A DNA stretch of 64,000 nucleotides from IMG/VR virus record IMGVR_UViG_3300043409_001877, positions 77,495 through 141,494 of that record, one strand, 5' to 3'. Source of the stretch: a virus. Shown one piece after another: positions 1 through 64,000 of this stretch; within the stretch, counting starts at the first letter, position 1, and every line of letters begins with the position of its first letter. A program made the translations under genes and the position numbers. The notes beneath the pieces are model-generated. The model had not been told where the DNA came from, searched no databases, and saw only the letters and a list, made by a program, of their open reading frames with translations.

Positions 1-1919
1 TTAAGTGTTTGCCCAACATTCTTTAAAAAACCATCTTTATCAGCCCAAATAGCTGATATTTTTTCAAATATACCTTTAGCCCAATCAATTACTTTTTTGA
101 AACCCTGAGTTAAGCCTTCGCTACCCATGATATCTTCGCTTATGAATTTAGCTAAACTAGTACCAGCTTTTTCGACCATTGCTAAGAAACTATCAAAATC
201 TTGACTACCAAATAATTTTGTGAATATACTTGAAAACCCCATGATAAATCTATCGTAAATCATTTCCAATCTTTCCATCATATTTTTACGACCAATTGCC
301 GCCTCTTCATTTTTCTTTCTTGAATCTAGTATGGCTTTTAAACCATTCTTATCAGTCATGTTTGCTAATAAAGTTTCAACACCAGCGGAGTTTCTGATTA
401 CATATTGACCTTTCTCATTTAAACTCACTAAATTAGCTAACGCTGGTCTATCATCTTCAGATATCTGCATAAGATTAAATCCAGATTTTTGTAGCATAGC
501 CATTTTATCAGCAATCTTTCTTTGTTCAATAGCTGTTTGTACTGCTTCTTCATAGTTTTGACCTAAAGTTTCAGACGCTATTTTTAATGATTTTCTTTCT
601 TCTGGTGGAATAAAATAATTTCCTTTGGAGTCTTTTTTAACAATTTCTGAAACAGTCGCTGCAAATTTTTCAGCCAAAGCTGTTGGGTCATTCATTGATT
701 CAAAAGCTAACTGCATAGGGTCGCCAAAACTAGCAGCAAATTTACCACCTAATGTTTGCATTCTAGCGGCAGCTTCAACAGCTTTTTCTGGGTCAAAAAA
801 CGCATCAGCAAATGCTTTAGTTGATGCTACGATATCAAATCTAATAGCTGTCGCTTTTGCGGCTAACTTTGTTAAATTTTCTAAACCTTTACCAAAACCA
901 ATACCCGTTAAACTTTTAACTAACCCATCGTATGTTTTTAATACTTTAGTTGTATTAACATTATATCTAGCAGCTAAACCTCTTGCTTTATCGGTTAGGT
1001 TAATTGTTTTTTCAAGTGAAATACCTATGTTTTCAAAACTAGCCGCCATTTCGGAAGCCGCATCAACACCAAGACCTGTGCCCAAACCTAATTCAACTAT
1101 TTTTCCAATTTGGGCTTCATTGAACATCATGTTTTTACCAGTTATTTCACTAAATTGTTGCATAACAGTAACAACATCTTTCATGCTACCACCAAACTTC
1201 ATGGCTGATAAAGTTAACCCAACCATGTTATTCATTAAAACTTTTGATTCAATAGCTGTTAACCCTATATCGGCAGATAAATTACCAACAGCGCTTTGCA
1301 TTTCTAAGAATACATTGAAAGCTGCTTTAAGTGGAGCTAAAAATAATCCAATTATTGTTTTACCAATTGTAAGTAATCCACTAATTATTGAACCAATAAC
1401 GGGAACTGCGCCAACAATACTACCAATACCATCTATAATACCATCAGCCGCTGCACCAATTTGACCACCCTTGGCGCTAAGTTTACCAAGAACTGGTATT
1501 GTTTGGCGCATCTGTTTTAAACCAATTAAGTTTTTTTGATTTTTAATTTGGATTGCATTGTATTGTTTTTTTAATGATTTTGCTTCGGAATCTTTGCCGA
1601 GTTTTTGCGCTTCATGTATCTTTTTTTGTATTCTGATTAAATCTTTTTCAGTTGAGGCTATATCTTTTTTTGCTTTCCTAACTTTATCAGTTTGAGACAT
1701 TATCTTAGCACCAGAACTAACCATCCTTTTCATTACGTTAGCACCCTTATAATCGGATTTTAACATATCTCTTTTGGTTCCAAAGATATCCATTTGTTGT
1801 TCAGCAATTTCTTCCTGAATTTCTTTAAGACGTTCCATGGATATAACGTTGTTCCTAAGTGCCTCTTCCCAAACACCAGCACCAGTCATTAAGTTATTAA
1901 ATAAATCTCCTTGAGCCAT
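1..1919 (-). CDS. Tape measure protein (3' end runs off the window; absent from the ORF track)
   Basis: ATG at 1919 overlaps the upstream stop (TAATG). It reads MAQGDLFNNLMTGAGVWEEALRNN... and is open in the segments I translated, including the window start. Helical Ala/Lys/Gly-rich sequence (DAFFDPEKAVEAAARMQTLGGKFAASFGDPMQLAF), downstream of tube and chaperone genes. Confidence 0.75.
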   Translation of the reverse strand, partial: MAQGDLFNNLMTGAGVWEEALRNNVISMERLKEIQEEIAEQQMDIFGTKRDMLKSDYKGANVMKRMVSSGAKIMSQTDKVRKAKKDIASTEKDLIRIQKKIHEAQKLGKDSEAKSLKKQYNAIQIKNQKNLIGLKQMRQTIPVLGKLSAKGGQIGAAADGIIDGIGSIVGAVPVIGSIISGLLTIGKTIIGLFLAPLKAAFNVFLEMQSAVGNLSADIGLTAIESKVLMNNMVGLTLSAMKFGGSMKDVVTVMQQFSEITGKNMMFNEAQIGKIVELGLGTGLGVDAASEMAASFENIGISLEKTINLTDKARGLAARYNVNTTKVLKTYDGLVKSLTGIGFGKGLENLTKLAAKATAIRFDIVASTKAFADAFFDPEKAVEAAARMQTLGGKFAASFGDPMQLAFESMNDPTALAEKFAATVSEIVKKDSKGNYFIPPEERKSLKIASETLGQNYEEAVQTAIEQRKIADKMAMLQKSGFNLMQISEDDRPALANLVSLNEKGQYVIRNSAGVETLLANMTDKNGLKAILDSRKKNEEAAIGRKNMMERLEMIYDRFIMGFSSIFTKLFGSQDFDSFLAMVEKAGTSLAKFISEDIMGSEGLTQGFKKVIDWAKGIFEKISAIWADKDGFLKNVGQTL

Positions 1920-2557
1920 TAATTAAATTTGATTAAATATTTTGCGCCACTTATATTAGTTATGTCAGATATCTTATATGAAGTTTTATTAGCTGTTAAT
2001 TCATTTATGGAATTAGTAATACCAGCAGCATTTTTAGATGTAAAAAAAGATAGGTTAATACTCATTTCTAATAATTTATTACTTGACATAACTGAATTAA
2101 TAGATATTTCATCGGAAAATAAAAATTCAATTTCTCTACTAGATTGTAAAGATAATTTATTATTAATTTTAAAATTTCTACCATGTTCTGGTTTATAACC
2201 AGAAATAGCGGTAAATGTTGTATCATCTAAATCATCAGTTAAAACATTATATCTTTTTAATAATCTATATATTGGAAAAACATATGACTCATAGTCACTT
2301 GGTAATTGAATTAAATCACCAACAATAACTCTATCAGAACTACCAGAAAAAGCAGATTTAATGTTCTTTTCAGCACTTTTTGCATACGCACCAGCTGAAC
2401 CTAATCTTGTTAAAGTAGTAGCAGCATTGCCACTTTTAGCTATTGCATCAAAATCCTGTTTAGTGTATTGTCCAGGTTTTTCGTCTATTTCATTGATTGT
2501 ACTAAAATCATTATCCTCGATCATTTTAATACGCTGTTTTATTTTTTCTATTGACAT
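1919..2557 (-). CDS. Hypothetical protein, probably late/virion-associated
   Basis: 212-aa ORF coupled to the tape measure gene; TATTTAT motif upstream (2576-2582, minus strand). Confidence 0.7.
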   Translation of the reverse strand: MSIEKIKQRIKMIEDNDFSTINEIDEKPGQYTKQDFDAIAKSGNAATTLTRLGSAGAYAKSAEKNIKSAFSGSSDRVIVGDLIQLPSDYESYVFPIYRLLKRYNVLTDDLDDTTFTAISGYKPEHGRNFKINNKLSLQSSREIEFLFSDEISINSVMSSNKLLEMSINLSFFTSKNAAGITNSINELTANKTSYKISDITNISGAKYLIKFN

Positions 2558-2592
2558 GAGCTTTTATTGTTTATTATAAATAGTTTTAAATT

Positions 2593-2618
2593 AAAAAAAC
2601 CCACGAAATTGTGGGTTT
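2593..2618 (-). terminator. Intrinsic terminator
   Basis: AAACCCAC-gaaatt-GTGGGTTT hairpin with a U-run on the minus strand, just after the stop at 2623. Confidence 0.75.
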
Positions 2619-2622
2619 AGTT

Positions 2623-2871
2623 TTATTTTCTTTTAGAGTTAGCTTTTGCTTGTTCTCTTTCTCTATGGTCTTTAACTTTTTTGTTTTCATCCATTAGAAT
2701 ATCAATAAAAGCCCTTCTTTCGTATACTGGCATATGTAGTATGTCAGCGTAACTAAAATTACCGTGTTTTATAAGAACATAGAATTCGTAAAGAACGTCT
2801 TTCTTATAAGTCGAGGTAGGGCCAAAGAAACTTTGAGGTAATTGGAAGTTCACCAAAAAAAAATTCACCAC
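2623..2871 (-). CDS. Probable frameshift-accessed C-terminal extension of the tail assembly chaperone
   Basis: Overlaps the 3' end of 2804..3556 in the +1/-2 frame and has only a weak GTG start. Protein-like part: YKKDVLYEFYVLIKHGNFSYADILHMPVYERRAFI. Confidence 0.6.
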   Translation of the reverse strand: MVNFFLVNFQLPQSFFGPTSTYKKDVLYEFYVLIKHGNFSYADILHMPVYERRAFIDILMDENKKVKDHREREQAKANSKRK

Positions 2872-3556
2872 TAGGTGCTTGTATGTTAATGTCCAAATCT
2901 AAACCAGGTTCATTGTCGTTAATGTACTTTCGTAATTGACCTGAGTCGCTAACTGGCATTTGATCAATGAATCCTTGAATCTGTGCTCTGTCCCTTGTCC
3001 CTTCAATTTCAGTGATCTGTGCAGCTAATCTCATTGTTAATAACTGTGAAATAGCATTGGTACCTAATTTTCTACGTCTAGCTTCATCTTCTTTAACTAA
3101 TTTATCATCTTCATCAGCTGTTAAGTATCTGAATTTAATTTTCTTCTTAGTTTTAGGTAAAAAGAAATCACATTCCCCATTTTCGTCAGGTTCAAGTGTA
3201 ATCTCTTTTGAAATGAATTGACTTAAATCAATCTCTGTTTCAAATTTACTACCAGTCTTAGGGTCTGTAAGTTCAACTGGGTACATTTCACCGTAACCCG
3301 TAGCTCTTAAAAAGAATAAGATTGCATTTTTATCCCCAGAAAGCATTTGACCTGGTTTAATATCCTGATCGATAACTTTTCTATCCAATAAAACATCAAT
3401 AACTTTACCATTCTGTAAAAGGTTTGGTGAGGTTAAGATATTTTCATCAGCAGCGGTCAAATAAGCCACTTTAACGGTTGATTTTTTATTTTTGTAGAAT
3501 CTACCTTGGGAAGGTAAACTAATCACGTCATGCGCTGGTTCCATCATTGTATCCAT
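2804..3556 (-). CDS. Tail assembly chaperone / T4 gp26-like baseplate hub assembly protein
   Basis: Motifs LPSQGRFY, YLTAADENIL, GDKNAILFFLRATGYG, FRYLT and PGLD; position between the tube and tape measure genes. Confidence 0.7.
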   Translation of the reverse strand: MDTMMEPAHDVISLPSQGRFYKNKKSTVKVAYLTAADENILTSPNLLQNGKVIDVLLDRKVIDQDIKPGQMLSGDKNAILFFLRATGYGEMYPVELTDPKTGSKFETEIDLSQFISKEITLEPDENGECDFFLPKTKKKIKFRYLTADEDDKLVKEDEARRRKLGTNAISQLLTMRLAAQITEIEGTRDRAQIQGFIDQMPVSDSGQLRKYINDNEPGLDLDINIQAPSGEFFFGELPITSKFLWPYLDL

Positions 3557-3687
3557 AATATTTGTATTTATATTTTAATTATAATCTTTTATTAAATAGT
3601 GTAAACTATATTTTTTATTTTTTTACCGTTTATTTGGATTTTGACGTTACACCCAAATATAAGTACTTATAATAATAATAATTAATT

Positions 3688-4086
3688 ATGGCTAAAAAGA
3701 AAGGTAAAATAGGTAAATTATTTAAAAAAATGAAAGGTACGTCAAATCTTGAAGTATCTTTTGCTGATTTGCTTGATAAATTGGGAGTTAAATATGAGCA
3801 ACACTTTGTATTTAAAAAAAGAGAATATGATTTTTTATTGAATGATCATAATATATTAATTGAAACACATGGTTGTTTTTTTCATTGTTGTAAGGAACAT
3901 AACCCAGAAGCTAAATACGCATTCCAAAGAAAAAATTTAAAGAATGATCAATACAAAGTAAAATTGGTTAAATTTGATAAAACCTATACTTTATTGGTAA
4001 TTTGGGAACATGAGATAGAAAAGAAAAAATTACTAACCGAAAAAATAAATACCTTTATTGAAAAGTATACGGTACTTAATGGATAA
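3688..4086 (+). CDS. Vsr/DUF559-like endonuclease
   Basis: YDF..LIETHGCFFH..ND..K..LLVIWEHE pattern typical of Vsr-like nucleases. Confidence 0.7.
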   Translation: MAKKKGKIGKLFKKMKGTSNLEVSFADLLDKLGVKYEQHFVFKKREYDFLLNDHNILIETHGCFFHCCKEHNPEAKYAFQRKNLKNDQYKVKLVKFDKTYTLLVIWEHEIEKKKLLTEKINTFIEKYTVLNG

Positions 4087-4127
4087 AAAAAGACCCGCTT
4101 GCTGATCTTACGGTAAGCAAAACGGGT
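4085..4127 (-). terminator. Intrinsic terminator after the tail tube gene
   Basis: Minus strand ACCCG..TTGCT..GTAA loop..AGCAA.CGGGT followed by C and T7; lies between convergent genes. Confidence 0.6.
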
Positions 4128-4154
4128 ACTGTTATATAAAATTTTAAAAAAGTA

Positions 4155-4643
4155 TTAGTAAACTAAGATACATCTATCAGGTCTTAGAGTTACCGTGATT
4201 TCAGCGATATCTTCAGAGCTATAATCTAATGAGCCAAAGTCAGCGTTTGTGATAAACGTTCCTTGTAGAATCCATTTTTCAACAACAACACCTGTCGGAT
4301 CTAACATCTCCAATTCAATATCTTTCTTATAACCTGCTGCATAACCCATACGTCCTGTAACAGACTCGGCATGTAAACGCACCCACTCCATTAAAGCTTG
4401 AGCGGCTGAAGGGCCTATAGGATCTTTAAAAGTTACATCGATTGATTCCCAGTTAAATCTACCTGCAACATATGTTGAAGTATTTAAGAATGGTATCTCA
4501 ACTTCACCAATAGTAATCTTTGGTCTTGAAGATGAAATTACAAACCACTCGTTAATACCTAGTGAACTCGGAAATCTTAAAATAAACCTGTTCTGCTTTT
4601 TTGGTTCGTAAGGAACAGGCATTTTCATTAATAAATTAGCCAT
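4155..4643 (-). CDS. Tail tube protein (T4 gp19-like)
   Basis: YEPKKQNRF, YVAGRFNWESIDVTFKDPI, LEMLDPTGVVVEKWILQGTF and FGSLDY; directly downstream of the sheath gene. Confidence 0.9.
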   Translation of the reverse strand: MANLLMKMPVPYEPKKQNRFILRFPSSLGINEWFVISSSRPKITIGEVEIPFLNTSTYVAGRFNWESIDVTFKDPIGPSAAQALMEWVRLHAESVTGRMGYAAGYKKDIELEMLDPTGVVVEKWILQGTFITNADFGSLDYSSEDIAEITVTLRPDRCILVY

Positions 4644-4678
4644 AATTTTGTATTTTTTTAATTTGTGTTATTTCTTTA

Positions 4679-4694
4679 TATAAATATCTAGCAA
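4679..4694 (-). promoter_or_regulatory. Putative late promoter of the tail tube gene
   Basis: Minus-strand TTGCTAGATATTTATA, identical over 16 nt to 21650-21665 (+). Confidence 0.65.
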
Positions 4695-4767
4695 TATTGC
4701 TTTGTTCTGATACTTTTTTATTTATTTTTGCTTTTATTATAAATAGTTCAATATTTTTTTTAAAACG

Positions 4768-4799
4768 CTTGACTTTACAATTTATTTTTCCTAATATTG
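4768..4799 (+). promoter_or_regulatory. Host-type promoter with no obvious downstream gene
   Basis: CTTG-N20-TAATATTG, with the same spacing as the other host-type promoters in the window. Confidence 0.5.
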
Positions 4800-4894
4800 T
4801 ATAGGGCCTTTAGTTATGGTTCTGTTTAATGGTTCTTTATATAATAACAATATTAATAATAAATACTTTAATAAACATATAAATAGGCCCTATA
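4800..4894. repeat. 10-bp inverted repeat enclosing an AT-rich spacer
   Basis: TATAGGGCCT (4800-4809) and AGGCCCTATA (4885-4894); internal direct repeat ATGGTTCT at 4816 and 4829. Confidence 0.7.
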
Positions 4895-4936
4895 TTATAT
4901 AGGAATTTTTTATTGATTTTTCAAATTTTAATTTAT

Positions 4937-4968
4937 AAAAAAACCCAGTTTTTACGCTGGGTTCTTTA
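4937..4968. terminator. Probable bidirectional terminator after the sheath gene
   Basis: AACCCAG-N8-CTGGGTT flanked by an A-run and a T-rich tract. Confidence 0.7.
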
Positions 4969-5000
4969 TTTTTATCTTTTTTTTAAATTAAACTACTCAA

Positions 5001-8000
5001 TTATAAGTTATCGAAAGATACACTTGTAGGTGTTACTACGAATTCTAATTCAATAAATTCTAATGTAGGTGTTGGTTTAATATAAATTTTACCTCTTAAA
5101 GTATTTCTATCAGTATCTTCAACATCATTTACCAAAGAAACTCTAAAGTCAGTTAAACCTCTTTCTTTTCTGATATTATCCAAGATAGGATTTACCAATG
5201 ATAAGAATTGACTTCTAACTTGTGCATCATTTGGATCAAATAATAATCTATTAGCTACAGCTACAATTAATTTTCTTGCTTGTAACAATAATCTTCTGAT
5301 ATTTAATCTATTCATTGCACTATCTTTAACTTGTAAGTTTCTATTACCCCAAATTACAGTTCCAACGTCAGAGAATGTAGCGATAGGGTTAATTCTACCT
5401 GGATATAATATATCTCTAGACTCTTGATCTAATTGAATACGAGCTCTAATACAACTTACTAAACCTCTATTGTAACCTGCTGTTGCAAACCAAGGGTGAG
5501 CCACATTATCAGTGAAAGCTAAATTCTTAACAACTTCAGCTGTTGGTGGAATAAACACGTTAGCGTTATTCTCAACATCAGAAATCTGAATCCAAGGATA
5601 GTATATTGCTGTGTAATTCGAATCAATTTCAGTTGCTGTTAATTCGTCAATAATATCAGCTGGATAAAGCCAATCTTCACTATTAGAAGGATTAGAGTTA
5701 CCAATTAATTTCATATCTGGTAATGTTGGTAAGTAAATTGAGTCCATTCTCTTCTCTTCAACAATCTCAATAGTATCTCTAACTAAATCAGTGTTATTGA
5801 TTATGTCAATACCTGGAGTTGCTAAGATATTAATTGTAGTTTGTTCAGGATTTTCAAATGTCTTAACACCATAAATTGTAGCATAATAATCTGAAGTACC
5901 AAACGTATCATTATATTCTACACTTGTAAATGTATCAAATCCGCTTTGAACAAATCCAGTTCTACCAATTTTATATTCGTCAGTATTTGTTCTTTGATCT
6001 CTATAAACATCAAAACCATCAAAACCACCAGAGAATAAAGCTGTGAACTTTCTAGTCTTCATATCGTAATATGGGTGTGTTGGTGTTGAAGCGATTAATA
6101 CAGGGTCAGTAAATGAACCATAACCAGTTGCAAATACAACATCACCACTAGCATCTACAATTGCACTAGCGTTAATGTCCATATGGAAACCTTTTGTTTT
6201 TGTATCCCAATCTAAACCATCATTATATGTGTTATCACCAGGAGTTGCTGATCTCTTACCCTTAAAATTTAATAAATCTTTATCAAAACCATATTCAGTA
6301 TCTGTAAAACCTAAGAATACTTTTCTAATTTTATCACCAGTTGAATAAATTGGTAATGCAAATGGCGGGTTAACAATTAATTCACCAGGTGCGTAATATT
6401 TTGTTTTGTAAGGTAACTCTGGAACACCAATATAACTAGAATCAGTTGAACCAGTACCAGTAGCTCTAAAATCATAACCTTCAAAACCAGAAGCAACTCC
6501 ATCAATTGGAGCGTTTTCAGCCATTTCAGCAACAATATAAGAACTCTTTAAAGGATATTTGTTATCAATTGTACCAATTTTTCTACCAATGTAGCTATCA
6601 GATGTCTCATCCATAGAAACACCTAAGAATCTTTCTAAGTAAACTGGTGTTTTATCAGAATCACCAAATGATCTTAAATAAACATCAAATGTTTTTTTAT
6701 CTAAATCAACATTACCTATTGAAACTTTAATTTCTGTATTAGCGTTACTACCATCAGATATAGAAATAAATCTAAATAATCTTTGTGGTAAACCACCTCT
6801 TAATTCAGAAACAAAGAAAGGTGTTGCTGGTGATTGGAATTGGAATTTATAATGATCCCAATCGTTTACAGTTAATAATTCATAATGTAAACCTTTAATT
6901 TCACCAAAAGTCCAACCTTTTCTCAATATTGAATCGTAAACATCCTCAACAAATAAGTAAGTATCTTTATCAGAAGCTGTAGAACCTAATACGTTTTTAA
7001 TGTAATTCTTTTTATTCTTATCTAATGAAACAGAATAAACAAAATCAGTTCCACCAGTTGTTGTTCCTGTAATATCAAATGTAGCAAAAGGATTCGATCC
7101 CGCTGCTGTAAATTGATCGTAACCAACTGTTGTTGAATCAACGTGGTAACCTAATTGATTAACAATGTAAGTACCTCTACTTTTTAATGTAGAAACTAAT
7201 TTTTTGTGATATTTTTCATTAGGTGTTGCTGTAAACTCATAAGTTCTTAAGGTAGTTGTACCTGTAATAGTGCTAACACCAGACGTACCAATGTCGTAGT
7301 TATATAAAGCAAAACCGTAACCAGTATAAGTGTCAGTTGTCTCATCATAACTAAATTCATTAATTAAAATGTTATCAGTTCTATCACTAGTCGGAATACC
7401 AAGTGGTAATTCATAACCATCAACAAATACAGGATTTGCAGGCCCAGAACCAGTTAAAGTTTGAGCGTTTCTATCAGTAGTTAAATCAGTAACCTCAGTT
7501 GAATCTAAAATACCCCAATAGAATGCGTTATTTTTATACCAATCCTTAGTAGTATAACTAAGTGTTGAAAAGAATCTGTAGTAAGCTGTGTCGAATTTAG
7601 TTGAATCAATACCGCTTAAAGTAGCAATATGATCAATTAATTCAGTAGAAGTGCCCGCAAGTTGGAATGGATTTTGAACTCCAGCTGTAATCGTGGTATC
7701 AATTTCAAAATCAAATGTAACATCACTTGATGTAAACTCCAATGTAGTTTTGTCAACAGTACCGATTGTTCTGATAGCATAAGACATACCGCCTTCATAA
7801 CCAGAAAGACCTAATACACGTGTCACGTATAATTGGTTAGATTGACCCAAGTAAGATTTTGCTATGTATGGTAATTCATACTTAACAATTTGAGTATTTT
7901 TAAATTTTTCTGGGCTTGTACCTCCAAAAGATAATTTAAATTCATCATAATTTCTGATGAACATTGGTTGGAATGCAGGCCCTTTCTTAGTTTCACCAAC

Positions 8001-8096
8001 TAATCCTAGGGTTGTAACACCGATTGTTTCAGTTGTGAATGTTAAATCTTTTTCCGATGTATAAACACCTGGTGATGCATAAACTTTGTTTGCCAT
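5001..8096 (-). CDS. Tail sheath protein (T4 gp18-like), 1031 aa
   Basis: N-terminal SPGVYTSEKD and GETKKGPAF; C-terminal YYPW, PWFATAGYNRG, INPI, RLNIRRLL and IKPTPTLEFI. Confidence 0.95.
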   Translation of the reverse strand: MANKVYASPGVYTSEKDLTFTTETIGVTTLGLVGETKKGPAFQPMFIRNYDEFKLSFGGTSPEKFKNTQIVKYELPYIAKSYLGQSNQLYVTRVLGLSGYEGGMSYAIRTIGTVDKTTLEFTSSDVTFDFEIDTTITAGVQNPFQLAGTSTELIDHIATLSGIDSTKFDTAYYRFFSTLSYTTKDWYKNNAFYWGILDSTEVTDLTTDRNAQTLTGSGPANPVFVDGYELPLGIPTSDRTDNILINEFSYDETTDTYTGYGFALYNYDIGTSGVSTITGTTTLRTYEFTATPNEKYHKKLVSTLKSRGTYIVNQLGYHVDSTTVGYDQFTAAGSNPFATFDITGTTTGGTDFVYSVSLDKNKKNYIKNVLGSTASDKDTYLFVEDVYDSILRKGWTFGEIKGLHYELLTVNDWDHYKFQFQSPATPFFVSELRGGLPQRLFRFISISDGSNANTEIKVSIGNVDLDKKTFDVYLRSFGDSDKTPVYLERFLGVSMDETSDSYIGRKIGTIDNKYPLKSSYIVAEMAENAPIDGVASGFEGYDFRATGTGSTDSSYIGVPELPYKTKYYAPGELIVNPPFALPIYSTGDKIRKVFLGFTDTEYGFDKDLLNFKGKRSATPGDNTYNDGLDWDTKTKGFHMDINASAIVDASGDVVFATGYGSFTDPVLIASTPTHPYYDMKTRKFTALFSGGFDGFDVYRDQRTNTDEYKIGRTGFVQSGFDTFTSVEYNDTFGTSDYYATIYGVKTFENPEQTTINILATPGIDIINNTDLVRDTIEIVEEKRMDSIYLPTLPDMKLIGNSNPSNSEDWLYPADIIDELTATEIDSNYTAIYYPWIQISDVENNANVFIPPTAEVVKNLAFTDNVAHPWFATAGYNRGLVSCIRARIQLDQESRDILYPGRINPIATFSDVGTVIWGNRNLQVKDSAMNRLNIRRLLLQARKLIVAVANRLLFDPNDAQVRSQFLSLVNPILDNIRKERGLTDFRVSLVNDVEDTDRNTLRGKIYIKPTPTLEFIELEFVVTPTSVSFDNL

Positions 8097-8140
8097 ATTT
8101 GTTAATTTTTAATTTTTTTTTATTTACCTTGTTACTAACA

Positions 8141-8147
8141 ATAAATA
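8141..8147 (-). promoter_or_regulatory. Putative late promoter of the sheath gene
   Basis: TATTTAT on the coding strand ~45 nt upstream of the ATG. Confidence 0.55.
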
Positions 8148-8204
8148 TCTGTGTTTTTTTCAAAAAACAACAAATACACTTTACTTTCTAAAATAATTTA
8201 TTTA

Positions 8205-9266
8205 TCACCTCTTTAATTTGATAGTTATTGGATGATTAGCAGAACCAACCGCTTTAGATTGCCCTGTGATTTCATAAGTACCAGTCTCAAAACCACTAAC
8301 ACCTAACCCCGCTAATTTTGATATTTTTGTCCCAGAATCAATAGTTAGAGCTTTACCCTTATCATCATAAGCGATCCCACTTAAAGACATTCCTTTTAAA
8401 ATAGGCCCGCCAGAAATAAATGAAATAACCACCAATTCTAATGTTGGTGAAATATAACCCAAAATAGTAGAAGTTTTTGCTTTAGTAACATTTCCACCAC
8501 CCTCAACCATAGTAAATGTCCTATTTATTCCAGGAGTTACCTCAAAATCCTCAGGATCCAATATAAAACCTTGTAACATAAAAGAATATACTTGAACATA
8601 AAATCTTTTATTGTCTAAATCCGTGATTTTACTCTCATCTGAGGTGTCTTCTAAAACTATTGGTATATAATGACCATTTACTATTGTGTAAGCTTGTCTG
8701 CTTTGGAAATTCTTTAATATGATTGTATTAAATTTATTAAGGTCTTGTTGTCTATAAGCAAATATTCTTACATCATATGAAATATCAATTGGTACTGGTT
8801 GTGGTATTGTGTAAACATCAACACCTTTTCTATTACCATCCCAAGTAGGAACTTCAGCGTAGGTATAATTCCTACCTTGAGGTACATTATATATTAGGGC
8901 TGGGTTTGATCCTGGTTTAGTATCTGGTTGTCTTACTATATTTACAAATGGTATTTTAACATTCTTATATTCGTCAGAAAATTTCCATGTTTTTGAAAAC
9001 TCATTCCATTTTTGAATACCCATCATAAATACAGGCACTCTTTCACCATTTAATGTTAAAGCCATTGTATCAGTTACAAACTCCTTAAAACCAGCATCTA
9101 AATCAATATGCATAACACCTCTTGGTAAATAAGCATCTTTATCGATTATCATATCCTTCATGTTTTCAGCGGCAGCACTTTCCATTCTGAAATTTTCAGT
9201 ATATTCGGTACTTTGCCTATCCCTAGTTAGGTTTATCTTTTTTTTATATTTTCCTGGTAAAGCCAT
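8205..9266 (-). CDS. Tail terminator/completion protein (gp15-like) with a C-terminal extension
   Basis: Position between head completion and sheath genes; PQPVPIDISYDVRIF-type core. Confidence 0.6.
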   Translation of the reverse strand: MALPGKYKKKINLTRDRQSTEYTENFRMESAAAENMKDMIIDKDAYLPRGVMHIDLDAGFKEFVTDTMALTLNGERVPVFMMGIQKWNEFSKTWKFSDEYKNVKIPFVNIVRQPDTKPGSNPALIYNVPQGRNYTYAEVPTWDGNRKGVDVYTIPQPVPIDISYDVRIFAYRQQDLNKFNTIILKNFQSRQAYTIVNGHYIPIVLEDTSDESKITDLDNKRFYVQVYSFMLQGFILDPEDFEVTPGINRTFTMVEGGGNVTKAKTSTILGYISPTLELVVISFISGGPILKGMSLSGIAYDDKGKALTIDSGTKISKLAGLGVSGFETGTYEITGQSKAVGSANHPITIKLKR

Positions 9267-9268
9267 TT

Positions 9269-9790
9269 TTATAAACCGTTAAATTGATTTGGGTCAACTG
9301 TTACACATTGTACGGTGGTAAAATAACTTCTAAAACCATACATAGTACTTGCATTATCCACATTTATTTCACCATCATCAAACACTTCAAAATATTTCAT
9401 ATCTTTTTCACTGGTTGAATAACCAATAATATCACCATACGATATTTTAACATTTTTATCACTTAATTCTTTATTTAAAACAGTAAAAACTAAATTACCA
9501 TGTTCTTGATATCTTAACGAACCATTATCACCATATGTTTTATTTTCAGCATCATCTAATTTAGGTAATACGTTCAACTCAACGGGAGATAAAAATCTAA
9601 TTTCACGTGATTCACTCTCCCCATAAACATCATCACTGTTACTATTAACTCTATCTATTCTATATAAAACAACCCTAAAATTAGCATCTTCATTAATTAC
9701 CTCCATAGCCATATCCAGATCAGTTTGATAATCAATGTCATCATAATACCTAGAAAGTCGTGTGATTGGTATGCGATTCTTACGTTCCAT
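9269..9790 (-). CDS. Head completion/neck protein (gp14-like)
   Basis: VVLYRID..DDVYGES..F..PVEL..GDII..YFEV pattern and synteny. Confidence 0.6.
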   Translation of the reverse strand: MERKNRIPITRLSRYYDDIDYQTDLDMAMEVINEDANFRVVLYRIDRVNSNSDDVYGESESREIRFLSPVELNVLPKLDDAENKTYGDNGSLRYQEHGNLVFTVLNKELSDKNVKISYGDIIGYSTSEKDMKYFEVFDDGEINVDNASTMYGFRSYFTTVQCVTVDPNQFNGL

Positions 9791-9803
9791 TTAGTTTTTT
9801 TAT

Positions 9804-9810
9804 ATAAATA
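9804..9810 (-). promoter_or_regulatory. Putative late promoter
   Basis: TATTTAT on the coding strand 14 nt upstream of ATG 9790. Confidence 0.55.
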
Positions 9811-9827
9811 GTCTAATAAGAACCTAT

Positions 9828-9859
9828 ATTGACTTTTAAATAAATATTTCGTATTATTG
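9828..9859 (+). promoter_or_regulatory. Host-type (early/middle) promoter
   Basis: ATTG-N20-TATTATTG upstream of 9869. Confidence 0.6.
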
Positions 9860-9868
9860 TAATAAAAA

Positions 9869-10375
9869 ATGAGAGATCAGATATTAGAATATTGTGAATT
9901 TGAAAATAACGTTAAAGAATTATTTATACCTAAACAATTTGATGATTGTTTATTGGGTATTTGTCATAGAATGGATGAGTCATTTACAACAGCATATGAT
10001 TTAAACAAAATCATAGTTAAAATTATGAAAAAGAATAGTTTAACGTATGATGAGGCTATTAGAAACTTTAATTTAAACATCTTGGATAAAAATCCAACAA
10101 TATCATTTATTTTAATAACAGATCAAAATCAGGATTTACTTTCTGAGTATAATAATAAAATGTTATTCTTAGATGGTTTTGATGACAATTCTATAATTGG
10201 AGTTAGAATTAAATCTGGGTGTAATATTGTGGCTGCGTATGACGATAGTATGTGTATTCAGTCATTAATAGATGGTGAGGACATGGATGAAACGGATGCT
10301 ATTGAGTTTTTTGAATACAATACTCGTGGTTCATTTGTCGGGAATGACACACCAGCCATTGTAACATTATTTTAA
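9869..10375 (+). CDS. Hypothetical phage protein with an internal domain duplication
   Basis: Two copies of FDD..(L/I)G..AYD..I..(E/D)AI..F..N. Confidence 0.75.
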   Translation: MRDQILEYCEFENNVKELFIPKQFDDCLLGICHRMDESFTTAYDLNKIIVKIMKKNSLTYDEAIRNFNLNILDKNPTISFILITDQNQDLLSEYNNKMLFLDGFDDNSIIGVRIKSGCNIVAAYDDSMCIQSLIDGEDMDETDAIEFFEYNTRGSFVGNDTPAIVTLF

Positions 10376-10376
10376 T

Positions 10377-12158
10377 ATGAACATACCAATAGAAAAAAAA
10401 GCATTAGATATATTAAAAGAATACAAAGGTAATAATGATTATATTTTAGGCATACAAAATGATTATTTTAAAGCCAAATCATTCATACCAACAAAAAAAC
10501 AATCAGAATATATTGTAAGATTTGGTAATATCGATTCAGTTGTTGTTAACAAATATGTTGAAGTACAAAGGTCTTGCAGAGAATTTGTTCAAATTCAATT
10601 ATGTTTACTATCACAACCAGAAAAGATTTTTATAAATAAGTTACTTTCTAGAAGAGGCGATTTACTTCATATTTGGGGATGTTTTGGTGATGATTGCAAA
10701 AATTACCAAGGGATATTCATCGCAAAAGAATGTATTAAAAAAAATAAAGAAATCCCTAATATTGATTTTAGTAAGTATGAGCGTGATCCTAAACCTCACC
10801 AAATTACAGCGATTAATAAATTATTAATTAACGATAAGTACATACTAGCTGACGACATGGGTTTAGGTAAAACTACGTCTTCTATTATCGCAGCAATGGA
10901 AGGTAATTTTAAAAAGATATTAGTTGTTTGTCCAGCCTCATTAAAACTTAATTGGAAAAAAGAAATTATGAATTACGATAGGGTTGAAAACATATCTATC
11001 GTGGACTCTGGTGATTTTAGAGTTAATAAATGGACTATTGTTAATTATGATATTCTTAAAAACTTTCACCACCTACCACAAAGAGGTGTTAAGATGTCTG
11101 ACTTACCAGTGTCCCCAATTGACTTTCATAAATTTGATTTAGTTATTGCGGATGAAGCGCATTACCTAAAAAACTCAACATCTAATAGAACCAAGATATT
11201 TAACGATTTTGCTTCTAGAATTGAAAATCGTTGGCTTTTAACTGGTACCCCCATTACAAATAAACCTATTGATTTTTATAATTTATTATTTTTATGCGAC
11301 TCACCAATTGCAGCCAATTGGGTTCATTATGTTAGACGTTATTGCGCTGGTAGGCAATTCAACAGAAAAGGTACAAAGCAAAAATATTGGATGACATCTG
11401 GGGCTTCTAATTTAGATGAGCTTAGAGATTATGCTACTGACGTTATGTTAAGGAGAACTAAAAAAGACTCAATTGATTTACCACAAAAAACAATCAAGCC
11501 AGTTTATTTACCAATGGAATATTCAATCAGCTATAACACATATTTAAAGGAATACCAAGACTGGGTTGATAGTACCGAAGGACAGGAAGAGAAACCAAAG
11601 ATTAGTGATCACTTAACTAAATTAATAAAAATACGTCAGTTACTATCAAACGATAAAATTGAACACACTATCAAATTAGCTGAAGATTTAATTGAAAACG
11701 ACAAAAAGGTTATTATATTTAGTTGCTTTACCCAAACAATAAACGCAATACACGAACACTTTGGTAAGAGTTCTGTTATTATTGACGGTTCTGTTTCATC
11801 AAAAAATCGTGATCTTGCCGTTGAAAAATTTCAAAACGATGATAAGATTAAAGTATTTTGTGGTAACATAGTTGCCGCTGGGGTTGGTTTGACATTAACA
11901 GAAGGTAGTATTGTTATCTTTAATGATTTAGATTGGGTTCCAGCTAATCACGCACAAGCTGAAGATAGAGCGCACAGAATGGGTCAAGATAAACCAGTTC
12001 ATATTATATATCCACTGTTTGATGAAACTTTAGACGTTTTAATGTTCCAATCGTTACAAAGAAAAATGAAAATTATTACTCAGGTTATGGGCGATAGTAC
12101 AGAAGTTGATGATACTTCTGTTGGGCGTGAAGTTATTGGTAATTTAATGAAACATTAA
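10377..12158 (+). CDS. SNF2-family helicase/ATPase
   Basis: LADDMGLGKT, DEAH, LTGTP, GVGLTLT and QAEDRAHRMGQ. Confidence 0.92.
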   Translation: MNIPIEKKALDILKEYKGNNDYILGIQNDYFKAKSFIPTKKQSEYIVRFGNIDSVVVNKYVEVQRSCREFVQIQLCLLSQPEKIFINKLLSRRGDLLHIWGCFGDDCKNYQGIFIAKECIKKNKEIPNIDFSKYERDPKPHQITAINKLLINDKYILADDMGLGKTTSSIIAAMEGNFKKILVVCPASLKLNWKKEIMNYDRVENISIVDSGDFRVNKWTIVNYDILKNFHHLPQRGVKMSDLPVSPIDFHKFDLVIADEAHYLKNSTSNRTKIFNDFASRIENRWLLTGTPITNKPIDFYNLLFLCDSPIAANWVHYVRRYCAGRQFNRKGTKQKYWMTSGASNLDELRDYATDVMLRRTKKDSIDLPQKTIKPVYLPMEYSISYNTYLKEYQDWVDSTEGQEEKPKISDHLTKLIKIRQLLSNDKIEHTIKLAEDLIENDKKVIIFSCFTQTINAIHEHFGKSSVIIDGSVSSKNRDLAVEKFQNDDKIKVFCGNIVAAGVGLTLTEGSIVIFNDLDWVPANHAQAEDRAHRMGQDKPVHIIYPLFDETLDVLMFQSLQRKMKIITQVMGDSTEVDDTSVGREVIGNLMKH

Positions 12159-13307
12159 GAATGAATATTGGACATCCCCTCTTTGAGCACCAATATCACC
12201 TTCACCTTTAGGTGCTACCATTATATTATACTCTAATGGATTACCTTTTGGTTTTGCTAAAAACTCATCATACGTTAAAATAGAATTAACATCAACACCA
12301 TATTCATCAGACAACCTTTGTTTAAGAGTTTGAGCACCATTTTCATCTTTATAAATTAACTTACCTTTATCATCCACTTGATAACTAGGGTTTTTGCCTG
12401 ATGTTGTTTTAAGGAATAAATCATCAAACATACTTTTTGGTACAGTAACAGCTTGTTTTTTACCTTTAATATCTTTTATTTTGTTAAGCTCTCTTTTATT
12501 AGCGTCTGTTGAAAAGTTTACAATCATATCATCATCATTGAAATTAATGATATCACCCATTTTAGTATAAGCATATGATTTTATGTTATAACCTTCAGCT
12601 TTTAAATTTTTTGTAATATTAAGGGCGATTTGATGATATTTCTTAGTAAAAAAATCACCCGCATCATTCCATCTAAATTGTATTTCTTTAGTTGGGTTTT
12701 TTAATGCGATTATTTCAAGCTCATGCTTTAATAATTTTTCAAATCTTTCAGGATAATTTAATAATAAATTTAATATTCTTGTTTGTTTAACAAACACATC
12801 TGGAAACATAACATAACTACCTTTTCTAGCATAACAAATCATAGCACACGTACCAGCACCAGGACAAGTGTTTACAATATAAAACTTTTGGTCATCAATA
12901 TCATAAACTAAACCACGTAAAGCTGGAATACCAATATTTACAGAAAATGAGTTATCTGTTTTAGATTTCTCCATCTTCATATTAATACTCAATAAATCAT
13001 TTGGCATTGCTGTTATCTTTTTAATGAACCCATCAACATCAATACCACCCTCTTCATCAAACGGGATAGTTTTTGCGTGAATGTATGGTTTATCTAAAGC
13101 TAATTTTTCACGATCAGACGGTTTTTCTTCACTATTCTTAACAATACCGTTTAAATATTCTTTTAGACCATTTGGGTCGATACATTTTTTAGATACATCA
13201 CTAAATTCATTCCAGTCAATTTCGCTTAAAGTAAATGGATTATCTAAAATACCAGCATTTCTTCTAATTTTATTTAAAGTTTCGTTTAAAGTTATTTTTT
13301 TATTCAT
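12144..13307 (-). CDS. Gp88-like Cys-motif (radical-SAM-like Fe-S) protein
   Basis: TCPGAGTCAMICYARKG (Cx5Cx3C), FRWNDAGDF and YAYTK. Confidence 0.65.
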   Translation of the reverse strand: MNKKITLNETLNKIRRNAGILDNPFTLSEIDWNEFSDVSKKCIDPNGLKEYLNGIVKNSEEKPSDREKLALDKPYIHAKTIPFDEEGGIDVDGFIKKITAMPNDLLSINMKMEKSKTDNSFSVNIGIPALRGLVYDIDDQKFYIVNTCPGAGTCAMICYARKGSYVMFPDVFVKQTRILNLLLNYPERFEKLLKHELEIIALKNPTKEIQFRWNDAGDFFTKKYHQIALNITKNLKAEGYNIKSYAYTKMGDIINFNDDDMIVNFSTDANKRELNKIKDIKGKKQAVTVPKSMFDDLFLKTTSGKNPSYQVDDKGKLIYKDENGAQTLKQRLSDEYGVDVNSILTYDEFLAKPKGNPLEYNIMVAPKGEGDIGAQRGDVQYSFLMFH

Positions 13308-13316
13308 TGATGCAAC

Positions 13317-13332
13317 TATTTATCTATAAATA
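13317..13332. promoter_or_regulatory. Pair of oppositely oriented late-promoter motifs between divergent genes
   Basis: TATTTAT (13317-13323, +) and its reverse complement ATAAATA (13326-13332) in a 33-bp gap. Confidence 0.6.
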
Positions 13333-13340
13333 TCTATCTT

Positions 13341-14429
13341 ATGAGAATAAATCCAGAAGAAAAGCAAAAAATATACAAACAAGCCAAACACAGGCTTGGC
13401 GCTCCAATTAGAAAAATTCAATTGGAAGAGGAGCAAATGGATAGTTTGTTAGAAATTGCTACTGAAGACTATGTTGAGTACATTCAAAATTATATTACTG
13501 AACACCAATGGCCCGCTTTAATTAGTTTGGATATTACTGAAGCTGATTTAACAAGAGCTTTTATCACTAGAGGGCAAGACTTTGTAACTCAATACACTTA
13601 TTCTTATTCTAAAATTGTTGGTTTGGGTGCTGGTGAAGGTGGTTTTGTTCTCAAAAAGGATTATGTTGAACTTAAAAGAAATGTTCAGATATATGAAATA
13701 CCAGCTAATCGTGAAATTAATGAGGTATTATGGTTTACACCATCAACAATAGACCAATCAATTATCGATCCATTTATTGGTGTTTGGAGTAATAACTTTG
13801 GTGGTGAGTATATTGGTTTAGGTAGTTATTATATTATGCCAGCTTTTGATATATTAATGAGAGCAGCTGATAGAAATTTAAAAAATAGATTAATTAAATC
13901 AGAGTTAATTTATAAAGTAACCAATGCTCCAGATGGTAAGAAGTTCTTACATTTAATGAACACCCCAGGTAGTAATTTTGATTTCAGAGGTTCATTATTT
14001 GCACAAGGTAAAGTATGGTATTGGTATTATGATATTAATGGTAATAAAGATGAGTGTTTACAAAAAAATAAAGATATTATTAAATCACCAGCTGACGTTC
14101 CATTTGATAATATGTCATTTGATGATTTAAATGAACCATCTAAAGTGTGGGTTAGACGTTATTTTATCGCTTTAGCTAAGGAAACATTAGGTAGAGTTAG
14201 GGGTACTTTTGGTGGTAAAATACCAGTCCCTGACGCAAATATGGAAATAGAATATCAATCACTATTATCAGAAGGTAAAGATGAAATGGTTACATTAAAA
14301 AAAGAATTGGAAGAAAGATTGGCTAGATTAAGCCCTCTTGAAATTCTTAAACGTGTATCAGAAGAGGCTACTTATGTTAATACATCATTAAAATTTAGAG
14401 CATTCCAAAAACCAATTAAAATTATTTAA
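13341..14429 (+). CDS. Neck protein (T4 gp13-like head-tail adaptor)
   Basis: RLGAPIRKIQLEEEQM at the N-terminus; WVRRYFIALAKETLGRVRG.F and LLSEGKDE at the C-terminus. Confidence 0.8.
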   Translation: MRINPEEKQKIYKQAKHRLGAPIRKIQLEEEQMDSLLEIATEDYVEYIQNYITEHQWPALISLDITEADLTRAFITRGQDFVTQYTYSYSKIVGLGAGEGGFVLKKDYVELKRNVQIYEIPANREINEVLWFTPSTIDQSIIDPFIGVWSNNFGGEYIGLGSYYIMPAFDILMRAADRNLKNRLIKSELIYKVTNAPDGKKFLHLMNTPGSNFDFRGSLFAQGKVWYWYYDINGNKDECLQKNKDIIKSPADVPFDNMSFDDLNEPSKVWVRRYFIALAKETLGRVRGTFGGKIPVPDANMEIEYQSLLSEGKDEMVTLKKELEERLARLSPLEILKRVSEEATYVNTSLKFRAFQKPIKII

Positions 14430-14432
14430 TAT

Positions 14433-14762
14433 ATGGCAAATTATAGAACAAGAATTGATTTAAGTAGACAGGCTGAAGTAAAAGAATTAACTTACGCTGA
14501 ATTGTCTGATAATATTGAAGAGGGTAAAACTATCCTATATAAAAAAGAAGATGGTGCTCTTGGTGTCGCCTCAAAGTATAGTGGCGTAATCTACACTGGT
14601 TACACTGGTGGTGATGTTATGCGTGGTTTAACAATACCAGAATTACCAGCATCATTTCCTGGTGCGAATAAAGCTCACGTGTTATCCATGGTACAATTTG
14701 GTGTCGTTCCTATTATAAGGTGGGCTCTGGTTGATACTGATGGCGATTTTAACGAATTATAA
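14433..14762 (+). CDS. Small virion protein, paralogue of the N-terminus of the next gene
   Basis: Shares DLS.QAE, FPG..KA and W.LVDTDG.FN with 14768..16435. Confidence 0.7.
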   Translation: MANYRTRIDLSRQAEVKELTYAELSDNIEEGKTILYKKEDGALGVASKYSGVIYTGYTGGDVMRGLTIPELPASFPGANKAHVLSMVQFGVVPIIRWALVDTDGDFNEL

Positions 14763-14767
14763 AAAAT

Positions 14768-16435
14768 ATGTCAATTACAGGTTCAACATTAGATTTAAGT
14801 AAACAAGCGGAATTAACAACATTAACAGACGGTCAGTTAGATGATATTGCTGATGGTAGTGCTATTATATACAGAAAAGAAAGCGAAAATGCTGATAATT
14901 TAATATTTGGTTTACTTGAATCATACCCAGCCCTTGGTTTTGCTAGTAAAAACGGTACTATTACGGATTTACCATACCCTGGCACAGAAATTAAAGGCTT
15001 AATAGTTCCACCAATACCAAACACTTTTCCTGGTGATGACAAAGCCTATGCATTAGGTCTTGTGGAGGTTTTTGGTGAATTTAAATTAAAATGGGTTCTG
15101 GTTGATACTGATGGTAATTTTAATAGAGTTCCACCTTCATATTATTATACAACACGCAGTGCGGCTGTATGTTATAATTATGTTGCCACTTTAAACGATT
15201 TATTTCTTAATGGATCATTACTAGTACAAATTTACGGATGGGATGTTAACACACCCAAAAAGTATAGTATAGATGGTGGTAGTACATTTAGTGGTATTGT
15301 CACAGAACAGTACGATGGTGGTAATTTATCTTATTTTACCATATCAAATTTAGGAACAACAAACCCAACAGGTCAAACAATTGATTTAGTTATTACCGAT
15401 TCTGATGATAATATATTATACCCAAACGAGTATTCGGCAACAGGAACAACTATTATCGCCTCACCCGTATATGAAGTTTTAAGTTCATTTGAAGGTTTAG
15501 ATAATAATGGTTCATTTGATGTTAATTTAATTAAACTCCAAGATAATTCATTAACAAGCGATGGTGTAATGGAAGTAGTAGTTACCGATATTCAGATTGG
15601 ATGTCAATATTATTATGAAATTTGGGATTACAACACTTCTACGCTTTTGTTTTATCGAGATTATTCAACCTCAAAAACCTATCAATTTGGTGTCTATACT
15701 GGGTCTACAGAATTATTTGCCATTGTTTCTAAAAAAACACCAGGTATAATTACCATAGAAGGTATTGATAGTAATGGTGATACGTTTAAAGATATTGAAC
15801 ACTACTCATTACTGTATTCAAAAGGAGATCCAAATCCAGCTAATTTTGTTAATGTAACACCTGAAATGGGTTACACCGATATAAATTACACGCCAAGTGA
15901 AGCCAATGGTGTACAAGAATTGTACATGCAAAGATATGGATATGATTGTATTTATAAAAAAGTAACAAACTTTACACAAGTTGATAATTCAGTTACAACA
16001 ACTCAGATGTTAATGTTAGATTATACTGGTGATTCCATCAATAGCTTTATATTTGATTCTCCAGTTATTGGAAATATAACTGTTAACACACCATTAAACC
16101 CAAATACTTATTTTAACCCAGTTCAGATAAAAGCGGCTGCTTTTGGCGGTGGGTCTTCTATAATACTTTCGTACACTTTCTTAGGTTCCCCATCAACAGG
16201 TGATACTAATGAAATATTATTTTATGATGCGGTTAGTGGTCAACCAATATTAACCGCTGGAGTCCAAACAGCAACTACAACACCTGGAGGTTATGTTACA
16301 ATTGATCTTAAATACCTAACTTATTGGACTAATAACTCAGGGCAGTCAATTATGATTAGATTCAAGTATACAAATGTTACCACATCTGGTGGTAGAACTT
16401 ATTATTCCGATTTAATACACATAAAAAATGATTAA
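14768..16435 (+). CDS. Putative fibre/whisker or decoration protein
   Basis: T/S/G/Y-rich beta-type composition, YSIDGG motif, next to the neck gene. Confidence 0.55.
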   Translation: MSITGSTLDLSKQAELTTLTDGQLDDIADGSAIIYRKESENADNLIFGLLESYPALGFASKNGTITDLPYPGTEIKGLIVPPIPNTFPGDDKAYALGLVEVFGEFKLKWVLVDTDGNFNRVPPSYYYTTRSAAVCYNYVATLNDLFLNGSLLVQIYGWDVNTPKKYSIDGGSTFSGIVTEQYDGGNLSYFTISNLGTTNPTGQTIDLVITDSDDNILYPNEYSATGTTIIASPVYEVLSSFEGLDNNGSFDVNLIKLQDNSLTSDGVMEVVVTDIQIGCQYYYEIWDYNTSTLLFYRDYSTSKTYQFGVYTGSTELFAIVSKKTPGIITIEGIDSNGDTFKDIEHYSLLYSKGDPNPANFVNVTPEMGYTDINYTPSEANGVQELYMQRYGYDCIYKKVTNFTQVDNSVTTTQMLMLDYTGDSINSFIFDSPVIGNITVNTPLNPNTYFNPVQIKAAAFGGGSSIILSYTFLGSPSTGDTNEILFYDAVSGQPILTAGVQTATTTPGGYVTIDLKYLTYWTNNSGQSIMIRFKYTNVTTSGGRTYYSDLIHIKND

Positions 16436-18014
16436 GACCGAACTAGAATATGGCACATATTATGATTTTATCGTAACAAAAGACGATAGAGTATCAACTA
16501 GAGATTATAATTCTTTAAAGTTATTTTATATTGATGTAACTGAAGATCTTTGTACTACAATTGGTCTTAAACAAAGTGAAGATGTTATATTAAAAAACAT
16601 ATCATTAAATGGTTATGATAATTATTTCATACATTTTGGTAATGGTACAATCGATCCAGAAATTGAATATGTTGTATCAAAAGACGATACGTTTTGTTTA
16701 CATGAAGTATCTGGCTATACTAAAAATTTAAATTACGATATTATACCAAAACTAGGGTATAATCAACTTTCTGGTGGTTTTTATCAAGGGTTTTTTAAAT
16801 TACATGAATACCCAGTTGAGTTTATGCCAAATAGAATGAGAAAAGGGTGGACAACAAATATGATGTTACATTTACCAACTCTAGGTTATGGCGTTAACGC
16901 TACTAGTGGTACAACATTAAATGATGTGTTTAATAATCCAGGCTTTATTTATTATTTGGGTACTAGGGCTGAAAACAAATATTCAGATTTAACACCTATT
17001 GAGGTTAATATATTAAAAAATGATTACTTATTTACGTTTGTTGATATTGATAATCAGTACACTAGAATTGGCACGTACCAATTAGATGGTATACCATATG
17101 AAGGTTATTTTTACATTAAAGATGGTATACCTCACGCTGGTAGAAATGAATTAGATTTAACCATAACAGGTGATACTCAATTAACTTATTTCAATAAGTA
17201 TAAAGATGTTATCGATAATTCTTTTGGTGTTAGGATAACCCCAGATGGTAGAATTGGTTATAGAAAAATATACGCTACAGACCCTTGTTATACTGGCGCA
17301 ACACAAGAAGTTAGCGGTATTACTACCAATTCATTTGTTGATTTTACTCAGGACTGCGATAACTTTACCATGGGTAAAATTATAACAAAATATTTTACAA
17401 TTGAAGATTCATATACTAAATGTTCGGTAATTTCAGACCAAGAACAAATATTAGTAAACGAAGGTAGTGACGTACCAGATGATTCAACTTACATATTATT
17501 TCAAGATGGGAATATTTGGTCAGCTCAAGATGATAGTTTAATAATTTACTCTAGCAAACCAAAGGACAAGTATGTTTATGTTACAGTAACATTTGAAAGG
17601 GATTTTAGTTATGATACAAAGTGTGATTTAACTTATGGTGATTATAAAAACGGAACATTAACAATTAGTTTAAATGGTTTTACGGTTTATAGGAATCGTA
17701 ATTTTAAAGAGGTAATACCGCATGAATTAGATACCGAAGCAAAATACCAAGAAGGTGTACCATTTAATATATCATTTGGTGGTGGCTCCCAAGGTTTATA
17801 CGAGGCAATTTATTTAGACCCGAATAAAACAGTAGATGGTATTATTGATAAATTCTTCGCTGGTACATTTAATGGTGGTGTTAAATTTATTGAAATGTAT
17901 TCTGTACCTTTGTATATTACAGAAGTTAGAGATATTATACAAAATAACTTACAAAATTACAATTTGTACCGACCAAAAGGTGGTAGAAGAGTATTTATAA
18001 AAAACCAAATATAA
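16428..18014 (+). CDS. Putative virion structural protein (LamG-like C-terminus)
   Basis: GGFYQGFFKL, GVPFNISFGGG and FAGTFNGGVK..MYS.PL; structural context. Confidence 0.5.
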   Translation: MIKTELEYGTYYDFIVTKDDRVSTRDYNSLKLFYIDVTEDLCTTIGLKQSEDVILKNISLNGYDNYFIHFGNGTIDPEIEYVVSKDDTFCLHEVSGYTKNLNYDIIPKLGYNQLSGGFYQGFFKLHEYPVEFMPNRMRKGWTTNMMLHLPTLGYGVNATSGTTLNDVFNNPGFIYYLGTRAENKYSDLTPIEVNILKNDYLFTFVDIDNQYTRIGTYQLDGIPYEGYFYIKDGIPHAGRNELDLTITGDTQLTYFNKYKDVIDNSFGVRITPDGRIGYRKIYATDPCYTGATQEVSGITTNSFVDFTQDCDNFTMGKIITKYFTIEDSYTKCSVISDQEQILVNEGSDVPDDSTYILFQDGNIWSAQDDSLIIYSSKPKDKYVYVTVTFERDFSYDTKCDLTYGDYKNGTLTISLNGFTVYRNRNFKEVIPHELDTEAKYQEGVPFNISFGGGSQGLYEAIYLDPNKTVDGIIDKFFAGTFNGGVKFIEMYSVPLYITEVRDIIQNNLQNYNLYRPKGGRRVFIKNQI

Positions 18015-18418
18015 TGATTTTTACAATTAGACAAAATTCAAAATTACCATCATTACGAATGAAATTATATCGTGATGGTAGAAATGATTATAATCGTTTC
18101 GAGGATTTATTAGAAAACTCAGTTATAACCTTTGCGATGAAAGATGAAAAAACTGGCATTTATAAGGTTGCTAATAAAGAAGCTAAAATTATTTTAAAAG
18201 ATCCTTGTGATATTAATAGTAAAAAAGAGTATTATATTGTATATGATTTTACAATTGACGATACCAATAAACCTGGTATATATTTAGGTCAATTCAAGGT
18301 AACTTTTTTAAATGATTGTATGCAAACAAACGGAGATTTAATAGTCCCTATTTCTGAGGAATTGTACATCCATGTTATTGATAGTTTTATCAAAAGCGAC
18401 ATAAAATACATCAATTAA
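18014..18418 (+). CDS. BppU-like Ig-fold structural protein
   Basis: FTIRQN..LP.L..ITFAM..Y.F...DT..PG.Y.GQFKVTF..LIVP pattern. Confidence 0.55.
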   Translation: MIFTIRQNSKLPSLRMKLYRDGRNDYNRFEDLLENSVITFAMKDEKTGIYKVANKEAKIILKDPCDINSKKEYYIVYDFTIDDTNKPGIYLGQFKVTFLNDCMQTNGDLIVPISEELYIHVIDSFIKSDIKYIN

Positions 18419-18460
18419 AAAAATCACAAACCAGTAAATTTATTTTTATTGTTAATAAAT

Positions 18461-18492
18461 TTTGTTTTTATCTTGTTTTTTTACTATCTTTG
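18461..18492 (+). promoter_or_regulatory. Bacteroidota-type housekeeping promoter of the DNA polymerase gene
   Basis: TTTG-N20-TATCTTTG, an exact match to the -33/-7 consensus. Confidence 0.75.
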
Positions 18493-18514
18493 TCCTAAAG
18501 TATACTAAAATAAT

Positions 18515-21500
18515 ATGAGTGAATATAAAATCCCTATTGAAGAAGTTGAGAAGTTTTTATTAGGTCATGATGATGAAAAGTATATCGTAAATATAGAATA
18601 CGATAACAAGACCAACTTAATTTATAAATTTAAACAGTTACCTGATGGTACAAAAACCACAGAAAAGGAACCACTTAAGGCGTTTCTATGGATGAAGAAT
18701 TTAAACACTCTTAAAGAAAGGTTTAATTTCTATGACAACAATACCTTAAAAATTAAGTTAGCTAGAGAACAATATGGTATTGAAATCAAATCATTGGATC
18801 ATGGTGACCATGAAAGATTGGTAGATGGTTACAAATATTTACTAACTTGCGACCAGGGATATGATAGAATGTTAGAATTCTTTAGAAAGGGTGGTTTTTA
18901 CAGGGGGATATACGATAAAACAAACGATATTAATACAAATTTTATAATTTTACCACCCGTTGAACAGTACTTGGTATCAACTGGTAAGAGATTATATAAA
19001 GGTTACGAAGATTATAACGATATTGAAAAGTTTGTATTTGACTTAGAGACAACTGGTTTAGACCCTGAAACATCAAGGATATTCTTAATTGGTTGTAAGA
19101 CAAATAAAGATTTTGAGGTATTATTTGACTGCGAAACTGAGGGTGAAAATGCTGATGCCACTGAAGTTGCAGCTATTGCTAAATTCTTCGCTGCAATAGA
19201 TTATATAAAACCCGCTATCATTGGTGGTTATAACAGCGCTAACTTTGACTGGAATTTTATTTTTAAACGTTGTGAAAAGTTAGGTGTGGATATTGAATCT
19301 CTGGCTAAAACATTAAAAGAAGATTCTAAAATTACAAACAAAGACCAGATAATTAAATTAGGTGGGGATGTTGAAAAGTTCACTCAAACAAATATGTTTG
19401 GTTACTCTGTTATTGATATTATACATGCAACACGTAAAGCCCAAGCCATTGATTCTAGTATGAAATCAGCGGCTTTAAAATATGTTTGTAAATATAATAA
19501 AATTGCAAAAAAGAATCGTGTTTATATTAAAGGAGATAAGATTGGTTCATATTGGAAAACCAATAAAGATTATTATTTTAATAATATAACTGGGTTATAT
19601 TGCGAAAAAAAACCAAGTATTATTACTATGGATGTTATTACTAGGGATTATGTTAAAAACAATCCCGATATGGTCTTTATTTTTGGTGATAATGATGAAA
19701 GAGAGGGTATGGGTGGTCAAGCTAATGAAATGCGTGGTGAGCGCAATTCTATTGGAATACCAACCAAGAAAAAACCAAGTACAACAGATGATTCGTATTA
19801 TACTGATTCCGAATTTGAATTAAATAAAAAGAAAATTAATTATTCAGTTAATTTAATTTTAACTCAAATTAATAATGGTAAAACAATTGTATTACCAAGT
19901 AATGGTATTGGCACTGGGTTAGCACAATTAAAAGAAAAGGCACCCAAAACATTTTCTTTCTTAGAGGCTACCATAAAAGCTATGTATGATTATGTTAATA
20001 AATTTGAAGTTGTTAATGGTGAGTACATTGTTAAACGGTATTTAATGGATGATTTATGGGAAACCGCTGAAATTGATAATGTATACAACCAATCATCTTT
20101 CATGTTAGCCAAGATGATTCCAACAACATACCAAAGGGTATCAACTATGGGTACGGCTGGTTTATGGAAAATGATTATGATTACATGGTCATATGAAAAT
20201 AATTTAGCACTACCAACGCAAGACGATAAACGTGACTTTGTTGGTGGTTTATCTAGATTATTAAAAGTTGGGTTTTCAAAGAATCTAAGGAAGATGGACT
20301 TTAATTCACTATACCCAGCTATTCAATTAGCTCATGATATATTCCCAAGTGTTGATATTACTGGTGTAATGAAGTCATTATTAAAATACTTTCACTCCGA
20401 ACGTTTTAAAGCTAAAGATTTAGCTAAACAATATAAAAAACAAGGTAATCATCAACTTGAATCACTATATAAACGTAAACAATTACCTTTAAAGATATTC
20501 ATTAACTCAATGTTTGGTGCATTGGGTGCCCCAAATGCTTTCCCTTGGGCTGAAATAAACATTAGTGAACAGATTACATGTACCGCAAGACAATATCTTA
20601 GGTTGATGGTTAAATTCTTTATTAAGAAAGGGTATCAACCAACTGTATTAGATACGGATGGGGTTAACTTTATGGCACCTGATAACGGTGAGAGTGAATT
20701 TGTTTACATAGGTAAGGGTAATAATGATGAGGTTGAAGCTGGTAAAGAATATCGTGGTGTCTATGCGGTTGTAGCAGAATTCAACGATCTTTATATGAAA
20801 GGTGAAATGGGATTGGGTTTAGATGGTATGTGGCCCGCAACTATTAATTTAGCCAGAAAAAATTATGCGTTATTGGAAGATGATGGTAGCATTAGTTTAA
20901 CTGGTAATACTATTAAATCTAAAAAAATGCCAGTTTACATTGAAGAATTTTTAGATAAAGGTTTGGTTCTTTTATTAAATGATAAAGGTTACGAGTTTGT
21001 TCAATATTATTATAAGTACGTTGATTTAATTCATAACAAAAAAATACCATTGGCTAAAATAGCCACAAAGGCTAGGGTTAAAAAAACAATATCTCAATAT
21101 ACTAATAGAGGTATGAATAAGAACAACAAACCATTACCAAAACAAGCCCATATGGAATTGGCTATTAAACACAACTTACAAGTCAATCTAGGTGATACAT
21201 TGTATTATGTTAATGTTGGCACTAAAAAGTCTCATGGTGACGTTAAAGAAGATAAAAACGGTAAGATATATGGTGAATTAATTGAAGCTTCTATTATTGA
21301 ATCAGCACCAGATACATTAGGGGAGTACAATATTGAAAAATATTTATCAATGTTTAACTCAAGGATTAAAGGTTTACTGGTTCTTTTTGACCTTGAGGTT
21401 AGAAATAAAATATTAATAAACAAACCCGAAGATAAAAAAAGTTGGATGATGTCAGAACTAGAATTAGTTAATAATCAACCAAGTAAAGAGGGTGATCAAG

Positions 21501-21637
21501 ATACTTTAGATGAATTATTTACACCATCTGACATGGAAATTGAATTTTGGGATAAATTAGAGTACCAACCAGATTTTTGGTTCCAAGAAAACATACTATT
21601 TACATTACCTGGATTAGGAAAAGAAGAGTTAGTTTAA
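18515..21637 (+). CDS. Family B DNA polymerase with an inserted macrodomain-like module
   Basis: ExoI FDLET, ExoII GYNSANFD, ExoIII YLMDD; polymerase motifs DFNSLYP, KIFINSMFG, DTDG and KNYA. Confidence 0.95.
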   Translation: MSEYKIPIEEVEKFLLGHDDEKYIVNIEYDNKTNLIYKFKQLPDGTKTTEKEPLKAFLWMKNLNTLKERFNFYDNNTLKIKLAREQYGIEIKSLDHGDHERLVDGYKYLLTCDQGYDRMLEFFRKGGFYRGIYDKTNDINTNFIILPPVEQYLVSTGKRLYKGYEDYNDIEKFVFDLETTGLDPETSRIFLIGCKTNKDFEVLFDCETEGENADATEVAAIAKFFAAIDYIKPAIIGGYNSANFDWNFIFKRCEKLGVDIESLAKTLKEDSKITNKDQIIKLGGDVEKFTQTNMFGYSVIDIIHATRKAQAIDSSMKSAALKYVCKYNKIAKKNRVYIKGDKIGSYWKTNKDYYFNNITGLYCEKKPSIITMDVITRDYVKNNPDMVFIFGDNDEREGMGGQANEMRGERNSIGIPTKKKPSTTDDSYYTDSEFELNKKKINYSVNLILTQINNGKTIVLPSNGIGTGLAQLKEKAPKTFSFLEATIKAMYDYVNKFEVVNGEYIVKRYLMDDLWETAEIDNVYNQSSFMLAKMIPTTYQRVSTMGTAGLWKMIMITWSYENNLALPTQDDKRDFVGGLSRLLKVGFSKNLRKMDFNSLYPAIQLAHDIFPSVDITGVMKSLLKYFHSERFKAKDLAKQYKKQGNHQLESLYKRKQLPLKIFINSMFGALGAPNAFPWAEINISEQITCTARQYLRLMVKFFIKKGYQPTVLDTDGVNFMAPDNGESEFVYIGKGNNDEVEAGKEYRGVYAVVAEFNDLYMKGEMGLGLDGMWPATINLARKNYALLEDDGSISLTGNTIKSKKMPVYIEEFLDKGLVLLLNDKGYEFVQYYYKYVDLIHNKKIPLAKIATKARVKKTISQYTNRGMNKNNKPLPKQAHMELAIKHNLQVNLGDTLYYVNVGTKKSHGDVKEDKNGKIYGELIEASIIESAPDTLGEYNIEKYLSMFNSRIKGLLVLFDLEVRNKILINKPEDKKSWMMSELELVNNQPSKEGDQDTLDELFTPSDMEIEFWDKLEYQPDFWFQENILFTLPGLGKEELV

Positions 21638-21649
21638 AACAAATAACAT

Positions 21650-21665
21650 TTGCTAGATATTTATA
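21650..21665 (+). promoter_or_regulatory. Putative late promoter
   Basis: TTGCTAGATATTTATA upstream of 21682, identical to the tail tube upstream site. Confidence 0.65.
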
Positions 21666-21681
21666 GTAAATAAATTACAAC

Positions 21682-22212
21682 ATGGATAAGGATATTAATG
21701 AATTTGTAAGCGCTGATGGTGGTCTAATTAGTAGTAAAGTACCAAATGTTGACCCAAAAACAACAGCTGCTACAACTACCGATAAGAGTATGCGAATGAG
21801 GGCTCAACCCTTTATGTACACAGTTTATAGACGTTTTTTTAGTGAAGGTGAATTACCTCACACCAAAAAAGCTGATGAAATGAAGAATGACCCAAAAGGG
21901 TTCCATGATTATTTGAAATCAATTAAAGAAGGTGATGCGTTTGAGAGTTATTTCCAAAAAGATGATTCACCTGAGGCTAAATTAAAAGAAATTAGTAGAT
22001 CTAAGGCTTATGATATGATGGAAACATTATTATCTAACAGAACTAACACTATTGATGTTATAAGAAAAACCCCAGTAACTATTGATGAGATTAAAAATAA
22101 AGAAATTTTATTGGTTGATAAATTAACTAAAATAGCTGAAACCATCAAAGAATTAATGTCTGAAGATGAAAAGAAAGTTATTTTATCATACTTTGGTGAA
22201 AAAATAAGATAA
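21682..22212 (+). CDS. Hypothetical protein (late operon)
   Basis: 176-aa ORF, translationally coupled to the next gene. Confidence 0.7.
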   Translation: MDKDINEFVSADGGLISSKVPNVDPKTTAATTTDKSMRMRAQPFMYTVYRRFFSEGELPHTKKADEMKNDPKGFHDYLKSIKEGDAFESYFQKDDSPEAKLKEISRSKAYDMMETLLSNRTNTIDVIRKTPVTIDEIKNKEILLVDKLTKIAETIKELMSEDEKKVILSYFGEKIR

Positions 22213-22679
22213 TGTCAAACTCTAAATTAATAGGTAAACAATTCCCCGTACCAGATAAGGTATTAAAGGAACTTGGTATAAATCTAAAGAAATTTTCTGA
22301 TAAAAGAAATTCTAAAGGTTTTAACCGAGCTATCTTTATTTTAGAAAGACGTGCATGTACTTATGAACAATTAAAAAGAATTAAAAATTATTTTGATTGT
22401 GTTAATGATGAAAATTACAATGATATTGAATATTTATTAAATGGTGGTGAAGTTATGAAAAAATGGGTTGATTTTACGTTAGACCAAGCTAGAAAAAGTG
22501 TTCACGGAACTAAAAGTGCTAGAAAAAACGCTGGAATGGAAAATCAATTTAGATCTGACTCTGAAGAAACTGTAAATGCGGTTACACCAGAATTAAAAAG
22601 TACTCCATCATTTATGTCAACATCAGACTTAATGGAAGAATTAAATATAATAAAAGAAATAACAAAAAAATTAAACTAA
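22212..22679 (+). CDS. Hypothetical protein
   Basis: 155-aa ORF containing TYEQLKRIKNYFD..LNGG..MKKWV. Confidence 0.7.
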   Translation: MSNSKLIGKQFPVPDKVLKELGINLKKFSDKRNSKGFNRAIFILERRACTYEQLKRIKNYFDCVNDENYNDIEYLLNGGEVMKKWVDFTLDQARKSVHGTKSARKNAGMENQFRSDSEETVNAVTPELKSTPSFMSTSDLMEELNIIKEITKKLN

Positions 22680-22680
22680 A

Positions 22681-22947
22681 ATGGCAGACGCAGTTAGAAT
22701 CCCAGCATCAGAACAACTAAGAACAGTTGCAGTTGCGGAAAGAGAAGGTAAACTAATACCTATTAACGAATATAAACCAACATCTTTTGAATATGGGGCT
22801 TCAAATCCAAACGCATTAAGTGATGGTGATGAAAAAGGTAAAGGTGAATTAGCTACTATTGGTAGTAGAACCGATATTATAACAAGAAACAGTTTATTTG
22901 GTGTGAATCAGTATACTCAAACAGCACAATATACAACACCAGAATAA
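22681..22947 (+). CDS. Hypothetical small protein (possibly virion)
   Basis: 88-aa ORF containing NPNALSDGDEKGKG. Confidence 0.7.
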   Translation: MADAVRIPASEQLRTVAVAEREGKLIPINEYKPTSFEYGASNPNALSDGDEKGKGELATIGSRTDIITRNSLFGVNQYTQTAQYTTPE

Positions 22948-22965
22948 CTTTACATTCATTTTTAT

Positions 22966-23523
22966 ATGACTATTATTGAAAATGCAGGTGATGATAAACT
23001 GGAAATGCTAAGATATGCAATCAAAAACAAATATGCGATTACATTCTGGTATAAAGGTGTTAAAGTCAGCGATCCAAATAACAAAAAATACACGAAACAA
23101 AATTTTAGACGTGTAGAACCTTTTGCGTTAGGTAAAAGTGCCGCAACTGATAAATGGATGCTAAGAGCTTACCAATTTCAAGGTGTTACCAACACCAAGA
23201 ACGATGCTTGGAAAACTTTTCTTGTAGATGAAATAAAAGACGGTAGTGTTCAAATAGTTTATGATAACACTGGGACTCAATTAAAAACAATTGATAGTCC
23301 AAGATCAAACTATAGAACGGATGGTTCAGATAAAAAAATGGCTGTAGGTAGTATTAAAGATTTTTTAAAGACCAGCGAACCAGCTGGTAATAAAGATCCT
23401 AAATACGCTAACATAAAGTATAAGGGTGATAAACCTGAAATTGAAAATAAACCAGAAGAAGAGATTCAGTTAACTGAATCTTCTGGGTTTTTAAAATGGG
23501 TATTAAAATTAAATAATGGATAA
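22966..23523 (+). CDS. WYL-domain-like protein
   Basis: AIKNKYAITFWY..RRVEPFALG..LRAYQ..WKTFLVDEI. Confidence 0.65.
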   Translation: MTIIENAGDDKLEMLRYAIKNKYAITFWYKGVKVSDPNNKKYTKQNFRRVEPFALGKSAATDKWMLRAYQFQGVTNTKNDAWKTFLVDEIKDGSVQIVYDNTGTQLKTIDSPRSNYRTDGSDKKMAVGSIKDFLKTSEPAGNKDPKYANIKYKGDKPEIENKPEEEIQLTESSGFLKWVLKLNNG

Positions 23524-24079
23524 TAAAGATAAAGCTAGTATAATAGCGCAAGGTATTGCAAATGCTAGAAAAGTAATGGAAAAAGTTGAGGGTGGTTTAG
23601 TTAAATCGTCTAATAACACAGTTAGAGGTTTAAGTGAATCAGATGTTGATCGTATGTTAGACAATGACGCTGTAAATTATATGACAGAAAGAAAAGTCCA
23701 ACAACCAACTGCGGCTTCAAACATGAGAAATTTACATAAATCAAAAATGCCTGCGGATATCTTGAAATCGTTTCAAGAAAACCCAATCATTGATCCAACA
23801 GCCCCAGTGGGTATGGAGAGTATAATGCAAGAAATAACAAAAAAAGCAGCTCCTATGGAAGAAGTTGTTAAAAAAGTTATAACAGAAACCCAACAAGCAC
23901 CTCAATTAGATGCTAAATTAATTGAATTTATAATTAAAAAAACAGTAGAGGAAACCTTGGAACAAGTTAGTAAAAGAACAGCTATCGATGAAACGATTCA
24001 AATAAAAATTGGTGATAAAACATTTGGTGGTAAATTAACTGTGTTAAAAGAAAATAAAATAAACGAAAATAAAAAGTAA
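23516..24079 (+). CDS. Hypothetical protein
   Basis: 187-aa ORF with SKMPADILKSFQENPI and IQIKIGDKTFGG. Confidence 0.7.
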   Translation: MDNKDKASIIAQGIANARKVMEKVEGGLVKSSNNTVRGLSESDVDRMLDNDAVNYMTERKVQQPTAASNMRNLHKSKMPADILKSFQENPIIDPTAPVGMESIMQEITKKAAPMEEVVKKVITETQQAPQLDAKLIEFIIKKTVEETLEQVSKRTAIDETIQIKIGDKTFGGKLTVLKENKINENKK

Positions 24080-24083
24080 AATT

Positions 24084-24248
24084 ATGACAAAAGAAAAAGT
24101 ATTAGGAATTGTAAGACACGTATTAACATTTGTTGGTGGTGTGTTAGTGGCAAAAGGTTTAGCTACAGACGTTATGTCTAATGAATTAATTGGTGCAGCC
24201 ATGACATTAGTTGGTGGCGTGTGGTCAATCATATCAAAAAATAAATAA
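24084..24248 (+). CDS. Small two-TM membrane protein, putative holin (not in the ORF track)
   Basis: MTKEKVLGIVRHVLTFVGGVLVAKGLATDVMSNELIGAAMTLVGGVWSIISKNK; fills the gap between genes exactly and has a basic C-terminus. Confidence 0.7.
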   Translation: MTKEKVLGIVRHVLTFVGGVLVAKGLATDVMSNELIGAAMTLVGGVWSIISKNK

Positions 24249-24265
24249 TTAAAAAAATTAAACAA

Positions 24266-24454
24266 ATGAGTAATAACATAATTACATTTTGCAAACAAAA
24301 ATGTTGCCCAGTAATTGAGATTCAAGGTAACGATATCATTTTAGGCGACAAAGAAGGGCCTGAAGGAATTACCACATGGAGTAAAAATCAATTTGCTGAC
24401 TTTGTTGAGGCAGCTAAAGAAGGTAAATTTGATCAAATTATCAAACAAAATTAA
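24266..24454 (+). CDS. Small protein, DUF397-like
   Basis: CCPVIEI..IILGDKEGPEG..W...QFADFVEAAKEGKFD. Confidence 0.5.
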   Translation: MSNNIITFCKQKCCPVIEIQGNDIILGDKEGPEGITTWSKNQFADFVEAAKEGKFDQIIKQN

Positions 24455-24474
24455 AAATAATAAATTAACTAATT

Positions 24475-24506
24475 AACGGTAATTATAACTAATTGCCGTT
24501 TTTTTT
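24475..24506 (+). terminator. Intrinsic terminator
   Basis: AACGGTAATTA-taac-TAATTGCCGTT followed by a T-run. Confidence 0.75.
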
Positions 24507-24530
24507 GTTCCTATTTTTTTAGGATTTGCA

Positions 24531-24562
24531 CTTGTTTTTTTGATATAATTTTACTATTATTG
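24531..24562 (+). promoter_or_regulatory. Host-type promoter heading the glycosylation region
   Basis: CTTG-N20-TATTATTG. Confidence 0.6.
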
Positions 24563-24581
24563 GGTAAAACATATACATATA

Positions 24582-25808
24582 ATGTCAAAAATTAAAATAT
24601 TAGTAGCACCAGGTGATAGAGCTGGTTCAGGTAAATTTAGATGTGTAGATCCCCATGTCAATTTACAAAATAACTTTTCTAGCGATTATTTCGTTGATAT
24701 TAATCACAATATTGATTTCAGTGACGTTAATTACCTTAAAAATTATGACGTTGTGTTTATTCATAGAATACCACAACATAGAAATAAAGAAGCCGTTGAT
24801 ATTATTAACAGAATTAAAAAGTTAGGTATTAAGGTTATTGTTGATACAGATGATCATTGGAATTTAGACCCATCTCATGGCTTGTATGCTATGGCTAAAA
24901 GAGATAATATACCTGGAACTATATTAGATTGTATTAAATTAGCTGATTTGGTTACCGTACCAACAGAAATTATTGCAAAAGAAGTTTCAAAATTCAATAA
25001 AAATGTTGTAGTTTTGCCAAACGCTATTGATCCAAATGAAGAACAATTTAAACCAAAACCGATTAAGTCAGATTTGATTAGATTTGGGTGGTTAGGTGGT
25101 TCATCACATGTTAAAGATATTGAATTACTACGTGGAATTGGCTCTACTCAAAAATCTATCAGTGAAAAATCTCAGATAGTTTTATGTGGGTTTGATACTA
25201 GAGGAACCGTACAATCGATCAATCCAAATACTAATCAGGTAGAACAAAGACCAATGAATCCACAAGAAACAACTTGGTTTATGTATGAATTATTTTTAAC
25301 AAATAACTATAAAAATTTGGAGCATGATAAAGATTATTTAACTTATTTGGTTAGCTTTGCCGATGACCCATCTTATGATTCAACAAATAAACCATATAGA
25401 AGAATTTGGACTAAAGCTATTAATCAATACGCTAATGGTTATAATAGTTTTGATGTGGCTTTGGCACCATTAAATGATAGTGATTTTAATAAGTACAAAT
25501 CTCAATTAAAAGTAATTGAGGCTGGGTTTCATAAGAAGGCTTTAATTGCTCAAAACTATGGCCCTTACACCATTGATTTGATTAACGCTATTAATAAAGG
25601 TGGTGAATCTAACCCAGATGGTAATTGTTTATTAGTTGATACAGCTAAGAACCATAAACAATGGACTAAGTACGCTAAAAAATTAGCTGATAGCCCACAA
25701 ATGGTTATTGATTTAGGTGAAAAATTATATGAAACCGTTAAAGATAAATATGATTTAAATAATGTAACAAAATTAAGAAGTGAAATTTATAAAAATTTAG
25801 TAAAATGA
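24582..25808 (+). CDS. Glycosyltransferase (GT-B, GT4-like)
   Basis: VDTDDHW, VLPNAID, GWLGGSSH and DVALAPL..FNKYKSQLKVIEAG. Confidence 0.85.
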   Translation: MSKIKILVAPGDRAGSGKFRCVDPHVNLQNNFSSDYFVDINHNIDFSDVNYLKNYDVVFIHRIPQHRNKEAVDIINRIKKLGIKVIVDTDDHWNLDPSHGLYAMAKRDNIPGTILDCIKLADLVTVPTEIIAKEVSKFNKNVVVLPNAIDPNEEQFKPKPIKSDLIRFGWLGGSSHVKDIELLRGIGSTQKSISEKSQIVLCGFDTRGTVQSINPNTNQVEQRPMNPQETTWFMYELFLTNNYKNLEHDKDYLTYLVSFADDPSYDSTNKPYRRIWTKAINQYANGYNSFDVALAPLNDSDFNKYKSQLKVIEAGFHKKALIAQNYGPYTIDLINAINKGGESNPDGNCLLVDTAKNHKQWTKYAKKLADSPQMVIDLGEKLYETVKDKYDLNNVTKLRSEIYKNLVK

Positions 25809-26389
25809 TAACAATAGAAACAATCCAAGAAAACAAAAAAAAGTTTTTAACCACGGTAAAAGGTTATAACATTTGTACCAATGAGTTAATTGATAAATTA
25901 TCTGATATGGGTCTTTTTGACGCACCAGCATCTACAATGCTTAGTTTACACAATGCATTCCCAGGTGGTTTAATTGATCACTCACTTCGTGTTACTGGTT
26001 ACGCTCTTAAATTAAATGAGTTGTTACCAGACCATCTTAAACAAACTAAAGAGAGCGTTATTCGTGTTAGTTTATTGCACTCAATTGGTAAAGTTGGTTT
26101 ATACACACCATGTAAAAGTGATTGGCATATTAAGAACCAAGGTAAGATGTATGAATTTAACGAATCGTTAACATCTATGTCTATTGGTGAGAGGAGTTTA
26201 TTTTACATTATGTCAAATAACAACGGTAATATGATTACGGATATTGAATATCAAGCCATTACTAATTACGACAAAACAGCTTCAGATAAAATGTCTGAAT
26301 GGCACACATCTTCATTAGGTGAAATTTTAAAAATGGCTATTAAATTAGCTATAATGGAAGAAAAAACAAAATATACGACAAATGGATAA
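25805..26389 (+). CDS. HD-domain-like protein (YhaM-like; HD changed to HS)
   Basis: APAS..HNAFPGGLIDHSLRV..LLHSIGK. Confidence 0.65.
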   Translation: MITIETIQENKKKFLTTVKGYNICTNELIDKLSDMGLFDAPASTMLSLHNAFPGGLIDHSLRVTGYALKLNELLPDHLKQTKESVIRVSLLHSIGKVGLYTPCKSDWHIKNQGKMYEFNESLTSMSIGERSLFYIMSNNNGNMITDIEYQAITNYDKTASDKMSEWHTSSLGEILKMAIKLAIMEEKTKYTTNG

Positions 26390-26969
26390 TTTAGATAAAC
26401 TAAACAATTTAAATGTTTACGATTACTTAACCGATGAAGAAAAAATTCAAATGGCTGAAGTATTAGATCAAATTGGTGGTATGAATGATTGGGTTTTTGA
26501 CTCCACAGATAATTCAATGAAACTTAAAATATCTATGGTTAATAATTCAAATAACCCTGATCCAATGTATCAAAAAATTGGTGATAGTGGTTTTGATTTT
26601 ATGGCTAGTCTACCAGAAGGTGCTATTATTATAGCAGAACCTCTTAAAAGAGTGTTGATTCCAACTGGGCTACATTTTCAAATACCTATTGGGTTCGAAT
26701 TACAAGTTAGACCTAGAAGTGGTTTAGCGTTAAAAAATGGTATCACAGTTTTAAATACACCTGGTACTGTTGATTCTGGGTATCGTGGTGAAATTAAAGT
26801 TATATTATATAATACAGGTGATGAATCTTTTACAATAAAAAATGGTGATAGAATTGCGCAAGGGGTTATAGCACCAGTTCAAAACAAAAAAACAACCATA
26901 TTTACACGTGTTGAATCATTAGATGATTCTGATAGAGGTGTTGATGGGTTTGGATCAACTGGAGTATGA
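26382..26969 (+). CDS. dut: Trimeric dUTPase
   Basis: SGFD, RPRSGLA, GTVDSGYRGE, GDRIAQG and RGVDGFGSTG. Confidence 0.95.
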   Translation: MDNLDKLNNLNVYDYLTDEEKIQMAEVLDQIGGMNDWVFDSTDNSMKLKISMVNNSNNPDPMYQKIGDSGFDFMASLPEGAIIIAEPLKRVLIPTGLHFQIPIGFELQVRPRSGLALKNGITVLNTPGTVDSGYRGEIKVILYNTGDESFTIKNGDRIAQGVIAPVQNKKTTIFTRVESLDDSDRGVDGFGSTGV

Positions 26970-27250
26970 TAAAAGATTATTTCAAAATACAAATTGAGTC
27001 CTATCCTAGATTAACGGATGAGGTATTGGATCGTGTTGATTTTAAAACAGTATGGTCTGGTAAAAGAATGGTGTCAGGTGATAGGGTTTTATACGCTTTA
27101 GTATATGTACCAAACACTGATGATTTGAAAGCAATTACCTTCTTAGAACGTGAATTAGATGAAATCAGTTCTAGATTTAATTTTGTAAGTTTTGAAAATG
27201 AAGGCTTACCTATATTATCATTTATAGAAGACGTTAAAAAAAGAAATTAA
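26966..27250 (+). CDS. Hypothetical protein
   Basis: 94-aa ORF coupled at both ends (ATGA, TAATG). Confidence 0.7.
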   Translation: MIKDYFKIQIESYPRLTDEVLDRVDFKTVWSGKRMVSGDRVLYALVYVPNTDDLKAITFLERELDEISSRFNFVSFENEGLPILSFIEDVKKRN

Positions 27251-27996
27251 TGGGATCTGAATTAAATAAAATATTTGAAGAAATTTATTATATTAATTTA
27301 AAAAGTCGACCAGATAAATTAAAATTTATAGAAGACCAATTAAATAAAAATAATATTATTGCAACTAAGTTTGAGGCTGTTAATGCAAATGACGTTAAAA
27401 GATTTCATGGTAAAAAGTATGAGTTAAATAAATCTAATTACGGTAAAGTGGGTTGTATGGAATCGCATAGAACAATATGGCTTGATTGTTTAAAACGTAA
27501 CGTTAGCTCTGTTCTTATACTTGAAGATGATGTGCAATTTGTTGACAATTTCAATCAATTAATGAAAGAAAAATTAAAAACACTACCAAAAAATTGGAAC
27601 TTCTTGGCTCTAGGTTATAATAGAAATAAATCATTTTTATATAAAAAAAATTTAATTAAATATAGAATGATAAACAATGATTGGGAAACTTTTGATGGTA
27701 TAAGTGGTTCTGGGGCTTGGGGTTTAAAAAACAACATGATATCAAAATTATTAAGCGCAACTGATGATAATATTAAAGGTGAAAATTTTGATTTATTTTT
27801 AACCCAAAGTAAATTTTTTGAAGAAATAGATTTAATATTATACTCAACAATAGATCAACTTATAATACAAAAAACAATTGGGTTTAGTGATGTAAATAAA
27901 TCAAATAAAGTAAATGATGATGAAGTGAATGAAGTAAATCATAATAATGTAAAGTCACTTAATAATATGCTTTTAAAAGATTTTCAAACAGAATAA
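27250..27996 (+). CDS. Glycosyltransferase family 25
   Basis: YYINLKSRPDK, FEAV, GCMESH..W and LILEDD. Confidence 0.85.
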   Translation: MGSELNKIFEEIYYINLKSRPDKLKFIEDQLNKNNIIATKFEAVNANDVKRFHGKKYELNKSNYGKVGCMESHRTIWLDCLKRNVSSVLILEDDVQFVDNFNQLMKEKLKTLPKNWNFLALGYNRNKSFLYKKNLIKYRMINNDWETFDGISGSGAWGLKNNMISKLLSATDDNIKGENFDLFLTQSKFFEEIDLILYSTIDQLIIQKTIGFSDVNKSNKVNDDEVNEVNHNNVKSLNNMLLKDFQTE

Positions 27997-28001
27997 AAAA
28001 T

Positions 28002-28682
28002 ATGGATAGTAACGATATAAATATAACAGTTGTATATTCAACAAGAAAAATAGACTCTGATTATTTTGAACATGTTAAATCAACATGTGCGTCACCTAGT
28101 ATGGAAATATTAGCATATGAAAATAATGGTGAAAAATCTTTAACGGAAATATATAATGACGCTCTATCTGTTGCTAAACATGATATTATTGTTTTTTGTC
28201 ATGATGATTTAATTTTTGAAACAAAATATTGGGGTAAGAAAATATTTAAACATTTTAAAAGAAACCCAGAATATGGTATTATAGGTTTGGCTGGGACTAA
28301 CAACTTAATTAGCGGTCAATGGTGGGCTATTAGAGAATCAATGCATGGTATAGTTAATCATAGCGATGGTATAAAAAAATGGACTAGCATGTTTTCAAAA
28401 CCACAAGGTAATTTAATTAAAGAAATGATTGTGTTAGATGGGGTGTTTTTTGCTGTTGATCGAACAAAAATAAAACATTCTTTTGATGAAGATTTTAAAG
28501 GATTTCACTTTTATGATCTATCATTTTGTTTCCCAAATCATTTAGATGGTGTTAAAATTGGTGTGATTACCGATCTTCTAATAACCCACATGTCTGTTGG
28601 TCACACAAATCAATATTGGGAGGAAAATAAAAAATTATTTGAAGATAAATACAAAAACAATTTACCAATTAAATTAAAGTGA
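28002..28682 (+). CDS. GT-A (GT2-like) glycosyltransferase
   Basis: YN..A..IIVFCHDD, GIIGLAG, LDGVFFA and FDE.F.GFHFYD. Confidence 0.85.
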   Translation: MDSNDINITVVYSTRKIDSDYFEHVKSTCASPSMEILAYENNGEKSLTEIYNDALSVAKHDIIVFCHDDLIFETKYWGKKIFKHFKRNPEYGIIGLAGTNNLISGQWWAIRESMHGIVNHSDGIKKWTSMFSKPQGNLIKEMIVLDGVFFAVDRTKIKHSFDEDFKGFHFYDLSFCFPNHLDGVKIGVITDLLITHMSVGHTNQYWEENKKLFEDKYKNNLPIKLK

Positions 28683-29341
28683 AACTTATAACAGAATTAA
28701 AAGATAAACATAAAGGTGAGGATATATATGTAATCGCATCTGGGAAATCAATTGACTTTATTGATGATAGCTTTTTTGATGGTAAAATATTAATTGGTGT
28801 TAATCAAGCGTATAAAAAAATTTGGTGTGATTATTTAGTTAGAAAAGAAACAAAGTTTTTAAAACAAAGTATAGAAGAGGATTCAATCATTATTGTATCA
28901 GAATATGATAGCGGAAATTTAAATTCAGGTAGTGGTAAACTAAACACTAATAAAATTGAACATGATAATTTATATTATTTTGAACATCTAGATAATGGTC
29001 ACACTCAAATAGACACATCTGTATTTGGTACGGATAAAATAGTGGTTAGCTTCTCAACTATAACATCAGCTATTCATATCGCAGCTTACATGGGAGCTAA
29101 GAACATTATCTTAGTTGGTCATGATTGTGGTACTATAAATAGTGAAATGACATTTAAAGGGTATTACAATAGCATAAAAGACACTCCATGGCAAGAGTGG
29201 AAACAATATAAAGCTTGGTTAAAAGCTATTGAATCACAAACTGTCATAGTAAAAAATCAAATTAAAAAACATTACAATGCTAATGTAATTTCAATAAATC
29301 CTTTTGTATCATTAAATCTTGAAAATAATATCTATCAATGA
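28679..29341 (+). CDS. Maf/DUF115-like putative nonulosonate transferase
   Basis: LKDKHKGEDIYVIASGKS, IGVN and STITSAIHIAAYMGAKNIILVGHD. Confidence 0.7.
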   Translation: MKLITELKDKHKGEDIYVIASGKSIDFIDDSFFDGKILIGVNQAYKKIWCDYLVRKETKFLKQSIEEDSIIIVSEYDSGNLNSGSGKLNTNKIEHDNLYYFEHLDNGHTQIDTSVFGTDKIVVSFSTITSAIHIAAYMGAKNIILVGHDCGTINSEMTFKGYYNSIKDTPWQEWKQYKAWLKAIESQTVIVKNQIKKHYNANVISINPFVSLNLENNIYQ

Positions 29342-29970
29342 TAAAATATGTTATACCAGCCAGACGTAATTCAAAAGGATTACCATTTAAGAATAGAAAA
29401 TTATTTGACTATACAATTAAAAGTATACCATACGAATTTTTAAATTCAGTCATTGTAACTACTGATGATGAGGTTATTATTGATAAATGTAAGTCGCTTG
29501 GTATAAATTACGTTTCCAGAGATCCGTTATTAGCTTTAGATGAGACATCAACAAAAGATGTTATTATTGATTTAATAAATAGAGGTTTATTAATTAATGA
29601 CGATATATGTGTTATGTTATATTTAACATACCCAGAAAGGACTTGGGATGATATCTCAAAAGCTATATTATTTATGGAGGATAAAGAGGGTAAAAGTTTA
29701 TTATGTAAAAAAACCATAAAAAGTACACACCCATATTTATATATGTTTGAAGGTAAAAATTATACTGGTACTCAGTTAATTGAACATAATCTTTACAGAA
29801 GACAAGATTACCCAAGAGTTTTTGAAATATCACATTTTATTAGTATATTTGAAATCCCTGAAGTATTTAATTTAAATGGTAATTTATATAATAAAAAAAC
29901 CATCTATTATCCTATAGGGGATGTTACAGATGTTGATACTAACGAAGATTTGAAAACTATAATATTTTAA
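29338..29970 (+). CDS. neuA: CMP-nonulosonic acid synthetase (acylneuraminate cytidylyltransferase family)
   Basis: IPARRNSKGLPFKN, IVTTDD, RRQD and DVDT.ED. Confidence 0.85.
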   Translation: MIKYVIPARRNSKGLPFKNRKLFDYTIKSIPYEFLNSVIVTTDDEVIIDKCKSLGINYVSRDPLLALDETSTKDVIIDLINRGLLINDDICVMLYLTYPERTWDDISKAILFMEDKEGKSLLCKKTIKSTHPYLYMFEGKNYTGTQLIEHNLYRRQDYPRVFEISHFISIFEIPEVFNLNGNLYNKKTIYYPIGDVTDVDTNEDLKTIIF

Positions 29971-31865
29971 TGGGAGTTTTTATAAGAAATAAAAGTAAAA
30001 GAGTTATTGGTGTTGATAAACCTAAGAAAATGGTTATTGATAATGAGGTAAGGGTTGAGGGTGCTATTGAAACTGTACTACCTGGTAAAAAGAGTTTAAA
30101 AAGTAAAATTGGTGAATCATCAAAACCAGCACCTATTTTACTTAGTTCTTTGGTTAAAAATGTTGAACCAACACCACCTCCAATTGTTAAAAAAACAGTA
30201 ACTAATTCTTTTGATAAAGGTGTTAAACCAGATGTAAGGGTGTTTACAAATAAAAATAATGATAGACCTAAAGAAGAAAAAAATATTATACCGCAAATTA
30301 ACCCTAGTTTTGAGTTAAAAAGCGATTCATTACCAAATAAATACGCTTTAACAACAATATTAAATGATTCTTTTGCTGAATATTTTTATGTGTTTGTCAC
30401 ATCATTTTTAGAAAATAATAGATGGTTTAAAGGTGATATTATTATTATGTATAATGATGATTTTTCTTTTTTATCTGATAGTAGTATTAATAAAATATCA
30501 AAATTATACCATAATATTGTATTTAGAAAAATAGAAACCACTAAAGATTATTTGTATGTTATAGATGAATTTAAAAAACGTGTAAACCCAGCATTTCATA
30601 GATTTACAGCATCAATTCTAACTATAGAAACTTTTAATATTACAGGGTATGATAAAATATTATATTTAGATGCTGATACGCTAGTTATTAATAATATTAA
30701 AGAACTTTTTTTAGCTAAATCAGATATTGTTGTAACTAATGACACTTCCGATTATATAACCACCAATCAAATAAAATTAGCCAATGATTCAAATAGCCAA
30801 TTAAAATTAAACGGTGGATTTCTTTTAGTTGATAAAAAATTTATTGAAAAAAGTGACCATGTTATGAACATTTTTTCAGAATTTAATAAAATACCTGATA
30901 TTACATTTTTAGATCAAAGTATACTTAATTATTATCTTAAAAGATACGATGTTTTGTTTATAAACGCTAATTATAATTTATTAAAAAGATGTTTTAATGA
31001 TTCTAATAAAGAATTATTAAAAAAATACGCTACAGATATAAAGATAATACATTATGTTGGTGAAAAGCCGTGGCAAGTAAAACAAAAAGATTTTGAAAAA
31101 AACTACACTGAAATTGAAAAATTCTGGTTAAATTGTTATAATAAATGTAATGGGGTTATAGGTGTTTCACATCAAGAGTTAAATGTTATATCGTCTGGAA
31201 TTAAATTAGACGAACTTAGAGAGATTCTACCAGAAGTTAAAACTGGTAAAAATATGTCAGCTAATTGGGGTTATAAATTTAGTAATGTTTGTGATATAGA
31301 TTTTTACTTATGCTCCACAAATGAAGCTAAATTATTTGAAGAAATTAACAATGATTTATTTAAACCAAAAGTTAATTGGTTATTAACCACAAACGTATAC
31401 AACAATTTTAAAAAAATAAGAGGGTCTATTCCAAATAACATAGATCCGTTTTATTTTATAATGGATAGATCTGAGATTTTTAAACAAATGTTATATAATC
31501 GGTTAAATAATAAAAATTTAAACATGCCAACATCAGGTGTTGTTATGTTATTTTTATCATCATTCATGGATGTTAAAAAAATTAATATTATTGGTTACAA
31601 TTTATTTAACGTTAAAAACAATGACGGATCATTTAAACAATTTGGTAATAGTAAATTTATTAACCCATATGTTGATGATAAAAAACCACACTCAATTGAA
31701 TGTGATATAACTTATATTATTTTATCTTTAAATAACCTAATAAAAAATAACGCAGAAATTAAATTTTATCAATCCGAAATTGTTAATGATGTTTATAACA
31801 TGATTTTAGATGAGCTTGGTACTAACCAAATAATTAACGAAATAAAAAATAAATACAAGTATTAA
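29970..31865 (+). CDS. Fusion of a Pro/Lys-rich N-terminus, a GT8 glycosyltransferase and a Cst-II/GT42-like sialyltransferase domain
   Basis: GT8: YDKILYLDAD, NGG, DQSILN, IIHYVGEKPW. C-terminal domain: PTSGVVM..KKINIIGYNLF..PHSIECD. Confidence 0.75.
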   Translation: MGVFIRNKSKRVIGVDKPKKMVIDNEVRVEGAIETVLPGKKSLKSKIGESSKPAPILLSSLVKNVEPTPPPIVKKTVTNSFDKGVKPDVRVFTNKNNDRPKEEKNIIPQINPSFELKSDSLPNKYALTTILNDSFAEYFYVFVTSFLENNRWFKGDIIIMYNDDFSFLSDSSINKISKLYHNIVFRKIETTKDYLYVIDEFKKRVNPAFHRFTASILTIETFNITGYDKILYLDADTLVINNIKELFLAKSDIVVTNDTSDYITTNQIKLANDSNSQLKLNGGFLLVDKKFIEKSDHVMNIFSEFNKIPDITFLDQSILNYYLKRYDVLFINANYNLLKRCFNDSNKELLKKYATDIKIIHYVGEKPWQVKQKDFEKNYTEIEKFWLNCYNKCNGVIGVSHQELNVISSGIKLDELREILPEVKTGKNMSANWGYKFSNVCDIDFYLCSTNEAKLFEEINNDLFKPKVNWLLTTNVYNNFKKIRGSIPNNIDPFYFIMDRSEIFKQMLYNRLNNKNLNMPTSGVVMLFLSSFMDVKKINIIGYNLFNVKNNDGSFKQFGNSKFINPYVDDKKPHSIECDITYIILSLNNLIKNNAEIKFYQSEIVNDVYNMILDELGTNQIINEIKNKYKY

Positions 31866-31867
31866 AA

Positions 31868-32713
31868 ATGGGTAAAGTAAAAATTATTGCCGAAATAGGT
31901 ATAAATCACAATGGTGATATTAACATCGCAAAAGAATTAATAATGGTTGCAAAAGCCGCTGGTTGTGATTACGTTAAATTCCAAAAAAGAAATCCAGATG
32001 TGTGTGTACCAGAAGACCAAAAATTAAAAATTAGACAGACACCTTGGGGTGAAATGACTTACATTGATTATAAATGGAAGACCGAGTTTTCTAAAGAGCA
32101 ATATTTAGAAATCGACAGATTCTGTTATGAATTAGGGATTAATTGGTTTGTATCAGTTTGGGATATAGATTCAGTTGATTTTATGAGAGAGATATCAAAA
32201 GAAACTAAAATGTATGATGGTACAATGAAAATACCATCAGCGTTAATTACTGATTTAAAGTTATGTGAATACGCTATGGTAAATTCTAATACATTTATCA
32301 TATCAACTGGTATGAGTACCGAAGAAGAGATTAGACAATGTGTTACCGCATGTACTCCAGATGTTATTATGCACACAAACTCAACTTATCCATGTCCTGT
32401 TGATGAATTAAATTTAAACTATATTAATTGGCTTAAAGGATGGTACCCAGATAAAGAAATTGGTTATAGTGGTCATGAGTACGGTCTTGTAACAACTTTT
32501 GCTACAATTCCTATGGGTGTCACTTGGATTGAACGACACATTACATTAGACAGAGGTATGTGGGGGTCTGATCAAGCATCATCAATTGAACCATCTGGTT
32601 TATTTAAATTAGTTAAAGGTATTCGTGATATAGAAAAAGCCCTATCACTACCAGTGGCACCAAGAGTGGTATTTGGTAAAGAATTAGAAAAACAAAAATC
32701 ATTAAGAAAATAA
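31868..32713 (+). CDS. neuB: Nonulosonic acid (NeuNAc/KDN-9-P) synthase
   Basis: IIAEIGINHNGD, VKFQKR, KIPSA, ISTGMS, STYP, GYSGHE, IERHITLD and GSDQASS. Confidence 0.93.
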   Translation: MGKVKIIAEIGINHNGDINIAKELIMVAKAAGCDYVKFQKRNPDVCVPEDQKLKIRQTPWGEMTYIDYKWKTEFSKEQYLEIDRFCYELGINWFVSVWDIDSVDFMREISKETKMYDGTMKIPSALITDLKLCEYAMVNSNTFIISTGMSTEEEIRQCVTACTPDVIMHTNSTYPCPVDELNLNYINWLKGWYPDKEIGYSGHEYGLVTTFATIPMGVTWIERHITLDRGMWGSDQASSIEPSGLFKLVKGIRDIEKALSLPVAPRVVFGKELEKQKSLRK

Positions 32714-32714
32714 G

Positions 32715-33407
32715 ATGAACATATTTAAAACAAATTATAAAGGGGTTTTAGTAGAATTACCAAAATCAATTCACGAACAAAGAACAGTGTCTAAGGTTGA
32801 AACCATTAAAGACAGAATATTGATGGGTGACTACGAAAGAGTTGAAAGCGATTTTGCTATTAAGTATTACGATAATAATGACGTTGTTTTAGAGTTAGGT
32901 GGTTGTTTAGGTATTGTGTCATGTATAATGGCTAAAATTGTTAAAAATTTAGTAACTGTCGAACCAAACACTAATTTAAATGATATTATTAACAATCATA
33001 AAAAAATAAACAACGTTGATTTTATATTAGAAAACACAATTGTTAGTAATAACAACACTGATATTGTAGAATTTCATGTGAACCCTTTTGTTTTAGGTTC
33101 TGGTTTATATTCTAAAAGTAGTAATATTATTAAAACAAAAACAACAACTATTAGCGATCTTGAGAAAAAACATAATTTAAAATTCAATACACTCCATTGC
33201 GATATTGAGGGTTTTGAGTTTGATTTCTTAAAGAATAATATAAATGAAATAAAAACAAAATTTAATAAGATTATAATTGAAACTCATTACTGGATGAACC
33301 TTGCTAATGGGTATGATGTTTTAGCGTTTTTAAACGGTAATGGTTATGAATTAATTAATCAACATCAAGGAATATTTTTTTTAAAACTAAAACATAATAA
33401 TGGATAA
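32715..33407 (+). CDS. FkbM-family methyltransferase
   Basis: VLELGGCLG, VEPN, CDIEGFE and IIIETH. Confidence 0.85.
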   Translation: MNIFKTNYKGVLVELPKSIHEQRTVSKVETIKDRILMGDYERVESDFAIKYYDNNDVVLELGGCLGIVSCIMAKIVKNLVTVEPNTNLNDIINNHKKINNVDFILENTIVSNNNTDIVEFHVNPFVLGSGLYSKSSNIIKTKTTTISDLEKKHNLKFNTLHCDIEGFEFDFLKNNINEIKTKFNKIIIETHYWMNLANGYDVLAFLNGNGYELINQHQGIFFLKLKHNNG

Positions 33408-35316
33408 ACATAAAGACTTTTGGGAAAAATGTGATGAAACGTTTTCACATATTGATATATCTGGTCACTTAGGGGATATTAAACAATTACAACAATCATG
33501 GGAAAATAATTTTGCTAATAAATATGATTTTACCAATAAAACTGTAATTGATTATGGTATTGGCGGTGGGTTATTTGGTAAATACCTTTTTGATAAAAAG
33601 AAAATAAAAAAGTATATTGGATTTGATATAGCACAAAGACAACTTAAACATGCCGCTATAAATTTAAAAGGTTATAAAAAAGAACTTTTTGATTCTAATG
33701 TAAAATTAAATTTTAACGATTTAAATGCTGATATTTTTATTTGCCAAGCTGTTATACAACACTTCCCTAATGAAAAGTATATGATTAATTTTTTAAATGA
33801 ACTTAACGATTCTAATATTAACGAAATAATGTTACAAATACGTTATAGCAATAAAACAACGTTTAGTAATGATTATGATACAAGAGAAGGCGTTAGATTA
33901 TCCTGTCAAACCAATTCAGATTATATATTAAAACATTTAAAAAACTATAAACTAGTAACTAATAAAAAATTAACCAACAAATCAAATTACGAATTTTTAT
34001 TCTTTGAAAAAAAAAATAAAAAAATTTACGTAGACATTGATAACACGATTGCTGAAACCAATGGTATGGATTATGAAAATTCAAAACCAATAATGGATAG
34101 GATTAATAAAATTAACAACCTTCATGATGATGGTAATACCATTGTTTACTGGACGGCAAGAGGTTCTGTATCTGGTATTGATTATTCAGAATTAACTAAA
34201 AAACAATTTGAAGAATGGGGTGTTAAATATCACGATTTAAAATTTGGTAAACCAGCTTATGATTTATTTATTGATGATAAAAATATACATAGTGATACAT
34301 TTTTTAAATCGGTTGATACAATTAATCACGATTCTAATTTATTTATAACATGCCCTTCGGTTAAAGTACCACATGGTGGTATTAGAGTCATATTAGAATG
34401 GGCTAATAGATTAAGTAAATGGCATAACGTAACTTTATATATTGCAGATGGTGAAACTAACTGTAAATGGTTTGAAATAGATCCTATTGTAAAAATAGAG
34501 ATTAATAAAAATAACATTGTTGATTATAATTGCGTAATTATTACAAGCCCACATTCAATACACCTGCAAGATCTAATAACATCAAATCAAAAGTGTTTTA
34601 TTTTTATGCAAATGGCTGAACATTTATTCAACCCTAATGATACTGAATGGCTTAAAAAATGCACAGATTTTTACACATCAAAACACCCTTTGTTTTCAAT
34701 ATCTCAATGGAATATTGATATGTTGAAAAATGAATTTAAACGTAGTGGTGAAATTTATTATATTGGGAATGGTGTTAATTTAGATGATTTTACTATAAGT
34801 GAAACTCCTAAAAAAGATAATATTATATTAATTGAAGGTTGGGAGCCAACTAACCCAAGTAAAGATATAGATAATTTAGCTCCAAGAGTAGCAGCTAAAC
34901 TTAAAAAAATGAAATATAAAATTTTAGCATATTCTAATAGACCATTAAAAACTTTTGCTGAAATACCTGATGAATACTATCATAACCCTGATTTAAAAAC
35001 AATGAATGATTTATATGATAGAGCCACAATATTAGTTAAGGCTACTAAATACGATGCCAGAAGTTGTGCACCAATGGAGGCTATGACTAAAGGTACACCA
35101 ACTGTTAGAGCTATAAATTATGGTGACGATGATTTAATTAATGATTTTAATTGCGTTAAAGTACTTTATAATGAACGACAATTATATGAGGGTATTATTA
35201 ATTTATTAAAAGATAAAGATAAATATGAATACATGTCTTCACATTGTTTAAATTATGTTAAAACGATTACTTGGGATTTTTGGATGGGTGAAGTTAATAA
35301 AATAATAAGCAATTAA
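33400..35316 (+). CDS. Triple fusion: class I SAM methyltransferase, HAD phosphatase and GT4-like glycosyltransferase
   Basis: IDYGIGGG..VIQHFP; YVDIDNTI..WTARG..GKP..FIDDK; HGGIRVILEWAN..PMEAMTKGTP. Confidence 0.8.
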   Translation: MDKHKDFWEKCDETFSHIDISGHLGDIKQLQQSWENNFANKYDFTNKTVIDYGIGGGLFGKYLFDKKKIKKYIGFDIAQRQLKHAAINLKGYKKELFDSNVKLNFNDLNADIFICQAVIQHFPNEKYMINFLNELNDSNINEIMLQIRYSNKTTFSNDYDTREGVRLSCQTNSDYILKHLKNYKLVTNKKLTNKSNYEFLFFEKKNKKIYVDIDNTIAETNGMDYENSKPIMDRINKINNLHDDGNTIVYWTARGSVSGIDYSELTKKQFEEWGVKYHDLKFGKPAYDLFIDDKNIHSDTFFKSVDTINHDSNLFITCPSVKVPHGGIRVILEWANRLSKWHNVTLYIADGETNCKWFEIDPIVKIEINKNNIVDYNCVIITSPHSIHLQDLITSNQKCFIFMQMAEHLFNPNDTEWLKKCTDFYTSKHPLFSISQWNIDMLKNEFKRSGEIYYIGNGVNLDDFTISETPKKDNIILIEGWEPTNPSKDIDNLAPRVAAKLKKMKYKILAYSNRPLKTFAEIPDEYYHNPDLKTMNDLYDRATILVKATKYDARSCAPMEAMTKGTPTVRAINYGDDDLINDFNCVKVLYNERQLYEGIINLLKDKDKYEYMSSHCLNYVKTITWDFWMGEVNKIISN

Positions 35317-35345
35317 TAATAAATTTAAAAAAAAATAATAAGCAA

Positions 35346-36014
35346 ATGTTAAATAGCAAAGAAATTAATAAAATAAAAGAAGATGTTTGTATTATTGCGT
35401 TAAAATATCTTGAACCATATTGGGAGCTAACCCAATTAGATATAATAAATTCTGGTTTATCAGTTATTTACGTTGATAGAGAAGGTGTTGGTTCTATGAG
35501 TAAAGCCTTCAACACATGTATACCGCAATTAATAGAAAAATACGGTGATAATTTACCCAAGTATTTATTTTTTGTTACAAATGTTGGCTTTAATATAAAT
35601 ACAGTTAATAGATTAGTTGAATCTATGGATAAAACAGGTTTTGGCGCTATTCACCCATCCCATGAAAGTGATCATGCGTCTCACAGAAATAATGGTACAA
35701 ATGAAATTGTAGAAACAAAATATATAGAATGGACAGCTCCAATTGTAAAGACTGAGCTTTTTTTAAAGCAAAAATTAGATGAAAATTATAGATATTGGTA
35801 TTTTGATTTAGTATGGAGTTATGACGTTAAACAAATGGGCTATAAAATAGGTGTTGATCATGGAACTTCGGTTAATCACACATATTTATTAAAGGAGAAC
35901 AAAAAACATATAATAACAAAATTAAGAAGTGAATTAAGATGGTATTGGAATCCAATTGAGGAAAAAACATTAATCTCAAAATACGGATTAAATTGGAAAA
36001 AACTACTTTGGTAG
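35346..36014 (+). CDS. GT-A-fold glycosyltransferase-like protein
   Basis: SKAFN..YLFF..YIEWTAP..LDE..YWYFDL.W..GY.I.VD..V.H pattern. Confidence 0.55.
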   Translation: MLNSKEINKIKEDVCIIALKYLEPYWELTQLDIINSGLSVIYVDREGVGSMSKAFNTCIPQLIEKYGDNLPKYLFFVTNVGFNINTVNRLVESMDKTGFGAIHPSHESDHASHRNNGTNEIVETKYIEWTAPIVKTELFLKQKLDENYRYWYFDLVWSYDVKQMGYKIGVDHGTSVNHTYLLKENKKHIITKLRSELRWYWNPIEEKTLISKYGLNWKKLLW

Positions 36015-36045
36015 AAAAATAAGAATAAAAAATAAGAATAAAAAA

Positions 36046-36687
36046 ATGACAACATTAGAATTACATGGAGTGGCATACGAATTAGCTTTTTGGAAAGAAT
36101 TCGTTAAAACAGATCGTTTTATCACTGGGTGGGTTGGTAAAGAAAAAACCCCAGAATTAAATAATAAAGTAGCTGAATTTATATTAGCAAATAAAAACGA
36201 TAATATACTAGATGTTGGTAGCGGTGCTGTATCATTATTAAACGGATTATCAAATAAATCAAATTTAATTGCAGCTGATCCGTTGGGTGAGCTATATCAG
36301 ATAGTTTTTGATTATAAAAAATATAACATACCAGCTCCATTAACATATCCAGCGGAAGAACTTCCGTATGATAATGAATTTGATATTGTCCACATATCAA
36401 ACGCACTAGACCACAGCCAAGACCCAAAATTAGCTGTTGAAAAATTATTAAAATCAACTAAAAGTGGTGGATATTTAATCATTCAAGGGTTTGAATGCGA
36501 AGGTACGTTTGAAAACTGGATTGGATTTCATCAATGGGATTTACAATATAAACCACATGGTTTAACATTAACTAATAAACATGGTGAAGAAACTATATTA
36601 TTAGATAGTACCGATATTACTATTGGAAGTAGTGATGATATTGGTGGTGGCAAAAGATGGTTAATATGCGTAGTAAAGAAGAAGTAA
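36046..36687 (+). CDS. Class I SAM-dependent methyltransferase
   Basis: ILDVGSG, AEELPY..FDIVH..NALDH and GGYLII. Confidence 0.85.
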   Translation: MTTLELHGVAYELAFWKEFVKTDRFITGWVGKEKTPELNNKVAEFILANKNDNILDVGSGAVSLLNGLSNKSNLIAADPLGELYQIVFDYKKYNIPAPLTYPAEELPYDNEFDIVHISNALDHSQDPKLAVEKLLKSTKSGGYLIIQGFECEGTFENWIGFHQWDLQYKPHGLTLTNKHGEETILLDSTDITIGSSDDIGGGKRWLICVVKKK

Positions 36688-37118
36688 CTAAAATTATAAT
36701 AGACTTTGACGGTGTACTAACCGATGGTAAAATTTTTTACACACACGATGGTAAACAATTTAAAGGTACAAATACTCGTGATGTTAGGGCTATAAGAGAA
36801 TTAATTAGCCATGGTTACGATGTTACGATTTTAACAGCAAGTAATTGGTCTGGCTCTAAAGATTTTGCAAAAAAAACTGGGGCTGATGTAGTTATTTTAA
36901 AAGAAAAGATAAAATTTTTAGAAACATTTAATGGTGGTTATATAGCAATAGGTGATGATGTTTGGGATCACCCATTAATTGAATCTGCCAGTAGATTTTT
37001 TGCACCAAGAGATTGTGATAAGTTAATAAAAAACAATCCTAAAGTTGAAATATTAGATTGTGATGGTGGTAGTGGCGTAATAGCTGAGCTAGTTTGGTTA
37101 TTATGTAATAATAAATAA
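36657..37118 (+). CDS. KdsC/YrbI-family HAD phosphatase (KDO8P/KDN-9-P phosphatase-like)
   Basis: IIDFDGVLTDG, RD..AI, IGDD..D and GGSGVIAE. Confidence 0.85.
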   Translation: MVNMRSKEEVTKIIIDFDGVLTDGKIFYTHDGKQFKGTNTRDVRAIRELISHGYDVTILTASNWSGSKDFAKKTGADVVILKEKIKFLETFNGGYIAIGDDVWDHPLIESASRFFAPRDCDKLIKNNPKVEILDCDGGSGVIAELVWLLCNNK

Positions 37119-37133
37119 ATGTAAATATATACT

Positions 37134-37880
37134 ATGGGTAACCAAAGAAGAAAGAAAAGACTAACCTCTGAAGAAGAATTTGAGGTTTTAAATGAAATTA
37201 ACCACTCACATAGTGGTAACATTTTAGATAGAATAAAAGTTGATATCAAGTATAAAACACAGAACCAAAAAATTTTAGTAAACGAGATTAAGGATAAAGA
37301 GATTGTAATATGCTCTGGTTTACCTGGAACTGGTAAAACATTCTTATCATGCGCTGTGGCATTAGAGTTGCTTAAAAAAGACCCTAGGTACCGTAAAATC
37401 GTAATAGTTAAATCTGTTACAACATTAAGGGATGAAGAAATTGGATTCTTAAAAGGAACCATGAAAGAAAAGATGGAACCATTTATGTATTCTTTCTTAC
37501 ATAACTTTGAAAAAATAATTGGTAAAAGTAATGTTGAAGCTTTAAGAGCCGCTGGTATGATCGAAGAAATGCCAATAGCCTATATGAGGGGTATTAACAT
37601 AGATAACTCAATTACAATCATAGATGAGGCTCAAAATATCTCAATTGATAATATCAGGACAATTATGACTCGTTTAGGCGAAAACTCTAAAATGATATTC
37701 TTAGGGGATGAAAATCAGATTGACATGAAAAAGAAAGGCGAAAGCTCTCTTAATTTTATTATTAATAAATTCAAGAATTTTGATGAAGTTGGGACTATTA
37801 GTTTGGGTGAAGATGATGTCGTAAGAAACCCTTTAATAAAGAAAATTGAGCAAATTTTTAGAGAAAATTCAAATCAATAA
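37134..37880 (+). CDS. phoH: PhoH-family ATPase
   Basis: GLPGTGKT, IGFLKG..EK, AYMRG, IIDEAQN, TRLGE and GD..QID. Confidence 0.93.
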   Translation: MGNQRRKKRLTSEEEFEVLNEINHSHSGNILDRIKVDIKYKTQNQKILVNEIKDKEIVICSGLPGTGKTFLSCAVALELLKKDPRYRKIVIVKSVTTLRDEEIGFLKGTMKEKMEPFMYSFLHNFEKIIGKSNVEALRAAGMIEEMPIAYMRGINIDNSITIIDEAQNISIDNIRTIMTRLGENSKMIFLGDENQIDMKKKGESSLNFIINKFKNFDEVGTISLGEDDVVRNPLIKKIEQIFRENSNQ

Positions 37881-37926
37881 TTTACTTTTTCTATTTTAAC
37901 CATATTATTGTTTAAAAGACAGTAAT

Positions 37927-38574
37927 ATGGTTATTGGAATTACAATTAATAATATCCTTAGGGATCACATCACACAATTAAAAAAGGTTTATTATACCGT
38001 CACAGATGAGACGGCTATAGAACCTATAAACCCTTTTGATTTAGAGACTTCATTTCCAAACAAACAGTCAACTGAAATTGTTCAAGAATTTAAAGTTACT
38101 GATGATACTTTTTCAGAAGAATTAACATTAAACGAATTAGATGAAACTTTTAATGTATATGAATTTATATATAAAGAAGCTTCGTTTGAAATATTTGGTC
38201 GTTCAGAAGAATCTATTGACGGTTTAATCCGCATGTTAAAAGAGTGGGAGAAAAAATGGAAAGTTAAATTTGTTTTATTAAATAAAGAATCCCCAAGATC
38301 AAAATGTGCCACTCTATTTTTCTTATCTAAAAATGGATTTGATTTAGATACCATTTATTTCCCAACAAAAGATAAAGATTTTTGGAATAATGTTGAGGTT
38401 TTAATTACAGATAACCCTAAAATATTAAAGTGCAAACCAAAAGATAAAACATCAATCAAGATAATTAATGATTTTAATCTTGATATAAAATCAGATTTTA
38501 GTATTATTAGATTAGATAATAACACAAAAGAAATTAAGAATATAATAAAAACCATAAAAGAAAAAATTAAATAA
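37927..38574 (+). CDS. Degenerate HAD/5'(3')-nucleotidase-like protein
   Basis: VIGITINNILRD (DxD lost), ATLFFLSK and VLITDNP. Confidence 0.5.
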   Translation: MVIGITINNILRDHITQLKKVYYTVTDETAIEPINPFDLETSFPNKQSTEIVQEFKVTDDTFSEELTLNELDETFNVYEFIYKEASFEIFGRSEESIDGLIRMLKEWEKKWKVKFVLLNKESPRSKCATLFFLSKNGFDLDTIYFPTKDKDFWNNVEVLITDNPKILKCKPKDKTSIKIINDFNLDIKSDFSIIRLDNNTKEIKNIIKTIKEKIK

Positions 38575-38579
38575 AAAAA

Positions 38580-39656
38580 ATGGAAAAATTAGATGAAACG
38601 TTAAAAAACATTGATTTAGCGATTGAAAAAATTAAAAACAAAGAAAGCAAAATTGTTTTCTTATCACCAGACACAAAAGGAACTGCTAGAGCTAGTGTTG
38701 CTTACATTTACAGACAAGCGTTAACTTTGAAAAATAATGGCTACCACGTTAGTATTTTACATGAGAAAAATGACTACATGAAACCAGGTTCTTGGTTAGG
38801 TGAAGAGTATGATGCTTTAGAGCATAGCTCAATTGAAGATAATAATTTAACTGTTGGGCCTCAGGACTACATTGTTGTCCCTGAAATTTTTGGTAATGTT
38901 TTTGAACAAATCCAACAATTACCAATTGATAAAATTATTTTAGTACAATGTCACGATTATCTTTTAGATAGCTTCTCACCAGGTAAGTCTTGGTTAGATT
39001 TTGATGTTAACGAATGTGTTACAACATCAAAAACTTTAAGTGATATGATTGGAGAATTAGTTGGTATTGAAGGTGTTAAATTTGTTAATCCAGGTGTTCC
39101 TGAGTTCTTTAATAAATCAGACAAACCTCAAATGCCGATTGTGTCTATTCATTGTAGAGACCAAAGAAAAGCTGCTAAGATTATTAAAACCTTCTATTTG
39201 AAATATCCGTTATATCGTTTTATTTCATTTAAAGATATGCATAGTATGGGCGAAAAAGACTTTGCTAAAAATTTAAAAGAATGTGCATTATCTGTTTGGA
39301 TTGACGATGATAGTTCATTTGGTACATTCCCGATTGAGTCTATTAAATCTAATGTCCCAGTAATTGGTAAAGTGCCTAATATCATCCCTGAATGGATGAA
39401 TGACGATAATGGTATTTGGGTTTATGATGAGAATCAAATCCCTGATTTAGTTTTTAATTACATTAAAAATTGGATGGAAGATTCTTTACCTGATAACTTG
39501 TTAAAAGTTGCTGACACATTAAAAGATAAGTATACTATCGAAATTTTTGAAAAAGCAACGGTTGAAATGTATAATGATTTATTTGAAAAGAAATTAACCA
39601 AATTAAATACAATAAAAGAAAACTTAGAAAAAACTTTAGAAAAAAATGAAAACTAA
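38580..39656 (+). CDS. GT-B glycosyltransferase-like protein
   Basis: IVVPE, VWIDDDSSFGTFPIESIKSNVPVIG. Confidence 0.7.
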   Translation: MEKLDETLKNIDLAIEKIKNKESKIVFLSPDTKGTARASVAYIYRQALTLKNNGYHVSILHEKNDYMKPGSWLGEEYDALEHSSIEDNNLTVGPQDYIVVPEIFGNVFEQIQQLPIDKIILVQCHDYLLDSFSPGKSWLDFDVNECVTTSKTLSDMIGELVGIEGVKFVNPGVPEFFNKSDKPQMPIVSIHCRDQRKAAKIIKTFYLKYPLYRFISFKDMHSMGEKDFAKNLKECALSVWIDDDSSFGTFPIESIKSNVPVIGKVPNIIPEWMNDDNGIWVYDENQIPDLVFNYIKNWMEDSLPDNLLKVADTLKDKYTIEIFEKATVEMYNDLFEKKLTKLNTIKENLEKTLEKNEN

Positions 39657-40470
39657 TATAGACTTAACAGTAGTAATCCCTGTACATGCTGTTTCAGACC
39701 CAAATTTTAACCAATTATTAGATGCGGCTTTAATGAGCATTGAAAATAATGAAGTTCACCCAGAAAAAGTAATGATCGTAAGATGTGGTTGTGGTGATGT
39801 GAAAGAAATTGTTGATAATTTAGATAAATCTAAATACACATACAGCCTTGAAATTATTGAAAACACAACAGGTAAATCTTTTCAAAATCAAATGAATTAT
39901 GCTGCCACACAAGTGACAACAAAATACTTTAGTTTATTAGAATTTGATGACGAATTCTCAATCAATTGGTTTAAGAACGTAAAAATTTATAGTGAGGTTT
40001 ACCCTGAAACTGAAATGTTTTTACCAATCATCACAGATGTTACAGCTGAAAACAAATTTGTTGGTTTAACCAACGAAGCTGCTTGGGCTTTTAATTTCTC
40101 AGACACTTTAGGTCAGATTGACCATGAAGTTTTACTTGAATTCCCAAACATCAATCCCGATGGTATGGTTATCAATACAGAAACATTTAAAGCTATTGGT
40201 GGTTATAAACCATCTATGAGATTAACTTTTAATTACGAATTTTTATTACGCTTCACAAACAACGGTAGAAATATCATGGTAATTCCTAAAATGGGTTACA
40301 AACACATGAATATGCGTCCAACGTCATTATTTTGGGAATACAAAAACAGTTCGGATGAATCGGTTAAAGTGGAGCCAGATGAGGCTAGATTTTGGATGGA
40401 AACAGCAAAGAGCGAATTTTTTTACAAAGAGGATAGAAACATAAACTATGAGAAAAATGCTACAGCTTAA
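39646..40470 (+). CDS. GT2-family glycosyltransferase
   Basis: LTVVIPVH, LEFDD and F.AIGGYK..YEFLLR. Confidence 0.8.
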   Translation: MKTNIDLTVVIPVHAVSDPNFNQLLDAALMSIENNEVHPEKVMIVRCGCGDVKEIVDNLDKSKYTYSLEIIENTTGKSFQNQMNYAATQVTTKYFSLLEFDDEFSINWFKNVKIYSEVYPETEMFLPIITDVTAENKFVGLTNEAAWAFNFSDTLGQIDHEVLLEFPNINPDGMVINTETFKAIGGYKPSMRLTFNYEFLLRFTNNGRNIMVIPKMGYKHMNMRPTSLFWEYKNSSDESVKVEPDEARFWMETAKSEFFYKEDRNINYEKNATA

Positions 40471-40472
40471 AG

Positions 40473-41186
40473 ATGTCAAGACCAAAGAAAGACCGCAATT
40501 ATTATGGTGTAGATCAAGAAGCTGCGGTTGTTATTTTCTTAAACGCTAAAACAGTAGCGGAAAAAGAAAAGATTTATAGAGAATTCTTACAAGAACCAAT
40601 CAATAAAATGATTGAAAGTATTATTAGAACTTATAAATTATATAGACAATCCTATGAATTTAGAGATCTACATGCAGATACTTTATCATTTTTAATGACT
40701 AAATTTGATAAATTCAAACCAGAAAAGGGAAATAAATCTTTTTCATATTTTGGCACAGTATGTAAAAATTACTTATACAATGAGATGATGAAGGAGTATA
40801 AAAAAAATACGTCCTTCATTAGCATTGATGAAACCGAACAAGATTTTTTAAAAAGAGACGATTTATTATATCGAATTGATGACGGAGAATTAGATTTAAC
40901 AAATTTTATTGATAAATTAACATTTTCGATAAAAGAAGAATTAAATGAAGAGGGGTTAAATGACAACGAATTTAAAGTTGGTCACTCATTAGTTAAAATT
41001 TTAGAGGGATGGAAGGAATTGTTCACTCAAAATGAAACAAATAAAAATTCAACTAAATTCAACAAAAACCTTATTTTATTGTATATTAGGAACATGACGG
41101 GCTTAAATACTAAAGAAATTAGAAATAGCATGAAAAGATTTAAATCTTTATATGTCATTTTTAAGGGTAAATATTTAGAAGAATGA
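40473..41186 (+). CDS. Late-transcription sigma factor (T4 gp55-like)
   Basis: KFKPEKGNKSFSYFGTVCKNYL resembles the region-2 motif of gp55-family proteins; no region-4 HTH is evident. Confidence 0.7.
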   Translation: MSRPKKDRNYYGVDQEAAVVIFLNAKTVAEKEKIYREFLQEPINKMIESIIRTYKLYRQSYEFRDLHADTLSFLMTKFDKFKPEKGNKSFSYFGTVCKNYLYNEMMKEYKKNTSFISIDETEQDFLKRDDLLYRIDDGELDLTNFIDKLTFSIKEELNEEGLNDNEFKVGHSLVKILEGWKELFTQNETNKNSTKFNKNLILLYIRNMTGLNTKEIRNSMKRFKSLYVIFKGKYLEE

Positions 41187-41193
41187 TATTTAT
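41187..41193 (+). promoter_or_regulatory. Putative late promoter
   Basis: GA-TATTTAT-A upstream of 41211. Confidence 0.55.
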
Positions 41194-41210
41194 AGTTAAA
41201 CAATATCATT

Positions 41211-41588
41211 ATGATACAGAATCAAAAGAAAAAAAAGGTTGACGTAACCGAAGAAAGCATGAAAGAACTCATGCAAGAAACATACAACGAGATTGTTGAC
41301 GAGCGAAATAAAGCTCTCACAGCTTATAAAAAATTTAGTAAAGACATCAACGAAAACTCTGACATCGCACTAGTAGGTAAGATTACTAACGATTTACTTA
41401 AAATTATTGATGGTACAATAGAAAAAAAACTAAGATTAATTAAAATACAAAGCGATGTTCTCTATAAAAACGGTAAAACAACAGGTGAAGCTGCACCGTC
41501 AATGACTATAACTGAGGATGATCGTAAATGGGCTGAAGAGTTCATGAAAAGACAACCAGAAACTAATAACGAAAAAGAATACGAATAA
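41211..41588 (+). CDS. Hypothetical helical protein (possible terminase small subunit)
   Basis: 125-aa coiled-coil ORF; the function is a guess. Confidence 0.45.
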   Translation: MIQNQKKKKVDVTEESMKELMQETYNEIVDERNKALTAYKKFSKDINENSDIALVGKITNDLLKIIDGTIEKKLRLIKIQSDVLYKNGKTTGEAAPSMTITEDDRKWAEEFMKRQPETNNEKEYE

Positions 41589-41590
41589 TA

Positions 41591-43561
41591 ATGGGTCAAC
41601 AAAGCGAAATTTTTACTAAATACAGGTCATTATTTAACAGTAATAGTGTTAAAAAGGGTGAAAGTGAGACCAGTAGAAAGTTAGACAATATGGATTTTGT
41701 TGACTTTTTATTTGAGATGGTTCGTGCAACCAAAGGTCAAAAACAATTTAAGAATATAATATTAAAAGGTAGTTTATCTAAATTAAAGAAAGCTGACGAA
41801 TTAAATGATATTATAATAAAACAACTATTGGCTGATTTTGGTTGTGATGAAACCTTATTAATACCCACAAAATACACAACGAAGGCTACTATTGGCGTTG
41901 AATTAGATAAAGCTGAAGTTGACGCTTTTGGTTTATTGGGTGTTGATCCAGATAAAAAACCAGGTAATTATATTTACGAGGGTAATGACCCTAAGAAACA
42001 TATGAATTATGTTTTTTATAGGGCTCAAGGGGCTACAAGCAAAAACCCTTTAACTGTTAATTATAAAGATAGGGTTTTATATACGATATATTCCGTATCA
42101 CCAAATACATTTATGTTTAAATTTGGTGAATTTTATGAAAATAGATTATTTGGAGAATGGCTTAAAGATTACGTTACTTTAATAAATCCGATATTTAATA
42201 TGGTTAATTTTACGGCTATTTTAATTGATTTATTGACTGGTGCAATATCTTTAAAAGCTAAAAAAAATAAAGACGAAATAAAAAAAGAAAGTGGTATCAT
42301 TAAAGCTCTTCAAAAATTATTTGGTTTTTGTTCAGAAACGCCAACAAATAATGGTGATGCTTCTAAATCAGCTAATGATTTATTAAAAAATCAATTAGCC
42401 AATAATCCAAAATCTAATGGTGATGGTCAGACTGGCACCCAGGTTGGTTTTGGTGACCTAAACAACAATAATAATACTGGTGGTCAAGAGGAAACGGATC
42501 CGTTTAATTTTGATGCAACTGATTTGGATGAAATTGAAAGGGATGCTACTTTAAGATCTTCTGGTAAAATAAGATTCTCAACATGTGGTGATTTAGATAT
42601 TGATATTAACCCAGATGATATTATAGCTGGTTTAGATGAGTTATTTGCTAACTCTAATGCTAGTGAAATATATAGTTATGGTGACTCAAGTGTTGATAAT
42701 CAATTACCAAATACAAGTGATTTGCAAAACGCTAACATTGATGGTGCCCCTTATGACAATTCAAAAATAGACGCAAATGTAGATAAGGCTGCTGATTTTT
42801 TTGATAACGCCTTAAACCAAGGGGCTCAAAAAGCCTTAGATGGTGGTGAGGATAGTATTAAAATTAACTTACCAAGCATGAATGCTGAATTACAGTTAAA
42901 CATATTAAAAGCTATACCATACGCTTTAATGCGTTTAATTTTAACACCTAAATTATTACTAGTACCCAAATTACATTCTGTGTTAAGTGGTAACACAAGT
43001 AAACAACCAGTAGAAGATTTCATTAAAAAAATGAAAATTACAATTTCTAAAATTGGGGAAAAAATAACTAATTTATTAATACAAAACATATTTGATTCTA
43101 TTAAAGCCGATTTAATAAAATTAGGTAAAGATTTGATTAAAGAATATCTTAAACAACGAGGTCTTGATTTTACTGCGACTTATCAATCACTATTAATGTT
43201 ATTAAATTTATTTAAAGGTGGTGGTGGTGGTTGTGGTGGTGTGTTAGCTAAATTATTAAAATTACTTAACTTTGTACCACCAATACCTCAACCCCCAGTT
43301 CCACCACCATTAATTTTAGTCGGTGGGGCTATGAAGCCTGGTATGAATAAAGTAGCCTTAGTTAACGGTATCAAATCAAAATTAACTGAAAAAGGTATTG
43401 AAACAGCACCAACATTACCAGATGGTACACCAAACAATATGATGATAGCAATTGAAGTAACTGTGGGTGAAATGTTAACACATATAAAGACAAGCTCAAC
43501 AGTACAAACATTCGGTATAGGGCCTACAGGCCCTGTTGCTGGTTACGGACAAATACAATAA
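41591..43561 (+). CDS. Large hypothetical protein, probably baseplate/virion
   Basis: 656-aa ORF upstream of the spike-like gene; Gly run and Pro-rich C-terminal segment. Confidence 0.6.
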   Translation: MGQQSEIFTKYRSLFNSNSVKKGESETSRKLDNMDFVDFLFEMVRATKGQKQFKNIILKGSLSKLKKADELNDIIIKQLLADFGCDETLLIPTKYTTKATIGVELDKAEVDAFGLLGVDPDKKPGNYIYEGNDPKKHMNYVFYRAQGATSKNPLTVNYKDRVLYTIYSVSPNTFMFKFGEFYENRLFGEWLKDYVTLINPIFNMVNFTAILIDLLTGAISLKAKKNKDEIKKESGIIKALQKLFGFCSETPTNNGDASKSANDLLKNQLANNPKSNGDGQTGTQVGFGDLNNNNNTGGQEETDPFNFDATDLDEIERDATLRSSGKIRFSTCGDLDIDINPDDIIAGLDELFANSNASEIYSYGDSSVDNQLPNTSDLQNANIDGAPYDNSKIDANVDKAADFFDNALNQGAQKALDGGEDSIKINLPSMNAELQLNILKAIPYALMRLILTPKLLLVPKLHSVLSGNTSKQPVEDFIKKMKITISKIGEKITNLLIQNIFDSIKADLIKLGKDLIKEYLKQRGLDFTATYQSLLMLLNLFKGGGGGCGGVLAKLLKLLNFVPPIPQPPVPPPLILVGGAMKPGMNKVALVNGIKSKLTEKGIETAPTLPDGTPNNMMIAIEVTVGEMLTHIKTSSTVQTFGIGPTGPVAGYGQIQ

Positions 43562-43571
43562 TATTATATTT

Positions 43572-43790
43572 ATGAAAAACGAAAAATTACAAGAGCTTAT
43601 AGATACACATGGTAGCAAATCAAATAAAGATTTAGCTAATATTTTATTAACTTTAAAAGCTGATTTTGAAAATATAAAAAAAACAATTATTGAATTAACT
43701 GAAACTCTTGAAGAAGTTGAAGTAACTTACGATCACGTTTATAATGAACTGCAAAAAAGGTTAAAATTTAAAGATACGGATGAAAGCTGA
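43572..43790 (+). CDS. Small coiled-coil hypothetical protein
   Basis: ATG at 43572 (MKNEKLQELID...) is preferred over the overlapping TTG start in the track. Confidence 0.65.
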   Translation: MKNEKLQELIDTHGSKSNKDLANILLTLKADFENIKKTIIELTETLEEVEVTYDHVYNELQKRLKFKDTDES

Positions 43791-45447
43791 TTACGTTATA
43801 GGTATTTGTGTTAGTAATGACGATCCTAAAAATTTAGGGCGAATAAGAGCTATCCCTTTAACTGATTTGGGTACAAACGCTTCGTCAAACCAAGTTAAAA
43901 ATTATGTAGTACAACAAGACACTATGGCTGAGGCTTCTAAATTATACAAACCTTGGGTTATGACATACTCAACATCTGTTAATGGAGACGCTTACAGAGA
44001 AAAAGATAAATTTTTATGTGAACCGTACTTACCTAAAAATATTGGTTTAATACCAAATTTTGGTCAACTAGTTAAAATACTAAAGTATGATGAAAACACA
44101 CAACCCAATGAATTTATAGGGCCTTACACCATTGATCAAATCACATTAACAGAACAATTTTATGCTATTGTTAGTAACTTACAAAAAAATAATGATTTAG
44201 CAAGTGTAATACCTAATAAATCAAAAACATGGTTATCTGGTTATAAAAATGAACAAGTAATTGTTGGTGGTGATGAATTTATTGCACGTTTAGATTATAT
44301 TGGTTCGGATAAAACTAAAAAAACAACATACCCATTCATACAATTATCACAATTTAGTAATAGTTCTAAAATGGTTTTATTAACAAAATCTGTGGACGTA
44401 ACACCAGACCCTAGAATAGATTTTATATGTCAATTATATATTAATTACACACCAAAAACAACAGCAACTGATAAAAATATTATAGGTACAATTTTATTAT
44501 TTGATGCTAAAGTGTTAAAAAATTCACAAGGTACTATTGGCTTAACTAAAAAAACAATTTTACCTAAAAATGAATATATAACAAGGGGTTCCGATAATTA
44601 TTTAGTTAAACATTTAATAAATAGTAATGATTTTTCAAATTTTAAAGCTATAGTTGATAACATATTAAGATCCTACGAAAATAAAACTGAAGTAGCTTAT
44701 TTTAATATGAATGTAACATCAAATACTCAAAAAATAGAAGATGCTAAACACACAATTATTGTAACCAATAAAATACCAGATAGCCCAAATAGTGGTGGGG
44801 CTACATCACCCAGGAATATTGTCAGCGGATTAAAGAATTGGATATTTAGATTAAAACCAGATACTAATATTAATAATTACGTTGGTACTTTTACACAACC
44901 AAATTTACCAAATAATAATATTGAAACAATTAAATATAATGATTTTGTTGCGTTAGATTCTTTTATAACAAAGTATAAAAATTTTATTCCGTATGGAGCT
45001 GAATTAAAAAATAACACCCCAAAATTTGAAAACCAGACTACCTTCTACCCTGAACCAACAAATGAAAAACAATCAACGTATATAACATATAGTGATAAAT
45101 TTATATTTCTAAGTAGCAAAAAAAATCCAGATAAAATAAGCACTACCAACAATACTGATGGATTATCATCTGAAGATGTGGCTAAGCTTTTAAATAGGAT
45201 TGAGGATCCTAATAAAGTAAACCCCGATAAAACATATGGGGTTATTCGTGGTGAAAGGTTAATAGATTTACTTAAAAATTTACTTGTGGCGTTTAAAAAT
45301 CATGGGCATACGGCTGGAGTTCCAGTGGTTGGTTCTCTAGCTCAAACATCAATAATAGAAATTGATGCGATTTTAGAGAGTATAAACAAAGAATTAGATG
45401 TTAATTCAGATGGTATTATAATTAATCATAACTTTAGACATAATTAA
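43780..45447 (+). CDS. Baseplate hub/central spike protein (gp5/gpV-like)
   Basis: N-terminal GICVSNDDPKNLGRIRA OB-fold motif; C-terminal GE.L..LL..L...F.NHGH (HxH apex). Confidence 0.65.
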   Translation: MKADYVIGICVSNDDPKNLGRIRAIPLTDLGTNASSNQVKNYVVQQDTMAEASKLYKPWVMTYSTSVNGDAYREKDKFLCEPYLPKNIGLIPNFGQLVKILKYDENTQPNEFIGPYTIDQITLTEQFYAIVSNLQKNNDLASVIPNKSKTWLSGYKNEQVIVGGDEFIARLDYIGSDKTKKTTYPFIQLSQFSNSSKMVLLTKSVDVTPDPRIDFICQLYINYTPKTTATDKNIIGTILLFDAKVLKNSQGTIGLTKKTILPKNEYITRGSDNYLVKHLINSNDFSNFKAIVDNILRSYENKTEVAYFNMNVTSNTQKIEDAKHTIIVTNKIPDSPNSGGATSPRNIVSGLKNWIFRLKPDTNINNYVGTFTQPNLPNNNIETIKYNDFVALDSFITKYKNFIPYGAELKNNTPKFENQTTFYPEPTNEKQSTYITYSDKFIFLSSKKNPDKISTTNNTDGLSSEDVAKLLNRIEDPNKVNPDKTYGVIRGERLIDLLKNLLVAFKNHGHTAGVPVVGSLAQTSIIEIDAILESINKELDVNSDGIIINHNFRHN

Positions 45448-45460
45448 AATATTTATTAAC

Positions 45461-46969
45461 ATGGGAATATACCGCACATACTTTGACAAGAATAACACTA
45501 TAATTAAAGATTCTGATGTTAACACTGGTAGAAACCAGGTTTCTGAGTTATATTTTGGTGAAAATATCAGCAGACTTTTGTTTTATTGTTCATTTGATGA
45601 GCTTAAAAATAAGGTAGATGGTAAAGAAATTATATTGGAAAATAATGTTAAACATTATTTAAAAATAAAAAATACATCCAATTTTGATATAACAGCTTAT
45701 TTATCAGATAGTAATGATTTGGTATTTAGTGATAAATACAGATCATCATCTTTTGATTTGGAGTTAAGATCAATGAAAGAATTTTGGGATGAAGGTATGG
45801 GGTATGATTTTCAGTTAAGCCCAATAGCAAGACCCCAAGATAGAGATTTTAGCAAAGAACCGTCTAATTGGTTTAACGGTACTTTAGCCAAAACATTTTT
45901 AAACCCAGGTGGTACGTTATCAGACAACATAATAGGTACACAACATTTTGATAAAGGGAATGAAGATGTTCTAATTGATATTACTAGTTTTGTTAATGAC
46001 GTTCTAATCAATGGTATAACCACAGGAATAACCACAGGAATAACCACAGGAATAACCACAGGAATTACAACTGGTATAACTACTGGTATAACTACTGGGT
46101 CTACAATTACAACGGGCATAACCACAGGAATAACTACTGGTTATACAACTGGAATAACTTATAATTACCAAGGATTCTGTTTAAAATATACCGATACTTA
46201 TGAAACGTTAATTTTTGACGATTTAAGGTCTTATGTTTTAGGTTTATTCACAAAATACACACAAACGTTTTTTGAACCGTTTATAGAGACTGTTTATGAC
46301 GATCATATTAACGACAATAGAGTTGATTTTTATTTAAATAAAGTGAATAACTTATATCTGTATGTTAATGTGGATGGTGGCATGAGCAATCTCGATCAAT
46401 TGCCTGTGTGTAAAATAAATAATATCCCCTATACAGTTAAACAAAAAACAAAAGGTGTTTATTATGCTGAAATATTTGCATCTGGCGACACCTTTGATTC
46501 GTATGTTGAATATAACGATATCTGGTCTAACATTAAAATTAACGGTGTTAATAGACCAGATATTAGAATGAAATTTATACCTAAAGAAGATACCGATTAT
46601 TATCAAATAGGTTCTGATGTCATGGAACCAACAAGATACGGTATATCTTTAAGTGGTATTAAACGTGAAGAAAAAATAGGTCAGGGTGAGAAGAGAAAAG
46701 TCTACGTTCATTTAAGAAAACCATATACTGTCGAACAAAATGATGTTTTATCTAAAGTTTATTATAGATTATATATTAAACAAGGTGCTAATCAAGTTGA
46801 AATAGTTAATTGGCAAAATATTGATAAAACTTATAACTCAAATAGCTTTACTATTGATACAACATGGTTAGTTCCACAAGTTTATTATATCGACATCAAA
46901 GTTGAAAGAAATGGTGAACTCAACCAATATAATGAAGAGTTGAAATTCACAATAGTAAGTAAATTCTAA
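45461..46969 (+). CDS. Putative virion structural protein with GITT repeats
   Basis: WDEG.GYD, W.N, FFEPFIE..YDD.I.D.R; Ig-like C-terminus; TATTTAT at 45450. Confidence 0.65.
   Translation: MGIYRTYFDKNNTIIKDSDVNTGRNQVSELYFGENISRLLFYCSFDELKNKVDGKEIILENNVKHYLKIKNTSNFDITAYLSDSNDLVFSDKYRSSSFDLELRSMKEFWDEGMGYDFQLSPIARPQDRDFSKEPSNWFNGTLAKTFLNPGGTLSDNIIGTQHFDKGNEDVLIDITSFVNDVLINGITTGITTGITTGITTGITTGITTGITTGSTITTGITTGITTGYTTGITYNYQGFCLKYTDTYETLIFDDLRSYVLGLFTKYTQTFFEPFIETVYDDHINDNRVDFYLNKVNNLYLYVNVDGGMSNLDQLPVCKINNIPYTVKQKTKGVYYAEIFASGDTFDSYVEYNDIWSNIKINGVNRPDIRMKFIPKEDTDYYQIGSDVMEPTRYGISLSGIKREEKIGQGEKRKVYVHLRKPYTVEQNDVLSKVYYRLYIKQGANQVEIVNWQNIDKTYNSNSFTIDTTWLVPQVYYIDIKVERNGELNQYNEELKFTIVSKF
46013..46159 (+). 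repeat. 12-bp coding tandem repeat (Gly-Ile-Thr-Thr)n
   Basis: GGAATAACCACA and synonymous variants; about 11-12 units with GSTITT and GYTT interruptions. Confidence 0.95.
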
Positions 46970-47364
46970 TGGTATTAACGTATATAAACCCACTAAATAA
47001 AAATTACTTAGGTGAATACACTTACGAGTTTCTTTTTTCAAAGAATGTGGAGATAAACTTTGGTGACGACTGGGATGTTAATCCTTCTGCTAGTGGTAGT
47101 TTAACACCACCGCCAATTGATGACATTGAAATTGTCGCTTTGTTAAAAACAACTGAAATTGAATTAGATTTAGCTATAACATCAGATTATTTTTCAATGT
47201 ACGATTGTGTTGAAAATGTTGTTGCTATGGGTTGGGAAAAAGAATCCCCTGAGAATGATATTAGATTAGTGTTTCACTTTGGTGAATCATTAGAAAGTGT
47301 TAAAAATAAAATTTATAGTAGAGATAAAATAATGGAAATAGTAAAACAACCAGAAAATGAATAA
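46969..47364 (+). CDS. Hypothetical protein
   Basis: 131-aa coupled ORF. Confidence 0.7.
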   Translation: MVLTYINPLNKNYLGEYTYEFLFSKNVEINFGDDWDVNPSASGSLTPPPIDDIEIVALLKTTEIELDLAITSDYFSMYDCVENVVAMGWEKESPENDIRLVFHFGESLESVKNKIYSRDKIMEIVKQPENE

Positions 47365-48031
47365 AAATCAATTTATAAACAAATTAAAAGAAGCGGTAAC
47401 TAAAGGTGTTATGGATGTTGTGGCAGATCCACGTAAATTAGATCTAATAAATAAAAATTTAGATGCTTTAAAAGTAAAATTAACAGACATGGGCTTAGTT
47501 CAAGAAGAAATTGATGAAGCCTTGGATATGGGTAAAGATTACGATAACTCAACTGATTTTTACAAAGATATTATCGATCACTTGATGTATAAAAAATTTC
47601 GTCTCAGTTATTTTAACCCAGTTGAACATGAAAAACCTCGCTCATTGGAACCAGAAGATACCGATCCTCAATTAAAATTGGATTTTCAATCAGATAAAAA
47701 AGACGTTGAAGTGAAAAAAAACGAAACAAAACCAATATCTCAAATGTCGCAACAAGAATTCAGTGAATTTGAACTTAATATAACTGGTTATGGTTCTAGT
47801 GATTTATTATATGTGATCAGCCGAATCAAAAATGCACTTGGAAAAGAATATACTGAAAATAATGGTATAGGAAATCCATTAAAAGAACCTTATATTTTAT
47901 TACAAAACTTAAATAAATCAAAAATAAATGAAGAAAAGTTTGTAGATTCAGAAATTTTTCGTATCATTGCAGAGTCGGAAACACCGAAAATCTCAAAACA
48001 AGAGATTATTGATTATTTAAAAATTAAATAA
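47357..48031 (+). CDS. Hypothetical protein
   Basis: 224-aa acidic ORF overlapping the upstream stop. Confidence 0.7.
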   Translation: MNKNQFINKLKEAVTKGVMDVVADPRKLDLINKNLDALKVKLTDMGLVQEEIDEALDMGKDYDNSTDFYKDIIDHLMYKKFRLSYFNPVEHEKPRSLEPEDTDPQLKLDFQSDKKDVEVKKNETKPISQMSQQEFSEFELNITGYGSSDLLYVISRIKNALGKEYTENNGIGNPLKEPYILLQNLNKSKINEEKFVDSEIFRIIAESETPKISKQEIIDYLKIK

Positions 48032-48032
48032 A

Positions 48033-48149
48033 ATGAATACAACTAAAGAAACTGAAACACCAGTTATTACCCCAACGATCAATCCTACGCAGGATCCATC
48101 TAAGATTAAATTTCCAAAGCCAGCTATAAAACCAAAACCTCAGGCTTAA
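48033..48149 (+). CDS. 38-aa Pro/Thr-rich peptide (not in the ORF track)
   Basis: MNTTKETETPVITPTINPTQDPSKIKFPKPAIKPKPQA; starts 1 nt after the previous stop and precedes a terminator. Confidence 0.6.
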   Translation: MNTTKETETPVITPTINPTQDPSKIKFPKPAIKPKPQA

Positions 48150-48152
48150 AAA

Positions 48153-48184
48153 TTTGCGTATTAAATAAATTATTCTTATCTTTG
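48153..48184 (+). promoter_or_regulatory. Bacteroidota-type promoter
   Basis: TTTG-N20-TATCTTTG. Confidence 0.75.
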
Positions 48185-48213
48185 CCCTATAAATAAAATT
48201 ATAGGGCATTTTT
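48183..48213 (+). terminator. Intrinsic terminator overlapping the promoter
   Basis: TGCCCTATAA-ataaaa-TTATAGGGCA-TTTTT immediately before ATG 48214. Confidence 0.7.
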
Positions 48214-49338
48214 ATGAGAAAAATAAACATAAACCTTGAGGGGTATTCGAATATCATCAATCCTGATATTCTTAAAAGAGTAGCAAACAGAAATCATACT
48301 ATGGCTAAAATGCCATATTACGATAAAAAAACAGAACCGACCCAATTACATGAGGAACTTATAACTGAAAGTAGATTCAAGGAGTTATCAGATTCCTATT
48401 CTAATACTTTCAATTCACCAAAGGATAGTATAAATCCAATGATGGTTATGATGCAAGCTGGTGGTAATGGTATGCAAATTATGGATATTGAAAAACCTAA
48501 AAGAAAAGAATTGTGTCGTTTAGTTGAAAAAATAATTAGAAACGACTTCAAGTTGGGTAAAGATGAACTTATTTTTGATTTAGAAATAGTTGATGTCGGT
48601 GGCTGTTCTTTCCCTGAAGAAATGGATACCGATAAAAAAGTGGAAGAGGATTTTGAACAAACTAATGATTTAGATGTTCTTAAGAAAAGAACCATAAACG
48701 CCCTATCTCAAGGAGCCGCATTAAAATCACATTATATTTTTCATTTACACCATAATGAATTTGAAAAATTATGTCCAAGTGTTACACCCATTTATCAGAA
48801 AGCTTTAATAGCTAATGATTTAATATACTTTATGTTAAGCGATGATGATTTAAATGCTCAGTTAGCTTCTGGTGATGATTCAGCGAATGCTGGGTATTGC
48901 AAAATAAATTGGGAAGGTGATGTTCCTGTGTTAGAGGCTAAAGCTATCAGCGCACCAATATTAATTCATGAAATTACCAAATGTATAATTACATTTTTGT
49001 CAATCCCAGGTATCCAAAATATGGATCAAGAGACTATTGATGAAACTGATTTTGTTATGGCTGAACTTTGGGATATTAGATTTGGCCCTACAATTTGGGT
49101 TGAATTTCATGATTGTATTGATATTGATGATTATGATGTGAAAAAATTAATCATTATGGAGCTATTTAAGCTCGAATCTAAGACGTTTATTGACTTTATG
49201 ACTAATGTGTTTAATAATAAAGAAAAAGCCAAGAGAGAGGTTAAAAACATAGTTAAAGATATACGTAGAAAGATTGTTGATTATACTTTTGAACAAGACT
49301 TGGATAATATTGATTTAGGGGATTTGGGTTTATTATAA
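48214..49338 (+). CDS. Hypothetical protein
   Basis: 374-aa ORF with KRTINALSQG, PILIHEITK and E.WDIRFGP. Confidence 0.75.
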   Translation: MRKININLEGYSNIINPDILKRVANRNHTMAKMPYYDKKTEPTQLHEELITESRFKELSDSYSNTFNSPKDSINPMMVMMQAGGNGMQIMDIEKPKRKELCRLVEKIIRNDFKLGKDELIFDLEIVDVGGCSFPEEMDTDKKVEEDFEQTNDLDVLKKRTINALSQGAALKSHYIFHLHHNEFEKLCPSVTPIYQKALIANDLIYFMLSDDDLNAQLASGDDSANAGYCKINWEGDVPVLEAKAISAPILIHEITKCIITFLSIPGIQNMDQETIDETDFVMAELWDIRFGPTIWVEFHDCIDIDDYDVKKLIIMELFKLESKTFIDFMTNVFNNKEKAKREVKNIVKDIRRKIVDYTFEQDLDNIDLGDLGLL

Positions 49339-49347
49339 AATAAAAAC

Positions 49348-49354
49348 TATTTAT
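49348..49354 (+). promoter_or_regulatory. Putative late promoter of the terminase/portal genes
   Basis: TATTTAT 16 nt upstream of the GTG start. Confidence 0.55.
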
Positions 49355-49369
49355 ATGTAAACTTAATTA

Positions 49370-51166
49370 GTGAATATTACAGATAAAAGACAATTATTAG
49401 TCGAATACACAAAATGTGCGAAAGACCCGTCCTATGCTATTGAGAGTTACTTTGAAACTTTCGATAAAACACAGGAGGGGTTTGTTCCATTTAAATTATT
49501 TGATAAACAAAAAACGTTAATAACAAATTACGAAGAAAATAGATTTAATCTAGTTTTAAAATATAGACAAGCTGGTATATCAACAGTTACAGCAGCATAT
49601 GCCGCAGTAAAAACAGCTTTTGCGTTATCAGATAACCCAGAAAGGGTGTTAATTCTAGCCAATAAACAAGAAACCGCTGTTGAATTCTTAAATAAGATTA
49701 CTAGTTTTATAAAACAATTACCAAGCTGGTCTAATGTTTCATTTATCAAAGCTTCTCAAAAACATGTTAAATTATCTAACGGATCTGAACTTAAAGCTGT
49801 AGCAACATCAACAGATGCTTTGCGTGGTTATACACCAACAATGATGATTTTAGATGAGGCTGCCTTTATCGAGGGTGGTCAATCTTTATGGTCAGCTTGT
49901 TTGGCTGCAATTGGTACGGGTGGTAAAGCATTTTTAATTTCAACACCAAATGGTTTAGATGAAATTTATTACGAAGCGTATGAAGGTGCTGTTAGTGCCA
50001 CTAACAAATTCAAAATTACCCATTTAAGATGGTGGCAAGATCCACGTTTTAATAAAGACTTACGTTTGATTAAAACAAACGATATGATTACTTGGATTGA
50101 AAAACCTGAAAAAGAAAAAACGGAAGATGTTATTGAAGGTGCTAACGTATTACATTTTGATGTGATAATGAAATTCATTGAAGATGGTTATAGACCTCAC
50201 TCAACATGGTATGAGAATATGTGTAGGGATATGAATCTTAATAGACGTATGATCAACCAAGAATTAGAATGCGCTTTTATTGGTTCTGGTGATAACGTAA
50301 TTGAAGGTCAGGTATTAAGAAAGCAAGAAGAAATGAACGTACAAGAACCATCATTTAAAGATAAAGAATGGGATAATAACGTTTGGGTTTGGCAAATGCC
50401 ACAAAAAGGTCATAGATATATTTTAGCCCTTGACGTTTCACGTGGCGACTCTGAAGATGCTACTGGTTTGTGTATTATTGATTATGATACCTTTGAACAA
50501 GTATTGGAATATCACGGTAAAGTACCACCCGATATGGCAGCACAAATTGTTGACCATTATGGTAGGATGTACAACGCATTATCGACATTCGACATTACTG
50601 GTGGTATGGGTATTGCAGCGACAAATAAATTAAAAGAATGTGGTTACCCTAAAAATTTATTTCATTATGATAACACAAATGATAATGATGTTTATTTCAT
50701 ACCATCACCAGATGCCACACCAGGTATAAACTTTGCGTCAAAAAATAGAAGGAGTCAGATTATTGCCGCTTTAGAGGAGGCTGTATCTAGAGGTGGTTTT
50801 AAGATTAGAAGTGAAAGATTAATAACCGAATTAAAAAAATTCATTTATAAGAACGGTAGACCTGATCATATGAAAGGTTCTCATGATGACCTTATTATGG
50901 CTTTAGGTATGTGTTTATTTGTTGCCAACACATCATTTAAAAAATTACATGAATCAGATAACATGACAAAAGCCATGTTAGATAGTTGGAAAACAAATAT
51001 AAATTCAGCTCCATTAAAACATGAATATTTATTAGAAGATACAATAAGCGCACAACCAAAAGACGGTAAAATATATAATAAACCGAAAGAATTTCAACAT
51101 AATAACAATAATTTAGAAAATACACGTGACTTTTCGTGGCTTTTTGGTACTATTGGTAAAAGATAA
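49370..51166 (+). CDS. Terminase large subunit (T4 gp17-like)
   Basis: KYRQAGIST, ILDEAAF, ISTPNG, QELECAF, LDVSRG and HDDLIMA. Confidence 0.95.
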   Translation: MNITDKRQLLVEYTKCAKDPSYAIESYFETFDKTQEGFVPFKLFDKQKTLITNYEENRFNLVLKYRQAGISTVTAAYAAVKTAFALSDNPERVLILANKQETAVEFLNKITSFIKQLPSWSNVSFIKASQKHVKLSNGSELKAVATSTDALRGYTPTMMILDEAAFIEGGQSLWSACLAAIGTGGKAFLISTPNGLDEIYYEAYEGAVSATNKFKITHLRWWQDPRFNKDLRLIKTNDMITWIEKPEKEKTEDVIEGANVLHFDVIMKFIEDGYRPHSTWYENMCRDMNLNRRMINQELECAFIGSGDNVIEGQVLRKQEEMNVQEPSFKDKEWDNNVWVWQMPQKGHRYILALDVSRGDSEDATGLCIIDYDTFEQVLEYHGKVPPDMAAQIVDHYGRMYNALSTFDITGGMGIAATNKLKECGYPKNLFHYDNTNDNDVYFIPSPDATPGINFASKNRRSQIIAALEEAVSRGGFKIRSERLITELKKFIYKNGRPDHMKGSHDDLIMALGMCLFVANTSFKKLHESDNMTKAMLDSWKTNINSAPLKHEYLLEDTISAQPKDGKIYNKPKEFQHNNNNLENTRDFSWLFGTIGKR

Positions 51167-51180
51167 TAACATTCATTAAA

Positions 51181-51411
51181 ATGGCGAACAATAAACGAAT
51201 AGTAATATCTAGAATTAGAGCAACGGGCTCCATGAGAAGTGCCCTACCTAACACTAAAAGTATAGACAATATTGATGGTCGAGCTTTAAAAAAAAGTTAT
51301 TGCTCTTATGATAATGATAATGTAACGACCTACGTTCAAAAAAAGGAATGGGTTATAAACTTAAACGATTATTTATTTCCACCATATGTGGAATGTGAAT
51401 ATGTAATGTAA
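51181..51411 (+). CDS. Hypothetical small protein
   Basis: 76-aa ORF filling the terminase-portal gap. Confidence 0.6.
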   Translation: MANNKRIVISRIRATGSMRSALPNTKSIDNIDGRALKKSYCSYDNDNVTTYVQKKEWVINLNDYLFPPYVECEYVM

Positions 51412-51412
51412 T

Positions 51413-53242
51413 ATGGCAGATAAATTAACAGTATTTCAGAGATTAGGTCGTGTATTAGGTGGTGAAGCCAATACTCCGACATATATAATCGATCCTAAAT
51501 CATTTAGTGGTTTAGAAGGGTCTGAATTAGACCAGAAAAAATTAGAAGCCCAACAAAGTTTCTTTTTACAAAATCAGTGGAAAAAAATTGATAATGAACT
51601 TTATCAAAAAGCGGTATACTATGAACCAACAAGAATTGCATCATACTATGACTATGAAGCTATGGAATATACTCCAGAGATTGCTGCTGCTTTAGATATA
51701 TTTGCAGATGAAGCCACAACAGCTGATGAAAGCGGTAAAATTTTAAGAATTTATTCTGAGAGTACTAGAATAAAAAAGGAATTAACTGACTTATTTGAAA
51801 ACGTTGCGGATATTAATACCAACCTAACTAGCTGGGCTAGAAATTTATGTAAATATGGTGATAACTTTGTTTACAATAAAATTGTACCAAAAAAGGGCAT
51901 TGTTGGTGTAAGTCAATTACCCAATGTTGAGATAACTAGAACTGATCCAGGTTTTACACAAGTAACATCATATGATAGTGACGCTAAAGCGCAAGCTACA
52001 AGATTTTTCTGGAAGGATAAAAATATAGATTTCAACTCATTCGAAATATCTCACTTTAGATTATTAGGTGATGATAGAAAACTACCATACGGAACATCTT
52101 TATTAGAAAAAGTAAGAAGAATCTGGAAACAATTATTGTTATCTGAAGATGCGATGTTAGTTTATCGTGTAACAAGAGCCCCAGAAAGACGTGTTTACAA
52201 AATTTTTGTTGGTAACATGGATGATAAAGACGTTGACGCTTATGTTGATAAGATTGCCAATAACTTCAAAAGAGTTAATATGGTTAATTCTAGTAATGGT
52301 CAGCAAGATACTCGTTACAATCCAATGGCTGTGGATCAGGATTATTTTATTCCAGTTAGAGACCCATCTTTAACAATGCCTATTGAAACATTACCTGGCG
52401 CTCAGAACCTATCTGAGATTGCGGATATAGAATACATCCAAAAGAAAATGTTAGCAGCTCTAAGAGTACCTAAAGCGTTTTTAGGTTTTGATGAAGCTAC
52501 TGGTGAAGGTAAAAACTTAGCTATTTTAGATATTCGTTTTGCTAGAGCTGTACACAGAATACAAAAAGCTTTAATTCAGGAGTTAAATAAGATGGCTATT
52601 ATCCATTTATATTTAAAAGGATATGAAGATGATTTAAATAATTTTACATTATCGTTAGTATCACCCTCAACACAAGCTGATATTCTTAAAGTTCAAAACT
52701 GGAAAGAAAAAATACAATTATACAGAGATGCTGTTTCTGATGCTGGTAACGGATATAGTGCAGTTTCAATGACATGGGCTAAGAAAGAAATTTTAGGTAT
52801 GTCTGAGGATGAAATTAAATTAGATGTTCAGAGACAAGCTGTTGAAAAAGCTGGTGCTGAAGAAGTTAAAGTATTAGCTGAAACAATTAAACAAACTGGT
52901 ATGTTCAGAGAGATTTACAAATCTTATAAAATCAACCCAGATAATATGACTAGCGGTGCTGGTGGTGGTAGTGAAGCCACAGAAGCTGGTGGAGCCACTG
53001 GTGGTGGTGATGTTACACCTGGTGGTGATTTAGGTACTGATTTTACAACACCTTTAGAAACAGGTGGTGAACCTGGCGCTGAAGCTCCAGCAACTCCAGA
53101 AATACCTGCGGCTCCAGAACCAACTGGTGGTGAAGAAACTTTAGCTGAAAGGATACAAAGTAACATGGAAAAAAGACGAGGTAGAATAAACGAATCTATA
53201 AATAAAACTATAGTTGACATAGATAATTTACTTAAAGACTAA
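51413..53242 (+). CDS. Portal protein (T4 gp20-like)
   Basis: HFRL, PYGTS, EDAMLVYRVTRAPERRVY, DYFIPVR, IETLPG and ALRVPK. Confidence 0.95.
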   Translation: MADKLTVFQRLGRVLGGEANTPTYIIDPKSFSGLEGSELDQKKLEAQQSFFLQNQWKKIDNELYQKAVYYEPTRIASYYDYEAMEYTPEIAAALDIFADEATTADESGKILRIYSESTRIKKELTDLFENVADINTNLTSWARNLCKYGDNFVYNKIVPKKGIVGVSQLPNVEITRTDPGFTQVTSYDSDAKAQATRFFWKDKNIDFNSFEISHFRLLGDDRKLPYGTSLLEKVRRIWKQLLLSEDAMLVYRVTRAPERRVYKIFVGNMDDKDVDAYVDKIANNFKRVNMVNSSNGQQDTRYNPMAVDQDYFIPVRDPSLTMPIETLPGAQNLSEIADIEYIQKKMLAALRVPKAFLGFDEATGEGKNLAILDIRFARAVHRIQKALIQELNKMAIIHLYLKGYEDDLNNFTLSLVSPSTQADILKVQNWKEKIQLYRDAVSDAGNGYSAVSMTWAKKEILGMSEDEIKLDVQRQAVEKAGAEEVKVLAETIKQTGMFREIYKSYKINPDNMTSGAGGGSEATEAGGATGGGDVTPGGDLGTDFTTPLETGGEPGAEAPATPEIPAAPEPTGGEETLAERIQSNMEKRRGRINESINKTIVDIDNLLKD

Positions 53243-53282
53243 TTTTAGTCTTTTGGTTAATATTTATTTAAAATTAATCATT

Positions 53283-53996
53283 ATGTTTGGTACACTAAAA
53301 AACAATATCTTATCTAAATTAGAAAATACTTACAATGTTAGCGGTGAAAACGCATTCAAAGAAGAATTCTATCAGTACATTAAAGTAATAAAAGAAAATA
53401 AAGACCTTAAAGAATTTTATACTGTGTATGATTTATTCAATCAGGTTAGTTTTGATGATTCTGACATAGCTAAAGAATTTGTTGAAGAGTCTATCAGTTA
53501 TTTAAAAAAGTTTGATAAATCTGATATTAAAAAACTTGAATCATTAACCGAATCAAATGATGTAAATAAAAACACAATTGAATTTAAATTAGATCAGTTA
53601 GTTTTTAATGAAAGCATTGGTTTGAAAGATAAAGCAACATACAAGATTGAATTAATTAAACAACTAACTAAAAAAGATTCAAAATCATCCGATTATAAAG
53701 AAGTTTTCACTACTTTACATAAAAAAATTAATGATAAAGTATCTCAATTAAACCCAGAACAGACAAAAGCCTTAGATCTTTTTATTGAAAATGATAATCA
53801 GAAAATAACAACATATTACAACAATCTAATAAACGAAACCCATTCTGTGGTTGAAGATAAAATACTACAAAGCGAAGATATGGATGTTATTAAAAAACTA
53901 ATTGAGGTTAAAAAAAGATTAGATAATCTAAAGTCCGAATCACCGTCAATAGCTGAAATTGAAAAGATTATAGCGTTAAAAGAATCATTTAGCTAA
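53283..53996 (+). CDS. Hypothetical head-associated protein
   Basis: ATG 53283 (MFGTLKNNI) is preferred because TATTTAT lies at 53261-53267. Confidence 0.7.
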   Translation: MFGTLKNNILSKLENTYNVSGENAFKEEFYQYIKVIKENKDLKEFYTVYDLFNQVSFDDSDIAKEFVEESISYLKKFDKSDIKKLESLTESNDVNKNTIEFKLDQLVFNESIGLKDKATYKIELIKQLTKKDSKSSDYKEVFTTLHKKINDKVSQLNPEQTKALDLFIENDNQKITTYYNNLINETHSVVEDKILQSEDMDVIKKLIEVKKRLDNLKSESPSIAEIEKIIALKESFS

Positions 53997-54073
53997 ATTT
54001 GTTTTTTTAATATTTTTTTATTATTATTATATTAGTTTAACAATAATAAAAATTAAAAAAATATGAGAACAAA

Positions 54074-54499
54074 ATGTTTAGCAAATTCGGTAAAGAGAAG
54101 AAACTCTTCAAAACAGACTCTTTTAGAGTTAAGTACGGCACAATTGATGCCACAAAATTAAATGCAATATATATTGATATTGAATCTTGGATACAACCAC
54201 AAGAAATAGGTAACTTCGATTCTAATATAAGAATGACCAGAAAAAACATAATTACTAAAATAAAAGAAAATTTAGATAGTGACTTTTTTTTAAGTAATTT
54301 TATAGTTGATTTAGACTTAAGATCATCTGGTATGAGTTTAACAAAGAAAAGTTTTATGTTTATTGAAGTAACTGTTTACCCAAAAAGATTTATCAAATTT
54401 AATTCTGAAAATTTAATAAATAAGGTAAAAGAAATAGCTTTAATAACAATAGGTACTGTACAAAATAATAATAATTTCAAATTCTATTCAAAAAAATAA
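54074..54499 (+). CDS. Hypothetical protein
   Basis: 141-aa ORF with YGTID and IVDLDLRSSG; a promoter-like TTTG-N20-TATTATTA sits at 53998. Confidence 0.7.
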   Translation: MFSKFGKEKKLFKTDSFRVKYGTIDATKLNAIYIDIESWIQPQEIGNFDSNIRMTRKNIITKIKENLDSDFFLSNFIVDLDLRSSGMSLTKKSFMFIEVTVYPKRFIKFNSENLINKVKEIALITIGTVQNNNNFKFYSKK

Positions 54500-54500
54500 C

Positions 54501-55430
54501 ATGAATTTAGACTTAGACCCTGAAGATATCTTAGAATCATTACAGAATGACGCTGATCGTGAGCACATTAATAGCATACTACCCACAGTAGAATCTTGGG
54601 TTACATCAAATAACAAAGATTTCTTTTTTAGTTTAAGATGCGTTGATACTATACCATCTGGTTTATATTCAATGACATTTAATGACAATAATGGTTTTGG
54701 ATTATCAAAGATGGATTATAAAAGTGAAGAATTCTTCCATTTACCATCATTACCACACAAAGAAATAATAAAAGACCTTGAAATTTTTTGGAATAATAAA
54801 CAAAAATTTATTGATTATAATTTAAACCCTAAAAGAGGTATTATATTACATGGCGACCCTGGTTGCGGTAAAACATCATTAATATATCTGTTAGTTGAAA
54901 CAATTAAAAAACGTGATGGTATTTCAATTTATTTTGATGTACCAGAAAATTGGGTTGAGATAGCTAAATTAGTTAGAAAAGTAGAGAAAGAGAGACCAAT
55001 TTTATGTATTATTGAGGATATTGATTTAGTTATTTCAAAATATGGCGAAGAAAGTTTTTTAAATTTTTTAGATGGTCTAAATTCAATCACCAATGTTGTT
55101 TATGTTGCAACAACTAATAACTTAGAAAAAATCCCAGATAGAATTAAGGACAGACCGTCTCGTTTTGATAAAAAATATATAATTAAAAAACCAACTGAAG
55201 GTGATAGAAAATTATATTTTGAAACTAGATTACTTGATACTGATAAAAAGAAATATGATCTTAAAAAATTAGTTAAAGACACCAAAGACTTTACTATGGC
55301 TCATTTAAAAGAGGTTTTTATATCATTATATATTTTAGATAACCCATATGATGAAGTTATATCTCGTTTAAAGAAAAGTAAAATCATGGATAACGCCATA
55401 GGATTTGATTTAAATGGTGAAGAAGATTAA
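54501..55430 (+). CDS. AAA+ ATPase
   Basis: GDPGCGKT, IIEDID, LNFLDG, ATTN and RPSRFD. Confidence 0.9.
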   Translation: MNLDLDPEDILESLQNDADREHINSILPTVESWVTSNNKDFFFSLRCVDTIPSGLYSMTFNDNNGFGLSKMDYKSEEFFHLPSLPHKEIIKDLEIFWNNKQKFIDYNLNPKRGIILHGDPGCGKTSLIYLLVETIKKRDGISIYFDVPENWVEIAKLVRKVEKERPILCIIEDIDLVISKYGEESFLNFLDGLNSITNVVYVATTNNLEKIPDRIKDRPSRFDKKYIIKKPTEGDRKLYFETRLLDTDKKKYDLKKLVKDTKDFTMAHLKEVFISLYILDNPYDEVISRLKKSKIMDNAIGFDLNGEED

Positions 55431-55450
55431 CATTTTATCATCTTACGCTA

Positions 55451-55457
55451 TATTTAT
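55451..55457 (+). promoter_or_regulatory. Putative late promoter
   Basis: TATTTAT upstream of the protease gene. Confidence 0.55.
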
Positions 55458-55473
55458 ATAAAAGATATTTTAA

Positions 55474-56187
55474 ATGGCTATAAAGATTTTAAAAGAAAAC
55501 GAAGAAGGTTTTGGTATTATTATTGACCACGATGCTGGCTCAATAAATAAAGAGGTTAATGAGCGTTTAAATGAAGGTACTGTAAGTGGTATATTAGATT
55601 TAACCAAACCAATATACTATTATGCGACATTACAAAAATATGGCGTTGAAAATAGAAACGGTAGAATTTATCCAGAAGGTATATTAAAAAGAGAAGTTGA
55701 GAGATATCGTGATGTTATCAGAAGAAACGCTAGTTTCCATGAATTAGACCATCCACAAGAATCTGTTATATCATTAAAAGGTGGTTCTCCTCATAGAATT
55801 GTTGATATGTTCTGGGAAGGTACTGCTTTAATAGGTAAATTAGAGATATTAGTATCTGAAGGTTATAGAAAAAGCGGTATTATATCATGTGATGGTGATT
55901 TAACAGCTCATTATTTATCATATGGTATGACTCTAGGTATTTCATCTAGAGGTGTTGGTAGTCTTAAAAAGATTAATGGTAAGAATATAGTTCAAGATGA
56001 TTTTGAACTTATTTGTTGGGATGTTGTATCTTCTCCATCAACACCAGGGTCTTATTTATATAAAGATCCTCAGGATTTTTCTAAGTATGATGAGACATTA
56101 AATACCGAACCGACACAATCTACTGAGATACCTGGTGATAAACAGAACGAGTTTATGTCAAAACTTAGCTCTTTTTTAAATAAATAA
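55474..56187 (+). CDS. Prohead protease (T4 gp21-like)
   Basis: NRNGRIYP, ELDHP, GISSRGVGS and D.VSSPSTPG. Confidence 0.93.
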   Translation: MAIKILKENEEGFGIIIDHDAGSINKEVNERLNEGTVSGILDLTKPIYYYATLQKYGVENRNGRIYPEGILKREVERYRDVIRRNASFHELDHPQESVISLKGGSPHRIVDMFWEGTALIGKLEILVSEGYRKSGIISCDGDLTAHYLSYGMTLGISSRGVGSLKKINGKNIVQDDFELICWDVVSSPSTPGSYLYKDPQDFSKYDETLNTEPTQSTEIPGDKQNEFMSKLSSFLNK

Positions 56188-56219
56188 TTTGTTTTTTATA
56201 AAAATAATGATTAGTTTTG
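56188..56219 (+). promoter_or_regulatory. Bacteroidota-type promoter
   Basis: TTTG-N20-TAGTTTTG. Confidence 0.7.
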
Positions 56220-56243
56220 TATCAATATAAAAAAAAATAACTT

Positions 56244-56486
56244 ATGGATTCAAAAAATTTCTATTGGTACACGGTAACGGTACAGTTCGTTGTTGAAGAT
56301 GAACAAACAGGTAAAATTAAAAAAGTAAAAGAACTTTATTTGGTTAAGGCGGCATCTATAACAGACGCTGAAACTCAGGTTGCTAAAGACTTAGACGGTA
56401 ATATGTCTGATTATAGAATCTTAACAGCTAATGAGTCTAAGATCATTAGAATCATTAAACCAGATACCGCTGAGCTTAATGCTTAA
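56244..56486 (+). CDS. DUF4494-like protein
   Basis: WY.V.V..GKIKKVKELYLVKAASITDAE resembles this Bacteroidota family. Confidence 0.65.
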   Translation: MDSKNFYWYTVTVQFVVEDEQTGKIKKVKELYLVKAASITDAETQVAKDLDGNMSDYRILTANESKIIRIIKPDTAELNA

Positions 56487-56520
56487 CGATAAATTAAGTC
56501 TTTTTTAAAAAAACTTTTAT

Positions 56521-56548
56521 AAAAACCTCCTTTTTAGGGGGTTTTTTT
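56521..56548 (+). terminator. Intrinsic terminator
   Basis: AAAAACCTCCT-tttt-AGGGGGTTTTTTT. Confidence 0.75.
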
Positions 56549-56561
56549 ATGCTATTTAATG

Positions 56562-56597
56562 TATTTATTGAACTTTACTATTTTAACTGATATTTAT
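56562..56597 (+). promoter_or_regulatory. Tandem late-promoter motifs for the scaffold/capsid operon
   Basis: TATTTAT at 56562 and 56591. Confidence 0.55.
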
Positions 56598-56640
56598 TGT
56601 TAGTATTATCGACAAAATAATTATTTAAAAAAAATAAGAA

Positions 56641-57861
56641 ATGAGTAAAAATAGCATATTAGCCGACACTCTAGCAGAAATCCAGGGAATTAAAGAGAGC
56701 ATCTCTATGAACGCAAATCACGTTTTAAAGAGTACACTTAAAGAAGACTTAGAAGCTATTGTTAGAAAAGGCTTAAACGAAGCTGAAGAAGATCAGCCAA
56801 ATGATATAGTTGGAGACGAAAATCCAACTGATCAAGTTAGTGATGTTGTTAGTTCAGACGATATGATGTCTGGTGACGCAGGTATTGACCCAACAGCAGG
56901 TATTGATGCAAACGCATCAGCTACCGAAGATGGTGTTGAAGCTGGTGATCCAGAATTAATTGACCTAACAGATAGACCAGATGATGAAGTTATTAAACAT
57001 TATAACCTCATGAGCCCAACTGACGAGATCGAAGTCGTACAAACCCCAAGCGGTGGTATTCAAATTAACATTGAACCTTCAGGTGCAAAAGAAACTGGTG
57101 AAATGCCAGCTGAAATGCCATCTGATATGGAACCTACTGAGCCAACTGGTGAAGAAGGAACTGAAGAAACTGGTGAGATGCCAACTGATATTACCCCTAT
57201 AGAAGGTGGTGAGGATGATGAAGACGAAGTAAAAGAAGCTGTTTATGAAATTGAGATTTCTGAAGAGGAAGAGCAAACTCCAGTTGCGGAAGTAACAAAC
57301 AACAATGCTGAAGAGCATGAAAAAAATGTTGAAGAAGATGTTGCTCATACTCCATCAAAAGCTCACATGAAACACAAAGAACAAGAGTTACATGAAAGTT
57401 TAGTACTTACTAGAAAGAAATTACAAACTTTAATGACTGAGAACAAAAATAAAGCTAAAGAATTAGAAAATGTTAATGCTTTAATTAAGGAATTTAAGAA
57501 TTCAGAATCTGATTATAAATCAGCAATCAAAAATCTTAAAGGTCAATTACAAGAAGTAGCATTATTCACTTCAAATTTAACGTATGCTGTTAAGTTAATG
57601 ACTGAAAACTCAACTACTAAGGATGAAAAATTAGATATCCTTAAAAGATTTGACTCAGCAAAAACTATGACAGAATCGAGAGAAGTTTTCAACAGTTTAG
57701 AAACGTTGTTTAACGCAAGTAAAAACACAGTTGAAAAAACAATTGAAAATAAAATCCTTGAAGCTTCAAAATCTAGCGGTTCAGCTAATTTAAATGAATC
57801 GACAGTTTACCAAAATCCACAAATTTCAAGAATGTTGGATATCATTGGAAAAATTAAATAA
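56641..57861 (+). CDS. Prohead scaffolding/core protein
   Basis: Very acidic low-complexity middle, coiled-coil C-terminus, directly upstream of the major capsid gene. Confidence 0.8.
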   Translation: MSKNSILADTLAEIQGIKESISMNANHVLKSTLKEDLEAIVRKGLNEAEEDQPNDIVGDENPTDQVSDVVSSDDMMSGDAGIDPTAGIDANASATEDGVEAGDPELIDLTDRPDDEVIKHYNLMSPTDEIEVVQTPSGGIQINIEPSGAKETGEMPAEMPSDMEPTEPTGEEGTEETGEMPTDITPIEGGEDDEDEVKEAVYEIEISEEEEQTPVAEVTNNNAEEHEKNVEEDVAHTPSKAHMKHKEQELHESLVLTRKKLQTLMTENKNKAKELENVNALIKEFKNSESDYKSAIKNLKGQLQEVALFTSNLTYAVKLMTENSTTKDEKLDILKRFDSAKTMTESREVFNSLETLFNASKNTVEKTIENKILEASKSSGSANLNESTVYQNPQISRMLDIIGKIK

Positions 57862-57901
57862 TAATAATAAAAAATAAAAACAAACAAAAACAAATACTAA
57901 A

Positions 57902-59476
57902 ATGGGAGCATTATTAGAATCAGGAAAAGTTGGTAACGTGAGCTTAAATCATTTAAAAGCTGTACGTACTGACGTTATTAACAGATGGGACGGTTTAGGT
58001 CTATTAGAAGGCTTAACTGGACATAAAAAAGAAAACATCGCACAATTATATGAGAACCAAGCGTCTTATATGTTGAACGAGTCAACTGCATTGGGCGTTG
58101 AAGGTTCATTTGAAACCGTAGTTTTCCCAATTGTGAGAAGAGTATTCTCTAAATTATTAGCTAACGAAATCGTTTCGGTTCAAGCTTTAAACTTACCAAT
58201 CGGTAAATTATTCTACTTCGTACCAAAAATCGGTAGATCTAATTTCGATGGTACAGGTACTAACCAAATGGCTATGGGTGAATCTTTTGATTCTAACGGT
58301 AACCTTTATGATGGTTTTTACGGTGAAGATGGATTTTACGATAAATCTAAAGGTGTTAAATCAAATGATACAGCTGCTACTGTAACAACTGCTAACCTTT
58401 ATTCATTTAGCAAAACTGGTTTCGCTAGTAAAACAGGAACTAGTATCGTTTCAGGTACAACTGAAATCGTTAAAATTACAATCGGTGCAGCTACAACTAC
58501 ACGTATTGAAGATGTTGAAGAGTTCTTAAGTACTTTAAAAGTTACTGACGGTACTGATGAATTAGATTTCTACTTCCCAGCTCAAAAATACGGTTCTCCT
58601 TTAATGGATGCTACTGGTGTAGCTTACATCGCAATTAGCGCAAAAGATGCTGAAACTGTAGCTTTAGCTGACTTAGATGTTACTTATAACACATATGGTA
58701 ACTTAGAATTAGCTGACGAAATGGGTGAGGTATCATTCGAATTGAAATCTGTAACAGTTTCTGTTATCGAAAGAAAATTAAGAGCACAATGGTCTCCAGA
58801 ATTAGCTCAAGATGTTAGTGCATTCCACAACATTGATGCTGAAGCTGAATTAACAGCTTTATTATCTGAGCAAGTTGCTGCTGAAATCGATCGTGAGATC
58901 TTACGTGACTTACGTAGAGGTGCTGCATGGAGATTATCTTGGGATTACAAAGGTGTAACTGGTCGTGGTATTGACACAACTAATGCATCTGCATTCTACA
59001 CACAAAAAGAATGGAACCAAACTTTGATCACTGCGATCAACCAAGTTTCGGCTCAAATTCACAAAGCTACTTTAAGAGGTGGTGCTAACTTTATCGTATG
59101 TTCTGCTGAGGTTTCAGCTATCTTTGATGACTTGGAATATTTCCACGTATCAAACGCTGCTCCAGAGCAAGATAAATTCAACATGGGTATTGAAAGAGTA
59201 GGTTCATTATCTGGTCGTTACCAGGTATACCGTGACCCTTACTTCCCTGCTGACACAATCTTAATGGGACATAAAGGTACTTCATTATTAGATACTGGTT
59301 ACATTTACGCACCATACGTGCCAATGCAATTAACCCCTACAATGTACAATCCGTTTACATTCGCACCAGTTAAAGGTATTATGACTCGTTATGCTAAGAA
59401 AATGGTTAATAACCGTTTCTATGGTATCATCAAAGTTAAAAATATCGTTAGCTTCGGTATCGATGGTTTAAGATAA
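57902..59476 (+). CDS. Major capsid protein (T4 gp23-like)
   Basis: PIVRRVF, VSVQ, RKLRAQWSPELAQD, DAEAEL, EIDREI, YAPYVP and KGIMTRYA. Confidence 0.97.
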   Translation: MGALLESGKVGNVSLNHLKAVRTDVINRWDGLGLLEGLTGHKKENIAQLYENQASYMLNESTALGVEGSFETVVFPIVRRVFSKLLANEIVSVQALNLPIGKLFYFVPKIGRSNFDGTGTNQMAMGESFDSNGNLYDGFYGEDGFYDKSKGVKSNDTAATVTTANLYSFSKTGFASKTGTSIVSGTTEIVKITIGAATTTRIEDVEEFLSTLKVTDGTDELDFYFPAQKYGSPLMDATGVAYIAISAKDAETVALADLDVTYNTYGNLELADEMGEVSFELKSVTVSVIERKLRAQWSPELAQDVSAFHNIDAEAELTALLSEQVAAEIDREILRDLRRGAAWRLSWDYKGVTGRGIDTTNASAFYTQKEWNQTLITAINQVSAQIHKATLRGGANFIVCSAEVSAIFDDLEYFHVSNAAPEQDKFNMGIERVGSLSGRYQVYRDPYFPADTILMGHKGTSLLDTGYIYAPYVPMQLTPTMYNPFTFAPVKGIMTRYAKKMVNNRFYGIIKVKNIVSFGIDGLR

Positions 59477-59500
59477 TCTAAACCATAAACATTAAATAAG

Positions 59501-59528
59501 AAAGGGACTCATATGAGTCCCTTTTTTT
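59501..59528. terminator. Bidirectional terminator
   Basis: Perfect palindrome AAAGGGACTC-ATAT-GAGTCCCTTT with a T-run, between convergent genes. Confidence 0.85.
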
Positions 59529-60354
59529 GTTTGTAATAGTTTAATCTTTGTATATAATCTTCTTTCCTGGATTCCGATAAAGGTTGTTTAGCCCTCGGTA
59601 AAAAATATAATTCTTCACCAAGTGATGTTATAATCTTTACAGCCGTATTCAAACAAAGATCAACATCATTAATCGAAACATATTCGTGAATGCTATGCAT
59701 ATTATAATATCCGACAGAATAATTTAAACAAGAAAAATCATATAAAGATTTTAACGCAGATACATCAGTATATGGGTGATAACCTAATTTATCTATTGTG
59801 TATTCTGGTAAACACGCTTCAAATATAGGATCTAATTTTTTAAAAAACTCATCTGCCGTTGAAAACAATTTAACACCATCAGAGTAATGACTTACCCAAT
59901 TATTAAATGGTGCGTCAAATTGTATAGCATATCCTACATTCTCAAAGAATTTGGGGTCAGATAAGTAAGAACCAAGACAACCAACCTCTTCTGAAACAAA
60001 AAACGCAGCTTTAATATTATCAAATTTTTCAAATAATTCTAAACAAACAAATATACCAGCTTTATTATCTCCACCAATACCAGTTGGGGAACCATCTGGT
60101 TTTACAGCTGATAGCGTGTAGTTATTCTCAACAACATTAAATTCAGTTACTGGGTGAACGGTATCAATATGGGCAACAACACATGGAAAGTAATCTGATT
60201 TACCTTTAGTAGCGTAAACATTACCATATTCATCAACATAATTATCTATGTTACGTTCATTGAAAAAGCTAACAAGATAATCTCTCATTCTTTCCTCATC
60301 ACCTGAGAAGCTGGGTACCGATAAAACCTCAGTAAGTCTGTTTATATTTATCAT
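59509..60354 (-). CDS. M20/M28-family metallopeptidase
   Basis: VAHIDTV, GGDNKAG, SEEVG, QFD and YYNMH..E. Confidence 0.85.
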   Translation of the reverse strand: MININRLTEVLSVPSFSGDEERMRDYLVSFFNERNIDNYVDEYGNVYATKGKSDYFPCVVAHIDTVHPVTEFNVVENNYTLSAVKPDGSPTGIGGDNKAGIFVCLELFEKFDNIKAAFFVSEEVGCLGSYLSDPKFFENVGYAIQFDAPFNNWVSHYSDGVKLFSTADEFFKKLDPIFEACLPEYTIDKLGYHPYTDVSALKSLYDFSCLNYSVGYYNMHSIHEYVSINDVDLCLNTAVKIITSLGEELYFLPRAKQPLSESRKEDYIQRLNYYKQKKGLI

Positions 60355-60884
60355 TTAAATAATTTTTCTGTATCAAAATTTGAAATATTCAAAGCATATT
60401 GATTAACAATCGGTCTACCAGTGTTATAAGCACCTAAAGCCAATTCCCATGAACCATATTTATTTTTTAAATATGATAAAATCTTCATACTTAAATAAAC
60501 ATTAAGTTTAAGGTTATTAAGCAAATCATTTTTTGTAAGTTTTTTATCCGCAAAACTATTTGCTGTTGGGACTTGTATCTGCATAGCACCATAAGCGTTT
60601 GCCGATGATGTTAACTTTGGGTTGTATCTCCAATGACGTAAACCATTATAACCACTCTCATGATGAGCCACCCCAAAAGCTATGTTAGTCGGAACATTAA
60701 ATTCCTCAGAAAACTCCATCAAATAATAATACATCTGTACTGATGTTGGTATACAACTGTTTTCTAGCTTACTGATACCTTCTATTGGATTCTCTATTCT
60801 ATTTACTTCAGTTTTCCAACCTAAAAAAAGTATGAATCCAAATATAAGTACCATTAATACGATTAATCTACTTATTAATTTCAT
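60351..60884 (-). CDS. Lytic transglycosylase (SLT domain) with an N-terminal TM/signal segment
   Basis: HES, A.GAMQI and ALGAYNTG; hydrophobic residues ~7-23. Confidence 0.85.
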   Translation of the reverse strand: MKLISRLIVLMVLIFGFILFLGWKTEVNRIENPIEGISKLENSCIPTSVQMYYYLMEFSEEFNVPTNIAFGVAHHESGYNGLRHWRYNPKLTSSANAYGAMQIQVPTANSFADKKLTKNDLLNNLKLNVYLSMKILSYLKNKYGSWELALGAYNTGRPIVNQYALNISNFDTEKLFK

Positions 60885-60886
60885 AA

Positions 60887-61243
60887 CTATTTTGTTTTAA
60901 TTGCCTCTTCTTTTAATTGAGTGGCTGTTTGGTTAAATACACCATTTGTTACAGTGGCATCTACAATCATCAAAGGCTTACCTGTTTTTATATCCATGAA
61001 TAATGTATTTTTTTTACCATCAGACCACATAGTGATGTCTTGATCGGTATAAACTTTAATACCTTTATCCGTTTCATTTATTCTATTGAACACTGTGTTA
61101 TAATAATAACCTATTACAAATCCTGAGCCAATTGCCATAAGTATAATAGAAATAGCGCCAATTTTTTTAAGCACACCTGTAATATGTACTTTAATTTTTT
61201 CGATGGTAATATTAGTACCTTTTAAAATTTCTTCTTTTGTCAT
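60887..61243 (-). CDS. Single-pass membrane protein
   Basis: TM segment IGAISIILMAIGSGFVIGYYY. Confidence 0.7.
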   Translation of the reverse strand: MTKEEILKGTNITIEKIKVHITGVLKKIGAISIILMAIGSGFVIGYYYNTVFNRINETDKGIKVYTDQDITMWSDGKKNTLFMDIKTGKPLMIVDATVTNGVFNQTATQLKEEAIKTK

Positions 61244-61260
61244 AATAATTTTTTTTAAGT

Positions 61261-61292
61261 TAAATAAAAATGCCAGAGCATAAACTCTGGCA
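61261..61292 (-). terminator. Intrinsic terminator abutting a promoter
   Basis: TGCCAGAG-N6-CTCTGGCA followed by TTTTTATTTA on the minus strand. Confidence 0.7.
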
Positions 61293-61324
61293 CAAATATA
61301 GATTGTTTTTATTTAACAACCAAA
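61293..61324 (-). promoter_or_regulatory. Bacteroidota-type promoter
   Basis: Minus strand TTTG-N20-TATATTTG. Confidence 0.7.
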
Positions 61325-61335
61325 TTTTTTGACAA

Positions 61336-63480
61336 TTAATCTGTAAGTAATTGATTTACAGCGTTTATCACAGTACTAATTTCAATTGTTTTAGAACACT
61401 CGAACATTCTATCAGTATTTTTATGGTCTGGACACCATTCCCAATCACCAGGATTTAGCCAATGTCTGTTAAAACAACCACCACATACATTTGGATTATC
61501 ATTAGAAATTCTAATGCAATCGCTAAATTCCGTATATGGGTAACTAAACCCAGATATCATAATTGTTTTAGTTCCTAGAGCCCAAGACATCCAACTTAAC
61601 CCACTACCAACACCAATAAATAATGATGCGTTTTTAATATCTAACATTCTTTCATCCATTGGTAAGTCACCAGTCATATTTATTACATTTTGTAACGTAC
61701 CACCTAATTTAGAATCATGCCAAGCATCACCTAATTTTTCTTGTGTTAACATAACAACAGCATAACCTAATGAATTAATATGATCAACAACAGCTTGCCA
61801 ACCACCTGGTTTATTCCAATATTTAGCATGTGCTGATGCGTGTGGTGCAATTACAACATACTTCTTATCAGTCGGTAATTTACTTAATGAGTTTTTCAAC
61901 ACCATATTAGGTTTAACCTCTTTATACTCCAAACCAAGAATAGCACTTGCTGTTTCTTGTAACGGTTTAATTCTAAAGTTAATAGGTACTTTATCATATT
62001 TTATTTCTTGACCATCATAATACCAACCTACTGTATACATGGCGTATAAATCATACACAACCTCACCTGGTTTAATGAATGTAATATCTGGATAACCCTC
62101 AACAAACCAATCATTTTTCCATGTGGATACTGTTAATTTGCAATTATGTTTTTTCTTAAATTCATTAAGTATAGGCATCCAAGCTAAGGTGTCACCAATA
62201 GCACTAGAATCTAAAGCGATATAAATATGTTTATTGGTTGCGTCAAATTTATACTCATAATACAATTCATTATCTCTATAAACTTTTATCACCCAATTAA
62301 TATAATATTCTTTTGAAGCCTTACACCAATGATTAGTTCTAATAGTTGTTGAATATTCTATCTTATTAGTATCACCATCAATAAAATCAACACGATATTC
62401 ATTATTACTTCCACCTTTAATTTCAACTTTAGGCCCGTTAATAAATGAACAGTTTATACTATCTTTCAATTTAATACCATCTCTGATGGTTATAGGCGTT
62501 TCTTCGTAAATTTTCATTAGTTTATGTTTCATACTTTTTTTATTTTTTAAAATTTCTTCATATATGTTTAATAATTTTTTTGTAACATTCTTAAATGAAT
62601 GATTTTCAGCTGTTTTTAATACAGCTTCTTTTATTCTATCATAATTAACTATTGAAAATCTGATAGCATCCATAATTTGTTTAATATCCCTCTCTATTCT
62701 AATTAAACCAGATAACTTAGTAGCTGGTTCGAATGTAGCTATAACTGATAAACCACAAGCCATAGCTTCTAGTAATGTTAAATTAGGGTGCCCAGCTTCT
62801 AAGATGGAAGGGTGTAAGAATATTGTATGATCTTGGTACACCTTTAATAATTCCTCTTCATTTAAATCATATAATACAGTCAAATGTTTATATGATTGTT
62901 TATATCTTTCAAAGAAAGCTTTGTTATTTGAAGGCCCTGCAATTGTGATTGGTAAGTTTAAATTTTTAGCAGCTTGTATAGCATAAGAAAACCCTTTTCT
63001 ATCAAAACTATTATCACCAGCAAAACCATTATTTGCAACACAAAGTAATTTATGTGATTGTGGTGGTGTATTTGAAGGTTTGAAAAAATCAGTATTTACA
63101 CCATGTTCTAGATAATGTAATTTAGGGTGATTATTAAAATATGGTATTAGAAATTTGGCTGGAACAAAACTTAAAACAGATTTATCAATAGCTGCTAAAT
63201 TTTGTTTAAATGTTTCAGAATCTTTACCATAAACGTATGCGTGGTGATCGTGCAACGTAAATATATAATCATAACCTCTTTCCTTAGCCTCTAATGAAAG
63301 ATTAGCTACGTGGGTGTGAATTATATCGAATGACTTATCAACATCGTTTAGATACCTTATATGACTTTCGTTACCCTCATCATTAGATACGTTATGATAC
63401 TCCCATATAATTTTTTCAACCGCACCCCAACCATTTGGTGGAATTGCTATTAAACCTGGTGTTACTTGACAAATCTTCAT
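61336..63480 (-). CDS. GT4 glycosyltransferase fused to an Aah/TibC-like protein O-heptosyltransferase
   Basis: N-terminal IPPNGWGAVE..EAGHPNLTLLEAMACG. C-terminal SSAIGDTLAW, FIGVGSGLSW..WA..MISGFS and CGGCFN..WCP.H..FECSK. Confidence 0.85.
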   Translation of the reverse strand: MKICQVTPGLIAIPPNGWGAVEKIIWEYHNVSNDEGNESHIRYLNDVDKSFDIIHTHVANLSLEAKERGYDYIFTLHDHHAYVYGKDSETFKQNLAAIDKSVLSFVPAKFLIPYFNNHPKLHYLEHGVNTDFFKPSNTPPQSHKLLCVANNGFAGDNSFDRKGFSYAIQAAKNLNLPITIAGPSNNKAFFERYKQSYKHLTVLYDLNEEELLKVYQDHTIFLHPSILEAGHPNLTLLEAMACGLSVIATFEPATKLSGLIRIERDIKQIMDAIRFSIVNYDRIKEAVLKTAENHSFKNVTKKLLNIYEEILKNKKSMKHKLMKIYEETPITIRDGIKLKDSINCSFINGPKVEIKGGSNNEYRVDFIDGDTNKIEYSTTIRTNHWCKASKEYYINWVIKVYRDNELYYEYKFDATNKHIYIALDSSAIGDTLAWMPILNEFKKKHNCKLTVSTWKNDWFVEGYPDITFIKPGEVVYDLYAMYTVGWYYDGQEIKYDKVPINFRIKPLQETASAILGLEYKEVKPNMVLKNSLSKLPTDKKYVVIAPHASAHAKYWNKPGGWQAVVDHINSLGYAVVMLTQEKLGDAWHDSKLGGTLQNVINMTGDLPMDERMLDIKNASLFIGVGSGLSWMSWALGTKTIMISGFSYPYTEFSDCIRISNDNPNVCGGCFNRHWLNPGDWEWCPDHKNTDRMFECSKTIEISTVINAVNQLLTD

Positions 63481-64000
63481 TATTTAAAAAATATTTTATC
63501 GTATATAGAAATTAAATTATTATTTTCATCAACACTTCTAACATCTAAAACTGGTGAATCTCTATGATAAATAAAAAAAGCATCTGGATCCATTAAATTT
63601 GTTTTCTCAAATGTCAATAAATCAACTAATGGTTGATCTCTAATCACAGTGTATAAATAAAAAGGTATTTTAGCTAATGATAAGTAAATTGATAATGATG
63701 AAAAATGCATGTGTCTTTCTTTAGCGTATGCAAAATCCTGTAACGCACTTAAAAAATCTTTATTTAAATCAGTCGGTTCAAAATGTGGTAGAAATTTATG
63801 CATAACTTCAGTACACATCAATTTATTACTACTGTATTTAAATTGCAAATCTAGATTTAAAATAAAATCTTCATCAACACCTAAACCATATTCTTCAGCA
63901 TAAAATTCTGGTACGTATTTATCTGGAGATATTCTAAACCCAAAGTTGTAATATCTACTTACATTTAAATTTTTAACGTAATCATGGGGATTGAATTTAT
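63480..64000 (-). CDS. Hypothetical protein, 5' end outside the window
   Basis: The frame of track ORF 63480..63848 stays open to the window edge; its stop overlaps the next ATG. Confidence 0.7.
   Translation of the reverse strand, partial: KFNPHDYVKNLNVSRYYNFGFRISPDKYVPEFYAEEYGLGVDEDFILNLDLQFKYSSNKLMCTEVMHKFLPHFEPTDLNKDFLSALQDFAYAKERHMHFSSLSIYLSLAKIPFYLYTVIRDQPLVDLLTFEKTNLMDPDAFFIYHRDSPVLDVRSVDENNNLISIYDKIFFK

What the first reader, a model, noticed from the sequence alone, without database searches (positions are those of the whole stretch)
19610..20005. DarG/TARG1-like macrodomain inserted in the proofreading domain of the phage DNA polymerase
Seen: about 130 residues (approx. aa 366-497) sit between ExoII (GYNSANFD) and ExoIII (Y509-LMDD). 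They read VFIFGDNDEREGMGGQA...SIGIPTKKK...IVLPSNGIGTGLA. Known: macrodomains bind ADP-ribose through an N..G.GG.A loop and a P.IG.G loop. The DarG/TARG1 subclass has a catalytic Lys in a PTK motif (here P416-T417-K418) and removes ADP-ribose from thymidine in DNA. DarTG systems block phage replication by ADP-ribosylating DNA. Inference: the polymerase carries its own ADP-ribose eraser or sensor at the fork, a candidate anti-DarT replication system. The insert has no intein or homing-endonuclease features.
Basis: partly seen in the sequence, partly recalled or inferred. Interest (0 to 1): 0.92.

Follow-up and report, generated by a model that had tools for sequence, protein, structure and literature searches.

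The report
Macro-like DUF7831 domain inside phage polymerase
A giant phage's DNA-copying enzyme has a small, strongly conserved extra domain (Pfam DUF7831) inside its proofreading part; the domain looks like a stripped-down version of the DarG/TARG1 enzymes that remove ADP-ribose marks from DNA, so the polymerase may erase a bacterial defence mark itself, but this has not been tested.

Summary
ORF 18515-21637 (+) is an intact family B DNA polymerase. Residues 366-497 (19610-20005) form a complete nested domain between ExoII and ExoIII. It is a member of Pfam DUF7831 (148 bits against a cut-off of 27), a family with no described function.

- The AlphaFold model (pLDDT 96.9) finds TARG1 and DarG macrodomains as its best solved matches, at modest Z (7.3-6.5). 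Generic Rossmann-like folds follow at 5.5 or less.
- Profile-profile alignment places the insert's PTK (K418, 99% conserved in 152 family members) on DarG's catalytic PTK (K80). It also places GIGTG on DarG's second glycine loop (P = 0.0023; 0 of 200 column shuffles reach the score).
- The domain has only four strands and hits no Macro HMM. It is far more divergent than true macro classes are from each other (12.5% probability against 96% for the DarG-MacroD control).

Context links DUF7831 to enzymes that act on nucleic acids. These are RecD/Pif1-type helicases (one with a NADAR-like stretch), AlkB, an XRN exonuclease (also as an insert), MuF polyvalent proteins, and an SSB-DUF7831-X-SSB-RNase H cluster in Acidobacteriota.

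Within the polymerase clade the insert looks ancestral and has been lost or has decayed several times.

The anti-DarT function is plausible but unproven. This scan found the same feature before in at least four other genomes.

The parts
18515..21637 (+). Family B DNA polymerase gene (1040 aa) that hosts the insert
   Evidence: Pfam DNA_pol_B, DNA_pol_B_exo1, RNase_H_2 and PHROG 262. Full-length AF2 model has pLDDT 88.6; best PDB matches are archaeal PolBs (KOD 4k8z, E 1.4e-28).
19037..19051 (+). ExoI motif FDLET (aa 175-179)
   Evidence: F175, D176, E178 and T179 are invariant in 30 relatives.
19226..19249 (+). ExoII motif GYNSANFD (aa 238-245)
   Evidence: F244 and D245 are invariant.
19610..20005 (+). 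Nested DUF7831 domain (aa 366-497; Pfam match aa 371-485 = nt 19625-19969)
   Evidence: PF25176 at 148-153 bits against a cut-off of 27; PHROG 2072. AF2 pLDDT 96.9, four strands and five helices. In the full-length model it sits between strands 352-355 and 498-501.
19682..19723 (+). Motif 1, FGDN-x4-G-x-GGQA (aa 390-403), candidate equivalent of macro loop 1
   Evidence: D392, N393 and G398 are 100% conserved; G391 and G401 99%; A403 98% in 152 domains. The equivalence to DarG N22...G30.A32 is inferred from equal N-to-A spacing and is not given by hhalign.
19760..19768 (+). PTK (aa 416-418), candidate catalytic lysine K418
   Evidence: K418 is 99% conserved. hhalign aligns it with DarG FPTK (K80). 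K80 is the catalytic residue of DarG (PMC9411070, PMC13309987).
19895..19924 (+). P-x2-GIGTGLA (aa 461-470), candidate equivalent of macro loop 2
   Evidence: G466 is 99% conserved, G468 96%, P461 94%. It aligns with DarG PPLGCGLGGL and with MacroD FPAISTG.
20039..20053 (+). ExoIII motif YLMDD (aa 509-513)
   Evidence: Y509, L510, D512 and D513 are invariant.
20297..20662 (+). Polymerase motifs A (DFNSLYP), B (KIFINSMFG) and C (DTDG)
   Evidence: invariant columns.

Best explanation
The replicative family B polymerase of this uncultured jumbo phage carries a complete DUF7831 domain. It sits at the tip of a beta-hairpin just before the ExoIII helix of the proofreading domain. [quoted passage not shown] Its pocket would be built from FGDN...G.GGQA, PTK (K418) and GIGTG, would bind an ADP-ribosyl group and would cleave it from a nucleic-acid base. 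Mounted on the exonuclease domain, it would act in cis on the single-stranded template or primer end that the polymerase is handling. The most probable target is the ADP-ribosyl-thymidine lesion written on ssDNA by host DarT2-type defence toxins, so that replication is not blocked. Shown here: the insert, its family, its conservation, its fold model, its closest structural matches, the motif alignment, and the contexts on nucleic-acid enzymes. Inferred: homology to macrodomains, ADP-ribose as the ligand, hydrolysis, DNA as the substrate, and the counter-defence role.
Confidence: 0.45

Rival explanations
1. The domain is ADP-ribose-related but has a different job. It could remove ADP-ribose from phosphate ends of DNA or RNA, from guanine, or from a protein (for example the polymerase itself). 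It could process a soluble ADP-ribose derivative. Or it could be a non-catalytic ADP-ribose sensor that regulates switching between the exonuclease and polymerase sites.
For: TARG1-type macrodomains act on several substrate types (PMC9411070, PMC7050489). DUF7831 is inserted in an XRN 5'-3' exoribonuclease, where a 5'-end adduct would be the obvious obstacle. It is fused to cpYpsA/YpsA SLOG and DUF488-N3a domains. Aravind and colleagues argue that phage macro-type domains mostly target soluble ADPr derivatives (PMC9503650). The family occurs in giant viruses.
Against: The near-invariant Lys, Asp and Asn residues argue for catalysis rather than mere binding. The repeated attachment to DNA-tracking enzymes and the SSB neighbourhoods point to polymer-linked substrates, especially ssDNA.
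Confidence: 0.2
2. DUF7831 is not an ADP-ribose module at all. It would be an independent small Rossmann-like enzyme whose glycine loops and Lys converge on macro-like motifs. It would act on another nucleic-acid adduct, on a modified nucleotide or on the dNTP pool.
For: Every statistic linking it to macrodomains is weak. The sheet has four strands, and tetrapyrrole-methylase, P-loop kinase and MurE-type folds score only 1-2 Z units lower. The ESM Atlas nearest neighbours are unannotated 'A1S_2505 family' phage proteins (0.90), with Macro only at 0.79. The fusion to AlkB fits any base-damage-reversal activity.
Against: The five best solved matches all belong to one functional subclass (TARG1, DarG). 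Two motifs align in the correct order with the catalytic Lys and loop 2, and beat 200 of 200 shuffles. A NADAR-like stretch lies directly beside DUF7831 in P0036 (27 bits, below the cut-off).
Confidence: 0.25
3. The insert is a tolerated passenger or purely structural element, for example a docking surface for another replisome protein, with no catalytic role in this polymerase.
For: Eight relatives keep an insert of similar length whose motifs are destroyed, and a large sister clade lacks it entirely, so polymerase function does not depend on the motifs.
Against: In this gene and about 70 relatives all family-invariant residues are kept across 49-98% overall identity. The same residues are invariant in stand-alone proteins. 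Decay in some lineages is what is expected of a conditionally useful accessory enzyme.
Confidence: 0.07

Closest known systems
Pfam DUF7831 (PF25176) / PHROG 2072
   Same: The insert is a full-length, high-scoring member (148-153 bits). It has the same invariant residues as stand-alone ~130-aa proteins of Caulobacter, Rhizobium and Sinorhizobium phages and of giant viruses.
   Different: Here the domain is nested inside the exonuclease domain of a replicative PolB instead of standing alone. The family has no assigned function, and no paper in the searched library mentions it.
DarG antitoxin macrodomain (DarTG2; PDB 5M3I, 5M3E) and human TARG1 (4J5S, 2L8R), the ALC1-like macrodomain class
   Different: There are four strands instead of six, about 33 residues between loop 1 and the Lys strand are missing, and there is no C-terminal strand. 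Pfam Macro is not matched. HH probability is 12.5%, against 96% between true macro classes. There is no DarT-binding C-terminal domain and no adjacent DarT gene.
AdfM, the orphan DarG2-like macrodomain of chimalliviruses (PhiKZ gp104; PMC13309987); also AdfN, the NADAR anti-DarT1 factor of T4-like phages (PMC11825919)
   Same: It is a phage-borne, toxin-less candidate ADP-ribose eraser placed where phage DNA is replicated. AdfM is imported into the phage nucleus; here the domain is fixed to the polymerase.
   Different: AdfM is a canonical stand-alone macrodomain with demonstrated activity. The insert is a divergent mini-domain embedded in the polymerase and is untested.
Polymerase-based escape from DarTG2 (point mutations in a phage DNA polymerase, as cited in PMC13309987)
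   Same: It links the replicative polymerase to tolerance of ADP-ribosylated templates.
   Different: That case involves point mutations presumed to allow read-through, not an added domain.
Uracil 'read-ahead' pocket of archaeal family B polymerases (e.g. PDB 2VWJ, 7OMG, among the structural matches)
   Same: The scaffold is an archaeal-type PolB. The shared concept is a polymerase-resident site that inspects template bases ahead of synthesis.
   Different: The archaeal pocket is part of the N-terminal domain and only senses and stalls. Here a separate domain in the exonuclease domain would chemically reverse the lesion. This is analogy only, from my own knowledge.

Membership tests
Pfam DUF7831 (PF25176) | Match to the family HMM above the gathering score over its full length | tested here: met
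   148 bits for the whole protein and 153 bits for the insert alone, against a cut-off of 27; profile positions 3-117 of 118.
Family B DNA polymerase with 3'-5' exonuclease | ExoI, ExoII and ExoIII plus polymerase motifs A, B and C present and intact | tested here: met
   Motifs located and invariant in 30 relatives. Pfam hits. Fold matches to archaeal PolBs at E 1e-28.
Macrodomain superfamily (Pfam Macro PF01661 and relatives) | Significant match to a macrodomain sequence model | tested here: not met
   No Macro hit for the insert. 1 of 36 family members hits Macro at E 0.16 and 1 of 36 hits 'ADP-ribose-binding protein' at E 0.086. No DarG model in PADLOC is hit.
Macrodomain superfamily (Pfam Macro PF01661 and relatives) | Profile-profile homology to bona fide macrodomains | tested here: inconclusive
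   Against DarG: P 0.0023, probability 12.5%, and 0 of 200 shuffles reach the score. Against MacroD: E 0.056, loop 2 only. Positive control DarG against MacroD: 96%, E 3.5e-9.
Macrodomain superfamily (Pfam Macro PF01661 and relatives) | Three-layer alpha/beta/alpha fold with a six-stranded mixed sheet (PMC9411070) | tested here: inconclusive
ALC1-like class (DarG/TARG1) | Catalytic Lys at the end of the central strand (DarG K80, TARG1 K84) | tested here: met
   hhalign aligns IPTK (K418) with FPTK (K80). K418 is 99% conserved. This holds at sequence level only.
ALC1-like class (DarG/TARG1) | Loop-1 Asn (DarG N22) and Gly-rich diphosphate loop | tested here: inconclusive
   FGDN-x4-G-x-GGQA has the same N-to-A spacing as DarG N22...A32, but hhalign does not align the two.
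ALC1-like class (DarG/TARG1) | Hydrolysis of ADP-ribosyl-thymidine in ssDNA | not testable with these tools
   This needs biochemistry.
DarTG toxin-antitoxin system | Adjacent DarT toxin gene and a DarT-binding C-terminal domain on DarG | tested here: not met
   No DarT (PF14487) in this record or in three related records, one of them 100% complete. The same HMM found DarT in 19 of 301 Acidobacteriota genomes. The insert is 132 aa with no extra domain.
Intein / homing endonuclease insert | Intein splicing or LAGLIDADG/HNH motifs | tested here: not met
   No such Pfam family hits P0002. A relative, P0169, does carry an intein elsewhere, which shows that the method sees them.

The most novel reading that the evidence does not exclude
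DUF7831 is a minimal ADP-ribosyl-nucleic-acid hydrolase that evolution has repeatedly attached to enzymes that track along nucleic acids: a replicative PolB, an XRN exonuclease, RecD/Pif1 helicases, AlkB and SSB operons. In this phage clade it would make the replicative polymerase self-sufficient at erasing DarT-type ADP-ribosyl-thymidine from the template just ahead of synthesis. That would be the first replicative polymerase with a built-in base-damage-reversal domain used as counter-defence.
Probability: 0.33. Interest if true: 0.85.

Novelty: new variant of a known kind. Interest (0 to 1): 0.7.

Why it matters
Phage answers to DarTG known so far are separate proteins (AdfA, AdfB, AdfN, AdfM) or point mutations in the polymerase. 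A lesion-erasing domain built into the proofreading domain would be a third solution. It would also be a new principle for replicative polymerases, namely repair in cis at the fork.

It would give a function to DUF7831, a family with more than 2000 clusters at 50% identity in phages, giant viruses, polyvalent proteins and bacterial islands. It would also define the smallest known macro-type catalytic core.

The repeated loss and decay inside one polymerase clade offers a natural experiment on the cost and benefit of counter-defence.

If the domain is not ADP-ribose-related, it is still an unassigned, invariant-residue enzyme attached to many nucleic-acid machines, and so still worth an assay.

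Tried and rejected
- Foldseek against PDB with the insert model gave no match at E < 0.1.
- phmmer and hmmsearch against PDB sequences gave nothing relevant.
- Pfam, NCBIfam and PADLOC scans of 36 family members at E <= 10 gave no consistent second family.
- hhalign in global mode gave a meaningless alignment. A relaxed local mode did not align motif 1 with macro loop 1.
- I considered a SLOG/LOG-like reading because of the G-x-GT motif and the YpsA fusions. I also considered a UDG-like reading. No SLOG, LOG, DprA or UDG structure is among the top 50 of either VIA list, so I did not pursue them. This does not exclude them.
- Compensation test: four relatives without the insert (139-270 kb, 46-88% complete) have no DUF7831 and no Macro gene. 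A complete 299-kb relative with the insert has no second DUF7831, no Macro and no NADAR. Another relative with the insert has a canonical NADAR gene. This neither supports nor refutes functional substitution.
- No DarT-like or DarG-like ORF was found within about 4 kb of stand-alone DUF7831 genes in Acidobacteriota.
- Two giant DUF7831 proteins (4052 and 4397 aa) showed no other Pfam domain.
- Metagenomic contigs of stand-alone members were too short to be informative.
- In phiCbK the gene follows rIIA and rIIB, and in phiM9 it lies among small hypothetical genes. These are early-gene regions but give no direct clue.
- The 540-559-aa neighbour in the SSB cluster has no PDB or ESM Atlas match.
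- The host was not determined.
- Genome G050 is unpublished. Its locus L015 was left out of alignment A2, and it enters only the tallies.

Full report
**1. What is there**

The window lies in an IMG/VR virus record of 141,494 bp, estimated to be about 47% complete. A 100%-complete relative is 298,833 bp, so this is a jumbo-phage lineage known only from metagenomes.

ORF 18515-21637 (+) encodes a 1040-aa family B DNA polymerase. ExoI, ExoII, ExoIII and polymerase motifs A, B and C are all intact.

A full-length AlphaFold model (pLDDT 88.6) is most similar to archaeal-type PolBs such as KOD, at E 1.4e-28.

In the model they form a separate, confidently folded unit. It emerges between strand 352-355 and strand 498-501, immediately before the ExoIII helix.

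Its GC content equals that of the rest of the gene. No intein or endonuclease family is hit.

**2. The insert is a catalogued family of unknown function**

The insert is a full-length member of Pfam DUF7831 (PF25176, E 3e-45) and of PHROG 2072. No paper in the searched library mentions DUF7831.

An exhaustive HMMER search finds 2116 clusters at 50% identity with E <= 0.001. Among the best 150:
- 41 are stand-alone proteins of 170 aa or less.
- 53 are 171-400 aa.
- 25 exceed 3000 aa, usually with the domain in an internal position.

Cultured phages with stand-alone copies include the phiCbK-like Caulobacter phages and Rhizobium, Sinorhizobium and Agrobacterium phages. Giant viruses (Tupanvirus, Hyperionvirus, Yasminevirus) and crAss-like phages also carry it.

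Across 152 domains, D392, N393, G398, N411, G414 and P477 (polymerase numbering) are 100% conserved. G391, G401, K418 and G466 are 99% conserved, and A403, R407 and D431 are 98% conserved. This is the pattern of an enzyme or a specific ligand pocket.

**3. Is it a macrodomain?**

*Evidence for.*
- The stand-alone AF2 model has pLDDT 96.9 and pTM 0.89, with four strands and five helices.
- I built a DarG macrodomain alignment from genes next to DarT in Acidobacteriota genomes and enlarged it with 120 database homologues named DarG or Macro.
- hhalign of 152 DUF7831 domains against this set gives score 24.4, P 0.0023. It aligns IPTK with DarG FPTK (K80, the catalytic lysine; PMC9411070, PMC13309987). 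It also aligns VLPSNGIGTGLAQL with IAIPPLGxGLGGL.
- None of 200 column-shuffled DarG alignments reached that score (mean 13.7, sd 3.0).
- The secondary-structure elements are collinear with TARG1 and DarG if one removes the helix-strand unit between loop 1 and the Lys strand, and the last strand. This is my reading.

*Evidence against.*
- No Macro, DarG or ADP-ribose HMM is matched in Pfam, NCBIfam or PADLOC.
- Foldseek finds nothing at E < 0.1.
- Z stays below 8, a range the tool notes can be a common arrangement.
- HH probability is 12.5%. With the same procedure DarG against MacroD-type macrodomains scores 96% (E 3.5e-9 over 143 columns). DUF7831 against MacroD aligns only the loop-2 motif (E 0.056).
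- hhalign never aligns FGDN...GGQA with macro loop 1.

I conclude that DUF7831 works most like, and is probably a very remote reduced derivative of, the DarG/TARG1 class. Membership of the macrodomain superfamily is not demonstrated.

**4. Context of the family**

Pfam scans of multidomain members gave these architectures:
- P0031: AAA_33 kinase - DUF7831 - UvrB_inter - MuF, a polyvalent, virion-packaged effector architecture (PMC9503650).
- P0030: DUF7831 - RecD/Pif1-type helicase.
- P0036: a NADAR-like stretch (27 bits, below the cut-off) - DUF7831 - helicase.
- P0025: sigma-70 regions 3 and 4 - DUF7831.
- P0076, P0094: DUF7831 - cpYpsA.
- P0023: YpsA - DUF7831 - DUF488-N3a. P0097 and P0125 also carry DUF7831 - DUF488-N3a.
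- P0114: AlkB-type 2OG-Fe(II) oxygenase - DUF7831.
- P0133: XRN_N - DUF7831 - XRN_M, a second case of nesting inside a nuclease.

In 7 of 401 Acidobacteriota genomes, stand-alone DUF7831 genes occur. At nine loci in six genomes they lie in the same co-directional cluster: SSB - DUF7831 - unknown 538-559-aa protein - second SSB - RNase H. The upstream genes vary and include TIR and GHKL ATPase genes.

No DarT lies beside them. Neither this phage nor its relatives encode DarT, so the domain is an orphan, not an antitoxin.

The common thread is attachment to proteins that bind or move along nucleic acids, notably ssDNA. DarT modifies ssDNA (PMC5179494).

**5. History within the polymerase clade**

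Among about 120 related PolBs:
- About 70 keep every motif residue, at 49-98% overall identity.
- About 11 show drift (for example FGDN to Y-S/D-E-N, or GGQA to EQS).
- Eight keep an insert of similar length with the motifs destroyed: P0169, P0209, P0213, P0216, P0217, P0230, P0232 and P0233.
- About 37 lack it.

I built a FastTree tree on 872 polymerase columns, with the insert columns excluded and the root at the midpoint. Intact inserts lie on both sides of the root. The main clade without the insert (34 sequences) is sister to the intact-insert P0231, and this group is nested inside the larger tree. The decayed forms fall in at least five separate places.

The simplest reading is one old acquisition followed by repeated loss or decay. 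That is what one expects of a conditionally useful accessory activity, and it shows that the polymerase does not need the motifs to function. The caveats are that the sample is the top 120 database hits and that the root is only a midpoint.

**6. Mechanism proposed**

*Shown:* a conserved pocket-like set of residues, on a DarG/TARG1-like scaffold, is fixed to the exonuclease domain of an otherwise normal replicative PolB.

*Inferred:* the pocket binds the ADP-ribosyl group of a modified base. K418 acts like DarG K80. The domain clears ADP-ribosyl-thymidine, the product of DarT2, from the ssDNA the enzyme is about to copy or proofread.

Literature support:
- The ALC1-like class shares thymidine-ADPr reversal (PMC9411070, PMC8501950).
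- Phages deploy orphan DarG-like (AdfM) and NADAR (AdfN) erasers (PMC13309987, PMC11825919).
- DarTG2 can be escaped through the polymerase (cited in PMC13309987).

I put this at about 0.45. The rivals are another ADPr-linked substrate or a sensing role (0.2), a non-ADPr enzyme with convergent motifs (0.25), and a passenger or structural insert (0.07).

**7. Novelty and prior notes**

I found no publication describing DUF7831 or a macro-like insert in a phage polymerase. Reviews of viral NAD/ADPr systems and of jumbo phages do not mention it.

This scan has flagged the same feature in at least four other genomes, with follow-up reports reaching the same partial support. I re-derived the core results independently on this window.

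I added four things: the DarG-MacroD calibration control, the clade history, the XRN, AlkB and NADAR-helicase architectures, and the SSB-RNase H neighbourhood.

I class it as a new variant of a known kind: a phage-borne DarG-like eraser in a new, polymerase-embedded and minimal form. This depends on biochemical proof.

Noticed in passing
L174-L182 (Acidobacteriota genomes G114, G309, G327, G362, G378, G386); e.g. L177:850-4894 (-): A conserved co-directional cluster: SSB (133-136 aa) - DUF7831 (~130 aa) - unknown 538-559-aa protein - second SSB (142-147 aa) - RNase H. It occurs at nine loci in six genomes, and the upstream genes vary (TIR_2, GHKL ATPase). The large unknown protein has no Pfam, PDB-sequence or ESM Atlas match. 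It may be a mobile-element or ssDNA-entry module.
   Followed up: partly
P0133 (693 aa): An XRN-type 5'-3' exonuclease has DUF7831 nested between XRN_N (1-234) and XRN_M (508-689). This is a second, independent case of the domain inserted inside a nuclease.
   Followed up: partly
P0114 and P0036: P0114 has an AlkB-type 2OG-Fe(II) oxygenase fused directly before DUF7831. P0036 has a NADAR-like stretch (27 bits, below the cut-off of 35.1), then DUF7831, then a RecD/Pif1-type helicase.
   Followed up: partly
P0169 (1392 aa relative of the polymerase): This related PolB carries an intein (Intein_splicing, LAGLIDADG_3) elsewhere in the protein. Its DUF7831 insert is degenerate (58 bits, motifs lost).
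   Followed up: no
G000:C1:8668-8976 (-), outside the window (L017): A weak NADAR-like match (E 0.006, 13 bits, one TAA inside) lies elsewhere in the same virus record. It is probably not significant.
   Followed up: no
G307:C1:3925-4362 (-) (L161): A related phage record with the polymerase insert also encodes a canonical stand-alone NADAR protein (E 7e-52). This is the domain type used by AdfN against DarT1.
   Followed up: no
window 10377-12158 (+), 12144-13307 (-), 13341-18418 (+), 21682-25808 (+): The polymerase neighbours include an SNF2-family helicase and a Gp88-like protein. The eight other ORFs scanned around the polymerase have no Pfam family.
   Followed up: no
L021 (Caulobacter phage phiCbK, JX100813.1 108898-109347): The stand-alone DUF7831 gene gp136 lies directly downstream of the rIIA-like and rIIB-like genes. 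The tblastn hits on Ccr10 and CcrPW also touch an RIIB-annotated gene.
   Followed up: no
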